A stretch of 64,000 nucleotides of DNA, taken from the NCBI GenBank assembly GCA_964470365.1, contig CAYYCO010000004.1, positions 15,359 through 79,358 of the forward strand, written 5' to 3'. The notes beneath the pieces are model-generated. The model ran no database searches. It was not told the DNA's origin and saw only the letters and a list, made by a program, of their open reading frames with translations. Numbering within the stretch: position 1 is the first letter of the stretch; every line of letters begins with the position of its first letter. Source of the stretch: an uncultured Anaeromyxobacteraceae bacterium. Lineage in GTDB: Bacteria > Myxococcota_A > UBA9042 > DTJE01. The position numbers were made by a program, and so were the translations under genes. Shown here one piece after another: positions 1-64,000 of the stretch.

Positions 1-413
1 GCCAGTGATTCGCCTTCCAGCAGGTCCATGACCATGAAGACATAACCGCCGTCCGATATGCCACCCTGGTGGACCGGGACCATGTTTTCCTGGGAGATGC
101 GCCTGGCGAGAGCGACTTCGTTCATCAGTGCATCGCGCCAGCAGTCCTGAACAGCCATGTCGGGATGCATTATCTTGATGGCGACGCGACGTTTCACCGC
201 CTTGTCGGCCGCGCTGAATATGCTGCAGACGCCGCCGTCGCCGATGAGCCCGGTCAGCAGGTACCGGAACCCGACGGTTTCCCCGACCAGCGGAATGCGG
301 TTCGCGAAGCGGATCAGCAGGCCCCCGTCGCGCGGACAGCAGGCCGGATCGTCGGCCGCGAACACATGCCGGCATTTTCTGCAGTAGAAGTAGATCGCGT
401 CCCCTCCCTGCAC
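1..413 (-). CDS. Ser/Thr protein kinase, N-terminal part (runs off window start), with N-terminal Cys zinc-ribbon-like segment
   Basis: Not in the ORF track (no stop inside the window). Manual minus-strand translation gives YFYCRKCRHVF..CCPRDGG..RYLLTGLIGDGGVCSIFSA..RRVAIKIMH..EVALARRISQENMVPVHQGG..YVFMVMDLLEGESLA (kinase subdomains I-V). The GTG at 413 is a tentative start. Confidence 0.75.
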   Translation of the reverse strand, partial: MQGGDAIYFYCRKCRHVFAADDPACCPRDGGLLIRFANRIPLVGETVGFRYLLTGLIGDGGVCSIFSAADKAVKRRVAIKIMHPDMAVQDCWRDALMNEVALARRISQENMVPVHQGGISDGGYVFMVMDLLEGESL

Positions 414-472
414 GGGACAATTCTGAAAAGATTTTAAGGGCGTTGGCGTTGGGCGGCCAAGAAGACGACCGG

Positions 473-1216
473 TTACTTCTGCAATTTCATCGGACGTCCG
501 CACATGGAACACGGCACGCGGCCGGTGGCGGTCTGCCGGGTGCGGGGAATCCTGACGCCGCAACGGTCGCAGACGAGGAACAGCTTCACGAACGACGTGC
601 CGCGTTCCTGGTTTGATCTTCCGGATCCCGGTTCCGGTCTGCCGCGGTCGTATCCGCGATCGTCGCGCCTGCCGGAATCCGCGGCCGGGGCAGGGGGCGT
701 TGTCGCGGAGGTTTCGGATGACCCCGCGTCCTGGGGCAGTATGGTCGGGATCATGTCGTCGTCTTCGGGAATCACTGCCGAATCGATGATTTCGCTGGAC
801 TGGCATTCGGCCGCGTCGCCCGCCGGCTTTTCGGGCGCCGGTTCGACGCATCCCAGTGCGGTCCGTACCGCCCACCGAACGTTCCGGGCGGCGTAAATCA
901 CGTCCTGCATCCGAACCGTCCTGCCGTCGCCAGAGCGTGACGGCGTCGTGAACTGTGCCAGCAGGGCCACCGGTTCGTCACAACCGGCAAGCGCGTCGAT
1001 GTCGCGGACGGTGTCGTGGACCTTCCTGATGTCCCACATCACGCCGGCAGGCCTGTCGGCGGCCTCGCACAGGGCGCGCAGGTACTTTTCCGCGGCCTGG
1101 GAAGCCGAGTACCTCGCCGCCGGGGCGCTGCGCCCGGCCAGCCGGGAGGCATCCGCAAGGTCGTCGTCGGCTTCTTCGAAAATCGCGTTCACTTCAACGC
1201 ACGTCAAGTCTTTCAT
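473..1216 (-). CDS. HEPN-domain protein with low-complexity linker and C-terminal zinc ribbon
   Basis: SQAAEKYLRA..KVHD resembles the HEPN QQAxEKxLKA..KTHDL pattern. C-terminal CDRC..CSMC. Start overlaps the rapZ stop. Confidence 0.6.
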   Translation of the reverse strand: MKDLTCVEVNAIFEEADDDLADASRLAGRSAPAARYSASQAAEKYLRALCEAADRPAGVMWDIRKVHDTVRDIDALAGCDEPVALLAQFTTPSRSGDGRTVRMQDVIYAARNVRWAVRTALGCVEPAPEKPAGDAAECQSSEIIDSAVIPEDDDMIPTILPQDAGSSETSATTPPAPAADSGRRDDRGYDRGRPEPGSGRSNQERGTSFVKLFLVCDRCGVRIPRTRQTATGRVPCSMCGRPMKLQK

Positions 1217-2130
1217 CGGGATTCCTCTTGCTTGTTGCCGCAGGCGCCGTTGAGCCCCGCGATCTGTTCCGCAACGTCAGGGTTCCTGTGCGCCAGTCTC
1301 ACCCTGAATCCGTGTCCGGCAAGTATTCCGGCCACCGTTTCGGCGACCGCGACCGACCGGTGACGTCCGCCGGTACAGCCGAAAGCGACAGTCACGATGG
1401 GCCGTGATTCCCTTTCGTGCAGCGGCAGACTGTATTCGAGCAGTCCGCAGACCCGGTCGATGAACGGCTGCCAGTCGGCGGTGTTTTTCAGATAGTCCAG
1501 AACTTCCGGGTGCGCGCCGGTCAGCGGACGCAGTCCGTCGACGAAGTGCGGGTTTTCAAGCCCGCGGCAGTCGAAGACGTACGATGCGTCGCGCGGCACG
1601 CCGTCCCTGAAGCCGAACGACACGACTTCCACGGCCATCCTGCTGGACGTCGACCTGTCGTACGCACGGACGATCAGCGCCGTAAGGTCATGGATGTTTA
1701 TGTCGGTCGTGTCGATCACCCAGTCCGCCATCTGCTTGATGTTGGACAGGATCGCGCGTTCCATCGCAGCGCCCTCGCGGACTGCGCCGGCAACCGATTC
1801 GAGCGGGTGCCTGCGCCGCGTTTCGGAATAGCGCCTGACGATGGCGTCGTCCGACGCCTCGAGGTAGATGATTTCAAGCCGGTGGCCCATGTCGCGGACC
1901 TTCGCCACCTCCGTCGGGAACACGTCCAGCATCGACCGTTCCCTGACATCGATGCCGATGCAGATCCTGGACACCTCGGCGCGGGTTTCGGCCAGGTACA
2001 GGACCTTTTCCAGCAGCGGAAGCGGCAGGTTGTCGACGCAGAAGAACCCGAGGTCCTCCATCGCCTTGATGACGGTTGTCTTGCCGGAACCGCTGAGCCC
2101 GGAGACGATGACTATCTGGCCCGAAACCAA
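1213..2130 (-). CDS. rapZ: RNase adapter RapZ (YvcJ family P-loop NTPase)
   Basis: SGLSGSGKT Walker A, GFFCVDNLP, RRYSETRRRHPL, SFGF, FDCRGLENP, FGCTGGRHRSV. TTG start at 2130 follows a GGGGGA SD. Confidence 0.92.
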   Translation of the reverse strand: MVSGQIVIVSGLSGSGKTTVIKAMEDLGFFCVDNLPLPLLEKVLYLAETRAEVSRICIGIDVRERSMLDVFPTEVAKVRDMGHRLEIIYLEASDDAIVRRYSETRRRHPLESVAGAVREGAAMERAILSNIKQMADWVIDTTDINIHDLTALIVRAYDRSTSSRMAVEVVSFGFRDGVPRDASYVFDCRGLENPHFVDGLRPLTGAHPEVLDYLKNTADWQPFIDRVCGLLEYSLPLHERESRPIVTVAFGCTGGRHRSVAVAETVAGILAGHGFRVRLAHRNPDVAEQIAGLNGACGNKQEESR

Positions 2131-2146
2131 AGTACAGGATCCCCCG

Positions 2147-2446
2147 TCAGTGATGGCGCTTGTCCACCAGGATTTCGCGGTGCCGGGCGCACTGGCGTTC
2201 AACCTTTTCGATGACCGTGTCGAGGATCGGGTAGATGTCCGTGGCCTTTTCGGAAGCCTTGAAGGTTTCGCCCTTGTACTGAATCATCAGGTCGAATATG
2301 GCCCACGCCTTTTCCATTTCAAGGGTGACCTTGACGTCGGCATCGGCGGGAAGGTACTGGCCAAGATGCTTTTCAATCTTCGATTCGATCAATTCGCGGA
2401 GGGCGTCGGAGGCATTGAACTGGCGAAGGGTGTAGTTGACCTTCAT
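2147..2446 (-). CDS. hpf: Ribosome hibernation promoting factor (short HPF/RaiA)
   Basis: MKVNYTLRQFNASDALRELIESKIEK..DIYPILDTVIEKVERQ. CAGGAG SD. Canonical position after rpoN. Confidence 0.85.
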   Translation of the reverse strand: MKVNYTLRQFNASDALRELIESKIEKHLGQYLPADADVKVTLEMEKAWAIFDLMIQYKGETFKASEKATDIYPILDTVIEKVERQCARHREILVDKRHH

Positions 2447-2529
2447 TTTCGACTCCTGTTGGCGGAAGCGCACGGGCCGCCGCCGCACTGGAAATGTCAA
2501 AACCCGGCGGACGACGCCCGCCGGAGTTC

Positions 2530-4080
2530 CTACGTAAGTTCCTTTCGGCGCGAGGAAGGCGCGATCCCCAGGGACTCGCGGTATTTCGCGACGGTCCGCC
2601 TGGCGATAAGCATCCCCTCGCCCTCCAGTATTTTCACTATTTCCTGATCAGACAAGGGTTTGTTCGGTGTTTCCCCGTCAATCAGGGCTTTTATCCGGGT
2701 CTTGACGCTGATCGAGGAGTGGTCCTCGACGCCCCAGGCCGCGGTAATCCTGCTGTTAAAGAAATATTTCAGTTCGAAGATGCCGCGGGGCGTGTGCACG
2801 TATTTGTTGGAAGTGACCCGGCTGATGGTCGATTCGTGCAGTCCCACGTCTTCAGCGACTTCGCGCAGCACCAGCGGCTTGAGGTGCTCGACGCCCCGAT
2901 CCAGGAAATCGCGCTGGAATTTCATGATGCTTTCGGTAACCCGGCGAATCGTGGACTGGCGCTGGTTTATGGATTTGATCAGCCATGTCGCGGCGCGCAG
3001 CTTGTCCTTCACGAATTCGCGGGCCTCGCCCTGGGCGGTACGGGACAGCGTTTTTTCGTAGAACTGGCTGATTTTCAGGCGTGGAAGGCCGTCGTCGTTG
3101 ACGATAACCATGTATTCGTCACCGACCTTGATCACGTAAACGTCAGGCTGGATATAAACGACGTCGTCGCTCGAATACTGGCGGCCTGGCCGCGGTTCGA
3201 GCGCCTGCAGGGCGGCAATCAGTTGCTTGACGTCGTCGAGTCCCGTCTTCAGGCCCCTTGCAATCGCGGCGAAATTCCGTCTTTCCAGGTCCGGAAGATG
3301 GTTTGTGATGAGGCGACGGAGCATTCCAAGACGGTGAAGTCCATCACGGAGGACATCCTCGTCCATTTCGCCGTTTTCCCTGGCCTGGAGCAGGTTTCTT
3401 TCCTGATCCCTGCATTGCGCGAGAAGGCATTCCTGGAGCGTGCGCGACCCCACGCCGACAGGATCGAATTCCCTGATGCAGTCGAGGACCTCGCGGACGT
3501 GATCCACGGTGGCCCCCGTGGCGCCGGCGATCTCTTCGTCGGTGACGTCTTCCAGGTAGCCGTCGTCGTTGATATTGCCGATGATGTATTCGCCGATTTC
3601 CCTGGATCTGGGCGGCAGGTCCGACAGGTTGAGCTGCCATGCAAGGTGGGTCGCGAGTGAACCCTTGTTGCCGATCGTCGCTTCGACTGTCGGGTATTCG
3701 TCGTTGGTGACGCGGACCTGTGGTCCGTGTGAAAAGGCGGAATACCCTTCCACGAATTTTTCCCAGTCGATGCCCTCGTCGCGGGTCATTGAACTGGATT
3801 CTGCAGCCGCAAGGACGTCGTCGGGATCGCGGGCCGGCGGCTCCGCAGGTTCGGGCCTGGCCTCGGCCGCCTCTCCGCCCTCCCTGGCCAGGTCGTCCAG
3901 CGACAGCGTGCCGGCCGGCTCTTCGGTTTCCTCCAGGGCGGGATTGGCGTCGAGCTGCTGCCTGATTTCATCGACCAGTTCAAGTCGGGAGAGCTGCAAA
4001 AGCTTTATGGCGACCTGGATTTCGGGTGTGATGATGAGCCGCTGCTGAAGCTTTGTTGCGAGCTCCTGGCGGATATCCAT
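2530..4080 (-). CDS. rpoN: RNA polymerase sigma-54 factor
   Basis: Gln/Leu-rich region I, HESTISRVTSNKY helix-turn-helix, RpoN box ARRTVAKYRE. Confidence 0.97.
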   Translation of the reverse strand: MDIRQELATKLQQRLIITPEIQVAIKLLQLSRLELVDEIRQQLDANPALEETEEPAGTLSLDDLAREGGEAAEARPEPAEPPARDPDDVLAAAESSSMTRDEGIDWEKFVEGYSAFSHGPQVRVTNDEYPTVEATIGNKGSLATHLAWQLNLSDLPPRSREIGEYIIGNINDDGYLEDVTDEEIAGATGATVDHVREVLDCIREFDPVGVGSRTLQECLLAQCRDQERNLLQARENGEMDEDVLRDGLHRLGMLRRLITNHLPDLERRNFAAIARGLKTGLDDVKQLIAALQALEPRPGRQYSSDDVVYIQPDVYVIKVGDEYMVIVNDDGLPRLKISQFYEKTLSRTAQGEAREFVKDKLRAATWLIKSINQRQSTIRRVTESIMKFQRDFLDRGVEHLKPLVLREVAEDVGLHESTISRVTSNKYVHTPRGIFELKYFFNSRITAAWGVEDHSSISVKTRIKALIDGETPNKPLSDQEIVKILEGEGMLIARRTVAKYRESLGIAPSSRRKELT

Positions 4081-4136
4081 GAGTGTTCACCACACCTTGA
4101 ACCCGGGACGGCGATGCGTGCAGACCCCGGGAACAC

Positions 4137-4152
4137 TGCAAACCATGTGCCA
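4137..4152 (-). promoter_or_regulatory. Sigma-54 -24/-12 element facing rpoN
   Basis: Minus strand reads TGGCACATGGTTTGCA = TGGCAC-N5-TTGCA with exact GG-N10-GC spacing, 57 nt upstream of the rpoN ATG. Confidence 0.75.
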
Positions 4153-4349
4153 TTATTCGGCCGCCAGCGTCATTATGACTCAAATTTCTTGAAAACGGGT
4201 ACAAAGGAGTGCGCGGGTTGTAATGGATCGGTCCCCGGGCTAGAATGCGGACATCCGCGACGGACGCGGCCTGGCTGTGAAAACGGTGTGATTTCGGGAT
4301 GCCCGGCCTCAACAATGCCTCAAATGGTTTTTCTTCCGGTTCGATTGAC

Positions 4350-5405
4350 ATGGCCGATCTGGAGGCGGTGCGCCTCATACTCAACGGCGGTTCGGTCGTC
4401 GACTGGCATCGCCTGAACCTCAACGGCAGGGACGAGGTCGACCGTTTCCTGCTCGTCAACGGGTTCGACGTTCTGGATCCCGACGATGAATCGAGACTCA
4501 GGCATCTTCTGAAGGTGTCGGTCGAGTATCTCGAGGCAAATTTCCACCACCACTTTCCGGAATCGCTCAAACAGCCGGAATCAATCCAGGACCTGCTTCT
4601 CGTCGCTTCGGGGGCCTCGGAATACCAGAAGCTGGCCTGCGTGATCCTGAAGGTCATGCACGTCGTCAATTACGTCGAGGCGCAGCAGCTTCGTTTCCGC
4701 CTGTCCGTTTCGGAGGACCAGCTCTTCCAGATGGCGGTCGCCAGGGTCGATCAGACGATTGCCGCGATGCGCGCGGGCGGGGCGCCGATCCGTCAGTACG
4801 CCGCGAACCGCAAGGCGCGCGATTCCCTGATCACGAAACTTCTGTCGAAGAAGACGAATTTCGCGGCACAGGTATACGATCGCCTGCGGTTCAGGATCAT
4901 CACCAGGGAGGCCCGCGACGTGGTCGCGGTCCTTTCATTCCTGAAGGACAACCTCTTTCCGTACAACTATATCGTGCCGGGGCAGTCCCGAAACCAGATC
5001 GTGTCCACGCCGGATCTTCTGGAAACGATGCCCGGGCTGGTCGAACGCGACCCGGGGATTGTAACCAGGTTTTTCTACGAGGACGCGGAGGAACAGGAAG
5101 TCGAGGCGAACGCCTTTTCCGGCGCCAGTTTCAAGATGATCAACTTCGTTGCCGAACTGCCGATCAAGGTTCGGGAAATGATTCCGAAGGGCGACCCGGT
5201 CGCTGCCGAACTGGGCTGCCTGGTATATATCCAGATCGAATTCCAGTTTTTCGACGAGGAAACCTGGCGCGGAAACGAGGTCGGCGAAAACAACCACGAA
5301 CGATACAAGGATCGCCAGAACTGGGAGGTAATCCGTCGCCTCGTGCACGGAAACCGCTACGGAATGGCGGACGATGCCGGCTGGGAGGGCAAGACCCGCT
5401 GGTGA
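4350..5405 (+). CDS. TIGR04552-like protein with RelA/SpoT synthetase-like motifs
   Basis: N-terminus DLEAVRLILNGGSVVDWHRL matches my recollection of the TIGR04552 family. Internal KARDSLITK, VYDRLRFRII, IEFQ and NHERYK motifs. Confidence 0.65.
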   Translation: MADLEAVRLILNGGSVVDWHRLNLNGRDEVDRFLLVNGFDVLDPDDESRLRHLLKVSVEYLEANFHHHFPESLKQPESIQDLLLVASGASEYQKLACVILKVMHVVNYVEAQQLRFRLSVSEDQLFQMAVARVDQTIAAMRAGGAPIRQYAANRKARDSLITKLLSKKTNFAAQVYDRLRFRIITREARDVVAVLSFLKDNLFPYNYIVPGQSRNQIVSTPDLLETMPGLVERDPGIVTRFFYEDAEEQEVEANAFSGASFKMINFVAELPIKVREMIPKGDPVAAELGCLVYIQIEFQFFDEETWRGNEVGENNHERYKDRQNWEVIRRLVHGNRYGMADDAGWEGKTRW

Positions 5406-5425
5406 TTCGGTTCCGCGGCCGCAAA

Positions 5426-6235
5426 TCAGATTGAATTCAGTCGTTCAAGTGCCTGCGCGGCCGTCGGCCGATCGGCCGCGTCCGGGGCAAGCATATCGCC
5501 GATGAGGCCGCGCAAAGCGGCCGATGCGGCTTCCGGCGGCGGCAGACAGTCGTCGACGCGCAGGCCGCGGCGGAGCTCGAGCACCGCGTTGGGCGTCATG
5601 GCGGATTTCCACGTGACCCGGCCGCCGAAACCGGTCGCCATCGTCATCGCCAGCGCCCATACGTCGGAAGCCTGAACGGGTGGCCTCCCGGCAAGGACTT
5701 CGTCCGGAAGATACGGAAGGGTTCCGAATATTACGCCGGTTTTCTGCGACACCGGCACCCCGGACGGCGCACCGCGAACGTCGACCAGCGTCATACTGGC
5801 GTCGGCGCCTGTGCCGTCGATCACTGCGTTCGCCGGTGAAATATCGCCGTGCAGCAGGGGGGCCCCATGGCAGTCTTCGTGAAGGTATTTCAGCGCGGAC
5901 AGGCCGTCGGCAAGCATCGCCGGAAGTCCGGCCGGGGAGGGTGGCGTCATGCCGTGATCGCCGGTCAGGCGGCGCAGCGAGTTGCCTGGCACGAAGTCGG
6001 AAACCTGGACCTGTGTGCCTTCCGGGTCGACGCCGGCCCAGATCAGGCGCTGCAGTCTGGGATGGCTGATACGGAACAGCCGGGCGGCGTCCGGCACGAT
6101 TCCGGCGTCCGGTTCCAGCGCGGGACCGAAGAAGCGCCTGACGACCACCGGATGGTCGCCAATCCCTGCCAGCCACACCTCGACGCCAAAACCGAATGAA
6201 AGCGGGCGGACGAACCTGATGCCCGAAAGAATCAT
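5426..6235 (-). CDS. Protein kinase-like protein (possible pseudokinase)
   Basis: HGDISPAN catalytic loop, GTLPYL, SDVWALA, RPTA. The beta3 Lys position reads VVVRR and DFG reads DVR. Confidence 0.7.
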
Positions 6236-7293
6236 CGGGGCCCGTCCCGAAGCTGTTCGTAGAGCCTTTTTTCCGCCCTGGACAAAGTCATCGGGATTTT
6301 GATCTTGACCTGAACCCAGAGGTCGCCTCGGCCGCGGGCCTGGAGGCGGGGCATTCCCTTGCCCCGCACCTGCACCATTTCGTCGGGCTGTGCGCCTGCG
6401 GGAATCTCGACGTCCACGTCGTCGCCGAGGATGTCCTTGACGGTGATCTTTCTGCCCAGGACGGCGTCGAGCACGTCGACCTCAAGATCGAACGACAGGT
6501 CGTCGTCGACACGGCGGAATTTTTTGTGGTCGGCGACCTCGACGACCACATACAGGTCGCCTGACGCAGCGCCCATTGTGCCCGGGGCGCCGGCGCCGCC
6601 GACACGGATCGAGTTCCCGGAATCGATGCCGGCGGGAATCTTGATTTTGTAGACCTTTTCGGCCATTACACGGCCGGCGCCGCGGCACTTGTCACACTTT
6701 TCGCGGATGACCCGGCCGGTCCCGCCGCACGCGCTGCATGTCGCCGTAATCGAAAAGATTCCCTGGCTGTGGGCCACCCGGCCACGCCCGCCACAGGTCC
6801 GGCAGGTTTCCGGAGATGTTCCCGCCTTCGCGCCTGAACCGCTGCACGCGTCGCAGGTTTCGTCCTTGCGGAGCCGCAGTTCCTTTTCGACGCCCGTCGC
6901 AGCTTCTTCCAGGCTGATTGTCTGCCCGATCTGCTGGTCCCGGCCACGCGAAGGTCCGCCCCTGGAGCGGCCGCCGAAGATGTCCCCGAAACCGCCGCCG
7001 AACGCGCCACCGAACATGTCCATGAAGGAGGAGAAGATGTCCTCGGGGTGGAAATCGTATCCGCGTCCCTTGAGACCGGCCACGCCGTACTGGTCGTAAA
7101 CCTGGCGCTTCGCCGGGTCGGAAAGGACGTCGTACGCCTCGGCCAGCTGCTTGAATTTTTCTTCGGCCTCGGGGTTGTCGGGGTTGCGATCCGGATGGTA
7201 CTGGACGGCCAGTTTCCGGTAAGCCTTCTTTATCTCGGTAGCGTCGGCATCGCGTCCGACCCCGAGTACGCTGTAGTAGTCGGTCTCGCCCAT
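6232..7293 (-). CDS. dnaJ: Chaperone DnaJ (class A)
   Basis: [11 protein letters not shown] motif, G/F-rich region, four CxxCxGxG repeats, GDL C-terminal motifs. Start refined to MGETDYY. Confidence 0.95.
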
Positions 7294-7446
7294 GGCGTGT
7301 GTAATAAAGGCCATCAGGGGGTCTGTTGTCAATCCCGAATCAGGGGCGCAGCGGCGGAATTTTTCTGTGTAGGGCTCGGCGTCGGACCATCTGGTGTATA
7401 ATTGCGCGTCTTTCATGAGGGCGGGCGTCCGCGGCCCGGATCGGTG

Positions 7447-8865
7447 ATGGTTTTCCGCACTGCAAACGCGACTGCGGCCGGTGTCCTGCTGGCCTGCATT
7501 TTTGCCGCGATGCCCGCGGCGGCCCAGGATATACCGCTGACCCTGGACGACGCCGTCGCGGCCGCGATTGAACATTCCCCGAAAATCGCGATTGCCGGAA
7601 TCGCCGTCGAAAAGGCGGCCGACGTCCGCAAGGGGGCGATCGGGCCAATGGTTCCCAACGTGTCGCTGGACGCCGGAATCCAGTACTGGGACGACGCGAC
7701 CAGGATCGATTTCCTTGGCTCCGACATGCCTTCGGATGAAGAACTGTCGGCCGCGATCGAACCGATCGCCGTGCTCCTTCCCGAAGAATCAAAGGCGACA
7801 TTCGGAAAGCTGCTGACCGGTTTTTCCAAGATGCGGGATTACCAGGTCGTGGACCAGTTGACCGCGAAGGTGACCCTGCAGGTCGTGCAGCCCCTGACAC
7901 CGCTGATTTCCCTGGCTTCGCTGTACAGGGTGTACGGCGCCGCGGAGGAGGCTGCCCGCCTGGAAGTCGTGGCAGCCCGCAGCGACATGACGTTCGAGGT
8001 CTCCCAGCTGTTCTTCCAGCTGATGTCGGCATTGCGCATGACGGATGTGGCGGCCCAGGGCGTCGAAACCGTCCAGGCCCACCTGAAGATGGCCCAGTCG
8101 TTCCTCAAGGCTGAAATGGTCGGCAGGGATGACGTGCTGCGCGCCGAAACCGCGCTGGCGCAGATAACCGCGCAGTACGATCAGGCACGTCATGGCGTCG
8201 AACTGGCGCGCGCCGCCCTGAACACGATGATGGGGCGTGACCCGGACGATCGGATCGTGCCCGTCGGCGATTTTCCGGACGACCCGCCCGAACTGGATAT
8301 CGACGTCGAAGACGCCGTGTCCCGCGCCATCGATGCCCGCCCCGAGGTCGCGAAGATTCGCACCCAGGAAGAAATGGCGGACGCCGGCAGGGTCGCACGG
8401 CTCGGTCAGCTCGTTCCCGTGATTGCAGGTGTTTTCAGGTACGAATGGTTCCACGGCAGTGAATTCCAGCGCGAAAATTCGCTGTTCGTCGGTGCCGTCC
8501 TGCAATGGGACTTCTGGGCCATGGGACAGAAATGGTTTGAAATGAAGGCGGCGGAAAAGGACCTTCAGATGGCCCGGGTCGGCCTGGACATGGCGCGCGA
8601 ACTGATCGGCCTCGATGTCCGCAAGGCGATGATCGACCTGCGATCCGCCAGGTCCCAGATCACGTCGTACCGCAAGGCGGTCGAGTCGGCCGAAGAAAAC
8701 CTGAGGGTCGTCGAAAAGAAATACGAGGCGGCATCCGCGACTTCCGTCGAGGTGCTGACGGCCCAGTCGTCGTTGAACCTGGCCCGCGGCAATCTCGCCG
8801 TCGCGGTCAACAGTTACTACATCGCATACGCCAACCTGCAGCGCGCCCTGGCCGGATCTCTCTGA
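7447..8865 (+). CDS. TolC-family outer membrane efflux protein
   Basis: Signal peptide, [15 protein letters not shown], duplicated helical repeats, [15 protein letters not shown], terminal LQRALAG. TATAAT at 7397-7402 upstream. Confidence 0.85.
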
Positions 8866-9052
8866 CGTCGCGCCAGGGGACTTGACAACCCGAACCTGTG
8901 GACAAATTGTTAATCCAGGTCGCGGGGGTGGCGCAAGTCCCCGTGGTGATGCGGTAATCCCCCCCGCCGACCGTGAAATACAACTATCTTGAATCGATGG
9001 CGTGGCCCGTGCGTGGACGCCATCGGTGCGCCCATGGCGCGGGAGGCAGATC

Positions 9053-9508
9053 ATGGCTATTCAGAAATGGGATCCGTTCTACGAAATCGACAGGCTTCAC
9101 GAGGAAATGGACAAGGTCTTCAACGGTGGCTGGCCGGTTCGCCGCAGCGCTTCCGCGCCTTCCTGCGTGTGCCCCGTGGACATCCGGGAAACCACGAAGG
9201 AAGTGGAAATCCAGGTCGAACTGCCCGGAATCGATCCGGCGGCGGTCGACATCAAGGTCGAGGACGGCGTCCTCACCATCAGCGGCGAAAAGAAGTTCGA
9301 AGGCGCAGCGGAACCGAAGAAGGACGACCCGCAATACCTGAGGGTCGAACGTTACTACGGTCAGTTCAGCCGGTCTTTCGTCGTGCCGAGGTATGTGGAT
9401 GCGACAGCGGTTACGGCAGAATACGCCGCCGGCATCCTGACGCTGAAGCTGCCGAAGCGCGAGGAAACCAAGCCCCGGAAGATCGAGGTCAAGATCAACA
9501 CCCCGTGA
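9053..9508 (+). CDS. Hsp20/alpha-crystallin small heat shock protein
   Basis: WDPF N-terminus, VDIRET..ELPGID..DGVLTISGEK, ERYYGQFSRSF, AEYAAGILTLKLPK, IEV tail. GGGAGG SD. Confidence 0.93.
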   Translation: MAIQKWDPFYEIDRLHEEMDKVFNGGWPVRRSASAPSCVCPVDIRETTKEVEIQVELPGIDPAAVDIKVEDGVLTISGEKKFEGAAEPKKDDPQYLRVERYYGQFSRSFVVPRYVDATAVTAEYAAGILTLKLPKREETKPRKIEVKINTP

Positions 9509-9597
9509 CCCCAGGGCAGAGCCGATGGTGAGGCAAAAGGGGGCGGATGCCGCGGCTGTTCTGGAAACGGTTTTCCAAAACGGTTAACATTCGCCCC

Positions 9598-10329
9598 ATG
9601 AAAACCTGCATCCAATACGCCGTCGTGCTCGCTTTCGTCACCATCGCTTCGTCGCCTGCCATTGCCCAGACGACCGGACAGGCCGCCGATGCGCGGCCGG
9701 CCGCCGCTTCGGTTCCGACGCCAACCCCGTGGGACACGAATCCGGTGCTGTCCCGGCTGAATGCCTTCTATTCAGCCACGACCGATTTTTCGGCGACTTT
9801 CAAACAGGTCGTGAATACGAAGTCCCCGAAAAGGACCTTCCGCCGCGGTGGCCAGGTCTATTTCAAGCGGCCCGGACTGGCCCGCTGGGACTACACCGAA
9901 CCGGACGTCGTCAATTACGTGAGCGCGGGCGGGTACCTCTGGGTATACGATTCCGAGGACGGGTCGGCGATCAAGATGAACATCGCCGATTCGGACCTGT
10001 ATTCGGCCCTGGGATTCCTGTCCGGAACCACCAGACTTTCCGAATCGTTCGTGCCCGAGGTGACCGCGTCGCCGACCGCCGGCATGTCCACGGTGAAGCT
10101 TGTGCCGGTCAAGGCGTCCGGTTCATACAAACATGTGGTGCTTACGGTCAGCGACTCGACCGGGGAAGTGGTCGAAACCGAAATCGTCGACCCGGTCGGC
10201 AACGTTTCGAAGATACGCTTCGAATCGGTCAGGTACATAACCGTCCCCGAATCGGCGTTCAAATTCGTCGTCCCGCCCGGCGTGAAGGTTCAGGACCTCA
10301 CGGGCAACGGCGGTGGCGCGTCCAGGTAG
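9598..10329 (+). CDS. lolA: Outer-membrane lipoprotein carrier LolA-like
   Basis: Signal peptide, DFSATFKQ..GQVYFKRPGLARWDYTEP, LWVYD, FKFVVPPGV. Confidence 0.8.
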   Translation: MKTCIQYAVVLAFVTIASSPAIAQTTGQAADARPAAASVPTPTPWDTNPVLSRLNAFYSATTDFSATFKQVVNTKSPKRTFRRGGQVYFKRPGLARWDYTEPDVVNYVSAGGYLWVYDSEDGSAIKMNIADSDLYSALGFLSGTTRLSESFVPEVTASPTAGMSTVKLVPVKASGSYKHVVLTVSDSTGEVVETEIVDPVGNVSKIRFESVRYITVPESAFKFVVPPGVKVQDLTGNGGGASR

Positions 10330-10348
10330 GCGCCTTCAGGAATATCCG

Positions 10349-11659
10349 ATGAAACCAGGCAGGATCAGTAAACCGGCGGTGTTCGCGATTACCCTGGGCT
10401 GTCCCAAGAACCGCGTGGACACCGAATTCATTCTGGGCGACATGCTTTCGAACGGCTGGGTTCTGGTCGACGAGCCGGACGACGCCGATGCCGTGATCGT
10501 GAATACGTGCGGTTTCCTGACGTCCGCGCGCGAAGAATCGCTTCAGACGATGTCCGAACTTTCCGCGTCGATGCGACCGGGCGCCAGGCTGGTCGCGATC
10601 GGGTGCATGGTTGACAAGTTCGGCGCCGACATCAGGCGTGCCGTGCCGGGAGTATCCGCCATGGTCGGCACCAGGGATTTCATGGGTGTCAGGGCCGCCA
10701 TCGAGGGCGGGGGGCCGGTCGGTCGCGTCCCTGGACCGTCCTCGGCGGCGCCACGGCTGGTGACGACCGGTTCCGTCGCATACCTGAAGGTCGCGGACGG
10801 CTGCAACAGGCGCTGCTCGTACTGCATCATTCCCTCGATTAAGGGGCGGCAGCACAGCCGCCCGGTCGACGACCTCTGCACCGAGGCGGCGGGCCTTGCT
10901 TCGACCGGCGTGCGCGAACTGGTCGTAATCGCCCAGGACCTGACGCACTACGGGACGGATCTTGGCGGTGGGAACACGCCGGCGGCCCTGGTGCGGGGGC
11001 TTGCGGGGGTTGACGGCATCGACTGGGTCAGGCTGATGTACCTGTTCCCTTCGGACATCACCGACGAATTCATCGACGCCGTTGCCGAATCGCCGAACTG
11101 CCTGCCATATTTCGATATTCCGGTACAGCACGCCGACGATGTCGTGCTGGCGCGGATGCGGCGCGGTACCACCCGCCGGTCGCTGGAAAGGCTGGTGCGC
11201 AGGATCCGCGACAGGATCCCCGGGGCTGTGCTGCGGACGACGCTGATGACGGGTTTCCCGGGCGAAACCGACGCTGCCTTCGCGAATCTCATCGATTTCG
11301 TGCGTGCGGCATCGTTCGACATGGTGGGGGTCTTCGAATTCTCGCCGGAACCGGGGTCTGCCGCGGCCAGGATGGACGGACAGGTACCACGCGGGATCGC
11401 GGCGGCGCGCCGTGCCGAACTGGAAGCGATGCTTTCGTCGATTGCCGCGTCGAGGCGGGCCGAAATGGTCGGCACCGTGGTGGACGCCGTTGCCGAATCG
11501 GTCGACGACGACGGCGACGTGATCGGCAGGGCATGGTTCCAGGCGCCCGAGGTCGATGGCGTGACCTTCATCGCCGGGCTTGGCGGCGACGACGACGCGG
11601 TGTGCCGGGTCCGTATCACAGGTTACAGGGACGCGGACTTCACCGCGGAAAAATTCTGA
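10349..11659 (+). CDS. rimO: Ribosomal protein S12 methylthiotransferase RimO
   Basis: LGCPKNRVD, VNTCGF, radical SAM motif CNRRCSYCIIP, APEVDG in the TRAM domain. Confidence 0.92.
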   Translation: MKPGRISKPAVFAITLGCPKNRVDTEFILGDMLSNGWVLVDEPDDADAVIVNTCGFLTSAREESLQTMSELSASMRPGARLVAIGCMVDKFGADIRRAVPGVSAMVGTRDFMGVRAAIEGGGPVGRVPGPSSAAPRLVTTGSVAYLKVADGCNRRCSYCIIPSIKGRQHSRPVDDLCTEAAGLASTGVRELVVIAQDLTHYGTDLGGGNTPAALVRGLAGVDGIDWVRLMYLFPSDITDEFIDAVAESPNCLPYFDIPVQHADDVVLARMRRGTTRRSLERLVRRIRDRIPGAVLRTTLMTGFPGETDAAFANLIDFVRAASFDMVGVFEFSPEPGSAAARMDGQVPRGIAAARRAELEAMLSSIAASRRAEMVGTVVDAVAESVDDDGDVIGRAWFQAPEVDGVTFIAGLGGDDDAVCRVRITGYRDADFTAEKF

Positions 11660-11670
11660 GGTTTCGGCAA

Positions 11671-12306
11671 ATGGATTTTTCGGCGTTCGAAGGCTTCGTG
11701 TTCGACCTTGACGGTACGCTTGTCGACACTTTCGATGACCTCCGCACGGCGATCAACCTTGTCAGGGCCGACATGGGTCTTGAACCCCTTGATCTGGAAA
11801 CGGTCAGGGGCAACGTCGGCCACGGCGTCCGCGAACTGGTCCGCAAGTCGATGGGCGTGTTTCCCGCCCTGGAGGAGCAGCGGCTGGTCGATGAATTCCG
11901 TCGATATTACAGGGCGCACATCGACGACCGCAGCAGGCTTTACCCGAACGTCGTCCAGACTCTCACGGCGCTTTCGGGCCGGCACCTCGCCGTGCTGTCC
12001 AACAAGCCGCACGACGCCTGCGTCGAACTGCTGACAAGGCTGAATGTCGCGCACATGTTCGAAATCGTCCGCGGTCAGGACACGCTGTTTCCCCCGAAGC
12101 CCGACCCGGCCTGCCTGCTGCACATCGTCAGGGACGTGTTCGGGTCGAAGCCGGAGCGCGTGCTGATGGTCGGCGATTTCGACACGGACGTGCAGACCGC
12201 GCGAAACGGCGGCCTGCCCGTCGCGATCATACGTACCGGCATGTACCGGCACCTTTCGATTGAACCGGATGTATTCATAGATGATATCAGTGATTTGTCC
12301 CGCTAA
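11671..12306 (+). CDS. HAD-family hydrolase (phosphoglycolate phosphatase-like)
   Basis: FDLDGTLVDT motif I, LSNK, KPDP, MVGDFDTD. Confidence 0.85.
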   Translation: MDFSAFEGFVFDLDGTLVDTFDDLRTAINLVRADMGLEPLDLETVRGNVGHGVRELVRKSMGVFPALEEQRLVDEFRRYYRAHIDDRSRLYPNVVQTLTALSGRHLAVLSNKPHDACVELLTRLNVAHMFEIVRGQDTLFPPKPDPACLLHIVRDVFGSKPERVLMVGDFDTDVQTARNGGLPVAIIRTGMYRHLSIEPDVFIDDISDLSR

Positions 12307-13249
12307 GCTGAACCTGGGGCTGCACGTCCTCGGGATCAGGCCCGACGGATTCCACGAACTGCGTGGGCTGATGGTCGCCCTGCCGTGGTTCGACCGGCTG
12401 GATCTCGAACTTGATTTCGATGACACGAACGCGGGCACGCCCGAAGTCGCCCTGACGGTCAGCGGTGAATCGGACTCGGATTCGCTGGAAGCGCCGGCGG
12501 GCGAGGGCAACATCGTCGTTCGCGCCGCCCGCGCGTATCTCCAGGCGTACGGCCTGAACCGCCTGCCCGGTTCGCCCCGCGTGTCCATCCGCCTTCTGAA
12601 GACCATTCCCTCGGGGACCGGACTGGGCGGGGCATCATCGGACGCCGCGGGCACGCTGCTGGCGATGGACGACCTGATGGCCGACGCGGGCCTGGAAAGG
12701 CTTGGCGGCGCGGCGATAAGGCGCCTGGCCGCGTCGCTCGGGTCCGACATCGTGTTCTTCCTGGATCCGGTGCCGTCCACGATCGTGGGACGTGGCGAGG
12801 ATTTCAGGCCGGCCGCGGGCGGTTTCTCACTGGCCGTCGTGGTCGCCGTACCCGAAAAGCGCCTGTCCACCGCGGCGGTGTTCGCGTCGTGGGATGCCCG
12901 CAGGTTGTCTTCCGGGGCCGGCCCGAATGCCTTGACTGCGCTGGGTGAAAGTGATATAAGCCCCTGCCTTTCGGTGTCTGCGCCCGCCGCCAGCGGCTGT
13001 GCGCCGACGCCGGAAATATTTGAAAACGACCTGTCTGATGCGGTTTTCGAACTGTGTCCCCGCTCGGCGGACCTCGCGCGATTCCTGACGGATTTCGGTG
13101 CCAGGGTGTCGGCTGTGACGGGTTCGGGCGCCGCCGTTTATGGAATCTGCGGCGACATGGCGTCGGCGCGGGCCTGCGCGGCGGCCATGTCCCGTGTCAT
13201 CGGGCCCGGCGAAATCGTGCGGGCTTTTCAGGTTGGAAACGTTTTTTGA
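12281..13249 (+). CDS. ispE: 4-diphosphocytidyl-2-C-methyl-D-erythritol kinase
   Basis: PAKLNLGLHV, RPDGFHEL, KTIPSGTGLGGASSDAA, LGSDIVFF, TGSGAAVY. Confidence 0.92.
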   Translation: MISVICPAKLNLGLHVLGIRPDGFHELRGLMVALPWFDRLDLELDFDDTNAGTPEVALTVSGESDSDSLEAPAGEGNIVVRAARAYLQAYGLNRLPGSPRVSIRLLKTIPSGTGLGGASSDAAGTLLAMDDLMADAGLERLGGAAIRRLAASLGSDIVFFLDPVPSTIVGRGEDFRPAAGGFSLAVVVAVPEKRLSTAAVFASWDARRLSSGAGPNALTALGESDISPCLSVSAPAASGCAPTPEIFENDLSDAVFELCPRSADLARFLTDFGARVSAVTGSGAAVYGICGDMASARACAAAMSRVIGPGEIVRAFQVGNVF

Positions 13250-13297
13250 TGCCCCTGCTGAACCTGCGACGACAGGGCGGGGCGTTGGAGGAAGATC

Positions 13298-13957
13298 ATG
13301 GAATACCCGGTTATCAGGGCCAAAGACAGGGCCATCGTCGGAACCGGGATCGCACGCAAGATCCGGGAACTCGGTTTTGTTCCCGCGGTTGTGTACGGCG
13401 GCGCTGCAGCCGAACGCAACCTTGTCGTCGATCCCAGGGTTGTCGGTGCGGTCCTCAGGGCGGAAGGCGGTCGTAACCAGATCGTCAATCTTTCCATCGA
13501 GGGCGAAAAGGCCGAAAGCTGCCTCGCGGTTATCCGTGAATTCCAGCTCGACCCGATCAAGCGGAACCTTCTTCACTGCGATTTCCTGCGCGTGACGGAA
13601 GAAACGCCGATCGTCGTCAAGGTCCCGGTCCAGGTCGTCGGCAAGAGCGAGGCTGAAAAGCTGGGCGCGATTGTGAAGCGCACCATGCGTTTCGTTTCGA
13701 TCAAGTGCCCGGCCGCCAGCATCCCGGAAGCCATCGTGGTCAATGCCGAAAACCTGAACATGGGCGACACGCTGAAGATCTCGCAGCTTCCGCTGCCGCA
13801 GGGCGCCAGGCCGGTCTTCCTCCGGGACAACAAGGTCATCCTCGTGACGATGCCGAAGGCCGACAAGGAAGAAGAAGCCGCGGCTACGGCCGAGGGCGCC
13901 GAGGCTCCGGCTGCCGAGGGCGCTGCCCCGGCCGCAGCGGCCACGGAATCGAAGTGA
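13298..13957 (+). CDS. rplY: 50S ribosomal protein L25/CTC
   Basis: RKIRELGFVPAVVYG, REFQLDPIKRNLLHCDF, long form with Ala/Glu tail. Confidence 0.93.
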   Translation: MEYPVIRAKDRAIVGTGIARKIRELGFVPAVVYGGAAAERNLVVDPRVVGAVLRAEGGRNQIVNLSIEGEKAESCLAVIREFQLDPIKRNLLHCDFLRVTEETPIVVKVPVQVVGKSEAEKLGAIVKRTMRFVSIKCPAASIPEAIVVNAENLNMGDTLKISQLPLPQGARPVFLRDNKVILVTMPKADKEEEAAATAEGAEAPAAEGAAPAAAATESK

Positions 13958-13993
13958 CCGGTTTTCCTGTGCTGACGGCATGGGGGTCTGACG

Positions 13994-14629
13994 GTGAAAC
14001 TGGTATGCGGGCTCGGTAATCCGGGGATCCGTTACGCCGGGACGAGGCACAACGTCGGATTCATGGCCGTCGAGGCGCTCTTTGAATCTTCGGATCCTTC
14101 CTGGATCGATAAGTGGGATGCCAGGGTTGCAAGGCTCGATCTGCCGGGCAGCCAGGTGCTGGTGGTCGAACCGCAGACGTTCATGAACCTTTCCGGGTTC
14201 GCGGTCGTCAGGGCGGCCGGCTTTTACCGCATCCCGCCCGAAGACATCGCGGTCATCCATGACGACATCGACCTGCCGCTGGGCAGGGTGATTGTCAAGG
14301 CCGGCGGCGGCGACGGAGGGCATCGCGGCGTGCGTTCGGTGATCGAACAGCTCGGCACGCGGGAATTCGTCAGGATAAGGATCGGCGTCGGGCGGCCCGT
14401 GGGGCCAGGTCCGGAAGTGGTGGACTATGTCCTCCAGCGCTTTTCCGACGCGGAAGAAATGGATTTGTCGGATGCCGTGAAAACGGCGTCCGTGGCAATC
14501 AGGGAATGGGTTTCCGGGGGTGTCCCGAAGGCCCAGAATCGCGTGAACCGCAGGGGTAACCCGAAGCGGTCCGAGCCTTCTTGTCCGCCGGAAGGGTCCG
14601 ACGGGCCGAAAGACCGTAAGGAGGTTTAA
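13994..14629 (+). CDS. pth: Peptidyl-tRNA hydrolase
   Basis: GLGNPG..TRHNVGF, PQTFMNLSG, HDDIDLP, GGDGGHRG, RIRIGVGRP. Confidence 0.95.
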   Translation: MKLVCGLGNPGIRYAGTRHNVGFMAVEALFESSDPSWIDKWDARVARLDLPGSQVLVVEPQTFMNLSGFAVVRAAGFYRIPPEDIAVIHDDIDLPLGRVIVKAGGGDGGHRGVRSVIEQLGTREFVRIRIGVGRPVGPGPEVVDYVLQRFSDAEEMDLSDAVKTASVAIREWVSGGVPKAQNRVNRRGNPKRSEPSCPPEGSDGPKDRKEV

Positions 14630-15135
14630 TGAGTACGGCTCTGCTGCGCAAGTACGAGACCGTTATCGTCGTCAGAAGCGATATCGGTCAGGACGCCATG
14701 CACCGCCTTCACGAGAAGTTCCTGGAACTGATCGAGAAGCACGGTGGCAGGCTGGTCAGGTTCGAGGTCTGGGGCAAGCGCCGCCTGGCCTTCACAATCC
14801 GCAAGTGCACGAAGGGTGTCTACCTTTACTACGTGTACCTCGCGGGTGAAGACATGGTCGAAGAACTGACCAAGAACATCCGGATCAACACGAACGTCCT
14901 CCGCTACATGTCCCTCGTTCTGGACACGGACGTCGATCCCGAAACGTACGACTTCGCTTCGGAAGAACACGTCGACAAGCTGCCCGACCCGGACGATCAC
15001 GGTGACCGCAACCGTTCGACCACCGGCTGGGACGCCGAAGCCGCCGCCGAAATGGCCGCCGGCGACGATGACGACGAAGAAGAGGGCGAGGACGAGGACG
15101 AAAGGGACGAAGACGATATCGAGGAGGATGAATAA
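14629..15135 (+). CDS. rpsF: 30S ribosomal protein S6 with long acidic C-terminal extension
   Basis: [22 protein letters not shown]. Ends [24 protein letters not shown]. Confidence 0.9.
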
Positions 15136-15137
15136 CC

Positions 15138-15404
15138 ATGAAGACTGCAACCTCCGTCAATCGTGACAAGAAAAAGCGTCGCGGACCGCCGCGCCGTAAG
15201 GTGTGCCCGTTCTGCCAGGACAGGAACTCGAAGATTGACTACAAGAACCCGGCGGCCCTCAAGCGCCTGGTCACCGAACGCGGCAAAATCGTGCCCCGCC
15301 GTATTTCCGGCGTGTGCGCGAAGCATCAGCGTGAAGTCGCACTGGCGATCAAGCGGGCCAGGCACATCGCCCTGATGCCGTACTCTGCCAAGGCGATGCC
15401 GTAG
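15138..15404 (+). CDS. rpsR: 30S ribosomal protein S18 (zinc-binding C+ form)
   Basis: [35 protein letters not shown]. Confidence 0.95.
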
Positions 15405-15445
15405 GGCGGTTGACGCTGTCTTCTGGCAGCGATGGAGATCAAGGA

Positions 15446-15889
15446 ATGAAAGTCATTCTTAACGAGAACATCGATCACCTCGGGAAGGCCGGCGAGATCG
15501 TCGACGTGTCCGACGGATTCGCGCGGAACTTCCTGATTCCCCATGGGAAGGCCGTCCTGGCGACCACCAGGTCGGTCCGCGAACTGGAACACGCCCGCCG
15601 CCAGGTCCAGGCCCAGATCCTGCGTGAACGCAAGACGGCCGAGGCCCTGAAGCAGGCGATCGAAAAGGTGGCCCTCAATATCGTCCGCGAGGCCGGCGAG
15701 GAAGAAAAGCTTTTCGGTTCCGTGACGAACCGTGACGTCGCCGAGGCCCTGGCCCTGGAAGGCTTCACCGTCGACCACCGCAAGATCCAGCTCGAAGACC
15801 CGATCAAGACGCTCGGCACCTTCAAGGTTGAAATCAGGCTGAACACCGATGTTACGGCCGAAGTGAAGGTCCGGGTTGTCGCGAAGTGA
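15446..15889 (+). CDS. rplI: 50S ribosomal protein L9
   Basis: MKVIL..LGKAGEIVDVSDGFARNFLIP, KLFGSVT, IKTLG. Confidence 0.95.
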   Translation: MKVILNENIDHLGKAGEIVDVSDGFARNFLIPHGKAVLATTRSVRELEHARRQVQAQILRERKTAEALKQAIEKVALNIVREAGEEEKLFGSVTNRDVAEALALEGFTVDHRKIQLEDPIKTLGTFKVEIRLNTDVTAEVKVRVVAK

Positions 15890-16626
15890 CCATTCCCCGA
15901 CTGTTTGAGCCGGGGCGCGACCTGCGTCCCGGTTCTTCATTCCTTCCCGGAAATGAAGTCCTGCACTATCTTCGAAGGGTTCTGCGCCTGAAGCCGGGTG
16001 ACAGCGTCCTCGTCCTTGACGGCGGGCCGCGCGCGTGGCGGGCCGTGCTGGCTGGCGGCGAATCAGCGCTGGAACTGAGGATTGAGCAAATGGAAGAAGG
16101 TGTGCGCGTCGTGGCCGACGGACGTCCCATCCGTGTTTTTGTACCGGCGCTGAAGGGCGACCGTCACGAAATTGCAATCCAGAAGGCGACCGAACTGGGC
16201 GCGACTGCCGTGATGGTTTACTTCGCGGATCGTTCGATTCCCAGGCCGTCGCCCCGGGAATCAGGCAAACTGGAAAGGTACCGCAAGGTCGCCGAAGAGG
16301 CCTGCCGCCAGTGCGACAGGGCATCGATACCGGAAGTGACGCTGCACGATTCCCTGGCGGCGGCGCTTTCCCGCGTCCCGGCCGACGGCCACAGATTCAT
16401 CCTTTCCGAAATCGGGACGCCGGTTCCGCTGGTGAAGCTGGCGGCAGTCCCCGGTCCGGTGACGCTGGCCGTCGGTCCCGAAGGCTCGTTCACGGACGAA
16501 GAACGCGCTATGCTTCTCGGGGCCGGGTTCGTCCCGGCGGGGCTCGGGCCGCGGGTGCTGAAGGCCGAAACGGCGGTGATCGCGGCGGTGATGGCCGCCC
16601 AGGTCGCTGCCGGGGACATGGGATGA
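15886..16626 (+). CDS. rsmE: 16S rRNA m3U1498 methyltransferase RsmE
   Basis: HYLRRVLRL, QKATELG, EEACRQC, VGPEGSF, LGPRVLKAETA. Confidence 0.9.
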   Translation: MTIPRLFEPGRDLRPGSSFLPGNEVLHYLRRVLRLKPGDSVLVLDGGPRAWRAVLAGGESALELRIEQMEEGVRVVADGRPIRVFVPALKGDRHEIAIQKATELGATAVMVYFADRSIPRPSPRESGKLERYRKVAEEACRQCDRASIPEVTLHDSLAAALSRVPADGHRFILSEIGTPVPLVKLAAVPGPVTLAVGPEGSFTDEERAMLLGAGFVPAGLGPRVLKAETAVIAAVMAAQVAAGDMG

Positions 16627-17186
16627 AGCGCGCGATAAAGCTGATGGCGGGCGAGGCTGGCGTCAGGACGGCGTCTTCCTGGCTGCGCCTGTTCTGCGGC
16701 CTGCTGGACCTGGCGCTGCCGGCGGGCCTGACAGCCGTCGTCTGCGTGACCGCCGGATACCCCGACGTCACGACGATGCCGCCGCGTTACTGGAACTATC
16801 TGGACTATTTCGTGGACGTGTTCAATTCGCAACCGGCTTTAATCCTGTTCCCCGCGGCGCTGTTCTGCGCCATGTACGTCGTGACTGGAACGGTGTTTAC
16901 GGTGATTATCGGCAACACGCCGGTTTCACGCATGGCCGGGATAAGGGTAAGGACCATGGCGGGCGAACCCGCGGGATGGTTCAGGGCGATGCTGTGGACG
17001 CTGCTGGGCCTCGTGTTCGCCTCGACCGCATTCGCCGGACCGCTGTGGACGATTGTGGACCCGAAAAGACGCATGCTGCATGATATACTCGCCCGCGTCG
17101 TGGTCGTGTCGGGGCGCGTCAGCCGCAAGCTGGAAGACGACTCGCACGGCTCGTTGATCGTGCATGCCGATGGAGGAAACCAGTGA
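16623..17186 (+). CDS. RDD-family membrane protein
   Basis: WLRLFCGLLD, hydrophobic helices, GNTPVSRMAGIRV, RRMLHDILARVVVV. Confidence 0.75.
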   Translation: MKRAIKLMAGEAGVRTASSWLRLFCGLLDLALPAGLTAVVCVTAGYPDVTTMPPRYWNYLDYFVDVFNSQPALILFPAALFCAMYVVTGTVFTVIIGNTPVSRMAGIRVRTMAGEPAGWFRAMLWTLLGLVFASTAFAGPLWTIVDPKRRMLHDILARVVVVSGRVSRKLEDDSHGSLIVHADGGNQ

Positions 17187-17974
17187 TGAAATCCGTGACG
17201 GTTGCCGCTTTGGCGGCGATGCTTGTCGCCGTGCTGTCGGTTCTGCCGGCCCGCCTGTCGGCCGCCCCCGCCGAACCGGGCGCGCCCGTGCGGCCCACGG
17301 TCGTTGAATACAGCGGGAAGATGGTCGATGAAAACGGTCGTCCGGTATCCGGCATATACCCGATAACATTCAAACTTTACACGACGGCGAAGAAGCCGAA
17401 GGTGATCTGGTCCGACCGCATGTGGGTCAGCGTCGTTGACGGCGCGTACAGCGTCGGCATCGGTTCGTCAAAGCTGCTGCCGCGCAACCAGGATTTCACG
17501 AAACTGACCCTGGCGGTCGAAATCAAGGGCGCCGAACTTTCCCGGCAGGTGTTCATGGACGCCACGACCGCTGAAAAGGTCAGCGCCGACATGCAGAAAA
17601 AGGCCGCCGTGGCCGCGGACGTCAAGCTGGCCCCCGATTCGGGCAAGACCCCGGTTTCAAACACCGGTTCCGTGAAGTACGCCGATTCGGCGGGATACGC
17701 GGTTTCCGCTGAACACGCCAACAACTGTGACCGCCTGCAGAACATGACCGCCGACGACATCGTGAAGAAGGTCGCGGAAGAGGGCGGCGGGGCGGGCGGC
17801 TCCGCGTCGATCGGCAGGACCAGGCGTTACGGCGACAGGGTCGGCGGGCCGGGCGGCGATATCGAATACAACGAAGTCTGCCCGAAGGGCTACGTCATGG
17901 TCGGCGTCCGGGGCGGCGCCGGCAAATTCCTTGATTCCATACAGATAATCTGTGCCCCGCTTGGTGGGGAATAA
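17183..17974 (+). CDS. Secreted fibre-like protein with a single C-terminal jacalin/beta-prism-like repeat
   Basis: Signal peptide. YSGKMVDENGRPVSG.YPITFKLY..W..VSVVDGAYSVGIG domain, YADSAGYAVSAEHA..DRL stalk-like segment, GGPGG..CPKGYVMVGVRGGAGKFLDSIQIIC. Confidence 0.55.
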   Translation: MMKSVTVAALAAMLVAVLSVLPARLSAAPAEPGAPVRPTVVEYSGKMVDENGRPVSGIYPITFKLYTTAKKPKVIWSDRMWVSVVDGAYSVGIGSSKLLPRNQDFTKLTLAVEIKGAELSRQVFMDATTAEKVSADMQKKAAVAADVKLAPDSGKTPVSNTGSVKYADSAGYAVSAEHANNCDRLQNMTADDIVKKVAEEGGGAGGSASIGRTRRYGDRVGGPGGDIEYNEVCPKGYVMVGVRGGAGKFLDSIQIICAPLGGE

Positions 17975-18006
17975 TCACTGAAACCGACGGTTGGAGGTCG
18001 CTTCAC

Positions 18007-19770
18007 ATGGAAGGCGTACGTACACACAATTGCGGCGAGTTACGGGCGAAGGATGCCGGCGCGGCGGTCATGATGCAGGGCTGGGCGGCCAGCGTCAGGG
18101 ACCACGGGGGATGCGCGTTCATCAACCTGCGTGACCGGTTCGGGACGACGCAGGTCAAATTTGACCAGGCCACGGCCCCGGCGGCGTTCGCGACAGCGGT
18201 CGGCGTCAAGGCGGAATCGGTTATCCAGGTGCGCGGTGTGGTGGTCAGCCGCGGCGCCAACGCCAACGCGAAGATCCCGACCGGCGAAATCGAAGTCGAT
18301 GCGGATTCGATCGAGATTCTAAGCGTGTCGAAGCCGCTGCCATTCCAGATCGCGGACGATGTGGACGCCCAGGAAGTGACGCGCCTGAAGTACCGTTACC
18401 TGGACCTGCGCCGCGGCCCGCTGAATTCGGGGATCGTGATGCGTTCCAGGGTGTGCAAGCTGATCCGCGACTTCCTGCAGACCCAGGATTTCCTGGAAAT
18501 CGAAACGCCGATCCTGATGAAAAGCACGCCGGAAGGCGCCCGCGACTTCCTGGTCCCGTCCCGCGTGCATCCCGGCCAGTTCTACGCGCTGCCGCAGTCG
18601 CCCCAGACGTTCAAGCAGTTGCTGATGGTTTCCGGGTTCGACCGGTACTATCAGATCGCGCGCTGCTTCCGCGACGAGGACCTGCGCGCCGATCGCCAGC
18701 CGGAATTCACCCAGATCGACATGGAAATTTCGTTCGCGATCCCCGAACTGATTTACGAAATCATCGAGGGTATGCTGAAACACGTCTGGAAGAATGCGCT
18801 GGGCATCGACATCCAGACCCCGTTCCGCCGCATGCCTTACAGTCAGGCCATGGAACAGTACGGTTCGGACAAACCGGACCTGCGGTTCGGCATGGAAATG
18901 GTCACCATCACGGATCTGGTCGCCAATTCCGGGTTCAAGGTGTTCACGGACGTGGCGGCTGCGGGCGGCGTGGTCACGGCCATCACGGTCCCGAACGCGG
19001 AATCGTGGTCCCGCAAGGACATCGATGGACTGACCCAGGTCGCGACCGACAACGGCGCGAAGGGTCTGGCGTGGTTCAAGCTGGCCGCGGACGGCTGGCA
19101 GGGCTCGGCCGCCAAATTCCTGACCGACGACGACAAGGCGGCGATCGCCGGGGCGCTCGGCGCGGCCGTGGGCGACATGATCCTGGTCGTGGCGGACACC
19201 CGTCCGGCCAAGGCGCGGCAGGCGATGGGCGCGGTCCGCCTGAAGGTCGGCGACAGGATGGGCCTGCGCGACCCGAAGAAGATGGCGTTCCTGTGGGTCA
19301 CGGAATTCCCGATGTTCGAATGGGATGACGAATCGCAGCGCCCGACCGCGACGCACCACCCGTTCACGGCGCCGGTGCCCGAAGACCTGCCGATACTGGA
19401 AAGCGACCCGCTGAAGGTGCGCGCGCGCGCCTATGACGTGGTCCTGAACGGCACCGAACTTGGCGGCGGTTCGATTCGAATCCATTCGTCGGAAGTGCAG
19501 AAACGTGTGTTCAAGGCGCTGCGGATTTCAGATGAATCGGCCCGCGTGAAGTTCGGGTTCCTGCTGGACGCATTCGAATACGGCCCGCCCCCGCACGGCG
19601 GCATCGCGCTGGGCCTGGACCGCATGATCATGCTGATGGTCGGCGCCCCGTCGATCCGCGACGTGATCGCCTTCCCCAAAACCACCAGCGCGTCCGACCT
19701 GATGACCGACTCCCCGTCCGACGTGGACGAGGACCAGTTGAAAGACCTGCACATCGCCGTCAGGAAGTGA
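18007..19770 (+). CDS. aspS: Aspartate--tRNA ligase
   Basis: [61 protein letters not shown]. Confidence 0.97.
   Translation: MEGVRTHNCGELRAKDAGAAVMMQGWAASVRDHGGCAFINLRDRFGTTQVKFDQATAPAAFATAVGVKAESVIQVRGVVVSRGANANAKIPTGEIEVDADSIEILSVSKPLPFQIADDVDAQEVTRLKYRYLDLRRGPLNSGIVMRSRVCKLIRDFLQTQDFLEIETPILMKSTPEGARDFLVPSRVHPGQFYALPQSPQTFKQLLMVSGFDRYYQIARCFRDEDLRADRQPEFTQIDMEISFAIPELIYEIIEGMLKHVWKNALGIDIQTPFRRMPYSQAMEQYGSDKPDLRFGMEMVTITDLVANSGFKVFTDVAAAGGVVTAITVPNAESWSRKDIDGLTQVATDNGAKGLAWFKLAADGWQGSAAKFLTDDDKAAIAGALGAAVGDMILVVADTRPAKARQAMGAVRLKVGDRMGLRDPKKMAFLWVTEFPMFEWDDESQRPTATHHPFTAPVPEDLPILESDPLKVRARAYDVVLNGTELGGGSIRIHSSEVQKRVFKALRISDESARVKFGFLLDAFEYGPPPHGGIALGLDRMIMLMVGAPSIRDVIAFPKTTSASDLMTDSPSDVDEDQLKDLHIAVRK
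19577..19770 (+). repeat. Left copy of ~194 bp imperfect direct repeat (aspS 3' end)
   Basis: Aligns ungapped with 24003-24196 (offset 4426). Confidence 0.95.
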
Positions 19771-19824
19771 CGGTGGGGGTCGGTTCCGGGTTAACCAGAT
19801 CTTCGAAATCCCAGGAAGTTCAGT

Positions 19825-20769
19825 TCAGTTGATATCGATGGGGATCACGTAGGCCTCAGGTGTGATGTCCGTTGCGATGTTCATCAATACGGTGCCGTTG
19901 GTGCAACCGGCCCCGGGGGCAATTTGCAGGCTGATTATGACAGGAATAAATTGCGCCGGCCCCAGCGTGTGCGGAAGGTAGGACCCGCTGTTCTGGGGAA
20001 ATTCCGCGCTGACCGGGCAGGTATTCATGCGACAGTCTGTGCCCAGATAGCCGGAACAGTCGAGCCAGGCGTCGGAAATCACGAATGGAACCTGACCGCT
20101 GTTCCTGATGGTCAGCGTGGCAAGAAATTCGTCCTGGATACTGTCGAATTGGAAGCGGACCTCTGCAGGTATGGATTCCATCCATGGAATGTCGGCGCCC
20201 CCTGTGACGGCTAGCGGGGCCAACTGGGTGCGGTCAGCACTGATCTGGATCGCGCCCAGGTCACGGATCGCTGAATCCTCACCGGTTGCTTTCCATGAAA
20301 ACTCGAGGCTCAGTTGACCTCCAACGTCCAGCGTACTTTCCCCAAGCGGACTCACCGACAGGCCCTGATCCCACCCGCCCAGCTTCTGAGCGGTCACAAC
20401 GATGGCGTGTCCTGATATGTTGACTATATCGACTGAAGAAGTCGCTGTCAGTCCAGAACGAACCCATCCGAAGTCCACGCCTGCCGGGGAGACCTCGATC
20501 TGAGGCCCTTCGGTCAGTTCGTCAGTCGAGGTGTCCGATGGAATAACGGAGTCGGACTCTGCCGCGTCATGTGCATCCATACAGGCATCGCCACCCCCAT
20601 CCACGTGGCACTCGACTGTGGCATCGGCCACGCAGTCGTGTCCCGCTGTTGAGCCCGCGCCGCATCCCGACATCAAGCCTACCAGCAAAATGTTCAAGAA
20701 GGCATTCCAGCCGGTTACATCAATTGGACGTCCAGAAGGAAATGCAGACTGTCCAGTCAGTATTCGCAT
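19825..20769 (-). CDS. Lipoprotein with two Ig-like (ASH/choice-of-anchor-D-like) domains
   Basis: Lipobox LMSGC, acidic linker, IEVSPAGVDFG..DIVN and IPAEVRF..LTIRNSG Ig-like signatures. Start uncertain. Confidence 0.55.
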   Translation of the reverse strand: MRILTGQSAFPSGRPIDVTGWNAFLNILLVGLMSGCGAGSTAGHDCVADATVECHVDGGGDACMDAHDAAESDSVIPSDTSTDELTEGPQIEVSPAGVDFGWVRSGLTATSSVDIVNISGHAIVVTAQKLGGWDQGLSVSPLGESTLDVGGQLSLEFSWKATGEDSAIRDLGAIQISADRTQLAPLAVTGGADIPWMESIPAEVRFQFDSIQDEFLATLTIRNSGQVPFVISDAWLDCSGYLGTDCRMNTCPVSAEFPQNSGSYLPHTLGPAQFIPVIISLQIAPGAGCTNGTVLMNIATDITPEAYVIPIDIN

Positions 20770-23700
20770 ATCTTGTTTGCCTCGCCAAGACCGATGTCAA
20801 TCGCCCTGAACCCAAGCCAATGCGAGCACACAGGATGTGACCAGATTTGCAGCTCGGCAATTTCTCCGTCGATGGTTTGCTGGTGGGTTGAATCGGAGCC
20901 AATGGTTACGGAACCGGGATTACTTGCCGGCTGGACGCCATATGCGACGTCAATGATTTCCCATTCATCCGCGTCCGCCCCGCCCGTTTCTGATATTAGC
21001 AAGGCCGAATAGTAAGTTGAGTGAAGGACAAATACGAGGCTATACCACACACCCGCGAGAATCTGGTAGGTTCCGACCCCACCGATCTCCGCCCCCCCAG
21101 GAACCCATGCCACCAGGTTGGCCGTCGACTGACCCGATGGAACAACTGCAACGTTGTAGTGCCCCGAACCGACCAGGGACACCGTCGACGGACTGATTGA
21201 ATCGAGCTTGAAACGCATCATTATTGAGAAACCGCGGTAAGTGTACGTCCCTGACACACCTAAACCGGTAGCCGAAATTTGACTGCTCGCCGGAATTGCG
21301 AAAAATTGCCCAGAACCGGGCCCACCGAAAGTCAGGGAGTAGCCAGGATCATCTGGCGAACTGCCGGGAGGCGGATTCGAAGGCCCCGTGATCCCGTAGG
21401 ATCCGGATGACCCGCTTCCAAAGCCAGACCCATCAATCGGGCCAGCGCTCGAAAAGGAACTTCCGTAGGCTAAGAATGCGTTGGTGCTTGGCGGGACTGT
21501 ATGGCATGCCGACTTCCCATCGCTGAAGATGTCTTTCCATTCATCAGTATCCTCCAGTACGCTATAATAACCGTTCCAGTTGAAGTCGTACGCATAAGGT
21601 TCATCAGGGCTGGCCGGGGTGTCGGGATCTGCATCGAAATCGATGGAACATACCCCCCCACCGCATTCAGGACTTGAGAACTGGTCCAGAAGCGCCCACC
21701 GTCCCCAGGCGCACCACCAATTTGTCGAGAGAGTTTCAGAATGGCCGGTCTCGAAGATTTCGGCTTCATCAAGTGGCGGTTCGCCACCGCGGCTGAATCG
21801 CGCGAAGTAAGAATTTGATTCGGCTGGCGAACCACAGTTGATGGCGCATTCGCGAATCATTGAGGTGCAGCGGCCCTCGACACATGCGCCATAACTGCAG
21901 TCGTCATCGAGGTGGCAGGTCGGGCCACATATGCCGGGTTCACAATCTTGATCAGAACTGCAGGTCGAACCGAATGTAGAAGGATAGCCGGTTTTCCGTG
22001 CCATCAGGCCCGAAGTCCCGTAGAAGTAGTTGCTAATCGAGACTCTATTGGGAATGTCGGTGTCGAGAGAAACTCCAAGACAATGTCCAATCTCATGGGA
22101 GGCTGACTCGGCTGAGTAGTAGGCATTTGCTGTTTCAGACATGAGCGGCCGGGTTGACGGGTACACCGATAACTCGTACACGTTTTCGCCACGGTCATAG
22201 AAGTGATCGGAAAACAGGAACTGAAATATTTTCGAATACCTTCTGGCTGAATAGAAGTACTTGTTGAAGAAGGCGCTTGCTGCATGAACCGTATATCTTT
22301 GGTAAAGCAACTCGCCCGGGATTGGGGAGCTCGTAAATACATGGAGTTTTGTATGATATTCAAGACTGGAATCATTCGGGCAGGCGCCAGAAGAAATGAG
22401 GGCTTCAGATTGTCTGCATTCCAATGGTTCCAACGCGAAAGTGTAGTTGAGATAAGCTATTGCAAGCTCACCGAGCGTGTGTTCGTGGACGGTTCCTGAA
22501 ATGTATCCATAAGGGTCCGATGTCCCTGCAGCCTGAACGTAGATGTCATACACCGTGGGGTCGGGATTGTCCATCGATGAAAGGGGGAGCTTCTGACAAT
22601 AGGAACATGTTGAACTCATCGTCGCATCGGAGCATGTTCCAGCGCTCCATAGTGGCGAAACAGGGGTCTTCTGACATGACTTCTGCATACCGTAGACTTC
22701 GGCGAAGTCTGAAGCACCGTCCGAGTCGCTGTCTTGCGGTACAAAGTGTGCATAGGCCGCAAACTTTCTGCCGTAGGTTGTTGAACAATTTGAAGATGGT
22801 CCGCTTGAATCGTCACATGTTCCGAGTACGCTCTCGATTTCCCTCGACAGGCCATCGCCGTCACAGTCGGAATACAGCAATGTTGAAGGACAAACGGCAG
22901 TTCCCCAGCCCGATTTTCTAACATGGAACAACCGAGCGTTCATGACGGCGTCAGCGACGTCGGCCCCGACAACTACCGAGGCGGCACTGGCAGTCCATGG
23001 AACCGAGTAGACACGGCTTAGCGTGCCGATGTCATCATCATTAAATACGTATGAACCGCAACTTCCACTGGAGCAAGACAGCGTCGAATTGTTGAACACG
23101 TACAGAACGGAATCCGCGTATGATGATGGATTGAACGACAAGTCACTAGATTCCGTATTTTTTCCAACAAAAATCTGGTCCCCTGCCCTGACGGGTTTGG
23201 AAAGAAGCTCCCATCCGCCAAACGCGGTGTCATTGAGGGATAGAAGTGTAGTTCCATTTTCCTTCAAAGAAATGTCACAGGTGCCGTGATTGTTACTCAT
23301 ATACCCGTGTACGAGGAATGTCACGAACTTGTCCTCTGAAACTGAGAATGTCACCTTCGACGCGAAGCTATTGGCCGTCCAGTCATCGTTCACAGCAACA
23401 AGGGTTCCAGAAGATTCGTCGATGACCCTAATGACTGTGTCTGGAACATTTGACTCGCCAGTCAGGGCCTTGAGGTCGGACGTCTGGATTTCATAGGTTC
23501 TGCCCGCATATGCCGCGAAGAATCCCCGATATATCTTGCGAACTCCAGTATTCTTGCAGATTGGTTTGTAGGTGCCTCCTGAACAAGAGAATACCGTCGT
23601 AACACCCGATGTTTGACTATCGGGGAGCGCGTTATCCCCGGCCAGCTGTAGTTCGAGGGGTGTGTCAAGCCCTTTGGCCCTTAAAGATTCGGAGCCATAT

Positions 23701-23942
23701 TCATATGGGTCGGCATCCGTATCAGGTAACCATTCGCCTAATGCCTGCGAGTAAATGTCTGATATTGACTGGATCTCATTTTCGATCAATGACAAACACT
23801 TCGCATCATACTTGTGGCACGTCGATTTTATTAGGATGGTCTGTTCTGCCACGAGGTCTGGATCGCTGTAGGAAACCCCAGCTACTGAAGTGCTCCAAAT
23901 CATTACTGCGAGTACTGTCATGTCAGTCTTGCGAGATACCAT
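20757..23942 (-). CDS. Large secreted mosaic protein: PPC-like domains, DxDxDG Ca-binding repeats, HExxH zincin-like motif, Cys-rich module, LamG-like C-terminus
   Basis: 1061 aa ORF with [97 protein letters not shown]. Confidence 0.6.
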
Positions 23943-24002
23943 CGTGCGGCCTCCATGAAGTGCTTTTCGGAATTCATATTAGCGAGATCGGGGACTCAGC
24001 AC

Positions 24003-24196
24003 AATACGGTCCGCCTCCGCACGGCGGCATCGCGCTGGGACTGGACCGCATGATCATGCTTATGACCGGCGCGTCATCGATCCGCGACGTGATCGCCTTC
24101 CCCAAAACCACCAGCGCGTCCGACCTGATGACCGATTCCCCGTCCGACGTGGACGAAGACCAGCTCAAAGACCTGCACATCGGCATCAGGAAGTAG
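24003..24196 (+). pseudogene. aspS: Second, promoterless copy of the aspS 3' end (~64 codons plus stop)
   Basis: [63 protein letters not shown]. About 18 differences in 195 nt versus aspS. Confidence 0.92.
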
Positions 24197-24286
24197 GGCT
24201 GTCAGCGGCCTGGCCGCCGATTGACATCACAACGAAACTGTCATCGCCTAGCGAATCCCGGTGTGCCGGGGACGTTTCTGTATCTG

Positions 24287-24994
24287 TCAGCACCACGTCC
24301 GTTCTTCCACGGCGGGGACACATGACGGTGAAATCGAGTCGAATTCGATCGTACGGGGCAGGTAACAGCCTTCGGCGTCGTTTTCGTCGTCCCCGGACAG
24401 TTTTTCAAGCCGGATGCCTGTCAATTCGATTTCGTATCGGTTCAGTCCAGCTTCAACAATGACCATCGTGCCCGCGGTGACCTGGTATTCCACATTACCT
24501 GCCGGAGTCCGGACCCAGGCCGCCGTGTCCGAAACAACTGCCACATCGTAAGTGCTTCCGACATCGGGAAGACCATCGGTCCCGCATTCAAGCGACACGA
24601 AAAAGCCGGCGGACACCTTGTCGCAGCCCGCCGATTCCGACGGGATGTTCACGGACAGGTAAACAAGCCAGTTGTCCCGGAGCCATTCGCCATGCGCCGT
24701 ATCGGGATCAAAGCATGCGGGATCGCCGATTTCGCCGCCGTTGGTACTGCATGAGTACCGGAATTCTTCGAGGGTCAGGCCGTCCGAGACAGCGTTATCG
24801 CCGAACAGAACGGATGTTTCAATCGGGCCGCCTTCCGTGACGCACCGACCGAACTTTTCCACGACACCGCCGCAATCCGCGCACGCCGAAAGCGTTGCCA
24901 CCAGCATAATCAAGTCGGCGAGCGCCGACGCACGAAGATTTACCGAATGCCGCGCACGGGGCAATTCCCTGTCAGGATTCCGAGTGTCCAACAT
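24287..24994 (-). CDS. Hypothetical Cys-containing lipoprotein
   Basis: Hydrophobic stretch ending TLSAC, several Cys. GAGG SD before the ATG at 24994. Confidence 0.55.
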   Translation of the reverse strand: MLDTRNPDRELPRARHSVNLRASALADLIMLVATLSACADCGGVVEKFGRCVTEGGPIETSVLFGDNAVSDGLTLEEFRYSCSTNGGEIGDPACFDPDTAHGEWLRDNWLVYLSVNIPSESAGCDKVSAGFFVSLECGTDGLPDVGSTYDVAVVSDTAAWVRTPAGNVEYQVTAGTMVIVEAGLNRYEIELTGIRLEKLSGDDENDAEGCYLPRTIEFDSISPSCVPAVEERTWC

Positions 24995-25041
24995 GATGAC
25001 GCCTCTTTGATGCACAACCCGTGACGGCACAATCACCGTCA

Positions 25042-25353
25042 CTACGGAGCACACTCTTTGCCGCCAGTTCCTAAGTCACATTCCAACGGACGTTCAATCA
25101 CGAGCAGTTGCAGCTCCGCGCGAAGGACGTCGATGCATTCGCGCATCCGGCGATGCTGGTATGTTTCGGCCATAACGTCCCATTGTTCCGGCCCGATTGG
25201 CCCCAGGTCATCGACGTCGATCCGCATCGACCCGACGAAATTAGGCATGTCCGCCGGCGCCAACCGGCGGTAACAGATGATGTCCAGCATCGCACGAACC
25301 GGATCGGCCACCAGCGCGTGCTGGCCGGAAAATTCATGCCTGCCGACGGCCAT
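25042..25353 (-). pseudogene. C-terminal remnant of an AbiEi-like (type IV TA antitoxin) protein
   Basis: ALVADPVRAMLDIICYRR..SMRIDVDDL resembles the AbiEi C-terminal A(S/T)PE(K/R)ALxD..LRI pattern. No N-terminal wHTH and no AbiEii partner. Confidence 0.45.
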
Positions 25354-25445
25354 TGGGCCAGGTCCGAGTGTGCAGGAACATGCAAACCAGTTCCAGTGGA
25401 ATTGCACGGGTGGTATCCTGCCCCCGGCGGTCCGCGGGAGTCTTG

Positions 25446-26765
25446 ATGTTTCCCATACCAACGCCCCATGAAATTCGAAAAATATTCAGTGTTCCCGGCA
25501 GGTTTGAAGCGGCGACCTGTCGCGGGCGAAATCGCGGAATCGAGGTGTTCGGGGTTCTGAACACCGCCGGCAGGCCTGAAAACCTTGGAATTACCGTCTG
25601 CCACCCGGAACAGGCCCACGACGCGCCGTTTGTGACAGACGACTTTGCCATGGCATGGTCGCCCGCGCGCAGGGAAGCTTCGTCGGACATGGAACTTCAG
25701 AAAGACGTCCGGATGCTTCTTCCAGAGGTCGCGGAAAGAATCAAGGATGCCGCCTGGCTTCGGTATCTGGTCGACGCGCCCACGAATGCCGTGGCTTCGT
25801 GGTCGTTCACGCCTGCCGGACTGCCATGCGTCCTGACCGACGAAATGATCGCCGCGACACAAGGGCCGTCGGACCTCGATATCCGCGTCCAACTGCATTC
25901 GAACTGCGTCCAGAAATGCCTTTTCTGCCCGGTCACCAGTCCGGCATATTCCGAACAGGATCAGGCCGGCGACCTTTCCTTCATAACTGAGCTCGCCCGA
26001 CGCGTCGTCGTCCCGGCCAGGCGTAACGGACTGTTCACGACATTCAGGCTGGACTCCGACGATCTGTCATCGCACAGATACCTGCGTTCGATTATGGAAG
26101 TGGTTTACGAATCGGCCGGCTGTCCGCTTCATTTCGTCGTTCCGGCCAACCGGCTCGCATCGTCGGCCGTCGCCGGGGCGTTTGCCAGGCTGCCGGGGCT
26201 TGTCGGTCTGTCCACGACGATCTTGGGGGCCACGGCCGCAACTCACGACCTGGTGGCAGGTCGGCCCGGGGCGTTTGCCGAAACGGTCCGGGCCCTGAAA
26301 AACATCTCTTCACTGCCGTTGCAGGTTCAGGGGCACATGGTGCTGACTTCGGACGCGTGCGGTGAAATCGGGCCAACGGCAGCGATAATTGCCCACTTTG
26401 GTATCGACGTGCTGATTCAGTGCCTGATCGCCGACTGCTGGCGACATGAAGTCGTCCTGCCCCGGGTCACCCCGGACCTCGAAACCGTCCGACACGGCAT
26501 GGAAAAAGCTTGCGAACAGCTTCTGGACGCATCGGCAACAGTGAACGTGCGCCTGTCGGATTTCCCGGTGTGCGCAATTCCGTCCGCATTGCGTCACCTG
26601 GCGTGCGATGAGCATCCGCGGGAAAGCCTTTTCAAATACCGGCTTCCGGACGAGTGTGGCGCCTGTGTTCACCGGGAAAGCTGCATCGGACTTTCTTCTG
26701 TGTATCTGGATCGTTTCGGCGCCAGCGGTATTCGCCCGGAAGCGCGTCATACAAGCGGCCGTTAA
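25446..26765 (+). CDS. Radical SAM superfamily protein with C-terminal Cys cluster
   Basis: CVQKCLFC (CX3CX2C), ATHDLVAGRPGAFAETV, DFPVC, terminal CGACVHRESCIG..Y..FG. GGGAG SD. Confidence 0.7.
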   Translation: MFPIPTPHEIRKIFSVPGRFEAATCRGRNRGIEVFGVLNTAGRPENLGITVCHPEQAHDAPFVTDDFAMAWSPARREASSDMELQKDVRMLLPEVAERIKDAAWLRYLVDAPTNAVASWSFTPAGLPCVLTDEMIAATQGPSDLDIRVQLHSNCVQKCLFCPVTSPAYSEQDQAGDLSFITELARRVVVPARRNGLFTTFRLDSDDLSSHRYLRSIMEVVYESAGCPLHFVVPANRLASSAVAGAFARLPGLVGLSTTILGATAATHDLVAGRPGAFAETVRALKNISSLPLQVQGHMVLTSDACGEIGPTAAIIAHFGIDVLIQCLIADCWRHEVVLPRVTPDLETVRHGMEKACEQLLDASATVNVRLSDFPVCAIPSALRHLACDEHPRESLFKYRLPDECGACVHRESCIGLSSVYLDRFGASGIRPEARHTSGR

Positions 26766-26781
26766 TTCCATTCAGGAATCG

Positions 26782-27471
26782 TCACCGGCGCAGGGATCTG
26801 AAGAAAAGCAGGACTCGGGCGAGTTTGACCAGGGGAATCATCATCATGGGGGCGACGTGGTTGGACGGGCGGCACCTGATGCACGTTTCGATGTGGTCGG
26901 CGGCCTGTTCGACCGTCATCATCATGGGCTGGACCGATCCCTTGGCCATCTTGGTCCGGATGTACCCGAACCTGACGTTGGTCACGGCCAAGCCCCTGCG
27001 GCGGACCACCCGATCCAGCGACAGCATGTACCGCGTGAACCCGGCCTTTGACCCGGAATATGCGGGCGAATACGGGCTGTTCAGTTCGTCCGCCAGGCTG
27101 GATATGCCGATGAAGTGGCCGTTTTTGCGTTCAATCATACCGGGAATGACGGCGGCCGCGGTTTTCACCATCCCCATCAGGTTGACGTCGAACACGGTCA
27201 CGTCGCGTTCCAGGTGCGCCAGGTCGATTTTGTCGCCGATGCCCGCGCAGTAAATGCAGACGTCCGGTCGCATCGTTTCCGCGAGCCCGGCGATTTGGGC
27301 CGGGTATTCGGGCGCGGTCACGTCGCAGACCCGGTGGGTGTACGACGAATCGTCGATCGGCGACGGACTGCGCGAAATGCCCGCTGTTTCCCAGCCCGCG
27401 GCCAGCAGCCTGCGCGTGACCGCCAGCCCGATGCCATCCGAATTACCGATGAGTATTACCTTTTTTTCCAT
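26782..27471 (-). CDS. SDR-family oxidoreductase
   Basis: IGNSDGIGLA, YCAGI, ISSLA, YSGSK catalytic motif. Confidence 0.88.
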   Translation of the reverse strand: MEKKVILIGNSDGIGLAVTRRLLAAGWETAGISRSPSPIDDSSYTHRVCDVTAPEYPAQIAGLAETMRPDVCIYCAGIGDKIDLAHLERDVTVFDVNLMGMVKTAAAVIPGMIERKNGHFIGISSLADELNSPYSPAYSGSKAGFTRYMLSLDRVVRRRGLAVTNVRFGYIRTKMAKGSVQPMMMTVEQAADHIETCIRCRPSNHVAPMMMIPLVKLARVLLFFRSLRR

Positions 27472-27543
27472 GCCGTCACCTGTCCGCAAGCAAGGTCGGG
27501 GGCATCGGGAAAGTCCGTTGCGCCGTCGACCGGTCAATCCGGA

Positions 27544-29277
27544 TCAGAACGTCGCCCCGCGAATCATGTCGCAGTTCAGGAACGGTTTTGATGCCGCGGA
27601 CCACCACGGCGACGCGCAGGCGCCCAGCACCGCGCCCATGTAACGCCAGGCCAGGCCGGTGTCGCATAAATCGTACGACAGCGGGCCGTCGGGCACGTCC
27701 GCCGAAAACACGTCGTACAGGGTCTTCAGCTGGGCATCCGTGCGGTCACCGATCAGCGCCGCGTGCGCCTCGTCGATGCGGGCGTGCAGGAACCGTACGT
27801 CGCGCCACGTCAGCGGCAGGCCGGAGTTGCCGGACATCAGGACCAGTTCGCCCAGGTCCGAGTAGTGCGGATCCGCGGGCGGGGTCAGGCCTTCCAGTTC
27901 ATCCAGGCGTTTGTCCACGCGCCATGCCAGTCCCGCCAGCAGTTCGTTGGCGACATCGTCGCGGCCCGCCAGCCACGCGTGCATGATGGCGGATTCATGG
28001 AAAGAACGCTGGATCTGGTGGAAGTCGTTTTTCAGGGCGTCTTCCTCGCCGAACAGTTCCGGATTGGTGTCATTGTGGATGCCGTCGCCGCAGTTCAGGT
28101 CGCCCGGGTCGCCCCCGTGGAACAGGCGCAGCGTGGTGGCGGCCTCGCATTCGATGTTCCCCAGATCCAGCCACAGGAAGGCCAGGTCCTCGTCCGGGTA
28201 GTAAATTGTGCCGTCCTTGTCCACGGTGGCAATTTTCCAGCCGTCCGCGTCGACCTGCGCGGCCCATGCGCGGTAAATTTCCATTGCTTCCGAGATGTCT
28301 TCCCGCAGCCCGTCCATTTCCGGGTCGGTTTCGTCGTTCATGGGCGGGCACGCGGCCAGCGAAGCCAGCGCAATCATCATGTGGCCGATGTCGTCCTTCG
28401 AACGTTTGTTTTTTGCGTAAATGTCGCCCCAGTAAGGGTTGTCGGGGACGTGGACGTATTCGCACGCGCCGTTGTCCATGCCCGGCCAGTTCAGCGAATA
28501 GTCGATCGAGTATTCATGCCCGTCCTGCGCGTAATCAATCAGGACGCCGCCCGTGTCGGCAGTGGCGGGCCTGGGGTATGACGCGCGCGACAGGACCTGC
28601 GTGTTTTCCCATTCCGGGAAGGTCGGGCTGCGGAAGGTCATCGCCCAGGAATTGAAACCGCGGACAATGCGGCGCACCAGTCCGAAGTCGCGGGCCCGGC
28701 CGTCCAGCGCCGCCGCGTAGCACGCACCGACCAGCATCGGGCCGGTCCGCATGCCGTTGTTGTCTGCGCCGTCGGGCGAATGCGTGAAAGTCACCCTGCC
28801 GTCCAGTTTGGACATTGTGATCCCGGACCACCAGGTGCCGTACCAGTAAGGGCCATCGCCCCCTTCGGGCGGGCGTGGCAGGCCGTGAATGCGTTCGTCG
28901 AGCACGTCGAAGTACCGCGTTTTCTGCAGGATGTCGATGTACACCGCCGTCACGCGGTCGATTTCTTCCTGGGTGACCGGTTCGCCGCGGTCCGGCCGCA
29001 CGTACGTTTCGGGCCCGGTGTCGCCGGGAATGTCGGTGTTGATGGTGTCTTCGCCGGGGATGTCAACGCCCGAGTCCGCCACGGCGTCGTCGATCGTGTC
29101 CGATGCGTCCCGTCCGGCGTCAACCGGCGCCCCGTCGTCCGCGATGACGGTGTCTTCAATCGCGTCCGGAACGCCGTTATCGGCGACCGCAAGATCGTCG
29201 CCGGGCTGGCCGCCGCCGCAGCCGGCCGGGGCCAGCAGAATCAGGGAAGCCGCGAATATCCAGTATTTCTGACGCAT
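27544..29277 (-). CDS. Hypothetical lipoprotein (~577 aa) with acidic N-terminal linker
   Basis: Lipobox LAPAGC followed by Asp-rich spacer. Long open frame with GC3-biased codons. Confidence 0.65.
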   Translation of the reverse strand: MRQKYWIFAASLILLAPAGCGGGQPGDDLAVADNGVPDAIEDTVIADDGAPVDAGRDASDTIDDAVADSGVDIPGEDTINTDIPGDTGPETYVRPDRGEPVTQEEIDRVTAVYIDILQKTRYFDVLDERIHGLPRPPEGGDGPYWYGTWWSGITMSKLDGRVTFTHSPDGADNNGMRTGPMLVGACYAAALDGRARDFGLVRRIVRGFNSWAMTFRSPTFPEWENTQVLSRASYPRPATADTGGVLIDYAQDGHEYSIDYSLNWPGMDNGACEYVHVPDNPYWGDIYAKNKRSKDDIGHMMIALASLAACPPMNDETDPEMDGLREDISEAMEIYRAWAAQVDADGWKIATVDKDGTIYYPDEDLAFLWLDLGNIECEAATTLRLFHGGDPGDLNCGDGIHNDTNPELFGEEDALKNDFHQIQRSFHESAIMHAWLAGRDDVANELLAGLAWRVDKRLDELEGLTPPADPHYSDLGELVLMSGNSGLPLTWRDVRFLHARIDEAHAALIGDRTDAQLKTLYDVFSADVPDGPLSYDLCDTGLAWRYMGAVLGACASPWWSAASKPFLNCDMIRGATF

Positions 29278-29441
29278 GAGGGGACTCCATCCAGGCAATT
29301 TCAGCGAAAGGTCCGACCATCGGAACACGGGGCAATCTTAATATGAATCCCTGTTTCCCGCGCCTGCGGATTTCGCGCCGCCCTTGACTGATTCGGTGTC
29401 CGGACGGAACATCTGCACCGGAATTCATCCGGGGTGTCCCG

Positions 29442-30254
29442 ATGCCAATGGCAAGGGTGAACGGTGTCGATCTTCATTACATTGAACACGGCCATGGTCC
29501 GCTGAATGTAATCATGGGGCACGGGCTCCTGGTTTCGTCCAGCATGTGGCGCGACGATTACTTCCCGCGCTTCCCGGAAAGCTGGCACGTGTACGCGCTG
29601 GACCTGCGGGCGCACGGCGGGTCGTCCGGCGTACAGACCGGGTTCACGTTCAGGCAGATGGCGGACGACATATCGGCCTTCGCGCGCGCCATGGGCTTCG
29701 ACCGGTACGTGTATGTCGGGATTTCCATGAGCGGCGGCGTCGGCGTGCAGCTTGCGCTGAACCACACGGCCGACCTGCATGGGCTGGTCCTGATATCGCC
29801 GGTCACCGGGCTGGGACCGCTCGCGGGGCCTCTGACATCCTTTTTCGGTCCATTGATGGCCGGGAAACGTCCCCTGGTGAAGAAGGCCATGGAAGCGTCG
29901 TTCATGCGCGAACGCGATCCCGCCGTCGTCGAAGCCATGACCGACGAGGGCATGCTGGTCACGCGGGCGGCCCTGAAGGAATTCCTGGGCCCGAAGAACA
30001 TCATTGATGGCCTCGATCGTCTTGGATCGCTGCCGTTCCGTTCCATGGTGATGATCGCTGAAAAGGATACGGTCCTGCCGGTTGACCTGCAGCACGAACT
30101 GGCCGCGCGTCTTCCGAACTGCCGCAAGGTGTTCCTGCCCGGAATGGGGCATGGATCGATTGCCGAGGAACCCGATCTGTACGCCGGTCACATCGTGAAT
30201 TTCATCAACAGCCTGGCCGATCTTCATGCGCCGGACGTACCCCCCGCGGGGTGA
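29442..30254 (+). CDS. Alpha/beta hydrolase
   Basis: HGL, DLRAHGGS, GISMSG nucleophile elbow, AEKD, GMGH. Confidence 0.88.
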   Translation: MPMARVNGVDLHYIEHGHGPLNVIMGHGLLVSSSMWRDDYFPRFPESWHVYALDLRAHGGSSGVQTGFTFRQMADDISAFARAMGFDRYVYVGISMSGGVGVQLALNHTADLHGLVLISPVTGLGPLAGPLTSFFGPLMAGKRPLVKKAMEASFMRERDPAVVEAMTDEGMLVTRAALKEFLGPKNIIDGLDRLGSLPFRSMVMIAEKDTVLPVDLQHELAARLPNCRKVFLPGMGHGSIAEEPDLYAGHIVNFINSLADLHAPDVPPAG

Positions 30255-30274
30255 CTGCCGGATCGCGGTGGACG

Positions 30275-31243
30275 TCAGACGACCTGAAACGTGGTCACGA
30301 TCGCGTCGGTGTTGCGGCGAACCATTCCCATTCCTTCCAGGTAGAGCAGGTGGGCCAGCGCCTCGCCGACCGCGAACCATTTCTGCGTCAGGGGGAATTC
30401 GTCCCACGACGCCGCGCGGATATCCCACGTCATGCGCGCGGCGACGTCATATGCCGACAGCGGGCCGTGACCCAGGATGCCGAGGGCCTCGCGCGCCCGT
30501 TCGTCGTGATGCGCGATCAGTTCGTCCACCCGCCCGGCCAGGTCGGCAAACGGCGTGCGGTGACCAGGCAGGACCATGTCGACCGGCAGGTCCCTGACGC
30601 GCGCCAGGCTGGCGAGAAACTGTTTGAGAGCGTTGTCTTCCCACGCCCATGATTCGATATGGGGCGTGATGTCGCCCAGGACGTGGTCGCCGGAAAACAG
30701 TACCCGTCGATCGGGTTCGTACAGGCAGACATGCCCCCAGGTATGCCCAGGCGTGACGACGCAGCGCAGACGCCAGTCGCCCACCGTGATGACGTCGCCG
30801 TCGTCGACCAGCGTCAGTTCCGGAACGTTTTCGGGTTTGTACTTGATTCCGGGGTGCGCCGTCAGGGCATCTTTGAGTTCTTCAGGGTCGAAACCGTTCG
30901 CGATCGCGAATCCCATCACGTGGCGCCAGTCGATGCCGCCATTGAAGAAGCGGGCCTCGACGCGGCCCATGTATATGCGGGCGCCCGGCGCGGCCAGCCG
31001 GCCAACCAGACCGGTGTGATCCGAATGCAGGTGGGTCAGCACGAAGTCGGCGTTCGACAGGTCCACCCCGATTTCGGCCAGGCCGGCCTGCATGGCATCG
31101 AAACACGCGGTCCGGTTGAATCCGGTATCGATGACCAGGCTGCGGCCGCCGTCGCGCACGACCCACGAATTCAGTTCCTTAAGCGGGTTGTTCGGCAGAG
31201 GAACCCTGATTCGGAAGACGTCGGGGACAACCTGTTCAATCAT
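30275..31243 (-). CDS. MBL-fold metallo-hydrolase
   Basis: IDTG, THLHSDHTG, TPGHTWGH, SGDHVL, LPGH. Confidence 0.9.
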   Translation of the reverse strand: MIEQVVPDVFRIRVPLPNNPLKELNSWVVRDGGRSLVIDTGFNRTACFDAMQAGLAEIGVDLSNADFVLTHLHSDHTGLVGRLAAPGARIYMGRVEARFFNGGIDWRHVMGFAIANGFDPEELKDALTAHPGIKYKPENVPELTLVDDGDVITVGDWRLRCVVTPGHTWGHVCLYEPDRRVLFSGDHVLGDITPHIESWAWEDNALKQFLASLARVRDLPVDMVLPGHRTPFADLAGRVDELIAHHDERAREALGILGHGPLSAYDVAARMTWDIRAASWDEFPLTQKWFAVGEALAHLLYLEGMGMVRRNTDAIVTTFQVV

Positions 31244-31351
31244 GCGTTCACCGCTTCGAAACCTTCGGGACTGAAAGCCAGATTAGCACCCGGGACCGTG
31301 GCGTTCAAATGTTCGTGTAGAATGGCCCCGGGATTTCACGGGCCTGGCGTG

Positions 31352-31693
31352 ATGGCGGGGCGCGGCGGAAAAAGGGCGGCGCGGGAACAGCGGACCGTCG
31401 AAACGATGATCGGCATGTACTGCCGAGGCGCGCACGGCACCGGTACCGGCATGTGTCCGGTCTGCACGGAACTGGTCGAATATGCCCGTCGCCGCGTCGA
31501 ACGCTGCCCCTTGATCGCGGAAAAGCCGGCCTGCAGCAAGTGCCCGGTACACTGTTATTCGCCGGAAATGCGCCGGCGGATTCGCGAAGTGATGCGTTAC
31601 GCCGGCCCGCGGATGACATACCGCCACCCGGTCATGGCGTGGTTCCACCTGCTGGACACGCTCCGTCCCTTCCGTCCCCGCACGGGAAAGTGA
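31352..31693 (+). CDS. YgbA-like (nitrous oxide-stimulated promoter family) Cys-rich protein
   Basis: REQRTVETMIGMYC..C..C..YA..R..CP..KPAC.KCPVHCY..EVMRYAGPRM. Confidence 0.82.
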   Translation: MAGRGGKRAAREQRTVETMIGMYCRGAHGTGTGMCPVCTELVEYARRRVERCPLIAEKPACSKCPVHCYSPEMRRRIREVMRYAGPRMTYRHPVMAWFHLLDTLRPFRPRTGK

Positions 31694-31724
31694 CGTTGCC
31701 GGTTTACCGCCAGCAGCACCGGGT

Positions 31725-32093
31725 TCAGTCTTCGGGATGTGGCGTCCGCCTGGCCGACTTGTGGGCGGAATGGATCTTTTTTGATTCGAGGCGGCGTTGC
31801 ACCGACCCGAGAGTGGGGCGGCCTGGACGACGCCTGCGGGGAACGTGGTTCCTTGCCGTAAGGATCACGACCAGCCTTTCAAACGCGGCTTCCAGGTTTT
31901 GGGGCTGGGAACGGCGTTCAGTCGCCATGATGACAGTGCCCGATGGCAGGTGGGTAAGCCGCACGCCGGTCTCGCGTTTGTTGCGATGCTGGCCGCCCGG
32001 GCCGCTGTCCTTCACGAATTCCACCGTGCATTCCGTCTCCAGCGTCTCGCGGTCGACCGGATATGGCGGGGGTCTGCGAAGGGTTTCTTCCAT
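31725..32093 (-). CDS. arfB: Release-factor-like ribosome rescue protein (ArfB/YaeJ-type)
   Basis: SGPGGQHRNK GGQ loop, ATERRSQ..N, basic C-tail RRLESKK..K..RR. Confidence 0.75.
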   Translation of the reverse strand: MEETLRRPPPYPVDRETLETECTVEFVKDSGPGGQHRNKRETGVRLTHLPSGTVIMATERRSQPQNLEAAFERLVVILTARNHVPRRRRPGRPTLGSVQRRLESKKIHSAHKSARRTPHPED

Positions 32094-32099
32094 GATGCC

Positions 32100-32564
32100 T
32101 CAGCACATCGCCTTCATCGCCGGCGCGATCAGCTTGGCGACATCTTCCAGGAACGCTTCCTCGGGCGGCCCGAACCGGCCGGCCACCGTGCAGTCGATGT
32201 CGATCTGGCCGACTATCCCGGCCGTCGCCGGGTCCCGGACCAGTACGACGATTTCGGACCTGGTTTCCAGGTTGCACGCCAGGTAGTTGTCCAGTTCGCG
32301 CACGTCGTCGACAAGCTGGTTGCGGCCGGTGGCCACCGCGGTGCCGCATACGCCGCGCCCCACCGGTATGCGCACGTGGTCGGTGTCCGGGCCGACGAAA
32401 GGCCCGAGGTGCAATTCGTTGTCGCGCAGGATGTAAACGCCGACCCAGTAAAATTCGGGGAAGGCGTCCTTGATCGCCTGCATGACCGCCAGGAGCGTGG
32501 CGGCAGGTCCGTCGGCCGCACTGGCGATGCGGGCGATGCGTTCGAGCAGGTCGTGATCGATCAT
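32100..32564 (-). CDS. GAF-domain protein, free methionine-R-sulfoxide reductase-like
   Basis: WVGVY, LGPFVG, GRGVCGTA, YLAC..RSEIVV, IDID. Confidence 0.82.
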   Translation of the reverse strand: MIDHDLLERIARIASAADGPAATLLAVMQAIKDAFPEFYWVGVYILRDNELHLGPFVGPDTDHVRIPVGRGVCGTAVATGRNQLVDDVRELDNYLACNLETRSEIVVLVRDPATAGIVGQIDIDCTVAGRFGPPEEAFLEDVAKLIAPAMKAMC

Positions 32565-32640
32565 TTATGACTCCGGAACGGGCGAATATGATTCGCTCCT
32601 ACAAGGACACGGGCGAATGTGATTCGCCCCTACAGGGCCG

Positions 32641-33237
32641 TCATTCGCCGGCGCAACCCTGGCGGTTGATGCAGGCGTTGCACTTGTCCACGAATTCTTC
32701 CGTCGGGTCGGGTTCAGCCGACAGCTTGCAGAAGCCGTCCATCATCAGGAAGCGGTTGTGAGTATTTTCGCCCAGGGCCTGGTAGTGCGGGTCGCATATG
32801 AATCGGCCCCAGACCACGTAATCCTTGCCCGGATGCATGCCATAGCAGAAGATCCCGCAGTTGGAACCTTCGCACCAGGCGCTCTTGCCGGTGCTGTTTA
32901 TGAAGGTGATGCCAGCTTCTTCGGTATCCGGATTGCCAAACCCGAGATCGGCGGCCGCGCAGTTGCAGCATTCGCAGTCCCACGGGCATTCCGACAGATC
33001 TTCAACTACATTGACCACGTTGACCGTGCCGCGGAACATCACGTAACCGTCGGCCCACTGGCACGCGACGGCGTCTGAAGCGTTCATTACGTCGTCCAGG
33101 TCGACGATTCTGAATTCCGCGGGCAGTTCGCACTCGCCAAGCAGGGAAAGGTCGCCCAGTTCCGCCAGCCTGTCGCCCGAACATGCGTCGAGGGCGGTCG
33201 CGCAGACCAGAATAATAATGGCAATGTGTTTTTTCAT
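32641..33237 (-). CDS. Cys-rich lipoprotein, tandem paralog A
   Basis: Lipobox ALDAC. Shares LGECELP, MFRGTV, CCNC, CEG..C..FCY, DYVVWG and GFCKLS with 33316-33903. Confidence 0.7.
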   Translation of the reverse strand: MKKHIAIIILVCATALDACSGDRLAELGDLSLLGECELPAEFRIVDLDDVMNASDAVACQWADGYVMFRGTVNVVNVVEDLSECPWDCECCNCAAADLGFGNPDTEEAGITFINSTGKSAWCEGSNCGIFCYGMHPGKDYVVWGRFICDPHYQALGENTHNRFLMMDGFCKLSAEPDPTEEFVDKCNACINRQGCAGE

Positions 33238-33264
33238 TCTGAACGGTTCCGTTCCGGATGCGGG

Positions 33265-33293
33265 ATTCTATCAATCGGGCCGGGCGGGCTCAA
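33265..33293 (-). promoter_or_regulatory. Sigma-70-like promoter of paralog A
   Basis: TTGAGC-N17-TAGAAT on the minus strand. Confidence 0.65.
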
Positions 33294-33315
33294 GCCTGCA
33301 ATGAATGGGCTTGCT

Positions 33316-33903
33316 TCAGAGGTAGCCGCAGTTGCCGTTCGGGTTCGTGAAGCGTTCGGTCGGGGTGGCGTCGGTTGACAGCTTGCAGAAACCTTTCAGG
33401 CGAAGGCTTCTGTCATAGGTGAACCCGGCGGTCGACCCATGCGCGCCGCACTGGAATTCGCCCCATACGACATAGTCGTGGTCTTCATGCAGGTCATAGC
33501 AGAACAGGTCGCAGTCGTTGCCCTCGCAATACACGTCCAGGTCGGCAATGTCGTTGAAGATGGCAATTTCTGTATCGGCAGAATTCTGGTCCTTGAAGAC
33601 GAAATCAGCGTACGTGCAGTTGCAGCAGGGGTTTTCTTCACTGCAGCCGATCGTGGTCGTCATGATCTGGCTGAGCTTCACAGTTCCCCTGAACATGACT
33701 TTCTGTCCTTCGTGCGAACACGCCTGTTCATCGGTGGCCGTCAGCACTTCGTCCAGGCCGACAACCGTGTAACCGTCAGGCAGTTCGCATTCGCCAAGAA
33801 GGGCCAGATCACCCAGGGCGGTCAGGTCGTTCCCGTCACCGCATGCGGTCAGCGAAACTGCCAGCGCGATCGCGGGAAGCATAGTTGCGACAGTCCTTTT
33901 CAT
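33316..33903 (-). CDS. Cys-rich lipoprotein, tandem paralog B
   Basis: Lipobox SLTAC, GGAGG SD, same Cys framework as paralog A. Confidence 0.7.
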   Translation of the reverse strand: MKRTVATMLPAIALAVSLTACGDGNDLTALGDLALLGECELPDGYTVVGLDEVLTATDEQACSHEGQKVMFRGTVKLSQIMTTTIGCSEENPCCNCTYADFVFKDQNSADTEIAIFNDIADLDVYCEGNDCDLFCYDLHEDHDYVVWGEFQCGAHGSTAGFTYDRSLRLKGFCKLSTDATPTERFTNPNGNCGYL

Positions 33904-33929
33904 AGCGGACCTCCAATTCAGGATGCACA

Positions 33930-33958
33930 AGTCTATGAATCGGCCCGGCCGGGTTCAA
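33930..33958 (-). promoter_or_regulatory. Sigma-70-like promoter of paralog B
   Basis: TTGAAC-N17-TAGACT. Spacer ccggccgggccgattca is nearly identical to that of paralog A (ccgcccggcccgattga). Confidence 0.65.
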
Positions 33959-33993
33959 GCCAATATGGCAGATCGGTGACAAAACCCGATCGG

Positions 33994-34845
33994 TCAACCG
34001 GGATGGCGGATGAAGGTGCCGTTGTCCAGTTCCAGGAACGCCTGTTCGAGTTCCGCCTGGGTGTTCATCACAATCGGGCCGCCCCAGGCGATCGGCTCGC
34101 GAAGGGGCCTGCCGGAAAGCAGAAGGAACCTGGTCCCGTCCGCGCCCGCCATCGCCCTGACAGTGTCGCCGTCGCCCATCAGCACCGCCTGCCTGTCCGC
34201 AAGCATTCCTGAACCAGGGGACCCGAATTCCGCCGATCCCTGCATTATGTATGCGAACACGGTGTTTTCCGGATCGACCGGCGTCCGGAACTCGCGGCCG
34301 GCCTCGACGCGGACATCCAGGTAAAGCGGCTTCACGTACCGGCCCTGGAACGCGCCCGCGACGCCGTCGAATCCGCCCGAAATGACGCGCGTCAAACTGC
34401 CTTCCCGGGCAACCTTGGGCACGTTCGCGGACAGGATGTCGCCATACGCCGGCGTGGCGAATTTTTCCGCGGCCGGCAGGTTCAGCCACAACTGGACGCC
34501 AAACATCCGTGGAGCCGGCTTCGGCATTTCCTGGTGGATGATGCCCGATCCGGCGGTCATCCACTGGCAGTCGCCGTCGCGGATCACGCCGCGGTTGCCC
34601 AGGCTGTCGCCGTGTTCGATGACGCCCTGGACAAGGTACGTGATCGTTTCGATTCCCCTGTGGGGATGCCACGGGAAGCCCGCCACGTAATCGCGCGGGT
34701 TCGTTGAGTCGAACGCGTCCAGCATCAGGAACGGGTCGAAATCGACCACGTCGGGCCGCCCGAGGACCCTGACCAGCGACACGCCGGCGCCGTCGGTGGT
34801 TGGATGTCCGGTGACCAGGCGTTTCACCCCGCGAATCCTGTCCAT
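33994..34845 (-). CDS. Pirin family protein
   Basis: DGAGV, DPFLMLD, WHPHRGIETITY, QWMTAGSGIIHQE, QLWLNLPA, GGPIVMNT. Confidence 0.93.
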   Translation of the reverse strand: MDRIRGVKRLVTGHPTTDGAGVSLVRVLGRPDVVDFDPFLMLDAFDSTNPRDYVAGFPWHPHRGIETITYLVQGVIEHGDSLGNRGVIRDGDCQWMTAGSGIIHQEMPKPAPRMFGVQLWLNLPAAEKFATPAYGDILSANVPKVAREGSLTRVISGGFDGVAGAFQGRYVKPLYLDVRVEAGREFRTPVDPENTVFAYIMQGSAEFGSPGSGMLADRQAVLMGDGDTVRAMAGADGTRFLLLSGRPLREPIAWGGPIVMNTQAELEQAFLELDNGTFIRHPG

Positions 34846-34917
34846 GTGCCACCCACCTTGAAGTGCCCGATCAGGATAATTCAAATCGAGGATTCAGGTA
34901 TTTCCAATCGTCCAGAT

Positions 34918-34926
34918 TGCTATAAT
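34918..34926 (+). promoter_or_regulatory. Extended -10 element (TGn-TATAAT)
   Basis: TGCTATAAT about 36 nt upstream of the CAP-domain lipoprotein. Confidence 0.55.
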
Positions 34927-34962
34927 CCCGCCGGCTTTTGAAAACCGGTGCGGAAGACGACG

Positions 34963-36066
34963 ATGCTGATGCGGAAACTGGCGGTTGCGGTGGTGTTGGT
35001 GCTGGCGATTGGCTGCGATACGGGCCCTGGCGGCGACGATTCCGGGCAGGCGGGCGATCAGGGTGGTGCCGACGAGGGGGCGCCGGCGGACGTCCTGGTC
35101 GAACAGGATACGGGGCGCGATCTGGGCGGGCCGGGCGATACGGCGGAACCGGACGCGGCCGCGCAGGATTCCGTGGTCGTCGACGTCGGCGGCGACGACG
35201 TTGCAGTCGCGGATACCGGGAACGAAGTGTTCACGACCGGGCTCTACGCGGACGAACCGGACGCCGCGCATTGCGTGGCCGGGGCCGCCAGCGATTACCA
35301 GAAACAGATTGTCCTGGATCGCGTGAATTACATCAGATCCCTGCACGGCCTGTACCCGGTCGACTACAACCCGGAATTTGACGGACTGACGGCCGAATGC
35401 GCGCTGATCATCGCGGCAAACCGCAAGCTGAGCCACACCCCCGGCACCGATTGGAAATGCTGGTCGCAGGACGCGTACGACGGTTGCAACACCAGCAATA
35501 TTTACGTCCAGTGGGGCCGCGACCGCGACGATTTTTCCAGCCTTTCGGTGGTCGATTCGTTCATGACCGACGAGGGCGTCGATTCGCTGGGCCACCGGCG
35601 CTGGCTGGTAGACCCCTGGCTGGCGTACATCTCGTTCGGGCGGGTCGACACCGGCATTCCCGGCAACAACACGACCGGCGCGGCCATCCGCGTCATCAAC
35701 GATGAAATGCAGTCCGTCGGCGGCAGCGGGCTCGAATTCGTGGCCTACCCGTTCGAATCGTATCCGGCGGAACTGTACAACGACGACGTGATGATGTCCC
35801 TGACCGTCATCGGTTCGACCGTTTCCAAGTGGAGCGATGCCAACAGGGCCGGTTTTTCGGGCGCGATCGTTACGGTGACGGGCCCCGGCGGGTCAGACAT
35901 CCCGGTCAGCAACATCCTGTATGACGACGACGGGTACGGCGTGCCCAACAACATCCGCTGGTTCGCGACCGGCGTGGAACCCGGCGTCAGGTACGATGTC
36001 GGCGTGGCCGGGGTCGACGTCGACGGTTCGTCCAGGGACTATTCCTGGTGGTTCGAACTGGACTGA
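34963..36066 (+). CDS. CAP (SCP)-domain lipoprotein
   Basis: Lipobox LAIGC, LDRVNYIRSLHGL, LSH, SNI, SLGHRRWL. Confidence 0.78.
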   Translation: MLMRKLAVAVVLVLAIGCDTGPGGDDSGQAGDQGGADEGAPADVLVEQDTGRDLGGPGDTAEPDAAAQDSVVVDVGGDDVAVADTGNEVFTTGLYADEPDAAHCVAGAASDYQKQIVLDRVNYIRSLHGLYPVDYNPEFDGLTAECALIIAANRKLSHTPGTDWKCWSQDAYDGCNTSNIYVQWGRDRDDFSSLSVVDSFMTDEGVDSLGHRRWLVDPWLAYISFGRVDTGIPGNNTTGAAIRVINDEMQSVGGSGLEFVAYPFESYPAELYNDDVMMSLTVIGSTVSKWSDANRAGFSGAIVTVTGPGGSDIPVSNILYDDDGYGVPNNIRWFATGVEPGVRYDVGVAGVDVDGSSRDYSWWFELD

Positions 36067-36178
36067 ACGCCTGACGGCCCCGATGTCGCACCCCGGCGCC
36101 CGCGCGAACGCCCGGCCGTTTTGAAAAACAACGCCGAAATCTTATTATTGCGACCGGAAATCACGGGAAGTCGTCGCC

Positions 36179-37738
36179 ATGAAGAACATTTCGCGGGTAC
36201 TGGTTGCAACCGTGGCCGTCTCGGCCGCGCTGATGACGCAGGGTTGTTACGAACCGCCTGAAAGACTTGAAATGTCGGCATCGGACGCGTACACGCGCAT
36301 CGCCGACAACGTTCGCCGGATGATGGGCAGCCTGGACTGGGACATGCGCGTCGTCGAGGAATTCCCGCTGATCCAGAAGCTGTACAGGCTGGTCGACGGC
36401 GGGATGTCGTGTTCGGCCGAAATGCTGTACGACCCTGACACCGGCGATCCGATCGGCCCCGGTCCCGAGGTCTGCGCATACGAACCAGGCCAGGAAGACC
36501 TGGTCCTCGCATTTGACGAAACCGGCGAAAACCTGTTGAACCTGCTGCACGACTACGTCTTTGTACCCGCGCAGATCGAATCGGAGGGGGTCGGCGCCAT
36601 CATCCTGCTGAAGCCGGACATCTTCTGCGAAATGTTCTCGAACGGGGCCGAACCGGACGGCGGGGAAACGACCGAAACCGACGAATTCAGGTTCTGCAGC
36701 GACCTGCTGACCGCGGTGCCGATTCGCCTGGACGTTTACTCATACTGGGAAGACTCCTTGAACATCGACGTGCTGGTCGGCGAATCACGCACGTTCGCCG
36801 CAGGATTCTATATCTGGGGAGACAACATTTCCGTCGATGTCGATCTCGGGTGGCTCGCGGGCGCGCTGGACATCGTGAACAACCTGTTCCAGCTGGATGA
36901 CGGCGGGAAACTGTACGACTCGCTGACCGCGAAGGGCCGCGTGGCCGCGTACATTTCGCGCGATTACAACGGGTATCACTACATCCACGGCGAAATCTAC
37001 GACGACGCCGGATTCACGCTGCGCCGGCCGGAAGGCGAATTCGCGGCGGAATTCGACTACAGCGTGTTCTACATCTGGGCCGACGCGGACACGAACGAAT
37101 TCCAGGTCGTCCTGTCGGCGCAGGATTTCGACGCATCGTTCCCGTACGGCATGTTTGTCGACGGGATGAACGCCTCGACCGGAGACCCCGCCACGGTCGA
37201 CGGCTCGATCCGGGTGGATTCCGACGGCCTGGACCTGTGGGCGGTCGGCAAACCCGGCGAGGGGAACATCGTGATCCAGGGCATCGGCCTCGGCGCCGGT
37301 CCGTTCACCGCGTCGCACGACTTCGACACGCTTTTCGGGCTCGAACTGAACCCGGTCGGCGAACACACCTTTGACATGACGCTGTCGCTGGACGAAGATG
37401 GGCGTGTCCAGGGCGTCCTGTCGAAACTGATGGACCTGCGCATTGACTGGAACCTGGCCGCCGCGGCGGCCGACCTGCACGACATCCCGGTCGGAAAGGC
37501 GGACGAAACGTGGCGCATCCTGTTCGACGGAACCTCGCCGGCCTTCACGGTCATGGACGGCGTGGACGGCGACTGGGTCAGGGTCGATGGCGGCGCGCTG
37601 ACGGTGTCGACGTCCGCATCCCCCGAATCGCCGGTGGTCGTGGCCCCCGGCCAGTGCCTGATTGCAACCGGCGACGACAGCGCGCCGCCGCTTACATCGA
37701 TCGCGGCGGGCGAATGCTCTACCGCGCCGCTGCCCTGA
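36179..37738 (+). CDS. Hypothetical acidic lipoprotein (519 aa)
   Basis: Lipobox MTQGC. Long ORF. Upstream TTGAAA-N16-TATTAT at 36121-36148. Confidence 0.65.
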   Translation: MKNISRVLVATVAVSAALMTQGCYEPPERLEMSASDAYTRIADNVRRMMGSLDWDMRVVEEFPLIQKLYRLVDGGMSCSAEMLYDPDTGDPIGPGPEVCAYEPGQEDLVLAFDETGENLLNLLHDYVFVPAQIESEGVGAIILLKPDIFCEMFSNGAEPDGGETTETDEFRFCSDLLTAVPIRLDVYSYWEDSLNIDVLVGESRTFAAGFYIWGDNISVDVDLGWLAGALDIVNNLFQLDDGGKLYDSLTAKGRVAAYISRDYNGYHYIHGEIYDDAGFTLRRPEGEFAAEFDYSVFYIWADADTNEFQVVLSAQDFDASFPYGMFVDGMNASTGDPATVDGSIRVDSDGLDLWAVGKPGEGNIVIQGIGLGAGPFTASHDFDTLFGLELNPVGEHTFDMTLSLDEDGRVQGVLSKLMDLRIDWNLAAAAADLHDIPVGKADETWRILFDGTSPAFTVMDGVDGDWVRVDGGALTVSTSASPESPVVVAPGQCLIATGDDSAPPLTSIAAGECSTAPLP

Positions 37739-37765
37739 CACCGCCCTGAATTTCCGGGATTGGGA

Positions 37766-38233
37766 TTATCGTTTCGCGGCGTCCGCGCGCCTGTCCTTGC
37801 GTCGGACGTACACCGTTTTTTCCACGTCTGCGACCACGGCGCCGGATTCGTCAAGAACCTGAACCGTGAATACCGGTTCCGTCTTACGGTTGTTGTCGGC
37901 CGCGTCGCGGATTTCGCGCAGTCTTTCCGGTGAAATCGCAAAACTCGCCGTCATCCGGCCGCGACCCGGCTTCCTGAACTGTATGGCGGCCGCCTTGTCC
38001 CAGACGATGTAGTCGCGGCCCAGGTTTTCCAGCAGCATCATCATGAAGAACGGATCGGTCATGGCGTACAGCGACCCGCCGAAGTGGGTTCCGACGTAGT
38101 TCCGGTTCCAGAACCTGAGGTTCAGTTCGACGTCGATGGATGTGAAATCGTCGGCGATGCGCGGCACCGTGATGCCGGCGCCCAGGTATGGCGGCCAGAA
38201 GCGAATCAGGCGCATCAGCGTCGATCTCTTCAA
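37766..38233 (-). CDS. DUF4442/PaaI-like hotdog-fold thioesterase family protein
   Basis: FWPPYLGAGI, NRNYVGTHFGGSLYAMTDPF, VWDKAA.I.FRKPG. Confidence 0.82.
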   Translation of the reverse strand: MKRSTLMRLIRFWPPYLGAGITVPRIADDFTSIDVELNLRFWNRNYVGTHFGGSLYAMTDPFFMMMLLENLGRDYIVWDKAAAIQFRKPGRGRMTASFAISPERLREIRDAADNNRKTEPVFTVQVLDESGAVVADVEKTVYVRRKDRRADAAKR

Positions 38234-38250
38234 TCCGGTAACCCCGCGAG

Positions 38251-39903
38251 TCAGTTAAGATAATCGCCGGCCAGCGCGTCGAAAAGCGGCGCGTTGACGT
38301 ACAGGGCCTCCGCCGCCATGCGTGCCTGCGCGGCGTCGAATTCGGCCTTGCGCGCGGCCTTCAGGAACGGGCCGGCCACGTTCGGGAACAGCTCCAGCAG
38401 CAGTTCTTCCTTGTCGGTCCGCGCCAGTTTCACGCCACCGAATTCGGCCAGTTCCGGGTTGTCCTGCTTTTTGTACTTCGACGTGTCGTAGGGGACTTCG
38501 TCCCGGACGCCGGTCAGCATTTCGCGGAAGTCAGGGTCGACGGGAACCGGCGTGTGTCCGTATGATCCCTTGACCAGGTTGACGAACTGCTGGGACGGGT
38601 TTTCCCAGATCGGCTTGCCGTTATGCCTGTTGACCACGCACATGACCGCCTGAACGCCCACGATCTGGCTGGTCGGCGTGACCAGCGGCGGCAGCCCCGC
38701 GTCGAAACGCACCGACGGAACGTTATGCAGCACTTCGCCCATGTACTGCGAAAGGTTCGCCGTCTTCATCTGGGCGAGCATGTTCGTGTACATGCCGCCG
38801 GGAATCTGCGCCACGCGCACGATGTCGTCGGGCGGCGGGTAATTGAACCAGGCCTCGATTCGGTGGCAGGCATCCAGCAGGCGCTTGATTTTGAATCGGC
38901 GCGCAGCCGCGATCGCGTCGTCGAACAGTGCGTCGATTTCGGGGGGCAGCGTGTCCGTGGCGATGTCGAATTCGCGTGGCGGCAGCTTGAACTGGTCAAA
39001 TTCGGCCAGTTCGTCGCGGAAGATACGCAACTGCGCGTTGATTTTCGAAACCGCGGCGGGATTGACGCCGGTATCAAGACCAAGCTTGCGCGCGAACATC
39101 TCGATGATTTCGTATGCCGGGGCCGCCGGACCGCCCGAGAAGGGCAGGGCGACGGTGTCGATGATGTCGGCGCCGGACACGATGGCCATCAGGCACGATG
39201 CCACGCCAAAGCCCGGCGTGCAGTGCGTGTGCATATCGATCGGGATATTCACCGCCGCCTTCAGAGCGGGAATCAGCCGTCCGGCCGTTTCCGGGTCGAC
39301 CAGGCCGGCCATGTCCTTGATCGAAATCATGTCGGCGCCGGCCCGTTCCAGTTCGACCGCCTTGGCGACGAAGTAATCGACGCCGAACACGCGGCGCGGA
39401 AGCCTGCGCCCCTTGAATAACGCCTTCACCCGGTCGCCGGCCGTGAATTTCGGGTCCACCGTGTAGCACACGGCACAGTCGGCCATCCCGCCGCTTTCCT
39501 TCACGAACCTGATCGACGAACGCATGTTGTCGATATCGTTGAGGGCGTCGAAGATCCGCATTATGCCGATGCCTGAATGAATGGCGTTGCGGCAGAAGCC
39601 TTCAATGACGGCGTCCGGGTAGGGGTTGTAACCGAACAGGTTGCGCCCCCGCGACAGGGCGGTCAGTTTCGATGCGTCCCCGATGCCTGCCTTGATCGAC
39701 TCAAGCCGCACCCATGGGTCTTCGTTCAGGTAACGCATCACGGAATCCGGCACCGCGCCGCCCCACACTTCCATCGCGAAAAAGCCCGCGTCACGGTAAT
39801 ACGGAAGGACACGGTCGACCTGGGACTGGTTCATGCGCGTCGCGAACTGCGACTGCTGACCGTCGCGCAGTGTCAGGTCCCTGATTAGAAGTTTTCCAGA
39901 CAT
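38251..39903 (-). CDS. Pyruvate/oxaloacetate carboxyltransferase (OadA/PycB/transcarboxylase 5S-like), no biotinyl domain
   Basis: RDGQQS..ATRM, EVWGGA, RYLNEDPW, IKDMAGL, HTHCT, PGGMYTN, PPLVTPTSQIVG. No AMKM biotin motif. Confidence 0.88.
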   Translation of the reverse strand: MSGKLLIRDLTLRDGQQSQFATRMNQSQVDRVLPYYRDAGFFAMEVWGGAVPDSVMRYLNEDPWVRLESIKAGIGDASKLTALSRGRNLFGYNPYPDAVIEGFCRNAIHSGIGIMRIFDALNDIDNMRSSIRFVKESGGMADCAVCYTVDPKFTAGDRVKALFKGRRLPRRVFGVDYFVAKAVELERAGADMISIKDMAGLVDPETAGRLIPALKAAVNIPIDMHTHCTPGFGVASCLMAIVSGADIIDTVALPFSGGPAAPAYEIIEMFARKLGLDTGVNPAAVSKINAQLRIFRDELAEFDQFKLPPREFDIATDTLPPEIDALFDDAIAAARRFKIKRLLDACHRIEAWFNYPPPDDIVRVAQIPGGMYTNMLAQMKTANLSQYMGEVLHNVPSVRFDAGLPPLVTPTSQIVGVQAVMCVVNRHNGKPIWENPSQQFVNLVKGSYGHTPVPVDPDFREMLTGVRDEVPYDTSKYKKQDNPELAEFGGVKLARTDKEELLLELFPNVAGPFLKAARKAEFDAAQARMAAEALYVNAPLFDALAGDYLN

Positions 39904-39946
39904 CCTGCAATCCTGCTGGTGATCGTCAAATCCACACGGGGCGCCG

Positions 39947-42544
39947 TCAGATCGACACGGTCGCTGTGACCGCGGGGCCGGTGGCCGTGAACGTCACGGA
40001 AACGATATCCGCGTCGGAGCACGTTGTGGTGTCGACGTTCTGGCTGCCAATCGTTTCACCGGCCAGGTCGACCGTGGGCGCCGCCGACTTCGGAACCGCG
40101 AACCACAGCGTGGTTTCGCCTGCGGCCTTCATGTCCAGGGCGATTACGACGGTGGTGGCGCCGGGCTGGATTTCCGTGAAGTACGCGAACCCGCCGGCCA
40201 GGGACGGCGTGGCGCCCAGGAATGCCGGGGCCGAACCGTCAAACGCGCGGACCGCGAAGACACGGGCCGAATTGGGGGTGTCCACCGTGAACTGCGCGCC
40301 GTCCGGGTTGATGCACTTGCCGCCGGCGGTCAGGAGCGTGCCGTCGAACGCGTCCAGCGCGATGAAGGAACCGGTGTCGTCCGGGAGGTCGAATGTGCGC
40401 GTCCTGGCGCCGTTGGACGCGGCCAGCGTGTACAGGTCCATGTTGTCCGCGAACCGGAAGAAGCCGGCGACGTAACCGAAATCACCGAGCCGGTCCATGT
40501 GCGCGTACCAGGTTTCCGGAATCTTCAACGTGACGAAGTCGGGCGACCACGGGTCGTGGATCATCGGGCGAAGCGCCTCAAATTCACGTCCGGGGTTCGT
40601 CATCGCACCGGTCGGGTTGGGGACGCCGCCGGTGACCGCCGCGAGCTGCTGCCCCAGGTAGTATTCACCCGGGCCCGGCACGCGGGTTTCCGGAACGCCG
40701 AAGATCCTGCCGGGGACGACACGGAAGGCGCCGTTGTCCAGGAAGGCGCGGTGCGACCATGACATCGCGGCCATCCACTGGGAGCCGTCGACCTTCGAAA
40801 CCGGGGCGGCCCAGGACGCGTACGACGGCATCGCGGCGGCGATGAGGTCGGCATATTCGAGCCCTATCATCGAACCTTCGGCGATTTCGATGTAGACGTC
40901 GGCGCCCAGTGTAGTCCGCAGCGACTTCAGGAAGGCGCGCATCGAGGCAAGTCCCGTCTGGCCGGCGACCGAACCGCCATCGCCCAGGCAGGCCATGTCC
41001 ACGCCGTACAGTTTCACATAGTCGTATCCCCAGGTCTGGACGGCCGTCTTGATGTAGTCCGTGGCCCAGGTCGCGGCGTCGGCGACAGACAGGTCCAGGA
41101 TTTTCGAGGTGCTTCCGAGCCCCATGCGCACCATCGCCAGTTCGGTCGGTGCGAGCAGCCAGTCCGGGTGTGCCGTTGCAAATGCCGAATCGCCGTCGAA
41201 CACGAACGGAGACAGGGCGATTCCCGCCAGCAGGGCGTGCCCCGTGATTTCGCCGGCCAGGACCTTCATGGCGTTCTGTCCGCCATCGGTCGGGAACCGC
41301 GTGGAGTCGGGGGCCTTTTCGGCGTCTTCCCATCCCTGGTCGATCAGGATCCCGGCGATGCCGGGGTGGCCCGCGACTTCGGCCACGAAGGTCGACACGT
41401 CGTCGGAATTCATCGAATCGAGCGCCACCGCGGCGGCGGCCATGGCCGGGGCATCGCGACCGTCGCCGATGCCGTTGAATGTCTTGACTGCGGCGCCGAA
41501 CCGGGCAATCCCGTCGTACGCGTTGTCGGTGAAGTCAAGGTACGCCATTTCGGAGGTGATGATCCTGGACGGGCTGACGTAGGCGCCCTGGACCATCGTG
41601 GACCGAAGTTCAAAGAACGAGAGCGCCTCGTCCGCGCCCACAGCGAATGCTTCCAGCGGAACGGATTCGACGGCGACGCCGCCAAACCCGCGTTCGACGT
41701 TCAGGAAGCCGGCAACGACGCATTTTCCGGCCTTCGTGCAGATGGTGGCATTCCAGTTCGACAGGTAGCCGGGGGCGTTCAGGGTTTCAACCGCTTCGGT
41801 GACGTTCAGCGCTTCCGCATTGCCGTCATAGGAGATTTCGTGACCGTTCGTGACCATCATGGCGGAAGCGGTTCCGGGTCCAAGCAGGAGACCGGCGCCG
41901 TCCGAACCCTTCGCAACCACGGGTATGAGTTTCTTGACCAGGAAACCCTCGCGAATCGGCAGCGCCAGCATCAGTTTGATTGTTACCGACGGGTTGTTCC
42001 GGTGCAGGGATATGAATGTGCGCAGGCCGCCGATAGAGCCGGTCGGGATCGTTTCCATCATCAGGGTGACGCCCTCGTCCAGTCCGTCGCCCGTCCACGT
42101 TGCCTGCCAGCCGGCCCTCTGAGAGGGATCCTTCGACGAAATCACCGTAGTGCCCTCGACGCTGGAGATGTGCGCTTCCGAATGACCGTTGATGATGCCG
42201 TCCATGCCGGGGTTTTCGCCGATGTTGAAGGTGCCGTCGGCCAGGTTCAGGACAACCGTCAGGGTACCGTTGGTAACGGTCACCAGGTCGCCTTCCTCCT
42301 TCGGGTAGAAGGGGCCTTCGGGGATGTCGGCGCCGAGGTCCTGGAGCCCCATGTCCATCCACGCGGTGTCGGTGCCGGTGTCGATGGCCGTGTCTTCAAC
42401 CGCCGTGTCCGCGACAATGTCGTTTTCGCCCGGGTCGCCGATCACGTCGACGGGATTCCCCTCGTCTTCGGTCGTTTCACCGCCGCCGCAGGCGACGAGG
42501 TTGAGGACCGTAAGGATTGAAGCCAGCAACAGGAATCTGCGCAT
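39947..42544 (-). CDS. Lipoprotein with GH36/GH27-like TIM barrel
   Basis: Lipobox NLVAC, acidic linker, ILIDQGWE, GIALSPF, HPDWLL, ILDLS, WGYDYVKL. Confidence 0.6.
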   Translation of the reverse strand: MRRFLLLASILTVLNLVACGGGETTEDEGNPVDVIGDPGENDIVADTAVEDTAIDTGTDTAWMDMGLQDLGADIPEGPFYPKEEGDLVTVTNGTLTVVLNLADGTFNIGENPGMDGIINGHSEAHISSVEGTTVISSKDPSQRAGWQATWTGDGLDEGVTLMMETIPTGSIGGLRTFISLHRNNPSVTIKLMLALPIREGFLVKKLIPVVAKGSDGAGLLLGPGTASAMMVTNGHEISYDGNAEALNVTEAVETLNAPGYLSNWNATICTKAGKCVVAGFLNVERGFGGVAVESVPLEAFAVGADEALSFFELRSTMVQGAYVSPSRIITSEMAYLDFTDNAYDGIARFGAAVKTFNGIGDGRDAPAMAAAAVALDSMNSDDVSTFVAEVAGHPGIAGILIDQGWEDAEKAPDSTRFPTDGGQNAMKVLAGEITGHALLAGIALSPFVFDGDSAFATAHPDWLLAPTELAMVRMGLGSTSKILDLSVADAATWATDYIKTAVQTWGYDYVKLYGVDMACLGDGGSVAGQTGLASMRAFLKSLRTTLGADVYIEIAEGSMIGLEYADLIAAAMPSYASWAAPVSKVDGSQWMAAMSWSHRAFLDNGAFRVVPGRIFGVPETRVPGPGEYYLGQQLAAVTGGVPNPTGAMTNPGREFEALRPMIHDPWSPDFVTLKIPETWYAHMDRLGDFGYVAGFFRFADNMDLYTLAASNGARTRTFDLPDDTGSFIALDAFDGTLLTAGGKCINPDGAQFTVDTPNSARVFAVRAFDGSAPAFLGATPSLAGGFAYFTEIQPGATTVVIALDMKAAGETTLWFAVPKSAAPTVDLAGETIGSQNVDTTTCSDADIVSVTFTATGPAVTATVSI

Positions 42545-42643
42545 CGTGAACCTCCCGGATTCTGTACGAGATGACAAGGCGCGATATCGCGCGCCGCAGG
42601 ATTCTACAACGGGATAATGGTAAATGACAGCAGCGCCGGCGTG

Positions 42644-44260
42644 TCAATTGTCGCGCCTGTTGAACCAGCGCCACGTCCTGATGCCGCCGTTAAGGTTTTT
42701 CACGTTGAACCCGAGCGCCTTCAGGCGCCGGTACACGATGTATCCGCGCAGTCCGGCGGCGCAGTAGATCCCGACCTGCCTGTCGCGCGGGATCTCGTCA
42801 AGCCTGTCGCCGATCTGCCCCATCGGAATGTGAATCGCCCCGGGAAGCATCCCGTACATCGTTTCCGAGTCCTCGCGGACGTCCAGCCACACATCGGGCT
42901 GTTCCCACGGTTCGATCATTTCGACATCGCCGCGCAGCACGTTGGCGGCCACGAAACCGGCCATGTTGACCGGATGCTTCGCGTTTCCCCAGGCCGGGCA
43001 GTAAGCAAGTTCCACTTCCTCCAGGTCAAATACCGTCTGGCCGAAACGCATCGCCTGGGCGATTGAGTTGATCACGACGTCGGCCCCCTCGCGACCGACC
43101 ACCTGCGAGCCCAGGATCTGGCCGTCGTCGTCGAACAGCAGCTTGATGTCGACGGGGGACGCGCCGGGGTAATAACCGGGGTGCTGGGACGGATGGACGT
43201 AAACCTGCCGGAAAGAGATGCCGGCGGCCTTGAGCTGCCGCGCGTTCAAGCCGGTCGAGGCGGCCGCGAGCCCGAACACCTTGACGATCGATGTGCCCTG
43301 CGAGCCGCCGTAAACGGAATCGCGCCCGCAGGCATTGTCGGCGGCGATTCTGGCCTGCCTGTTGGCGGGGCCGGCCAGCGGCACCCCCACGAAGGCGTCC
43401 AGCGTGTCGTTCCTGAACGCGATGGCGTCGCCGACCGCGAAGATGTCGGGATCGCTGGTCCGCAGGCGGTCATCGACCTTTATGTGACCGGTCTTCGTCA
43501 GTTCCAGCCCGGCATCGGCCGCCAGGTTCGAAACCGGGCGTACGCCGACGGACATAACGGTGAAGTCCGCAGGGATGACCGCGCCGCCCGCCAGGTGCAC
43601 GCCGTCGTCCGAAATGGCGGTCACTTCCGCGCCCAGGTGGACCGTGACGCCGTTGTGACGCACCTCGTCCAGCAGTTGTGAGGCCATTTCCGGGTCGAGC
43701 AGCGGCACGACATGGTCCAGCTTTTCCACGACATCCACTGTGAGTCCCGCGTGCCGGAGGTTTTCGGCGACTTCCAGCCCGATGTAACCGGCCCCGACCA
43801 CGACGGCGCGTTTTGCATTCAGGGTTGCCCGGCGGATCGCGTCCATGTCGTCAAGGTTTTTCAGTATGAACACGTCGGGACGGTCGATCCCGGGGATGTT
43901 CGGCCTGACAGGGTACGCGCCCGTGGCCATGATGATTTTGTCGTACGGGAACCGGATATCGCGGTTGCCGTCGATGTCCCGCACGGTCACGGTCCGCGAC
44001 GCCCGGTCGATCGCGGTCACGCGGTGTCTGACGTTCACGTCCATCCCGTACCGCGCCTTGATGGAGCGCGGCGTCTGCACCAGCAGCTGCCGCCGGTCGG
44101 GGATCACGCCGCCGATGTAGTACGGCATCCCGCAGTTGCCGAACGAAATGTCGTAGTCCTGTTCGAACACCTTGACATCGGCCGACGGGTCAAGCCGCTT
44201 CACCCGCGCCGCCGCGCTCATGCCGCCGGCCACACCGCCAATCACCACGATTCTTGCCAT
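42644..44260 (-). CDS. CoA-disulfide reductase-rhodanese fusion (Npsr/CoADR-RHD type)
   Basis: IGGVAGG, SFGNCGMPY, VGAGYIGLE, AVGDA, LAYCP, C-terminal DVRE..YCAAGLRG. Confidence 0.88.
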   Translation of the reverse strand: MARIVVIGGVAGGMSAAARVKRLDPSADVKVFEQDYDISFGNCGMPYYIGGVIPDRRQLLVQTPRSIKARYGMDVNVRHRVTAIDRASRTVTVRDIDGNRDIRFPYDKIIMATGAYPVRPNIPGIDRPDVFILKNLDDMDAIRRATLNAKRAVVVGAGYIGLEVAENLRHAGLTVDVVEKLDHVVPLLDPEMASQLLDEVRHNGVTVHLGAEVTAISDDGVHLAGGAVIPADFTVMSVGVRPVSNLAADAGLELTKTGHIKVDDRLRTSDPDIFAVGDAIAFRNDTLDAFVGVPLAGPANRQARIAADNACGRDSVYGGSQGTSIVKVFGLAAASTGLNARQLKAAGISFRQVYVHPSQHPGYYPGASPVDIKLLFDDDGQILGSQVVGREGADVVINSIAQAMRFGQTVFDLEEVELAYCPAWGNAKHPVNMAGFVAANVLRGDVEMIEPWEQPDVWLDVREDSETMYGMLPGAIHIPMGQIGDRLDEIPRDRQVGIYCAAGLRGYIVYRRLKALGFNVKNLNGGIRTWRWFNRRDN

Positions 44261-44393
44261 TTTGACGCCCTCCGGTTTGCCGCGGCTCATCCGCGCAGGG
44301 TATCAGCATTGCCACGGCCGACCGTGTCGTCAAGGTGCGGGGCGTTGAAAGAGGGGTGGCAGGCAGGATTCACGGATGTGCGGCGAAACCGGA

Positions 44394-44873
44394 TCAGAGG
44401 CCGCCGGTGATGCGCCAGACGTCGTCCTCGCGGATGAATTCGAGCCGGTCGAGGTTGGTTCCGACCTTCCAGCGGTCCTTGCCCTGGTCGACATAGAAGA
44501 ACTTGTACGAAAATTCGATGTCGGCATAGCAGACGTTATCGCGCGGGAAGGTGATTTTACGCACGTAAACCGTGTAGTTGACGGATTTCACGTCGTCGCG
44601 CAGAACGGGCAGGACATTCTTGACGAGCTGTTCATAACCGTAATCGTCGTCGGCGTTGGACGTCGTGCCGAAATTCGAGAAGTAGTCGCGTGAAACCAGT
44701 TCCAGTATCCCGTCCATGTCCTTTTTTTCCACGGCGATCCGGTACCGGTTGATGAGGTCGACGATGGCCCGGTTTTCCGGCGTGTCATCGACCGACGTCC
44801 CGGGGATCTGGCGCGCGGCGCAGGCCACGAGAGGAAGGAAGCCCACGATCAGCAAGCACTTTTTCAGGTTCAT
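44394..44873 (-). CDS. Lipoprotein, NTF2/SnoaL-like fold
   Basis: Lipobox PLVAC, N-terminal helix YRIAVEKKDMDGILELVSRDY, terminal WRITGG. Confidence 0.6.
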   Translation of the reverse strand: MNLKKCLLIVGFLPLVACAARQIPGTSVDDTPENRAIVDLINRYRIAVEKKDMDGILELVSRDYFSNFGTTSNADDDYGYEQLVKNVLPVLRDDVKSVNYTVYVRKITFPRDNVCYADIEFSYKFFYVDQGKDRWKVGTNLDRLEFIREDDVWRITGGL

Positions 44874-44911
44874 GTTGATTACGCCCCCGGGTTGAAGGAT
44901 TCAGAAAGACG

Positions 44912-45388
44912 TCATTCTGCGATGGCGGTGCCGTAAGCGTCGGGAATGCAGGATTTCCAGGTACAGAAGCCGTCGTCCTGGCAGACCGCCCACGGGGCCT
45001 TTTCCTGGCATTCCGCGTCCGTCGTGCAGGCCGTCCTGAGCGAAAGCAGTTCACGGCAGGTGGAGGCGTCGGGGCAGTCCAGCGTGGTTTCGCAGGCGGT
45101 GCCGCAGAACGGATCGGTTTTCCAGTTCGCCGGATCCTGCACGTCGCGGTATTTGTACATCAGGCACGGACCGTACAGGCACTGCGGGTGATCCGTCACG
45201 ATGCAGGTGGCGCCGCAGAAAGCCTCGTCACCGGAACACTGGTCTTCCGTTCCCGTCAGCATTTCGTTGCAGTCCGACAGCATCTTGTCGGTCATTATGC
45301 ATTCGCCGAAGGGTTCTTCGGTCTGGCAGGCCTGAAACATCGTCGCGGCCAACAGCGCGGTAATCAGAACCATGGTTCTAACTGACAC
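44912..45388 (-). CDS. Cys-rich lipoprotein
   Basis: Lipobox MFQAC, many Cys (HPQCLYGPCL, PFCGTACETTLDCP). GGAGG SD before GTG. Confidence 0.65.
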   Translation of the reverse strand: MSVRTMVLITALLAATMFQACQTEEPFGECIMTDKMLSDCNEMLTGTEDQCSGDEAFCGATCIVTDHPQCLYGPCLMYKYRDVQDPANWKTDPFCGTACETTLDCPDASTCRELLSLRTACTTDAECQEKAPWAVCQDDGFCTWKSCIPDAYGTAIAE

Positions 45389-45418
45389 GAGAACCTCCGA
45401 TTAGAATGCACCCATGAG

Positions 45419-45446
45419 ATTGTATCCGAGGGACTTCGGCAGTCAA
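45419..45446 (-). promoter_or_regulatory. Sigma-70-like promoter for the lipoprotein pair downstream of gcvPA
   Basis: TTGACT-N16-TACAAT on the minus strand. Confidence 0.6.
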
Positions 45447-45457
45447 GGCTTTGGGCG

Positions 45458-46789
45458 TTATTTCTTGAGCGCGCGCACCAGCGCGTCCATGCCCGCGTCG
45501 GTGGTCTTTTCCGTGACGGCGACCAGTATGCAGTCGGCCAGGTCGTCCCTGAAGCATCCGAGCGCCAGGCCCGGGACGACACCGGCGGCCGCCAGGGCGT
45601 CGACCCTTGCCGCCGCGTCCCCGCCGACCCGGACCACGAATTCGTTGAACGTGGGGCCGGAGAAGGGGAGAGACAGTCCGGCGTCCACCAGCATCCTTTT
45701 CAGCTTTTCGGCGCGGACGTGGTTCAGAAGGGCCAGCTTCGGATAGCCGTTGCGGCCGAGAAGCGACATGTAGATCGCCACGGCCAGGCCGCACAGCGCC
45801 TCGTTGGAACAGATGTTGGAACTGGCGCGTTCACGCCGGATGTGCTGTTCGCGGGCGGCCAGCGTAAGGACGTAACAGTCGTTGCCGTCCCGATCCTTCG
45901 TTTTGCCAATCAGCCTGCCGGGCATGCCTTTGACGAATTCCTGTTTGACCGCGAACATCCCGACGTACGGGCCGCCAAACGCCAGCGGCAGCCCGAGGGA
46001 CTGGCCCTCGCCGGCGCAGATGTCGGCGCCGCAGTTGCCGGGCGGGTCAATCAGGCCGAAGGCCATCGCCTCGGTGAATGTCGCCACCGAAACGGCGCCG
46101 GCGCCGTGCGCAAGATCCGCGAAAGACCTGAAGTCCTCGATCACGCCCAGGAAGTTGGGCGTCTGGACCACCACCGCCGCGACGGTGTCGTTCACGATGG
46201 CGCGGGCGGCGGCCAGATCGGTCGAACCGTCGGGCGCGGCAGGAATCGTGACGATTTCGGACGGGTCGAGGTATGTCCGCAGCACCTCGACGTACTGCGG
46301 ATGCACCAGGGCCGACACGGCGACCATGCGCCTGCGTGAGTGCTTCTGCGACATCAGGCAGGCCTCGGCCAGTGCCGTCGCGCCCTCGTACATCGAAGCG
46401 TTCGACACGTCCATGCCGAGGACCTGGGCGACGATCGACTGGTATTCGAACTGGGCCTGCAGCGTGCCCTGCGACAGCTCCGGCTGGTACGGGGTGTAAC
46501 CGGTCAGGAATTCCCCGCGACCGACCAGGTGGTGGATGGCCGCCGGCACATAATGGTCATAGGCGCCGGCACCCAGGAAGGTCGGGACCTGGTCGGTCGT
46601 CTGGTTCCTTGCGGCCAGGCCCTTCATGTACGCGAGCACTTCCGCCTCCGACATCGATTCAGGCAGCTTGATGCCACCCTGAACCTTGAATTCGGAAGGG
46701 ATTACGGAAAAAAGTTCTTCGACGGATGAAACGCCGATTGCTGCAAGCATTTCGGCAATTTCAGCTTCCGTGTGCGGAGTGAAATCCAT
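45458..46789 (-). CDS. gcvPA: Glycine dehydrogenase P-protein subunit 1
   Basis: FTPHT..EML..IG, FLGAGAYDH, YTPYQPELSQGTLQ, NASMYEG, GGPY.G, REQHIRRERASSNIC. Confidence 0.95.
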   Translation of the reverse strand: MDFTPHTEAEIAEMLAAIGVSSVEELFSVIPSEFKVQGGIKLPESMSEAEVLAYMKGLAARNQTTDQVPTFLGAGAYDHYVPAAIHHLVGRGEFLTGYTPYQPELSQGTLQAQFEYQSIVAQVLGMDVSNASMYEGATALAEACLMSQKHSRRRMVAVSALVHPQYVEVLRTYLDPSEIVTIPAAPDGSTDLAAARAIVNDTVAAVVVQTPNFLGVIEDFRSFADLAHGAGAVSVATFTEAMAFGLIDPPGNCGADICAGEGQSLGLPLAFGGPYVGMFAVKQEFVKGMPGRLIGKTKDRDGNDCYVLTLAAREQHIRRERASSNICSNEALCGLAVAIYMSLLGRNGYPKLALLNHVRAEKLKRMLVDAGLSLPFSGPTFNEFVVRVGGDAAARVDALAAAGVVPGLALGCFRDDLADCILVAVTEKTTDAGMDALVRALKK

Positions 46790-46857
46790 CCCGGAATCTC
46801 CCGCTGACAGGGCGCCGGCGCCGATATCGACGCGCCCCCTTCAGTCACAAGTTCCGA

Positions 46858-47253
46858 CTACTCTTCTTCGAGACGGCCGAGGTATTCTTCGTAGTCCTCG
46901 GCGGTCATCAGCTCGTCGAGCTGTTCCATGTCGCCGACTTCCACGCGGACGAGCCAGCCCTCTTCGTAGGGGTCGGTGTTGATGACGCCCGGGTCGTCTT
47001 CCAGCAGGTCGTTGTTTTCGACGACGACGCCGGTGATCGGGGCGTAGACCTCGGACGATGCCTTCTGGGAGTCGATCATGCCGATCGGTTCGCCCTTTTC
47101 GATTTCGTCGCCCACGCGCGGCGCCTCAACGCTGACGATATCGCCCAGGTGATCCTGCGCGTAATCGGTGATGCCTATAGAAACGATGTTGTCCTCTTCA
47201 ACCTTCACCCACTCATGGCTGTCGGTGAACCTGTACTCCTTGGGGATCGACAT
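46858..47253 (-). CDS. gcvH: Glycine cleavage H protein
   Basis: HEWV, GITDYAQ..LGDIV, DSQKASSEVYAP (lipoyl Lys), NTDPYEEGW. Confidence 0.95.
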   Translation of the reverse strand: MSIPKEYRFTDSHEWVKVEEDNIVSIGITDYAQDHLGDIVSVEAPRVGDEIEKGEPIGMIDSQKASSEVYAPITGVVVENNDLLEDDPGVINTDPYEEGWLVRVEVGDMEQLDELMTAEDYEEYLGRLEEE

Positions 47254-47339
47254 CAGAACCTCCTTGCGTCGTCACTTCAGCCGGACCGGGAACACCCCCT
47301 TCTGGGCGCCACCCGGATTCCCGGAAAATTCCCTGATAA

Positions 47340-48446
47340 TCAACGATCCTTTTTCAGGATCGGTGCATCCACGACCCTCGCCGTCGCGCGGCGGATTCCC
47401 ATCAGATCGATTTCGAACCGCGAACCCACCGTGTTGTAAGGCGGTTTCACATAAGCGATGCCGATCGGGATTTTCATGCTGGGCGACATGGTCCCGCTGG
47501 TCACCACCCCGATTTCTTCCGTACCGGCCATCACCTTGTAACCGTGGCGCGGAACGCCCTTGCCGTCCACCACGAAAGCCACCAGGTGGCGTTTCAGTCC
47601 CGCCTTTTCCTGGGCCAGCATCGCGTCGCGGCCGTTGAAGTCGCCCTTGTCGAACTTGACGGTCCACTGGAGCCCCGCCTCGAGCGGGCTGGTGGTGTCG
47701 TCGATGTCGTTGCCGTAAAGGCAGTACTTCATTTCCATGCGCAGCGAGTCGCGCGCGCCGAGCCCGATCGGTCCGACGCCGAGGTCGGCGCCCTTTTCCA
47801 TCAGTTCGCGCCAGAGATCGACGGCGACCGCGTGGGGGATGTACAGTTCGCCGCCCGCCTCGCCGGTGTAGCCGGTTGTTGAGAACAGGATTTCATGGCC
47901 CCTGTACTGCTTCATGGTGAACCAGAACGGCTTCATGGCCAGGACGTCTTCGCCGAAGATCCGCGCCAGGAGTTCGGGCGCCTTCGGTCCCTGGACGGCG
48001 ATCTGTGAGTACCGGTCGGAAAGATCGGTCACGTCACAGTCGCCGTGGGTCTGTTCGATGAACCAGGCGTAGTCCTTGTCCTTGTTCGACGCGTTGACGC
48101 AGACGAACCATTCGGTGTCCGACTTCTTATAGAAGATCATGTCGTCGACGATGCCGGCATCGGGCCTGCACACCGGCGTGTACACGGCGCGCCCCGGCTT
48201 GACGTTCGCGACGTTATTCGTCGTCAGCCTGGTGACGACTTCCGCGGCCCGGGGGCCCGAAAACACGATTTCGCCCATGTGGCTGACGTCGAACAGGCCG
48301 ACGGCGGTGCGGACGCGGTTGTGTTCGGCCGCGATGCCCTCGTACTGGACGGGCAGCTCGAAGCCGGCGAACGGGACCATTTTCCCGCCGGCCTTCACGT
48401 GTTCTTCAAAAAGCGCGGTGCGTTTGACATCGGAATGCGTGTTCAC
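47340..48446 (-). CDS. gcvT: Aminomethyltransferase (glycine cleavage T protein)
   Basis: MVPFAG, GLFDVSHMGEI, VNASN, AVQGP, TGYTGEAG, GLGARDSLR, SGTMSP. GTG start after GGGGAGG. Confidence 0.95.
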   Translation of the reverse strand: MNTHSDVKRTALFEEHVKAGGKMVPFAGFELPVQYEGIAAEHNRVRTAVGLFDVSHMGEIVFSGPRAAEVVTRLTTNNVANVKPGRAVYTPVCRPDAGIVDDMIFYKKSDTEWFVCVNASNKDKDYAWFIEQTHGDCDVTDLSDRYSQIAVQGPKAPELLARIFGEDVLAMKPFWFTMKQYRGHEILFSTTGYTGEAGGELYIPHAVAVDLWRELMEKGADLGVGPIGLGARDSLRMEMKYCLYGNDIDDTTSPLEAGLQWTVKFDKGDFNGRDAMLAQEKAGLKRHLVAFVVDGKGVPRHGYKVMAGTEEIGVVTSGTMSPSMKIPIGIAYVKPPYNTVGSRFEIDLMGIRRATARVVDAPILKKDR

Positions 48447-48487
48447 AAAAACCTCCCCGGCCATAACCGCGTTCGGAATATAGCAAC

Positions 48488-48583
48488 AGTCAATCCGGGT
48501 CAAGGAAAAAACTGCGGGCCCTTTTGAAAAGTGTTCAAGCGTGACGAGATTCCTGTTGAACACACAATCAGGCCGGATTGACT
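48488..48583. repeat. Nested perfect inverted repeats in the gcvT-folD divergent intergenic region
   Basis: AGTCAATCCGG (48488-48498)/CCGGATTGACT (48573-48583) encloses GTGTTCAA (48531-48538)/TTGAACAC (48556-48563). Confidence 0.85.
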
Positions 48584-48606
48584 TGGAGCAGCACGGCAAT
48601 TACGAT
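48578..48606 (+). promoter_or_regulatory. Sigma-70-like promoter of folD
   Basis: TTGACT-N17-TACGAT. Confidence 0.65.
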
Positions 48607-48644
48607 TCTGCGTCGAATTTCTTCATTACTTTCAGGGGGGCAAT

Positions 48645-49523
48645 GTGTCGGACTTTCATGGAAAGATAATTGATGGAAAGGCAATCGCCGCGAAGGTCAG
48701 GCAGGAGGTTGCCGATGCCGTGGCCATACTGGCGGCGAAGGGCGTGGTTCCCTGCCTGCATGTTATTCTTGTCGGCGAGGACCCGGCATCGCAGGTTTAT
48801 GTCCGAAACAAGGGAAGGGCCTGTGAGGAGGTCGGGATTAACGGTGTCACGCACAGGCTTCCCGCCGAAACGACCGAGGCCGAACTTCTGGCCCTGCTGG
48901 CTTCCCTTAACGCCGATCCGGAATGCGACGGCATACTGGTGCAGCTCCCCGTGCCGAAGCACATCAGTTCGGAAAAGGTGATCTCCGCGCTCGATCCCGC
49001 GCGCGACGTCGATGGATTCCACCCGTTCAGTCTCGGGATGCTGATGTCGGATCGACCTGGCGTGACTCCCTGCACACCGGCCGGCTGCATCCGCCTGATT
49101 GACGAAACCGGGACCGACCTGAAGGGACTCCATGCCGTCGTGATCGGCCGCAGCCTCATCGTCGGCAAGCCGATGGCCCATCTCCTTCTTCGTCGTCATG
49201 CGACCGTGACCATCTGTCATTCGCGCACGAGGGACCTTCCGGAAGTGGTCAGGTCGGCCGACGTCCTGGTTGCGGCCGTCGGCAGGGCAAAGATGGTGAA
49301 GTCCGACTGGATTCGTGATGGCGCCGTGGTTATCGATGTCGGCATGAACCGTGACGAAAACGGCAAGCTGTGCGGCGACGTCGATTTTGACGACGTTTCA
49401 CGCAAGGCGTCCTGGATTACCCCCGTGCCGGGCGGCGTCGGCCCGATGACCATCGCGTTCCTGATGCGCAACACCGTAACCGCCGCGTGCCTGCGTCGCG
49501 GCTTGGAATGTCCCCTGCACTGA
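48645..49523 (+). CDS. folD: Bifunctional methylene-THF dehydrogenase/cyclohydrolase
   Basis: [56 protein letters not shown]. Confidence 0.96.
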
Positions 49524-49524
49524 A

Positions 49525-51663
49525 ATGGCAAGGTCACGCAAAAAACGTCGCGGCAGCCCGGTCTTCGCGCTGGTGGGGATCCTGGCCGGACTGTGCGTAA
49601 TCGTAGTCCTGGTGCTGGCCGCCGTCGTGAAAATCACGGAGGCATCGCTGCCGCCGATCCCCACCTGGGATCAGTACGCCGATTCGGCGCCCAAGGTGAC
49701 CAGGATACTGGCGTCCGACGGGTCCGTAATCCGGGAACTCTATACCGAGCGCCGCACACTGATCACCCCCGACCGCCTGCCGCCGCTGCTCGTCAACGCG
49801 GTTCTTGCCGCGGAGGACGCGGGCTTCCTGGAACATGACGGCCTGTCTTATGCCGGAATCGCAAGGGCCATGGTGGCAAACCTGTTCAGCGGGAAGATAT
49901 CGCAGGGCGGGTCGACGATTTCGCAGCAGGTCGTCAAACAGGTTCTGCTTTCGCCGGAAAGGACATGGCAGCGCAAGTTCAGGGAACTCCTGCTGACGCG
50001 CCTGCTGGAACTCAAGCTGGACAAGAAGGAAATCCTGGCTGTTTATCTTTCCCAGACCTATCTGGGCAGCGGACGGTACGGGTTCGAGGAGGCGTCCGCT
50101 TACTTCTTCGGCAAGGCGGCATCCGATCTCAATGTCGAGGAGGCCGCGATGCTGGCCGGGCTGGTGTCGGCTCCCGAGGGCAATTCGATGCTGAAGAACC
50201 CCGAGGGCGCGGTAGCCAGGCAGATGTACGTCCTCGGGCGCATGGCCGAACTGGACATGATAACGCCTGACCAGGCGCGCGTCGCCTCCGGTGCGAAACT
50301 GCATGTCGTGGCGCGCGACCCCCGCACGCTCGGCACGGCGCCGTATTTTTCCGATGCGGTGGTAAGGGAGCTTCGCGGCCTTGTCGGCGCCGAGCGGCTC
50401 GAAAAGGGCGGACTGACGGTCCGGACCACGCTCGATCCGGGGGTCTCGGCGGCCGCCGCCAGGTCCGTTTCCGAGGGACTGTCGTTCCTTTACCGCGGCG
50501 GCAGGAACCGGATTGCGGACCAGCTCGGCGGACCTGCGGGGATCGAGGACATCGGCCTTGAAGAAAAGCAGGACGTCGAAAAGGGGTACCCGACCGGTCA
50601 GGTTGCCGGATGCAGGAGGGGCGATTCGCAGGCGTTCGTGTCTGTGGATGGCAGAATGGCCGTTGTCTCCAACGCGTCGCTGGCACGGCTGGGCGGGACC
50701 GACAGGGAAAGGCTGAACCAGTTCTGCGACCACATGGACGCCGTTGCCGTCTCGAAGGGCGTCAGGCAGGTGGACACGGTCCACGGCAGACTGGACGAGA
50801 TGAATGCCGAACTTGGACCTCAGGCGTCTTTCGTGGTTCTGGATGTCAAGTCACGCGCGGTCCTGGCGATGGTCGGCGGCGAGGATTTCGATTCAAGGCC
50901 GTACAACCGGGCCATCCAGGCCAGCATGCCGATCGGTTCCACAATCAAGCCCTTCATTTATGGAGCGGCGCTGATGGCCGGCATCCCCGAGGACAAGGGC
51001 TGGGTGAACGAACCGGTGGCATTCCGCGGGTTTGCCGGCAGGATGTGGAAGCCCAGGAATTACGGCGGTTCCTACGACGGCCGGACTTACGACATGACCG
51101 GCGCCGTTCGTGATTCAATCAACGTCATCGCGGTCAAGGTCCTGCAGGAAACGGGCGTCGGCAAGGTCGCCGCGCTTCTCGAGGCTGCCGGATTCAAGGG
51201 ACACATTCCGCGGGATCTTTCGATGGCGCTCGGCAGCGTCGAGGCCAGTCCTCTCGAACTGGCGAACGCGTACGCCATTTTCGGGTCGGACGGCAGGATG
51301 GACACGCCCTGGATGATCTCCGACGTTTCCGACTGGCGCGGCCGGTCGCTGGCCGGTCACGAAAACCGCCCGGGGCGCGTGATGCCTGCCGACGTGGCGA
51401 AATCGATCCGGCGCATGTTGAGACAGGTGGTTGTCGACGGGACCGCAAGGGATCTGAACATCCCGGAAAAGGATGTCTGGGGCAAGACGGGAACCACGAA
51501 CATGTCGAGGGAGGCATGGTTCGCGGGCGGTTTTGACGGCCTTGTCGGCGCCGTGCTGGTTGCGTACGACGATCGGCTGCCGATGCGTGGCGCCACCGGC
51601 GGCAACACCGCGGTGCCGCTCTTCAGGTTGTTTGTCGAAAGGTATGTCCAGACGGAAAAATAA
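49525..51663 (+). CDS. Class A penicillin-binding protein (transglycosylase-transpeptidase)
   Basis: N-terminal TM, AAED..F..H.G, GGSTISQQVVK, RKFRE, YLG..YG. Transpeptidase GSTIKP, SIN, GKTGT. Confidence 0.92.
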   Translation: MARSRKKRRGSPVFALVGILAGLCVIVVLVLAAVVKITEASLPPIPTWDQYADSAPKVTRILASDGSVIRELYTERRTLITPDRLPPLLVNAVLAAEDAGFLEHDGLSYAGIARAMVANLFSGKISQGGSTISQQVVKQVLLSPERTWQRKFRELLLTRLLELKLDKKEILAVYLSQTYLGSGRYGFEEASAYFFGKAASDLNVEEAAMLAGLVSAPEGNSMLKNPEGAVARQMYVLGRMAELDMITPDQARVASGAKLHVVARDPRTLGTAPYFSDAVVRELRGLVGAERLEKGGLTVRTTLDPGVSAAAARSVSEGLSFLYRGGRNRIADQLGGPAGIEDIGLEEKQDVEKGYPTGQVAGCRRGDSQAFVSVDGRMAVVSNASLARLGGTDRERLNQFCDHMDAVAVSKGVRQVDTVHGRLDEMNAELGPQASFVVLDVKSRAVLAMVGGEDFDSRPYNRAIQASMPIGSTIKPFIYGAALMAGIPEDKGWVNEPVAFRGFAGRMWKPRNYGGSYDGRTYDMTGAVRDSINVIAVKVLQETGVGKVAALLEAAGFKGHIPRDLSMALGSVEASPLELANAYAIFGSDGRMDTPWMISDVSDWRGRSLAGHENRPGRVMPADVAKSIRRMLRQVVVDGTARDLNIPEKDVWGKTGTTNMSREAWFAGGFDGLVGAVLVAYDDRLPMRGATGGNTAVPLFRLFVERYVQTEK

Positions 51664-51689
51664 TAAGCCGCCGATGCAGGCGGACGGCA

Positions 51690-51842
51690 TCAGAACAGCG
51701 CGTAGATGAAAGGGCTTACGCTGCTGGACGATGCGACGATGACCAGTGTCCCGACGAGGATGATGGCCAGTATCAGCGGAACGAGCCAGTATTTTTTTCG
51801 CCTGATGACGTAGCCCGCGAATTCCTTGAGCAATCCTGACAT
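51690..51842 (-). CDS. DUF5989/SxtK-like 50-aa membrane peptide
   Basis: MSGLLKEFAGYVIRRKKYWLVPLILAIILVGTLVIVASSSSVSPFIYALF. Confidence 0.8.
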   Translation of the reverse strand: MSGLLKEFAGYVIRRKKYWLVPLILAIILVGTLVIVASSSSVSPFIYALF

Positions 51843-51858
51843 ATTACCCCCCGGGGAT

Positions 51859-54045
51859 TCAGTACATGTTTTCCGGGCCGCCGCCGGTGTACGCCGGTTC
51901 AGGCGCAGTCCAGGACGGACCTCCCGACGTCGGCCTGGTTCGTGAAAATGCAAGCAGCCGCGTGGGCAACACCACGAGTACATGAACCAGGCCAAAAAGA
52001 ACCATGCCAACCGCACCGTTGAACCTGGTTCCGGCGCGGTGCATCGCGAATTCAGGACGCTTGAAAAGCAATGGCGCAACCAGCGCCACGACAGTCAACG
52101 CGGCTGAAATGGAGCACATGATCGCGGCGCCCCACTGCAATGGTTGTCCTGCAAGAAACCATAACGCCGCCCCGGCCAGGGCCGAAACGAGAGCATTTTC
52201 CAGGCCGAATTTCCTGAGTTCGGAAACGCGCCGCGGCCGACGGAAGACGCGGGGTTTCGGGAGAGACTTTCGGTGCCACCCAGCCGGCTTGACCGCCAGG
52301 AAAGCCCCGGCCGCAAGCGCGTCGATGTCGCAGGCAAGGAACGTATCAACCGCGTCGGCAGGCGTGCATACGATAGGCTGTCCGCGCAGGTTGAAGCTTG
52401 TGTTCAGGATCACCGGGCATCCCGTCAGGCGGTCAAATTCCCTGATGATGGCATCAAAGTCGGGCGCCAGGTCGGCCGATACGGTCTGGACCCGCGCCGA
52501 GCCGTCCACATGGGTGACCGCCGGGATCTGCGACCTGACGACCTTCAGGCGATCCAGGCCTTCCGGTTCGGGAGTCTCCGGCACAAGCATCCGTGACGGA
52601 GCAACCTGCGCAACCAGCAGCATGTATGGACTGGGCTGCGTAAGACTGAACCATTCGCTGCAACGTTCCCGCAGGACCGCAGGGGCGAAAGGCCTGAAGC
52701 CTTCGCGAAACTTGATTTTTTCGTTTACCAGCCGCTGCATCGCGGGATTTCGCGGATCTGCCAGGATGCTGCGCGATCCAAGCGCCCTGGGACCGAATTC
52801 CATGCGTCCGGCAAACCTTGCCACGACCTTGCCATCGGCGACCCTGCGTGCAACTTCCGCGTGGATGGCGTCCCCGAACCTGACCGTCTCCAGGCCTGCG
52901 CCGGTCAGCGCGGCAAGGATTTCGTCTTCGGAATATTCCGGCCCGAGAAGCGCGCCTTCCATCGAATCGCCAGGTCCCGCAATACGATGCGCGCCCGAGT
53001 TGCGATACCAGCAGGCGAGCGCGGCGCCGAGCGCACCGCCCGCGTCCCCGGCAGCCGGCTGGATCCAGATTTCGTCGAAGGTCGATGCCGCCTGGATGCG
53101 GCCGTTGGCGACACAGTTCAAAGCGACTCCGCCGGCCATGCAGAGCCTCTTCATGCCTGTCAGTTGCCTGGCAAAGACGGCCTGCCTGGTCATTATCAGA
53201 TCGGTGATGTCCTGAATTGACCTGGCGATGTCCATGTGGACGGCAAGAATCCCGGATTCCGGAAGTCGGGGAGGGCAGCCGAACAGATCCACGAAGCGCT
53301 CCCCTGCCGTATGGCGTCCGCGGCGGTAAGCCAGGTATTCCTGGTTCAGCCTGTATGACCCGTCTGCGGCGACGTCGACGAGGCGATCCAGCAGCACGTT
53401 GACGAAACGGGGGCTTCCGTACGGAGCCAGTCCCATAACCTTGTATTCATCGGAATTTACCTTGAATCCGAGAAATTCCGTCACGGCCGAATATAGAAGA
53501 CCGAGGGAATCCGGGAATTTGATTTCCCGGAGGATTTCGATGTTGTTGCCGACACCGATCCCGATGGCATTCGTGGTCCATTCACCGACGCCGTCAACGG
53601 TGATTATGGCGGCTTCCTGGAAAGGAGAGGGCAGGAATGCGGATGCCGCATGGGACGCGTGGTGACCCTCGAATTCGATCGGTCCGCGATATCCGATCTC
53701 GCGATTCAGGATCCGGGGAAGACGAAGCTTTTCCGAAAACCATGAAGGCATGCCGGTGGCGAAGGCCGCGATGCCTGCGGGCGCGACCTCCACCGTGTTC
53801 TGCAGTATACGTTCCAGCTTCAGCAGGGGCTTTTCGTAGAAGACGACACGGTCCACGTCGTGCGGACGAAGACCTGCACGTTCAAGGCAGAAGTTTATCG
53901 CCTGGCAGGGAAACGAGTTGTCATGCCTTATCCTGGAAAAGCGCTCTTCCTGGGCGGCGGCGACGATTCGGCCGTCGACGACCAGACAGGCCGCGCTGTC
54001 ATGATAGAAAGCCGATATGCCCAGAACCCTCATCCGTTTACCCAA
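51859..54045 (-). CDS. NodU/CmcH-family carbamoyltransferase fused to an SxtJ-like membrane domain
   Basis: SAFYHDSAA, AAQEERF, HHASHAASAF, DGVGEW, GGVALNC, PAAGDAG, EFGPRALG.RS, FRPFAP, NTSFN. Then ELRKFG and hydrophobic helices in the same frame. Confidence 0.85.
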   Translation of the reverse strand: MGKRMRVLGISAFYHDSAACLVVDGRIVAAAQEERFSRIRHDNSFPCQAINFCLERAGLRPHDVDRVVFYEKPLLKLERILQNTVEVAPAGIAAFATGMPSWFSEKLRLPRILNREIGYRGPIEFEGHHASHAASAFLPSPFQEAAIITVDGVGEWTTNAIGIGVGNNIEILREIKFPDSLGLLYSAVTEFLGFKVNSDEYKVMGLAPYGSPRFVNVLLDRLVDVAADGSYRLNQEYLAYRRGRHTAGERFVDLFGCPPRLPESGILAVHMDIARSIQDITDLIMTRQAVFARQLTGMKRLCMAGGVALNCVANGRIQAASTFDEIWIQPAAGDAGGALGAALACWYRNSGAHRIAGPGDSMEGALLGPEYSEDEILAALTGAGLETVRFGDAIHAEVARRVADGKVVARFAGRMEFGPRALGSRSILADPRNPAMQRLVNEKIKFREGFRPFAPAVLRERCSEWFSLTQPSPYMLLVAQVAPSRMLVPETPEPEGLDRLKVVRSQIPAVTHVDGSARVQTVSADLAPDFDAIIREFDRLTGCPVILNTSFNLRGQPIVCTPADAVDTFLACDIDALAAGAFLAVKPAGWHRKSLPKPRVFRRPRRVSELRKFGLENALVSALAGAALWFLAGQPLQWGAAIMCSISAALTVVALVAPLLFKRPEFAMHRAGTRFNGAVGMVLFGLVHVLVVLPTRLLAFSRTRPTSGGPSWTAPEPAYTGGGPENMY

Positions 54046-54069
54046 TCCGCGGGAAATTGCCAGCCGATT

Positions 54070-54903
54070 CTACTTTTTATCGGCATCACCGACACGGCTT
54101 TTGATGACCCATCCCGCGGCAGCAAGTCCGAAGATGCCGGGAAGCGGCGCCATGCTGGGAAGAGGCGCACGGTCCCGTCCGCGGTGTACCCCCTTGTCTT
54201 CCGGGGAATCGTCATTTTCGTCGCTGTCGTCCTGCCGGCCGGCATGGCAGGGCGGTTCGGAAGACCAGACGGCCATCACACCGTCGAATATGCCCCTGCG
54301 GTGCAGGCGTTTGCGCACATGTTTTGCCAGCGGGCAGTTGTACGACTTGCCGATGTCGGTGACGTGCACGGCCCCCGGGTCCATGCGGTCGGCGGCACCC
54401 ATCGAGCTGATCACCGGTATTCCGCGTGAAACGCATTCCGCAATCAGCGTCACCTTTGAATGAAGGCTGTCGATTGCGTCGATCACATAGTCAAGCGGCT
54501 CGTCGGCAGGCTCGTCCAGGATGGTTGCAGCCGTGTCCTGGCAGAAAAACAGTTTCCTGGTGTCGACCCGGCATCCGGGAAATATGTCCAGGACCCTGGC
54601 CCGGGCGACATCCGCCTTGGCCATACCCACCGTGGAGGACAGGGCGAACAACTGCCGGTTGATGTTTGAAGGCTGGATGATGTCGAAGTCGACCAGCCTG
54701 AGGTAGCCGATTCCGGATCGCGCCAGCGCTTCAGTCGCGAACGAGCCGACCGCGCCAAGCCCGATTACGGCGACCCTCGCGCCGGCAAGCCTGTCAAGTC
54801 CTTCCTCGCCGACGGCGAGGCGAAGGCGGCGGAAGGCGCCGGGGAATTCGCCGCGCGCGCCGTCTTCCTTTTCAGAAACCGAAGATTCTTCGGGCGTTGT
54901 CAT
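54070..54903 (-). CDS. tcdA: tRNA threonylcarbamoyladenosine dehydratase (ThiF-like)
   Basis: GLGAVGS..EALARSG, SNINRQ, DAIDS, SSMGA, CPLAK.VRK.L, VWSSE. Confidence 0.85.
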   Translation of the reverse strand: MTTPEESSVSEKEDGARGEFPGAFRRLRLAVGEEGLDRLAGARVAVIGLGAVGSFATEALARSGIGYLRLVDFDIIQPSNINRQLFALSSTVGMAKADVARARVLDIFPGCRVDTRKLFFCQDTAATILDEPADEPLDYVIDAIDSLHSKVTLIAECVSRGIPVISSMGAADRMDPGAVHVTDIGKSYNCPLAKHVRKRLHRRGIFDGVMAVWSSEPPCHAGRQDDSDENDDSPEDKGVHRGRDRAPLPSMAPLPGIFGLAAAGWVIKSRVGDADKK

Positions 54904-55663
54904 CTGTAATCCTGATTAGAGCCGAAAGCCCCGTTCCCGTAAGTGCGGCCAGCGCGGCAGCCGTTCCCGCCAGGTCCCCGGGGACGGTTTCCCCCCTGCG
55001 ATGCCAGGCGTTCGCGATGAACGGCGCGTCGGTTTCCAGAACCATGTCAGCCACCGGCGTGGCCCGTATCGTTGCGGCCAGCCTGACGGCGGCCGGCCTG
55101 GTCACGGTCCCGGCGACGCCACGCAGGTAGCCCAGGCGGCGCAGCACGGCCATCGTTTCGACCGACCCTGAAAATGCGTGCATCACGCCACCGGCGCGCG
55201 ATGTCCCGAATGATTCCAGCGTGGCGACCAGTTCCGCCGTCTGTCCCCGGGAATGAATGATCACCGGCAGCCCGAAATCGCGCGCAAGGCCAAGTTGCAG
55301 CCTGAAACACAGGGCGCGCGATTCCAGGTTGACCGGGTTGAAGCCCGGACCGTGATCGTCGTCCAGCCCGATTTCACCGACGGCCACAATGGAATGCCGG
55401 TTGGCCGCGATGAACGCGGCAAGTTCGTCAACCGCCCGCATGCACCCTGATTCATCCTGGAAGTCGGCCCACATGGGGTGGATTCCCGCGGCAACGTGGA
55501 TGGGGGGACGGCCTGCCGACAGGGCGAGCGCGTCGACCGAACCGGCAAGGTCGACTGACGGCACGACAATGTCACTGATGCCGGCCGCCCGGATCCCTGC
55601 AAGGACTTCGTCAATCCTGTCGCGGAAGACCGGTTCCGTCAGGTGGCAGTGCGTGTCGATCAT
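54872..55663 (-). CDS. TatD-family hydrolase
   Basis: MIDTHCHL, GIHP, VGEIGLD, IIHSR, MHAFSG, LETDAP. Confidence 0.92.
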   Translation of the reverse strand: MIDTHCHLTEPVFRDRIDEVLAGIRAAGISDIVVPSVDLAGSVDALALSAGRPPIHVAAGIHPMWADFQDESGCMRAVDELAAFIAANRHSIVAVGEIGLDDDHGPGFNPVNLESRALCFRLQLGLARDFGLPVIIHSRGQTAELVATLESFGTSRAGGVMHAFSGSVETMAVLRRLGYLRGVAGTVTRPAAVRLAATIRATPVADMVLETDAPFIANAWHRRGETVPGDLAGTAAALAALTGTGLSALIRITDDNARRIFGF

Positions 55664-55737
55664 GGGGAATCCAGCGTTGCCATGAAGCGCATGATATCAG
55701 GATGAAACCGGAATGGCGTCCCGAAAGAGGATGGCGT

Positions 55738-56961
55738 TCACCAGCCGGCCAGGCGGCAGTTTTCCGGAAGTTCGCCAAGCAGCGGCCGCGCGTATTTCAG
55801 GAACGCCTCCGTGACGTTGTTGCCGTCCGCGTTAATGAATTCATCGGGAAGGCTCTTTGTTTCCTTCGCGACGTTGCGCAGTTCGGTGCGTTCATAATGA
55901 ACGGCGTACCGGTCGCCTGGTTCCCTGATGATCGCGACGGAACCGTCGTTCCAGCCACCGACGGTGGCGAATTCGACGGCCTTACGCCCGCATTCACGCG
56001 CCTCGGCCGCATCGATCGGGCTGATAACACCCGGGAAGGAACGCTGGAGGTAACCGAATGTGTCCGCGCGGACACGCAGTTTCGCACCCACGTTCGTCTT
56101 TACCAGGTTCATCAGCCAGTCGCCGAGTGCGCCCGAACCGGAAAGCTGGACGTTGCCATGCGTGTCCTGTTCGATAGGGCCGGCTTCAGCAAGGATGACT
56201 TCGGTGAAGGTGCGGTGCTGCGGGTCGGCCGCATCAACGATACCCTCGGAAACGGCCATAACGCAGCGGCCGAGCCTGCCGTAAACCTCGGCGACGTCGG
56301 CGCAGATCTTTTCGCGCGTGACCGGCCTTTCCGGCAGGTAGATCAGGTGAGGACCGTCGTCGGGGTACACACGGCCCAGGGCGGCCGCGGCGGTCAGGAA
56401 CCCGGCGTTCCGACCCATGACAACGTCGATTTTGACCCCGGGAAGCGCCCTGTTGTCCAGATTGTCGCCCATCAGCGCGCAGGCGACGAAGCGGGCCGCA
56501 CTGCCGTATCCGGGGGTGTGGTCGTTGACGCGCAGGTCGTTGTCGACCGTCTTGGGCACATGGAAGCAGTGAAGTTCGTAACCGGAGGCCCTGGCTTCCT
56601 CGTTCACGATGTGGGTGGTTTCTGCCGAATCGTTCCCGCCGATGTAGAAGAAGTAACGGATGTCGCGTTTTTTCATCACCTCGAACATCTGACGGCACTC
56701 GTCCGAGGTTGGCTTCTTCCTGACCGAACCGAGCGCCGATGACGGCGTGACCGCAACCCTTTCCAGGACGTCGACGGGTTCGGCGCCAAGGTCGATGAAT
56801 TCTTCGCCGAGGATACCCTTGACGCCATGACGCGCCCCGAAAATGGTCCCGATTTCGGGGACTTTTTTCAGGGCCTCGACGACCCCGACCAGGCTCTGGT
56901 TGATGACGGCGGTAGGTCCGCCGGACTGTCCGATAATAGCGTTTCCCTTGATCAATGCCAT
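55738..56961 (-). CDS. Phosphofructokinase family protein, probably PPi-dependent
   Basis: QSGGPTAVIN, IGGNDS, PKTVDND, VMGR, GYLQR. Asp in GGxD and Lys in PKTxDND are the PPi-type signature. Confidence 0.85.
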   Translation of the reverse strand: MALIKGNAIIGQSGGPTAVINQSLVGVVEALKKVPEIGTIFGARHGVKGILGEEFIDLGAEPVDVLERVAVTPSSALGSVRKKPTSDECRQMFEVMKKRDIRYFFYIGGNDSAETTHIVNEEARASGYELHCFHVPKTVDNDLRVNDHTPGYGSAARFVACALMGDNLDNRALPGVKIDVVMGRNAGFLTAAAALGRVYPDDGPHLIYLPERPVTREKICADVAEVYGRLGRCVMAVSEGIVDAADPQHRTFTEVILAEAGPIEQDTHGNVQLSGSGALGDWLMNLVKTNVGAKLRVRADTFGYLQRSFPGVISPIDAAEARECGRKAVEFATVGGWNDGSVAIIREPGDRYAVHYERTELRNVAKETKSLPDEFINADGNNVTEAFLKYARPLLGELPENCRLAGW

Positions 56962-57152
56962 CTGATTGACTCCAGCGGTTTAATTGATGAATCCGGGCAC
57001 CGCGCGAATTTTTCTGCCAGTCCTGCGTCAAGTCAAGATATCGTTTGCATCCGCCTGACGGTTTCGTATCGGGCAGTATTCGGGGCTCCCCGATGATTGT
57101 TGGTTTTTTTTTGATAAACGCATAAAATCTGCCGGTTTTCGAGGGGGAATTT

Positions 57153-58058
57153 ATGAAAAGGTACTTGGTTCTTGTCAGCGTGCTTTCTTTCGCCGCCAGC
57201 CTTTACGGTTGCGGCAACGGTGGCGACCAGGACGATGACGGCGGCCTGATGGATATCATCATCACGGTCGACTACGGTCAGATTGACAACGGCAATGTCG
57301 GTCCGGATGTCGTGGTCGTCGACGACGACGGGAACCCGGTCGATACGAACCAGCCCAAGGATACGAACCAGCCCAAGGACACGAACCAGCCGAAGGACGA
57401 AAACGAACCGGTCGACACCAATGTCGGGCAGGACGAGGGCGGCACGGACACCGCCGTCGAAACCTGCGTCGAACCGACCGGGTGCGCGTTTGAAACGCTG
57501 AACGGAATACGTGACAACTGCGACGGCACGCTTACCGACACCACGACCGGGCTGATGTGGCAGAAGGTCGGCGGCGACCACCAGCTTTCGTCCCCGACGG
57601 ACAACCTCCTGAAGCGGCAGTGCAATACGGCCAAATCCGGCTGCCAGGGGACGTCGTTCCTGACCGGCTGGCGCGTCCCGACCATCGATGAGGTCAGGAC
57701 GCTCGTCCGTGGCTGCCCGGCCGTGGAAGAAGGCGGCTCGTGTCCGGTGCTGGAAGCCTGCTTCAACTCCGACAACTGCCTGACGTCCGAATGCAACGGC
57801 TGCGGGACCGGCAACGGCGACTTCAGTTATGTCGATGGCGGCGAAACCTATTACAGGTACATTGATCCCCGCATGGTCAGCGAGGCCAACGGCGCGGTGT
57901 GGTCGGCCATCATGTCGGGAACCAATACAAACAAAACGGCACTCGATTCGAACCTGCGCTTCTTCTACATCCTCAACTACAACGGCAAGCTGGACGTTCT
58001 CAAGCCGACCCAGCCCTCATCCGAGGGCGTCATGTTCTGCGTCCGCGCGGCAGACTGA
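57153..58058 (+). CDS. DUF1566 (Lcl C-terminal-like) lipoprotein
   Basis: Lipobox LYGC, DNCDGTLTDTTTGLMWQK, GWRVPTIDEVRTL, terminal FCVR. Confidence 0.72.
   Translation: MKRYLVLVSVLSFAASLYGCGNGGDQDDDGGLMDIIITVDYGQIDNGNVGPDVVVVDDDGNPVDTNQPKDTNQPKDTNQPKDENEPVDTNVGQDEGGTDTAVETCVEPTGCAFETLNGIRDNCDGTLTDTTTGLMWQKVGGDHQLSSPTDNLLKRQCNTAKSGCQGTSFLTGWRVPTIDEVRTLVRGCPAVEEGGSCPVLEACFNSDNCLTSECNGCGTGNGDFSYVDGGETYYRYIDPRMVSEANGAVWSAIMSGTNTNKTALDSNLRFFYILNYNGKLDVLKPTQPSSEGVMFCVRAAD
57342..57410 (+). repeat. 18-bp coding tandem repeat (DTNQPK x3 plus a degenerate fourth unit)
   Basis: gatacgaaccagcccaag twice, then gacacgaaccagccgaag, then gacgaaaacgaaccg. Confidence 0.9.
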
Positions 58059-58204
58059 AATATTTTCCGGAACAGGCCGGCCATGCGATCCACGGTTTTG
58101 AAACCGCGACACGGGTGAGTCTGTATGCCCCGCTTCCAGGGGGTGAACTGGATAATTCGGTCGGACAAACATAGAATGGTGGGACTCTGCAAAGGGTGGT
58201 TCAA

Positions 58205-59617
58205 ATGACGGTTGCGAAACTGACTTCGCTGGTTACTGCAATAATCGCGGCCTCGGCCCTGGTTCTGCCCGCCCGGGCACTGGCGCAGGATGACGGACTG
58301 CAGTCGTCGCAATCGACGGTGGAACAGGTTCCGGAGGTCGGCTCATCTCCCGATACCGTTGCCATTGAACCCGCCGCGGAAACTGAACCCGCTGCGGAAC
58401 CTGAACCCGTCGCCGCGCAGCCCGCCGTGGAAGCAGACGATGACGAAAGCTTCGTAAAGAAGGAAGTCAAGAAGATCAAATCGTTCGAGGGCGCGCACCT
58501 GATGGTCGGCCGGAACGTCAAGGTTCCGACCCAGACCAGGAAATTCGCGGTCGGCATCGACCTGGACGTCGCCCCGTTGAACATCGTGGCGAACAAGACG
58601 CGCGACGTAATCGTGGACGAGGCGGTGAACCAGATCTGCTCCGCCAGCCCTGACCAGCAGGCCTGCACGACGCAGGTCGAGGGCGCGGTTGACCAGGTTC
58701 TGGATACCCTCAAGGACGTGACGCCCGAACAGTGGGAAATGATCAGGTCTGCCGCTGGCGGCGATCCGGCGGCGCTTGACCAGGTGTTGCAGGAAATCGG
58801 TGTTTCCGACCCCGATGCGCGCGATGTGGTGGTCGATTTCGTCGGGGAATATGCCGGGCAGGCCGGTACGTCGGAACAGCGTATGCAGGCGGTTGACGCG
58901 GTCCGCACCGTTTCCACGTCCAGCGCCATCAGCCTGCTGTTTGAACCTTACCTGTACATGAATTTCAAATGGATCGAAATCGTGCTGACCACACCGTTCG
59001 CGCTGCAGATCATGGATGCGGGCGGGACCGAAATCGAAATGGCCAATATCGGTTTGAACTTTAAATCGGGTGGCGACTGGTCGGTCGGCAGCATCGTTTC
59101 ATTCGGCTTCTCGGGCGGCATCGAACTGACGTTGCCCAGCGGCACTCCAGGGATATCGAAATCCATCAATTCCGACATCTTCGCGGCCCCCAAATTCGCA
59201 TACGGGTACCTGACGTGGGCCCCATACCTGGTCGTCGGGATGGACCTCGCCCGGATATTCCAGTTGCAGACCCACCTGGAACTGGTTTCCATGCACGACG
59301 TGCTCGACGCGAATGCGGCAGATCACGTGATGTACCTGAAGTACGGCGCCGGCTTCATCCTGATGCCGAAATTTATCGTTTCCCTTCTGTTTGAACTGAA
59401 CGGCTGCCGGGGGCTGATCAACTCCGATCGCTATGACACATTCCTGGTCGCGACCGGGGTCAACATCCGGGTTGCCTTCTTCAAGATGTTCCTCGGCGTC
59501 CAGATTCCGCTCCTGGATCAGGGGCGTTTCGTATGGGATTCCGGTTACTGGACTGCCGCCAATTACGACCAGCTTTCGAAGTTCACCGTCATGTCCCGCA
59601 TCGGCTTCGAATTCTGA
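58205..59617 (+). CDS. Secreted/outer-membrane protein with helical insert and C-terminal beta-barrel-like region
   Basis: Signal peptide, alternating amphipathic strands in the C-terminal half, terminal RIGFEF beta-signal-like motif. Confidence 0.55.
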   Translation: MTVAKLTSLVTAIIAASALVLPARALAQDDGLQSSQSTVEQVPEVGSSPDTVAIEPAAETEPAAEPEPVAAQPAVEADDDESFVKKEVKKIKSFEGAHLMVGRNVKVPTQTRKFAVGIDLDVAPLNIVANKTRDVIVDEAVNQICSASPDQQACTTQVEGAVDQVLDTLKDVTPEQWEMIRSAAGGDPAALDQVLQEIGVSDPDARDVVVDFVGEYAGQAGTSEQRMQAVDAVRTVSTSSAISLLFEPYLYMNFKWIEIVLTTPFALQIMDAGGTEIEMANIGLNFKSGGDWSVGSIVSFGFSGGIELTLPSGTPGISKSINSDIFAAPKFAYGYLTWAPYLVVGMDLARIFQLQTHLELVSMHDVLDANAADHVMYLKYGAGFILMPKFIVSLLFELNGCRGLINSDRYDTFLVATGVNIRVAFFKMFLGVQIPLLDQGRFVWDSGYWTAANYDQLSKFTVMSRIGFEF

Positions 59618-59685
59618 TTCGTTGTGGAAAATTGTCTGTAATTACGGTATGATATATGTGGTTGGGAAATCATTGGGGGTGTGCG

Positions 59686-60600
59686 ATGAAAAGGATGTTG
59701 ACGGTGTTCGCCGGGGTGCTGCTGCTGTCGGCGGGCGCGATGGCCCAGGAACAGTCCGACCGTGTGGATGAATGCCAGGCCGACGCGGACTGCCCGGCGC
59801 AGTTTGTCTGCGCGACGGTCCAGGAACCCTGCGATGCGACTCCCTGTGCCTGCGCGTGTCCGGCGTGCGATCCGGCCATGACCGACGGCTGCGGCTGCGT
59901 CTGCCCCGTGTGCGACGTCGCGGAATGCGTGCCGGTCGAAATGAAGGTCTGTCAGTGGGAACCGGTCCGGTGCGGCTCGGACGATGATTGCACCGACGGG
60001 TTCGAGTGCGTCGCCGAAGAAATCTGCAGTGGCGGATCGGATTGCGCCTGCGCCCCCTGCGCTTGTGACCCGACAGCGGACGCCGCCTGTGTCTGCGAAC
60101 CGTGCGATTGCCCGGAAACCACGGAACCTGAATGTACGACCGGCGCCAGCTACTGCCTCCCCGCCAGGGTGGCGTGCGCGACCGACGACGACTGCGCCGA
60201 CGGATTCACCTGCGAGACATTCGAAACAGGCGCCACCTGCGCCTGCGTTGACTGTGGATGCCCCGCATGCGAGGGCGACGCATGTGAACCGTGCGAATGT
60301 GAACCCTGCGATTGCGGCGACATCGCGGTTCAGTCCGAATCCTACTGCCTGCCGGCGGAATGGGCGGGATACGTGGACCTTGAAGACGGCGCCGTCAACC
60401 TTGAACCCAGGCAGGACGGTGACGCATACATCGCCGTCGGCGGGGATGACGATCTTGCGGGCGAAACGGCCAACCCGGTGAACGACACCGATGACGGCGA
60501 CGGAAATTGTTCCGCCGGCGGGACCGGTTCGCTGTCCTGGATCCTCCTGCTTCCGTTCGGCATCCTGGTCATTGCCCGCCGCAGGACGATCCGCGGCTGA
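59686..60600 (+). CDS. Cys-rich surface protein with MYXO-CTERM-like anchor
   Basis: Signal peptide, 42 Cys in three 14-Cys repeats, C-terminal GNCSAGG-spacer-hydrophobic-RRR. Confidence 0.75.
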   Translation: MKRMLTVFAGVLLLSAGAMAQEQSDRVDECQADADCPAQFVCATVQEPCDATPCACACPACDPAMTDGCGCVCPVCDVAECVPVEMKVCQWEPVRCGSDDDCTDGFECVAEEICSGGSDCACAPCACDPTADAACVCEPCDCPETTEPECTTGASYCLPARVACATDDDCADGFTCETFETGATCACVDCGCPACEGDACEPCECEPCDCGDIAVQSESYCLPAEWAGYVDLEDGAVNLEPRQDGDAYIAVGGDDDLAGETANPVNDTDDGDGNCSAGGTGSLSWILLLPFGILVIARRRTIRG

Positions 60601-60739
60601 CCCACGTACCTGCCCCCGCGCCCCGTTTTTTCAGTCATAACGCGTACAACCGGGTGCATAACATTGACGCGGCGACCGCACGTGGCCGAAAATAGGTTCC
60701 GCGTTCATAGCCAATAGGGGCGATTGTTCAGGGGGCATC

Positions 60740-61867
60740 ATGAGGTTGAATTGCAGGGCTGTGTCGTTCGTTCTGGTGTTCGCCGGCGTCCTGTCGGTCG
60801 GTGCGGCCGCGGCCGCGCAGAGCATCAAGGAAATCGTGCCGACGGAGGTCGAGGTCGGCAAGGAATTCGCCGATAATTTCAAGGCTTACGCCAAGGTCGG
60901 CGCGACGCTGAACTTCACCAACAACTACCAGTTCGTCGGCCAGCTTGACGGAAACGCGGTTACATTCGGCGCGAACGTCGACACCGGTTTCCAGCTTGTG
61001 CGCAGTGGGCATGACTGGCGCGCCCAGCTCAAGCTGCTGCTGGCGCTGTCTTACGGACCGCCGCTGGAAAGGGTCATCAAGTCCGGCGACCAGTTCTACT
61101 TCGACACCATGTACTTCTACCATCCGAAGGGATACGAATGGATAGGTCCTTTCGCCCGCTTCACGATGGACTCGGTGCTGCTTGACGGACAGAACAACAC
61201 GGAAGGGGCCAACGATTACGTGGACGGCGCTTCGGGCGCGGTGGTCAAGCCCGCGTCCGACAGGTTCACGCTGACGAAGTCTTTCGCACCGATCACGTTC
61301 AAGGAAGCGGCCGGTATCTACGCGCGGCCGATTGCGAAACCGGAAATCGAAATTGTCATAACGTTCGGCTTCGGGGCCAGCCAGGTCGCGATGTCCGGCG
61401 ATCAGTACACCCTGGGCGCCTACACGGCCCCGACGGTGCCGGGCGGACCCGGCAAGTACATCGTCAACAAACTGGCGCCGTACGAACAGGTCGGTATCGC
61501 GGGCGGTCTGAAACTGCAGGGCACGTACGACTGGAAGGTCAAGATAATGTACGGCGCATTCTGCGAATTCATGGTTCCAATGTATCCGGAACCCCCTGCG
61601 GGCAAGGATTACGGCGACCTGACGAACGTCGACATCGGCGCCAACCTGTCGCTGAAGCTGTTCTCGTGGGCTTCGCTTGATTACCTCCTCAAGGTGGTTC
61701 GTCAGCCCCAGTTGTTCGACGGCTGGCAGATCCAGAACGTACTTATGCTGACCCTCGGGTACAGCTGGGATTACGACGAAGTCGCCGCCGCGGCGAAGAA
61801 GGCCGAGGCCGCCAGGGCGGAAGCCGAAGCCGCCAAGGTGGTTTCCGACGCCGCTGCCGCCCAGTAA
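60740..61867 (+). CDS. Outer-membrane beta-barrel protein (DUF3078-like)
   Basis: Signal peptide, GATLNFTNN..GQ, DQFYFDTMY, final strand LMLTLGYSW, followed by an Ala/Lys-rich tail. Confidence 0.6.
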   Translation: MRLNCRAVSFVLVFAGVLSVGAAAAAQSIKEIVPTEVEVGKEFADNFKAYAKVGATLNFTNNYQFVGQLDGNAVTFGANVDTGFQLVRSGHDWRAQLKLLLALSYGPPLERVIKSGDQFYFDTMYFYHPKGYEWIGPFARFTMDSVLLDGQNNTEGANDYVDGASGAVVKPASDRFTLTKSFAPITFKEAAGIYARPIAKPEIEIVITFGFGASQVAMSGDQYTLGAYTAPTVPGGPGKYIVNKLAPYEQVGIAGGLKLQGTYDWKVKIMYGAFCEFMVPMYPEPPAGKDYGDLTNVDIGANLSLKLFSWASLDYLLKVVRQPQLFDGWQIQNVLMLTLGYSWDYDEVAAAAKKAEAARAEAEAAKVVSDAAAAQ

Positions 61868-61869
61868 CA

Positions 61870-61974
61870 CCCCCGCGAACGGAAATGTGACCGCATCAGG
61901 TTCGTCCGAACCTCATTCGTCAGGCAGGCTTCGATGACCTCTGCCGTGTATTGACTGATGACGACACGCGGGGG
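61870..61974. other. Multi-stem structured non-coding element between convergent genes
   Basis: Outer stem CCCCCGCG/CGCGGGGG, internal AGGTTC/GAACCT and GGCAG/CTGCC hairpins, CATCAG/CTGATG pairing. Confidence 0.5.
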
Positions 61975-62015
61975 AGCCTGATGTCGGGATATCCCTGATA
62001 CTGCCGGGAAAACGG

Positions 62016-63143
62016 TCAGAACGTGAGGGCGAACGAGGCGGCGGCGCCATCCTGCATCGGAACCACCGAGAAACCGTAGCGCGTGTCATCCGCGGCTGCC
62101 TGGCCCTCATCGATATCCTTGTCCGGGAAGATGAAGAAGCCCATGACGGCCATCGCGATGCCGACGCCGGCAAGCCCGAGCCCGATCCAGCCCTCGTAGT
62201 AGTCCTTCTGGATGACCTGGCCGGCCGGCAGGTTCGCCTTGTTGTAGAAGTACCAGCCCATCAGGCCGGTGCCGGCGACCGTCATACCGCCACCCACGCC
62301 AAGGAACACCCACTTCCACGGGTTGGACTGTGTCGCGGCCTTTTTCGTGGTGGTCCCGCCAGCCGTCATCAGGCATTCGACCGTCATGAACTGTGTCGAC
62401 ACCAGCGAGAAGCTGCCGGTGTAGTCCGGGTAACCGGCCTTCGAGCAGGTGTAGGTGTGGGCGCCGGCCGGGATTTCAATCGGCGACGCCTGGTTCGGGG
62501 TCATCGAGGTACCCGACGGGTTGAGTTCCATGTCGTCGATTTTTACCACCATGCCCCAGAACGAATCGAGATCCGTCCTGAGGACGACCTTGCCGCCGAC
62601 GGGGTCGAGCCTGATGTCGAGATCGGTATCGAACGCGCCGATGACGCGATCCTCGCTTTTCGGCTTGAAGCCCGGCGCCGAGTATTCAATACGGTGCTGT
62701 CCCTGAGCGATAGCGATTTTTCCAGGCACGAAAAACACGCCGTTTCCGTCCACGATCATCTTGACCTGTTCGGCGTTGGACGTGACGTCGATTTCGATCG
62801 GCGTGGCCATCGCATCGGTGAGTTCGGCGCGCAGCTTGTCGATTTTGCCCTTCAGTTTCGCCTCGTCGGTCTGGATGGCGTCCAGCGCCGCAAGGGCGTC
62901 CGCAAGGTCGCCCCTTGCCTGCAGGCACCTGGCCCTCTGGAAGGCGATCTGCGGCATCGGGAAAGCCGCCTGCGCCTGATCCAGCAGGTCAACGGCCTCG
63001 TCCCAGCGGGACTGCTCCATCATGGTCTGGGCATCCTTGTAAAGATTGAAGGCCCTGATTTCAGCGTCGGAAGGTTCCTGCGCGAATGCGCCGGCGGAGG
63101 TCATGGCAATAAGCGTTGCGGCGATGACGAAAAACCTGTTCAT
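62016..63143 (-). CDS. TPR + PEGA domain protein with C-terminal membrane segments
   Basis: Signal peptide, TPR-like helices (DEAVDLLDQA, FQRARC..GDLADAL), PEGA-like GQHRIEYSAPGF and GAHTYTCSKAGY, myxobacterial-type tail. Confidence 0.7.
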   Translation of the reverse strand: MNRFFVIAATLIAMTSAGAFAQEPSDAEIRAFNLYKDAQTMMEQSRWDEAVDLLDQAQAAFPMPQIAFQRARCLQARGDLADALAALDAIQTDEAKLKGKIDKLRAELTDAMATPIEIDVTSNAEQVKMIVDGNGVFFVPGKIAIAQGQHRIEYSAPGFKPKSEDRVIGAFDTDLDIRLDPVGGKVVLRTDLDSFWGMVVKIDDMELNPSGTSMTPNQASPIEIPAGAHTYTCSKAGYPDYTGSFSLVSTQFMTVECLMTAGGTTTKKAATQSNPWKWVFLGVGGGMTVAGTGLMGWYFYNKANLPAGQVIQKDYYEGWIGLGLAGVGIAMAVMGFFIFPDKDIDEGQAAADDTRYGFSVVPMQDGAAASFALTF

Positions 63144-63147
63144 GTCT

Positions 63148-64000
63148 TCAATCTCCCCAGTCGAGTGAAGGTTTGCCGGTCGATTCCGTTTTCGGTGCCG
63201 TGGCTGGCGTTTTTGGTTTCGGCGCCGGTTCGATTTCGCCCGAGTCCAGCCCGTCATCCCAGTTCGGCCTGGCGGCATTCGCCGCTGTCTTCTTTTTGGC
63301 GGCATTCGCCTTGTCGGTCACCGGCGCGGCCGCAGTCTGTTCCCGGGTCGGCCGGGAAGGTGTCGTCGCGACCGGAGGCCGCGTCGTTGCTGCATTGGTC
63401 GTCGTTGTCGAGGCGGCGGCGTCAACCCGAGCCCCGGCGACAGGTTTCGACGCGGTCGGCGGAGCGGACGAGGCGACCTTGACAGCCGGCGCGGAGGCGG
63501 GAGAGACGACGGCGCCGGGCTGGCGTGCGGCCTGAACCGGGGCTGGTGCCGGCGCCGGTTCGGCAGTCCGCGCCGAAGATGCGCCCACCGCGGTTTCAAC
63601 AGGCGCAGGAACCGTGGCGGATGCGGTGGGAACCACGGCTGGCGCCACCGGCGCGGCCGTGTCGCCGTCAGCGGCGGCCGGTGCGGGGGCAGGGGTGACC
63701 GGCGCGACAACCTGTGTCGCCGGCGCCGCGGCTGCCCTTGCGAGTTCAAGCTGGCGTGACTGGTACTGAAGAACAAACCATCCGGTGACGGCAATCGCCG
63801 CGAGCACGAAGAACCCGACCAGCACGACCACGGCCACGACCGACGAATTTTTGCCACGGGGAGGCCGGGCGGGGAGAGGAGATGCGGGCGTCGCGGTCGG
63901 TACCGTCACCGGGGCACGTTCGGGCGCCGCGACGGTCAGCGGTCCCGGGAACGAGCCCGTGGCATCCGTGAGCCGGGTCGGCGCTGCCGGTTCGGTGATG
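63148..64000 (-). CDS. C-terminal Pro/Ala-rich, single-TM part of a larger protein (possibly a membrane kinase); runs off window end
   Basis: The frame stays open to position 64000. TM helix VVAVVVLVGFFVLAAIAVTGWFVL, Pro/Ala/Thr linker, ends LDWGD. Confidence 0.6.
   Translation of the reverse strand, partial: ITEPAAPTRLTDATGSFPGPLTVAAPERAPVTVPTATPASPLPARPPRGKNSSVVAVVVLVGFFVLAAIAVTGWFVLQYQSRQLELARAAAAPATQVVAPVTPAPAPAAADGDTAAPVAPAVVPTASATVPAPVETAVGASSARTAEPAPAPAPVQAARQPGAVVSPASAPAVKVASSAPPTASKPVAGARVDAAASTTTTNAATTRPPVATTPSRPTREQTAAAPVTDKANAAKKKTAANAARPNWDDGLDSGEIEPAPKPKTPATAPKTESTGKPSLDWGD

What the first reader, a model, noticed from the sequence alone, without database searches (positions are those of the whole stretch)
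19577..24196. Integrase-free island bracketed by two aspS 3' ends that both look shaped by purifying selection
Seen in sequence: aspS codons from 19576 recur at 24002-24196 without gaps, with 18 differences in 195 nt by my count. Nine changed codons are synonymous (including TGA/TAG), four are amino-acid changes (V>T, P>S, A>G, V>I), and one is at the junction (E>Q). The 4.2 kb between them is AT-richer and holds two opposite-strand surface-protein genes. Inference: a decaying duplicate would not be so biased to synonymous changes, so the two ends are probably alleles from related genomes. Incoming DNA may have used the aspS tail as a homology anchor or att-like site and replaced the end of an essential gene. 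A weak TTGTGC-N17-TAATAT promoter for the island gene overlaps the junction (23976-24004). This could be a recombination-driven cassette-swapping hotspot for surface proteins.
Basis: partly seen in the sequence, partly recalled or inferred. Interest (0 to 1): 0.7.

Follow-up and report, generated by a model that had tools for sequence, protein, structure and literature searches.

The report
Gene-tail-replacing mini-island in aspS
A 4.2-kb foreign two-gene block sits inside the end of the essential aspartyl-tRNA synthetase gene, having brought its own copy of the gene's last 64 codons and pushed the original end aside; this pattern is known from prophages such as e14 in E. coli, but here no integrase is present.

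Summary
aspS codons 524-587 (19576-19770) recur at 24002-24196 without gaps, with 18/195 differences and a strong synonymous bias (pN/pS 0.2, p=0.002). It is not a misassembly: independent wastewater runs carry both junctions with no mismatches.

The displaced copy B is the old native end. Its synonymous distance to relatives continues that of the gene body, and its 3' flank matches the aspS flank of relatives. Copy A is foreign from its first bases. The geometry is therefore a single-point insertion of 4,426 bp between 19576 and 19577, and the inserted DNA begins with its own aspS tail. Only 7 nt (AATACGG) are identical at the exchange edge.

This is the architecture of e14 at icd/icdC in E. 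coli (12/165 differences, pN/pS 0.05). The differences are that no integrase lies in the island or the 64-kb window, and the cargo is one secreted-protein operon with minimal flanks.

Close relatives carry a different gene set directly after the aspS stop. A second, independent displaced aspS tail, starting 9 nt away, occurs in 30 or more metagenome contigs beside an IS91-family element.

Verdict: a real 3'-end-replacement scar at a variable hotspot. The enzyme is unresolved. It is a new member of a known kind and of moderate interest.

The parts
18007..19770 (+). Intact aspS (aspartate-tRNA ligase, 587 aa). The body up to 19576 is native. The last 64 codons are the incoming copy A.
   Evidence: Pfam tRNA-synt_2, GAD and OB domains. 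89-90+% identical to the AspRS of Myxococcota MAGs.
19577..19770 (+). Repeat copy A: the foreign replacement 3' end that now completes aspS.
   Evidence: Third-position distance to L090 is 1/25 in 19577-19650 against 19/75 in the body just upstream (p=0.021). Its A-specific states at 19731, 19738 and 19740 recur in an unrelated IS91-linked fragment, L097.
19577..19583 (+). AATACGG, a 7-nt block identical in both copies (also 24003-24009) at the 5' edge of the repeat. It is the inferred exchange point.
   Evidence: 19576 differs (G/C) and 19584 differs (C/T). The step in divergence falls here.
19651..19709 (+). 59-nt block identical in copies A and B (also 24077-24135). It carries two states (19677 C, 19683 C) seen in no relative except L097.
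   Evidence: (p=0.02 for a run this long). The likely cause is gene conversion between the copies. It is also a substrate for RecA-mediated loss of the island.
19771..24001 (.). Inserted cargo segment (4,231 nt). The whole insert, including copy A, is 4,426 nt.
   Evidence: GC 0.532 against about 0.63 in the flanks. Absent from all relatives.
19825..20769 (-). Cargo gene 2: 314-aa probable secreted protein or lipoprotein with an ASH / choice-of-anchor-D-like beta-sandwich.
   Evidence: Pfam ASH 1.6e-5 and NCBIfam choice_anch_D 5.5e-7, both below the curated cut-offs. LMSGC lipobox-like motif. Homologous to the gene that follows the cargo-1 homologue in L088 (E 9e-32).
20757..23942 (-). Cargo gene 1: 1061-aa cysteine-rich secreted protein with an HEIGH zinc-protease motif (residue 616) and a C-terminal LamG-like domain.
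   Evidence: Pfam Laminin_G_3 2.7e-6. Only 3 homologues among 5.8 billion proteins.
23943..24001 (-). 59-nt leader or promoter region of the cargo operon, which abuts copy B. Its last 11 nt partly resemble the aspS sequence left of the exchange point (GGAC.CA, 6 of 7 matches).
   Evidence: alignment. No consensus promoter was called here.
24002..24196 (+). Repeat copy B: the displaced native aspS 3' end (homology starts at 24003), still in frame with a TAG stop. The source assembly calls it as a 78-aa ORF.
   Evidence: Third-position distance to L090 is 7/25, equal to that of the body. pN/pS to intact relatives is 0.05-0.09.
24197..24221 (+). Native post-stop flank of copy B, homologous to the aspS/AbiEii junction of relatives.
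   Evidence: BLAST of L098 271-489 against window 24003-24221 (89.5%), and L098/L093 flank homology.
24256..24271 (+). Terminator-like hairpin, possibly the original aspS terminator.
   Evidence: consensus scan only.
24287..25054 (-). Lineage-specific lipoprotein gene (LSAC lipobox) occupying the place of AbiEii in relative L093.
   Evidence: GC3 0.66. No Pfam or NCBIfam hit.
25107..25351 (-). Remnant of an AbiEi antitoxin gene, a relic of an L093-like aspS-AbiEii-AbiEi arrangement.
   Evidence: 91.4% identical to L093 12631-12875. L093 genes typed as AbiEii and AbiEi.

Best explanation
A 4,426-bp foreign DNA segment was inserted at one point of aspS, between 19576 and 19577 (codons 523/524). 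The segment begins with its own copy of the last 64 aspS codons, taken from a related Myxococcota lineage. It then carries a two-gene secreted-protein operon of lower GC content.

The incoming tail (copy A) now completes the essential gene. The native tail (copy B) was displaced 4.4 kb downstream and is still joined to its old 3' flank.

This is the geometry of a circular element that recombines reciprocally through an att-like site at the 5' edge of a gene-end mimic, as e14 and phage 21 do at icd. The most likely enzyme is a site-specific recombinase that acted in trans or whose gene has since been lost. What remains is a cargo-only island bracketed by att-like sites, comparable to a CIME.

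Shown: the repeat; the reality of both junctions; that B is native and A is foreign; the single exchange point; the absence of an integrase in 64 kb; and variable cargo at this site in relatives.

Inferred: the circular intermediate, the enzyme class, and loss or trans action of the integrase.
For: The repeat and its synonymous bias are. Both junctions are present with 0 mismatches in contigs of independent runs from several studies, and one contig (X5, 23846-24544) crosses the whole of copy B. Depth is equal over the gene body, island and downstream region.

The native gene reads as body plus B. Third-position distance to L090 is 19/75 in the body, 7/25 in B and 1/25 in A over 19577-19650 (p=0.021; against L093 p=0.037). 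B's first 25 post-stop nt match the aspS flank of relatives, and an AbiEi relic lies downstream.

Only 7 nt are identical at the exchange edge, and partial similarity continues to the left of it.

A-type tail DNA also occurs elsewhere in a mobile context, in L097 next to an IS91-family end.

A second displaced tail, derived from a different functional allele (pN/pS 0.07 against B), starts 9 nt away.

E. coli icd/icdC at e14 shows the same architecture and similar numbers: 12/165 differences, Sd 10, Nd 2 (PMC13626634).
Against: No integrase, excisionase or any pseudogene of one lies in the island, which is filled by the two cargo genes with 54- and 59-nt flanks. None was found among the major ORFs of the 64-kb window or within 10 kb of aspS in five related lineages.

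No integrase-bearing element with an aspS-tail mimic was found in the viral, phage or plasmid collections or by the one metagenome pattern scan.

No empty site or circle junction was seen.

No convincing inverted core-type sites flank AATACGG.

The step-change statistic rests on small counts (1/25 against 19/75).

The DNA left of the second displaced tail is unrelated to the DNA left of copy B.
Confidence: 0.48

Rival explanations
1. No dedicated recombinase was involved. Chromosomal DNA from a related strain, in which the cargo already sat behind aspS, was taken up. It was joined by housekeeping recombination in one of three ways: homology-facilitated illegitimate recombination, capture of the fragment at a double-strand break at 19576/19577, or a RecA single crossover of a circularised fragment. 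The displaced tail is the scar of one illegitimate joint at a core-gene-flanked HGT hotspot.
For: No integrase is present anywhere in view. The cargo is a bare operon. Five lineages carry five different contents directly after the aspS stop, with homology breaking within 0-60 nt of the stop and no mobile-element genes. Copy A's first 5 post-stop nt equal those of L093, as expected for a tail lifted from a real aspS locus. Synonymous divergence is lowered in the aspS tail across lineages. Precedents are the HFIR model for displaced 3' ends in T6SS and Rhs loci (PMC5361080) and hotspots that lack mobile elements and recombine at flanking core genes (PMC5635113). The palindrome TTCGAA spans the joint, and ACGCGT lies at the boundary of the second tail (seen in the sequence).
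Against: Linear HFIR predicts a donor tract extending upstream of the joint, but the 75 nt before 19577 are native-like (7/25) and carry a window-specific allele at 19572. A RecA crossover should fall inside the homology, most likely in the 59-nt identical block, which would make A-up native. The data point the other way (p about 0.02). Two independent tails starting 9 nt apart (p about 0.01) is unexpected for random illegitimate joints.
Confidence: 0.3
2. An IS91-family (HUH, rolling-circle) element mobilised the aspS tail together with neighbouring genes by one-ended transposition. The tail then served as portable homology, or as the cleavage site, for entry at aspS. This would be analogous to ISCR1 and the duplicated 3'-CS of complex class 1 integrons. 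The IS was later lost from the window lineage.
For: L097 has a 107-nt A-type aspS fragment abutting the transposase-proximal end of an IS91-family element; the adjoining ORF matches Zn_Tnp_IS91 at 6.6e-15. The homologous locus in other samples lacks both the fragment and the IS. The second displaced-tail family lies 220 nt from the same IS end, next to a gene with Zn_Tnp_IS91 and Y2_Tnp domains. The IS is highly multicopy in these communities, with depth 500-1400 against 19. One-ended transposition carries DNA beyond terIS, and the family's target/ter tetranucleotide GTTC (PMC13181058) sits at 19572-19575 in L090-type aspS, between the two boundaries.
Against: No IS91 end or transposase is present in the window (with up to 3 mismatches). 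The window's own copy reads ATTC, not GTTC. In the L098-type loci the IS end nearest the tail is the terIS side, not oriIS, which does not fit a simple insertion model. The orientations in L097 and L098 differ. The IS could simply have landed in dead DNA.
Confidence: 0.08
3. An in-situ tandem duplication of the aspS end was followed by decay of the downstream copy and by insertion of foreign genes between the copies.
For: Direct repeats in the same orientation.
Against: The copies differ at 9% of sites with pN/pS of 0.2. The displaced copy is even more conservative against intact relatives (0.05-0.09) and has no frameshift or stop. The two copies are each as far from one another as from other lineages. 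Relatives that diverged less than this lack any duplicate.
Confidence: 0.02
4. A chimeric assembly of two strains joined through the shared aspS tail.
For: The 59-nt identical block breaks k=31 contigs at 19680 and 24106.
Against: The island-to-B and A-to-island junctions are found with 0 mismatches in runs of several studies from 2020-2025. One contig runs from the island through all of B into the downstream DNA. Depth is even. A strain chimera cannot create the non-homologous joint at 24001/24002.
Confidence: 0.01

Closest known systems
e14 and phage 21 integration into icd of E. coli (icd / icdC pseudogene)
   Same: The element inserts inside the 3' end of a housekeeping protein gene and supplies a replacement end. 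The native end is left as a promoter-less fragment at the far side. The left edge of the repeat is sharp and the repeat runs to the stop codon. The copies differ mostly at synonymous sites: icd/icdC has 12/165 differences, Sd 10, Nd 2; here there are 18/195, Sd 9, Nd 6. Loss of the element would give a functional chimeric gene (PMC13626634).
   Different: e14 is a 15-kb prophage with intE and xisE 3.3 kb inside it. Here the insert is 4.4 kb, carries only a cargo operon, and no integrase is seen within 64 kb. The target is an aminoacyl-tRNA synthetase gene in uncultured Myxococcota. No excision was observed.
CIMEs (cis-mobilizable elements) at the 3' end of fda in Streptococcus thermophilus and S. 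salivarius (own knowledge; term used in PMC7563491)
   Same: An island bracketed by att sites that contain the 3' end of a housekeeping gene, with no integrase or transfer genes of its own.
   Different: CIMEs are recognised by att sites shared with known ICEs (ICESt1/ICESt3) that can mobilise them. No partner element is known here, and the repeats are 195 nt long and 9% diverged rather than short conserved att cores.
C-terminal displacement in Rhs, CDI and T6SS effector loci, attributed to homology-facilitated illegitimate recombination (PMC5361080)
   Same: A new 3' end plus linked genes arrive and displace the old 3' end downstream, where it persists as an orphan. No integrase is involved. 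The events are serial and lineage-specific.
   Different: Those loci are polymorphic toxins, where the variable 3' end is itself the selected payload. Here the 3' end is a conserved essential-gene tail, replaced like for like, and the payload is separate. The exchange point here coincides with the orphan's left end.
Integrase-free HGT hotspots between core genes (PMC5635113)
   Same: Rapid turnover of unrelated genes at one interval beside a conserved core gene in close relatives, without recognisable mobile elements.
   Different: Hotspot turnover by double homologous recombination leaves no duplicated gene end. This locus carries an explicit scar.
IS91/ISCR one-ended transposition with duplicated flanking homology (PMC13181058; the ISCR1 model is from own knowledge)
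   Same: In related contigs, aspS-tail fragments lie beyond the terIS-side end of an IS91-family element, like passenger DNA.
   Different: No IS91-family sequence is present in the window.

Membership tests
Integrase-mediated integrative element targeting the 3' end of a protein gene (e14 / phage 21 type) | The element is flanked by direct repeats made of the target gene's 3' end. The proximal copy completes the gene and the distal copy is a displaced fragment. | tested here: met
   Compared directly with icd/icdC.
Integrase-mediated integrative element targeting the 3' end of a protein gene (e14 / phage 21 type) | The element encodes a tyrosine or serine recombinase (usually with an excisionase). 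| tested here: not met
   No Pfam integrase, recombinase or transposase hit in the island or among the major ORFs of the 64-kb window.
Integrase-mediated integrative element targeting the 3' end of a protein gene (e14 / phage 21 type) | Exchange occurs at a short identical core at the 5' edge of the repeat, with everything distal in copy A coming from the element. | tested here: inconclusive
   A 7-nt identical AATACGG is flanked by differences. The divergence step falls at 19577 (p=0.02-0.04). No clear inverted core-type sites were found.
Integrase-mediated integrative element targeting the 3' end of a protein gene (e14 / phage 21 type) | Excision occurs: an empty site and a circular form can be detected. 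| tested here: inconclusive
   No joint skipping 4426 nt appears in the contigs of 8 runs. Only k=31 contigs were available, not raw reads.
CIME (att-flanked, integrase-less derivative of an integrative element) | Flanked by att-type repeats and lacking recombination and transfer modules. | tested here: met
CIME (att-flanked, integrase-less derivative of an integrative element) | Shares its att sites with a full element that can mobilise it. | tested here: inconclusive
   No integrase-bearing partner was found. A second displaced tail 9 nt away hints at other users of the site, but its left-hand partner is cut off by an IS.
Homology-facilitated illegitimate recombination scar | The donor tract extends through a homologous anchor upstream of the illegitimate joint. 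| tested here: not met
   The 75 nt upstream of 19577 are native-like (7/25 against L090, with a window-specific A at 19572), while copy A turns foreign at 19577. The counts are small.
IS91-family one-ended transposition unit | An IS91-family transposase with oriIS and terIS ends lies contiguous with the mobilised DNA. | tested here: not met
   Absent from the window. Present only in the related contigs L097 and L100.
Core-gene-flanked HGT hotspot | Different accessory genes occupy the same interval next to a conserved core gene in close relatives. | tested here: met
   The window, L081/L087, L090, L093 and L094 each carry different genes directly after aspS, with conserved synteny upstream.

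The most novel reading that the evidence does not exclude
The aspS codon 522-524 region of this Myxococcota clade is a dedicated docking point for integrase-less cassettes. Each cassette carries a mimic of the essential gene's tail and enters through a sequence-specific cut-and-join made by an enzyme encoded elsewhere, for example an HUH / IS91-family transposase acting at the GTTC/TTCGAA motif, or a host recombinase, as Xer serves IMEX elements. This would amount to a gene-tail-swapping cassette system that stacks displaced tails and shuttles secreted-protein and defence genes between related genomes.
Probability: 0.12. Interest if true: 0.75.

Novelty: new member of a known kind. Interest (0 to 1): 0.4.

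Why it matters
The locus is a clean natural record of how a gene block entered an essential gene without harming it. Both parental gene ends are preserved, so the exchange point can be read to within about 7 nt.

Many HGT hotspots lack any recognisable mobile element, and how they turn over is an open question (PMC5635113). If the insertion was made without an element-encoded integrase, this locus would show such a hotspot working by single-point insertion of tail-carrying DNA rather than by double homologous recombination.

In practical terms, the 78-aa 'tRNA-ligase-related' ORF called at copy B is a pseudogene fragment. The intact in-frame tail B and the 59-nt identical block mean the island can be lost by simple recombination without killing the cell.

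Tried and rejected
- **Genome-collection scan with AspRS:** the nearest hit was 70% identical, so it was useless for synteny. Relatives came from the protein search and contig look-ups instead.
- **Look-up of the window's own AspRS:** not on record.
- **Tail peptide against viral contigs, phage records and plasmids:** the hits were whole aspS genes of jumbo phages, host contamination or mislabelled chromosomes. The exception was L096, which led to the IS91-linked fragments.
- **Cargo protein against plasmids:** no match. Against PDB sequences and NCBIfam: nothing.
- **AlphaFold2 on a 4-sequence alignment:** mean pLDDT 32, so no fold search was run.
- **Short AspRS C-terminal ORFs on long contigs in other phyla:** P0240 and P0251 are frameshifted or low-coverage intact genes, not displaced tails. 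Generality beyond this clade is therefore not shown.
- **RNA runs for the island:** none identifiable, so expression and the junction promoter could not be tested.
- **Laying reads on L090:** Low-stringency laying on the window showed an aspS about 84% identical in the 2016 sludge runs, but not its downstream context.
- **Crossover inside the 59-nt identical block (Campbell integration by RecA):** considered because segment-wise SNP counts first hinted at it (note). Rejected after the third-position analysis.
- **Sliding third-position profile along aspS:** no single breakpoint upstream of the tail.
- **Similarity between the DNA left of copy B and the 220 nt left of the second displaced tail:** none.


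Full report
**1. The observation**

The window encodes a full-length aspartate-tRNA ligase at 18007-19770 (587 aa; tRNA-synt_2, GAD and OB domains). Its last 195 nt (19576-19770) recur at 24002-24196 with an offset of 4426 and no gaps.

There are 18 differences. Nine changed codons are synonymous, counting TGA/TAG. Four change the amino acid (V>T, P>S, A>G, V>I). The junction codon changes E>Q. Nei-Gojobori counting over the 63 clean codons gives Sd 9 over 46.2 sites and Nd 6 over 142.8 sites, pN/pS 0.22, Fisher p=0.002.

On the 3' side the homology stops at the stop codon. On the 5' side it stops at 19577.

The 4,231 nt between the copies have GC 0.532 against 0.63 and 0.62 in the flanks, and GC3 of 0.55-0.64 against 0.79-0.85 in core genes. 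They are filled by two overlapping minus-strand genes, with only 54 and 59 nt of non-coding flank.

The proposed TTGTGC-N17-TAATAT promoter matches 7 of 12 consensus positions and is not called. Promoter-like sites in the region are no more frequent than in shuffled sequence.

**2. It is not an artefact**

Contigs of independent wastewater and sludge runs from several studies (2020-2025) carry the A-to-island and island-to-B joints with zero mismatches. One contig (X5, 23846-24544) runs from the island through all of copy B into the downstream DNA. Depth is even, at about 8.5, over the gene body, island and downstream region.

k=31 contigs otherwise break at 19680 and 24106, inside a 59-nt block that is identical in both copies. 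No joint skipping 4426 nt (an empty site) was seen, but only contigs were available, not raw reads.

**3. The cargo**

The 1061-aa protein has a signal-like N-terminus, 33 cysteines, an HEIGH zinc-protease motif and a C-terminal LamG-like domain. The 314-aa protein has a lipobox-like LMSGC and a weak ASH / choice-of-anchor-D match.

The large protein has only three homologues among 5.8 billion proteins. In two of those contigs it is again followed by a gene. For L088 that gene is homologous to the 314-aa protein (E 9e-32), in unrelated contexts without aspS. The pair is therefore a transferable operon for secreted or surface proteins.

Its exact function is unknown. There was no PDB or NCBIfam hit and the AlphaFold model failed.

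**4. Relatives**

The organism is an uncultured Myxococcota bacterium; the name comes from the 89%-identical AspRS P0002. Upstream synteny (OEP, HSP20, LolA, ribosomal protein genes, RDD, aspS) is conserved in all relatives. The DNA directly after the aspS stop differs in every lineage:

| Lineage | Genes directly after aspS |
|---|---|
| L081-L087 | U32 fragment, then a metallo-beta-lactamase-fold gene |
| L090-L092 | ABC1 kinase, then a 443-aa gene, SDR and a 579-aa gene |
| L093 | AbiEii/AbiEi pair inserted exactly after the stop, then ABC1 |
| L094 | 564-aa gene, then a GAF kinase |
| Window | island, tail B, lipoprotein gene, a 245-nt AbiEi relic, then the 443-aa/SDR/594-aa block |

None of these relatives has a second aspS tail. 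Nor do 92 other aspS loci searched.

**5. Which tail is native**

Over the tail, A, B and the L090/L093 alleles are about equally distant from one another (92-93% identity). Every pairwise comparison is strongly synonymous-biased. B against intact relatives gives pN/pS of 0.05-0.09. B therefore evolved as part of a working gene until recently.

Two observations identify B as the old native end.
- Its first 25 post-stop nt are homologous to the aspS/AbiEii junction seen in relatives, and an AbiEi relic lies 900 nt further on.
- Third-codon-position distance to L090 is 19/75 in the aspS body just upstream (7/25 in the last 75 nt). It is 7/25 in B over 19577-19650, but only 1/25 in A over the same stretch (A against body p=0.021; against L093 p=0.037; B against body p=0.8).

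The body plus B therefore reads as one continuous gene. A is foreign from its first bases.

**6. Geometry**

The structure is a single-point insertion of 4,426 bp between 19576 and 19577, and the insert begins with its own aspS tail. The two copies share only 7 identical nt (AATACGG) at that edge before the first difference at 19584. Left of B there are a further 6 matches in 7 positions (GGAC.CA, including the window-specific A at 19572), followed by 4 mismatches.

A RecA crossover would be expected inside the homology, most likely in the 59-nt identical block, and would make the 5' part of A native. Linear homology-facilitated illegitimate recombination would leave a donor tract upstream of the joint. 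Neither fits, although the counts are small.

The 59-nt identical block (p=0.02 for a run this long) carries two states that no relative has. It is most simply explained by later gene conversion between the copies.

**7. Related finds**

Searching with the tail peptide and with a DNA pattern turned up further aspS tail pieces from this clade in places other than aspS.

(a) P0249 is a 70-aa ORF found on at least 20 contigs from many digester and sludge metagenomes (L098-L106). It is a complete displaced tail whose homology starts at the equivalent of 19568, 9 nt from B's start. It is 96% identical to the L090 allele, with 5-6 synonymous changes and one K>R. It has a TAG stop followed by the same native flank as B. 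It lies 220 nt from the transposase-proximal end of an IS91-family element, where the contigs break. Derivatives truncated at the equivalents of 19617 (L096) and 19748 (P0250, 10 contigs) also exist. B and this tail differ at 17/189 sites with pN/pS 0.07, so they were displaced from different functional alleles.

(b) L097 holds a 107-nt fragment of the A-type tail, with the three A-specific states and the two special states of the identical block. It abuts the same IS end directly. The homologous locus in other samples lacks both the fragment and the IS, and the IS is highly multicopy.

A-type tail DNA has therefore moved, and the region of codons 522-524 has been a recombination boundary at least twice (p about 0.01 under uniform placement). 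In L090-type aspS a GTTC, the IS91-family tetranucleotide (PMC13181058), lies at 19572-19575, and TTCGAA spans the joint. I could not turn these motifs into a model that fits all orientations.

**8. Mechanism**

The geometry matches an element that recombines reciprocally through an att-like point at the 5' edge of a gene-end mimic. I measured the textbook case directly. In E. coli K-12, icd and icdC at the two ends of e14 share 165 nt with 12 differences (Sd 10, Nd 2, pN/pS 0.05), a sharp left edge and an end near the stop codon (PMC13626634). These are the same features and nearly the same numbers.

The difference is that e14 carries intE and xisE. Here no recombinase is visible in the island, in the 64-kb window or near aspS in relatives, and no partner element was found in any collection I could scan.

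I therefore rank the explanations as follows:

| Explanation | Confidence |
|---|---|
| att-type insertion with the recombinase lost or acting in trans (a CIME-like remnant) | about 0.48 |
| Housekeeping recombination or break-capture of chromosomal DNA from a related strain | about 0.30 |
| IS91-family rolling-circle mobilisation | about 0.08 |
| In-situ duplication with decay | 0.02 |
| Misassembly | 0.01 |

The last two are effectively excluded.

**9. Novelty and interest**

Replacement of a gene's 3' end by an inserted element, orphaned 3' ends and integrase-free hotspots are all known (PMC13626634, PMC5361080, PMC5635113). I found no paper naming aspS as an attachment site.

This is a new example of a known kind. 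It is unusual in being cargo-only and in targeting an aminoacyl-tRNA synthetase gene. The recurrent, IS91-associated displaced tails in relatives leave some room for something less ordinary.

Interest is moderate, mainly because both parental ends survive, which makes the joint readable and the mechanism testable.

**10. Limits**

All comparative data are metagenome contigs. Raw reads were not available. The native/foreign assignment rests on 25-codon counts. The left-hand partners of the L098-type tails are unknown because the contigs end in the IS.

Noticed in passing
L098-L106 (tail ORF e.g. L098 252-464), L107-L111, L096 223-272: A second family of displaced aspS 3' ends (P0249 and P0250) occurs on at least 30 metagenome contigs. 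It starts at the equivalent of window 19568 and lies 220 nt from the terIS-side end of an IS91-family element. The DNA further downstream varies. Two derivatives are truncated at the equivalents of 19617 and 19748.
   Followed up: partly
L097 4654-4760 and 4761-5159: A 107-nt A-type aspS fragment (98% identical to window 19655-19761) sits between an FGE-sulfatase-like lipoprotein gene and an IS91-family transposase gene. The IS is present at 25-75 times the depth of its flank in 2016 activated-sludge runs that lack the window organism.
   Followed up: partly
window 25107-25351: A 245-nt relic of an AbiEi antitoxin gene, 91% identical to L093. The partner AbiEii position is occupied by an unrelated lipoprotein gene (24287-25054). 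The ABC1 kinase gene of relatives is missing.
   Followed up: partly
window 25353-26765, 26782-27537, 27544-29328: A conserved trio downstream of the variable site: a radical-SAM/SPASM-like protein (weak HxsC-type match), a short-chain dehydrogenase and a 594-aa lipoprotein. It could be a small peptide-maturation or modification module.
   Followed up: no
window 19501-19770 compared with L081/L090/L093: Synonymous (third-position) divergence between lineages drops in the last 90 or so codons of aspS (0.10-0.20 against 0.3-0.5 upstream). The cause could be recurrent inter-lineage exchange of the tail or a constraint at the nucleotide level.
   Followed up: partly
window 19573-19578 and the equivalent of 19568-19573 in L090-type aspS: The two displaced-tail boundaries coincide with 6-bp palindromes (TTCGAA, and ACGCGT in the L090-type) and with a GTTC tetranucleotide. 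This may be chance, or a clue to a sequence-specific cut.
   Followed up: no
window 19871 to 24150 (run X15): One contig in one run shows a joint skipping 4278 nt, with only 25 nt on its shorter side. It does not correspond to repeat-mediated excision (4426 nt) and is probably a spurious short match.
   Followed up: no
window 19498-19718 (run X1): A minor contig at 3.6x depth differs at 22 sites from copy A, showing that a related strain or species with another aspS allele co-occurs in the same sample.
   Followed up: no
L081 15904-17245 compared with L082 15904-16217: Two assemblies with an identical AspRS differ by an indel of about 1 kb between the 364-aa CAP-like gene and the HMGL-like gene. 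L087 has an extra YgbA_NO gene. This is further small-scale variability downstream of aspS.
   Followed up: no
window 23960-24196: The source annotation calls a 78-aa CDS (GTG start, Pfam tRNA-synt_2) that is simply copy B with 14 junction-derived codons in front. It should be treated as a pseudogene fragment.
   Followed up: yes
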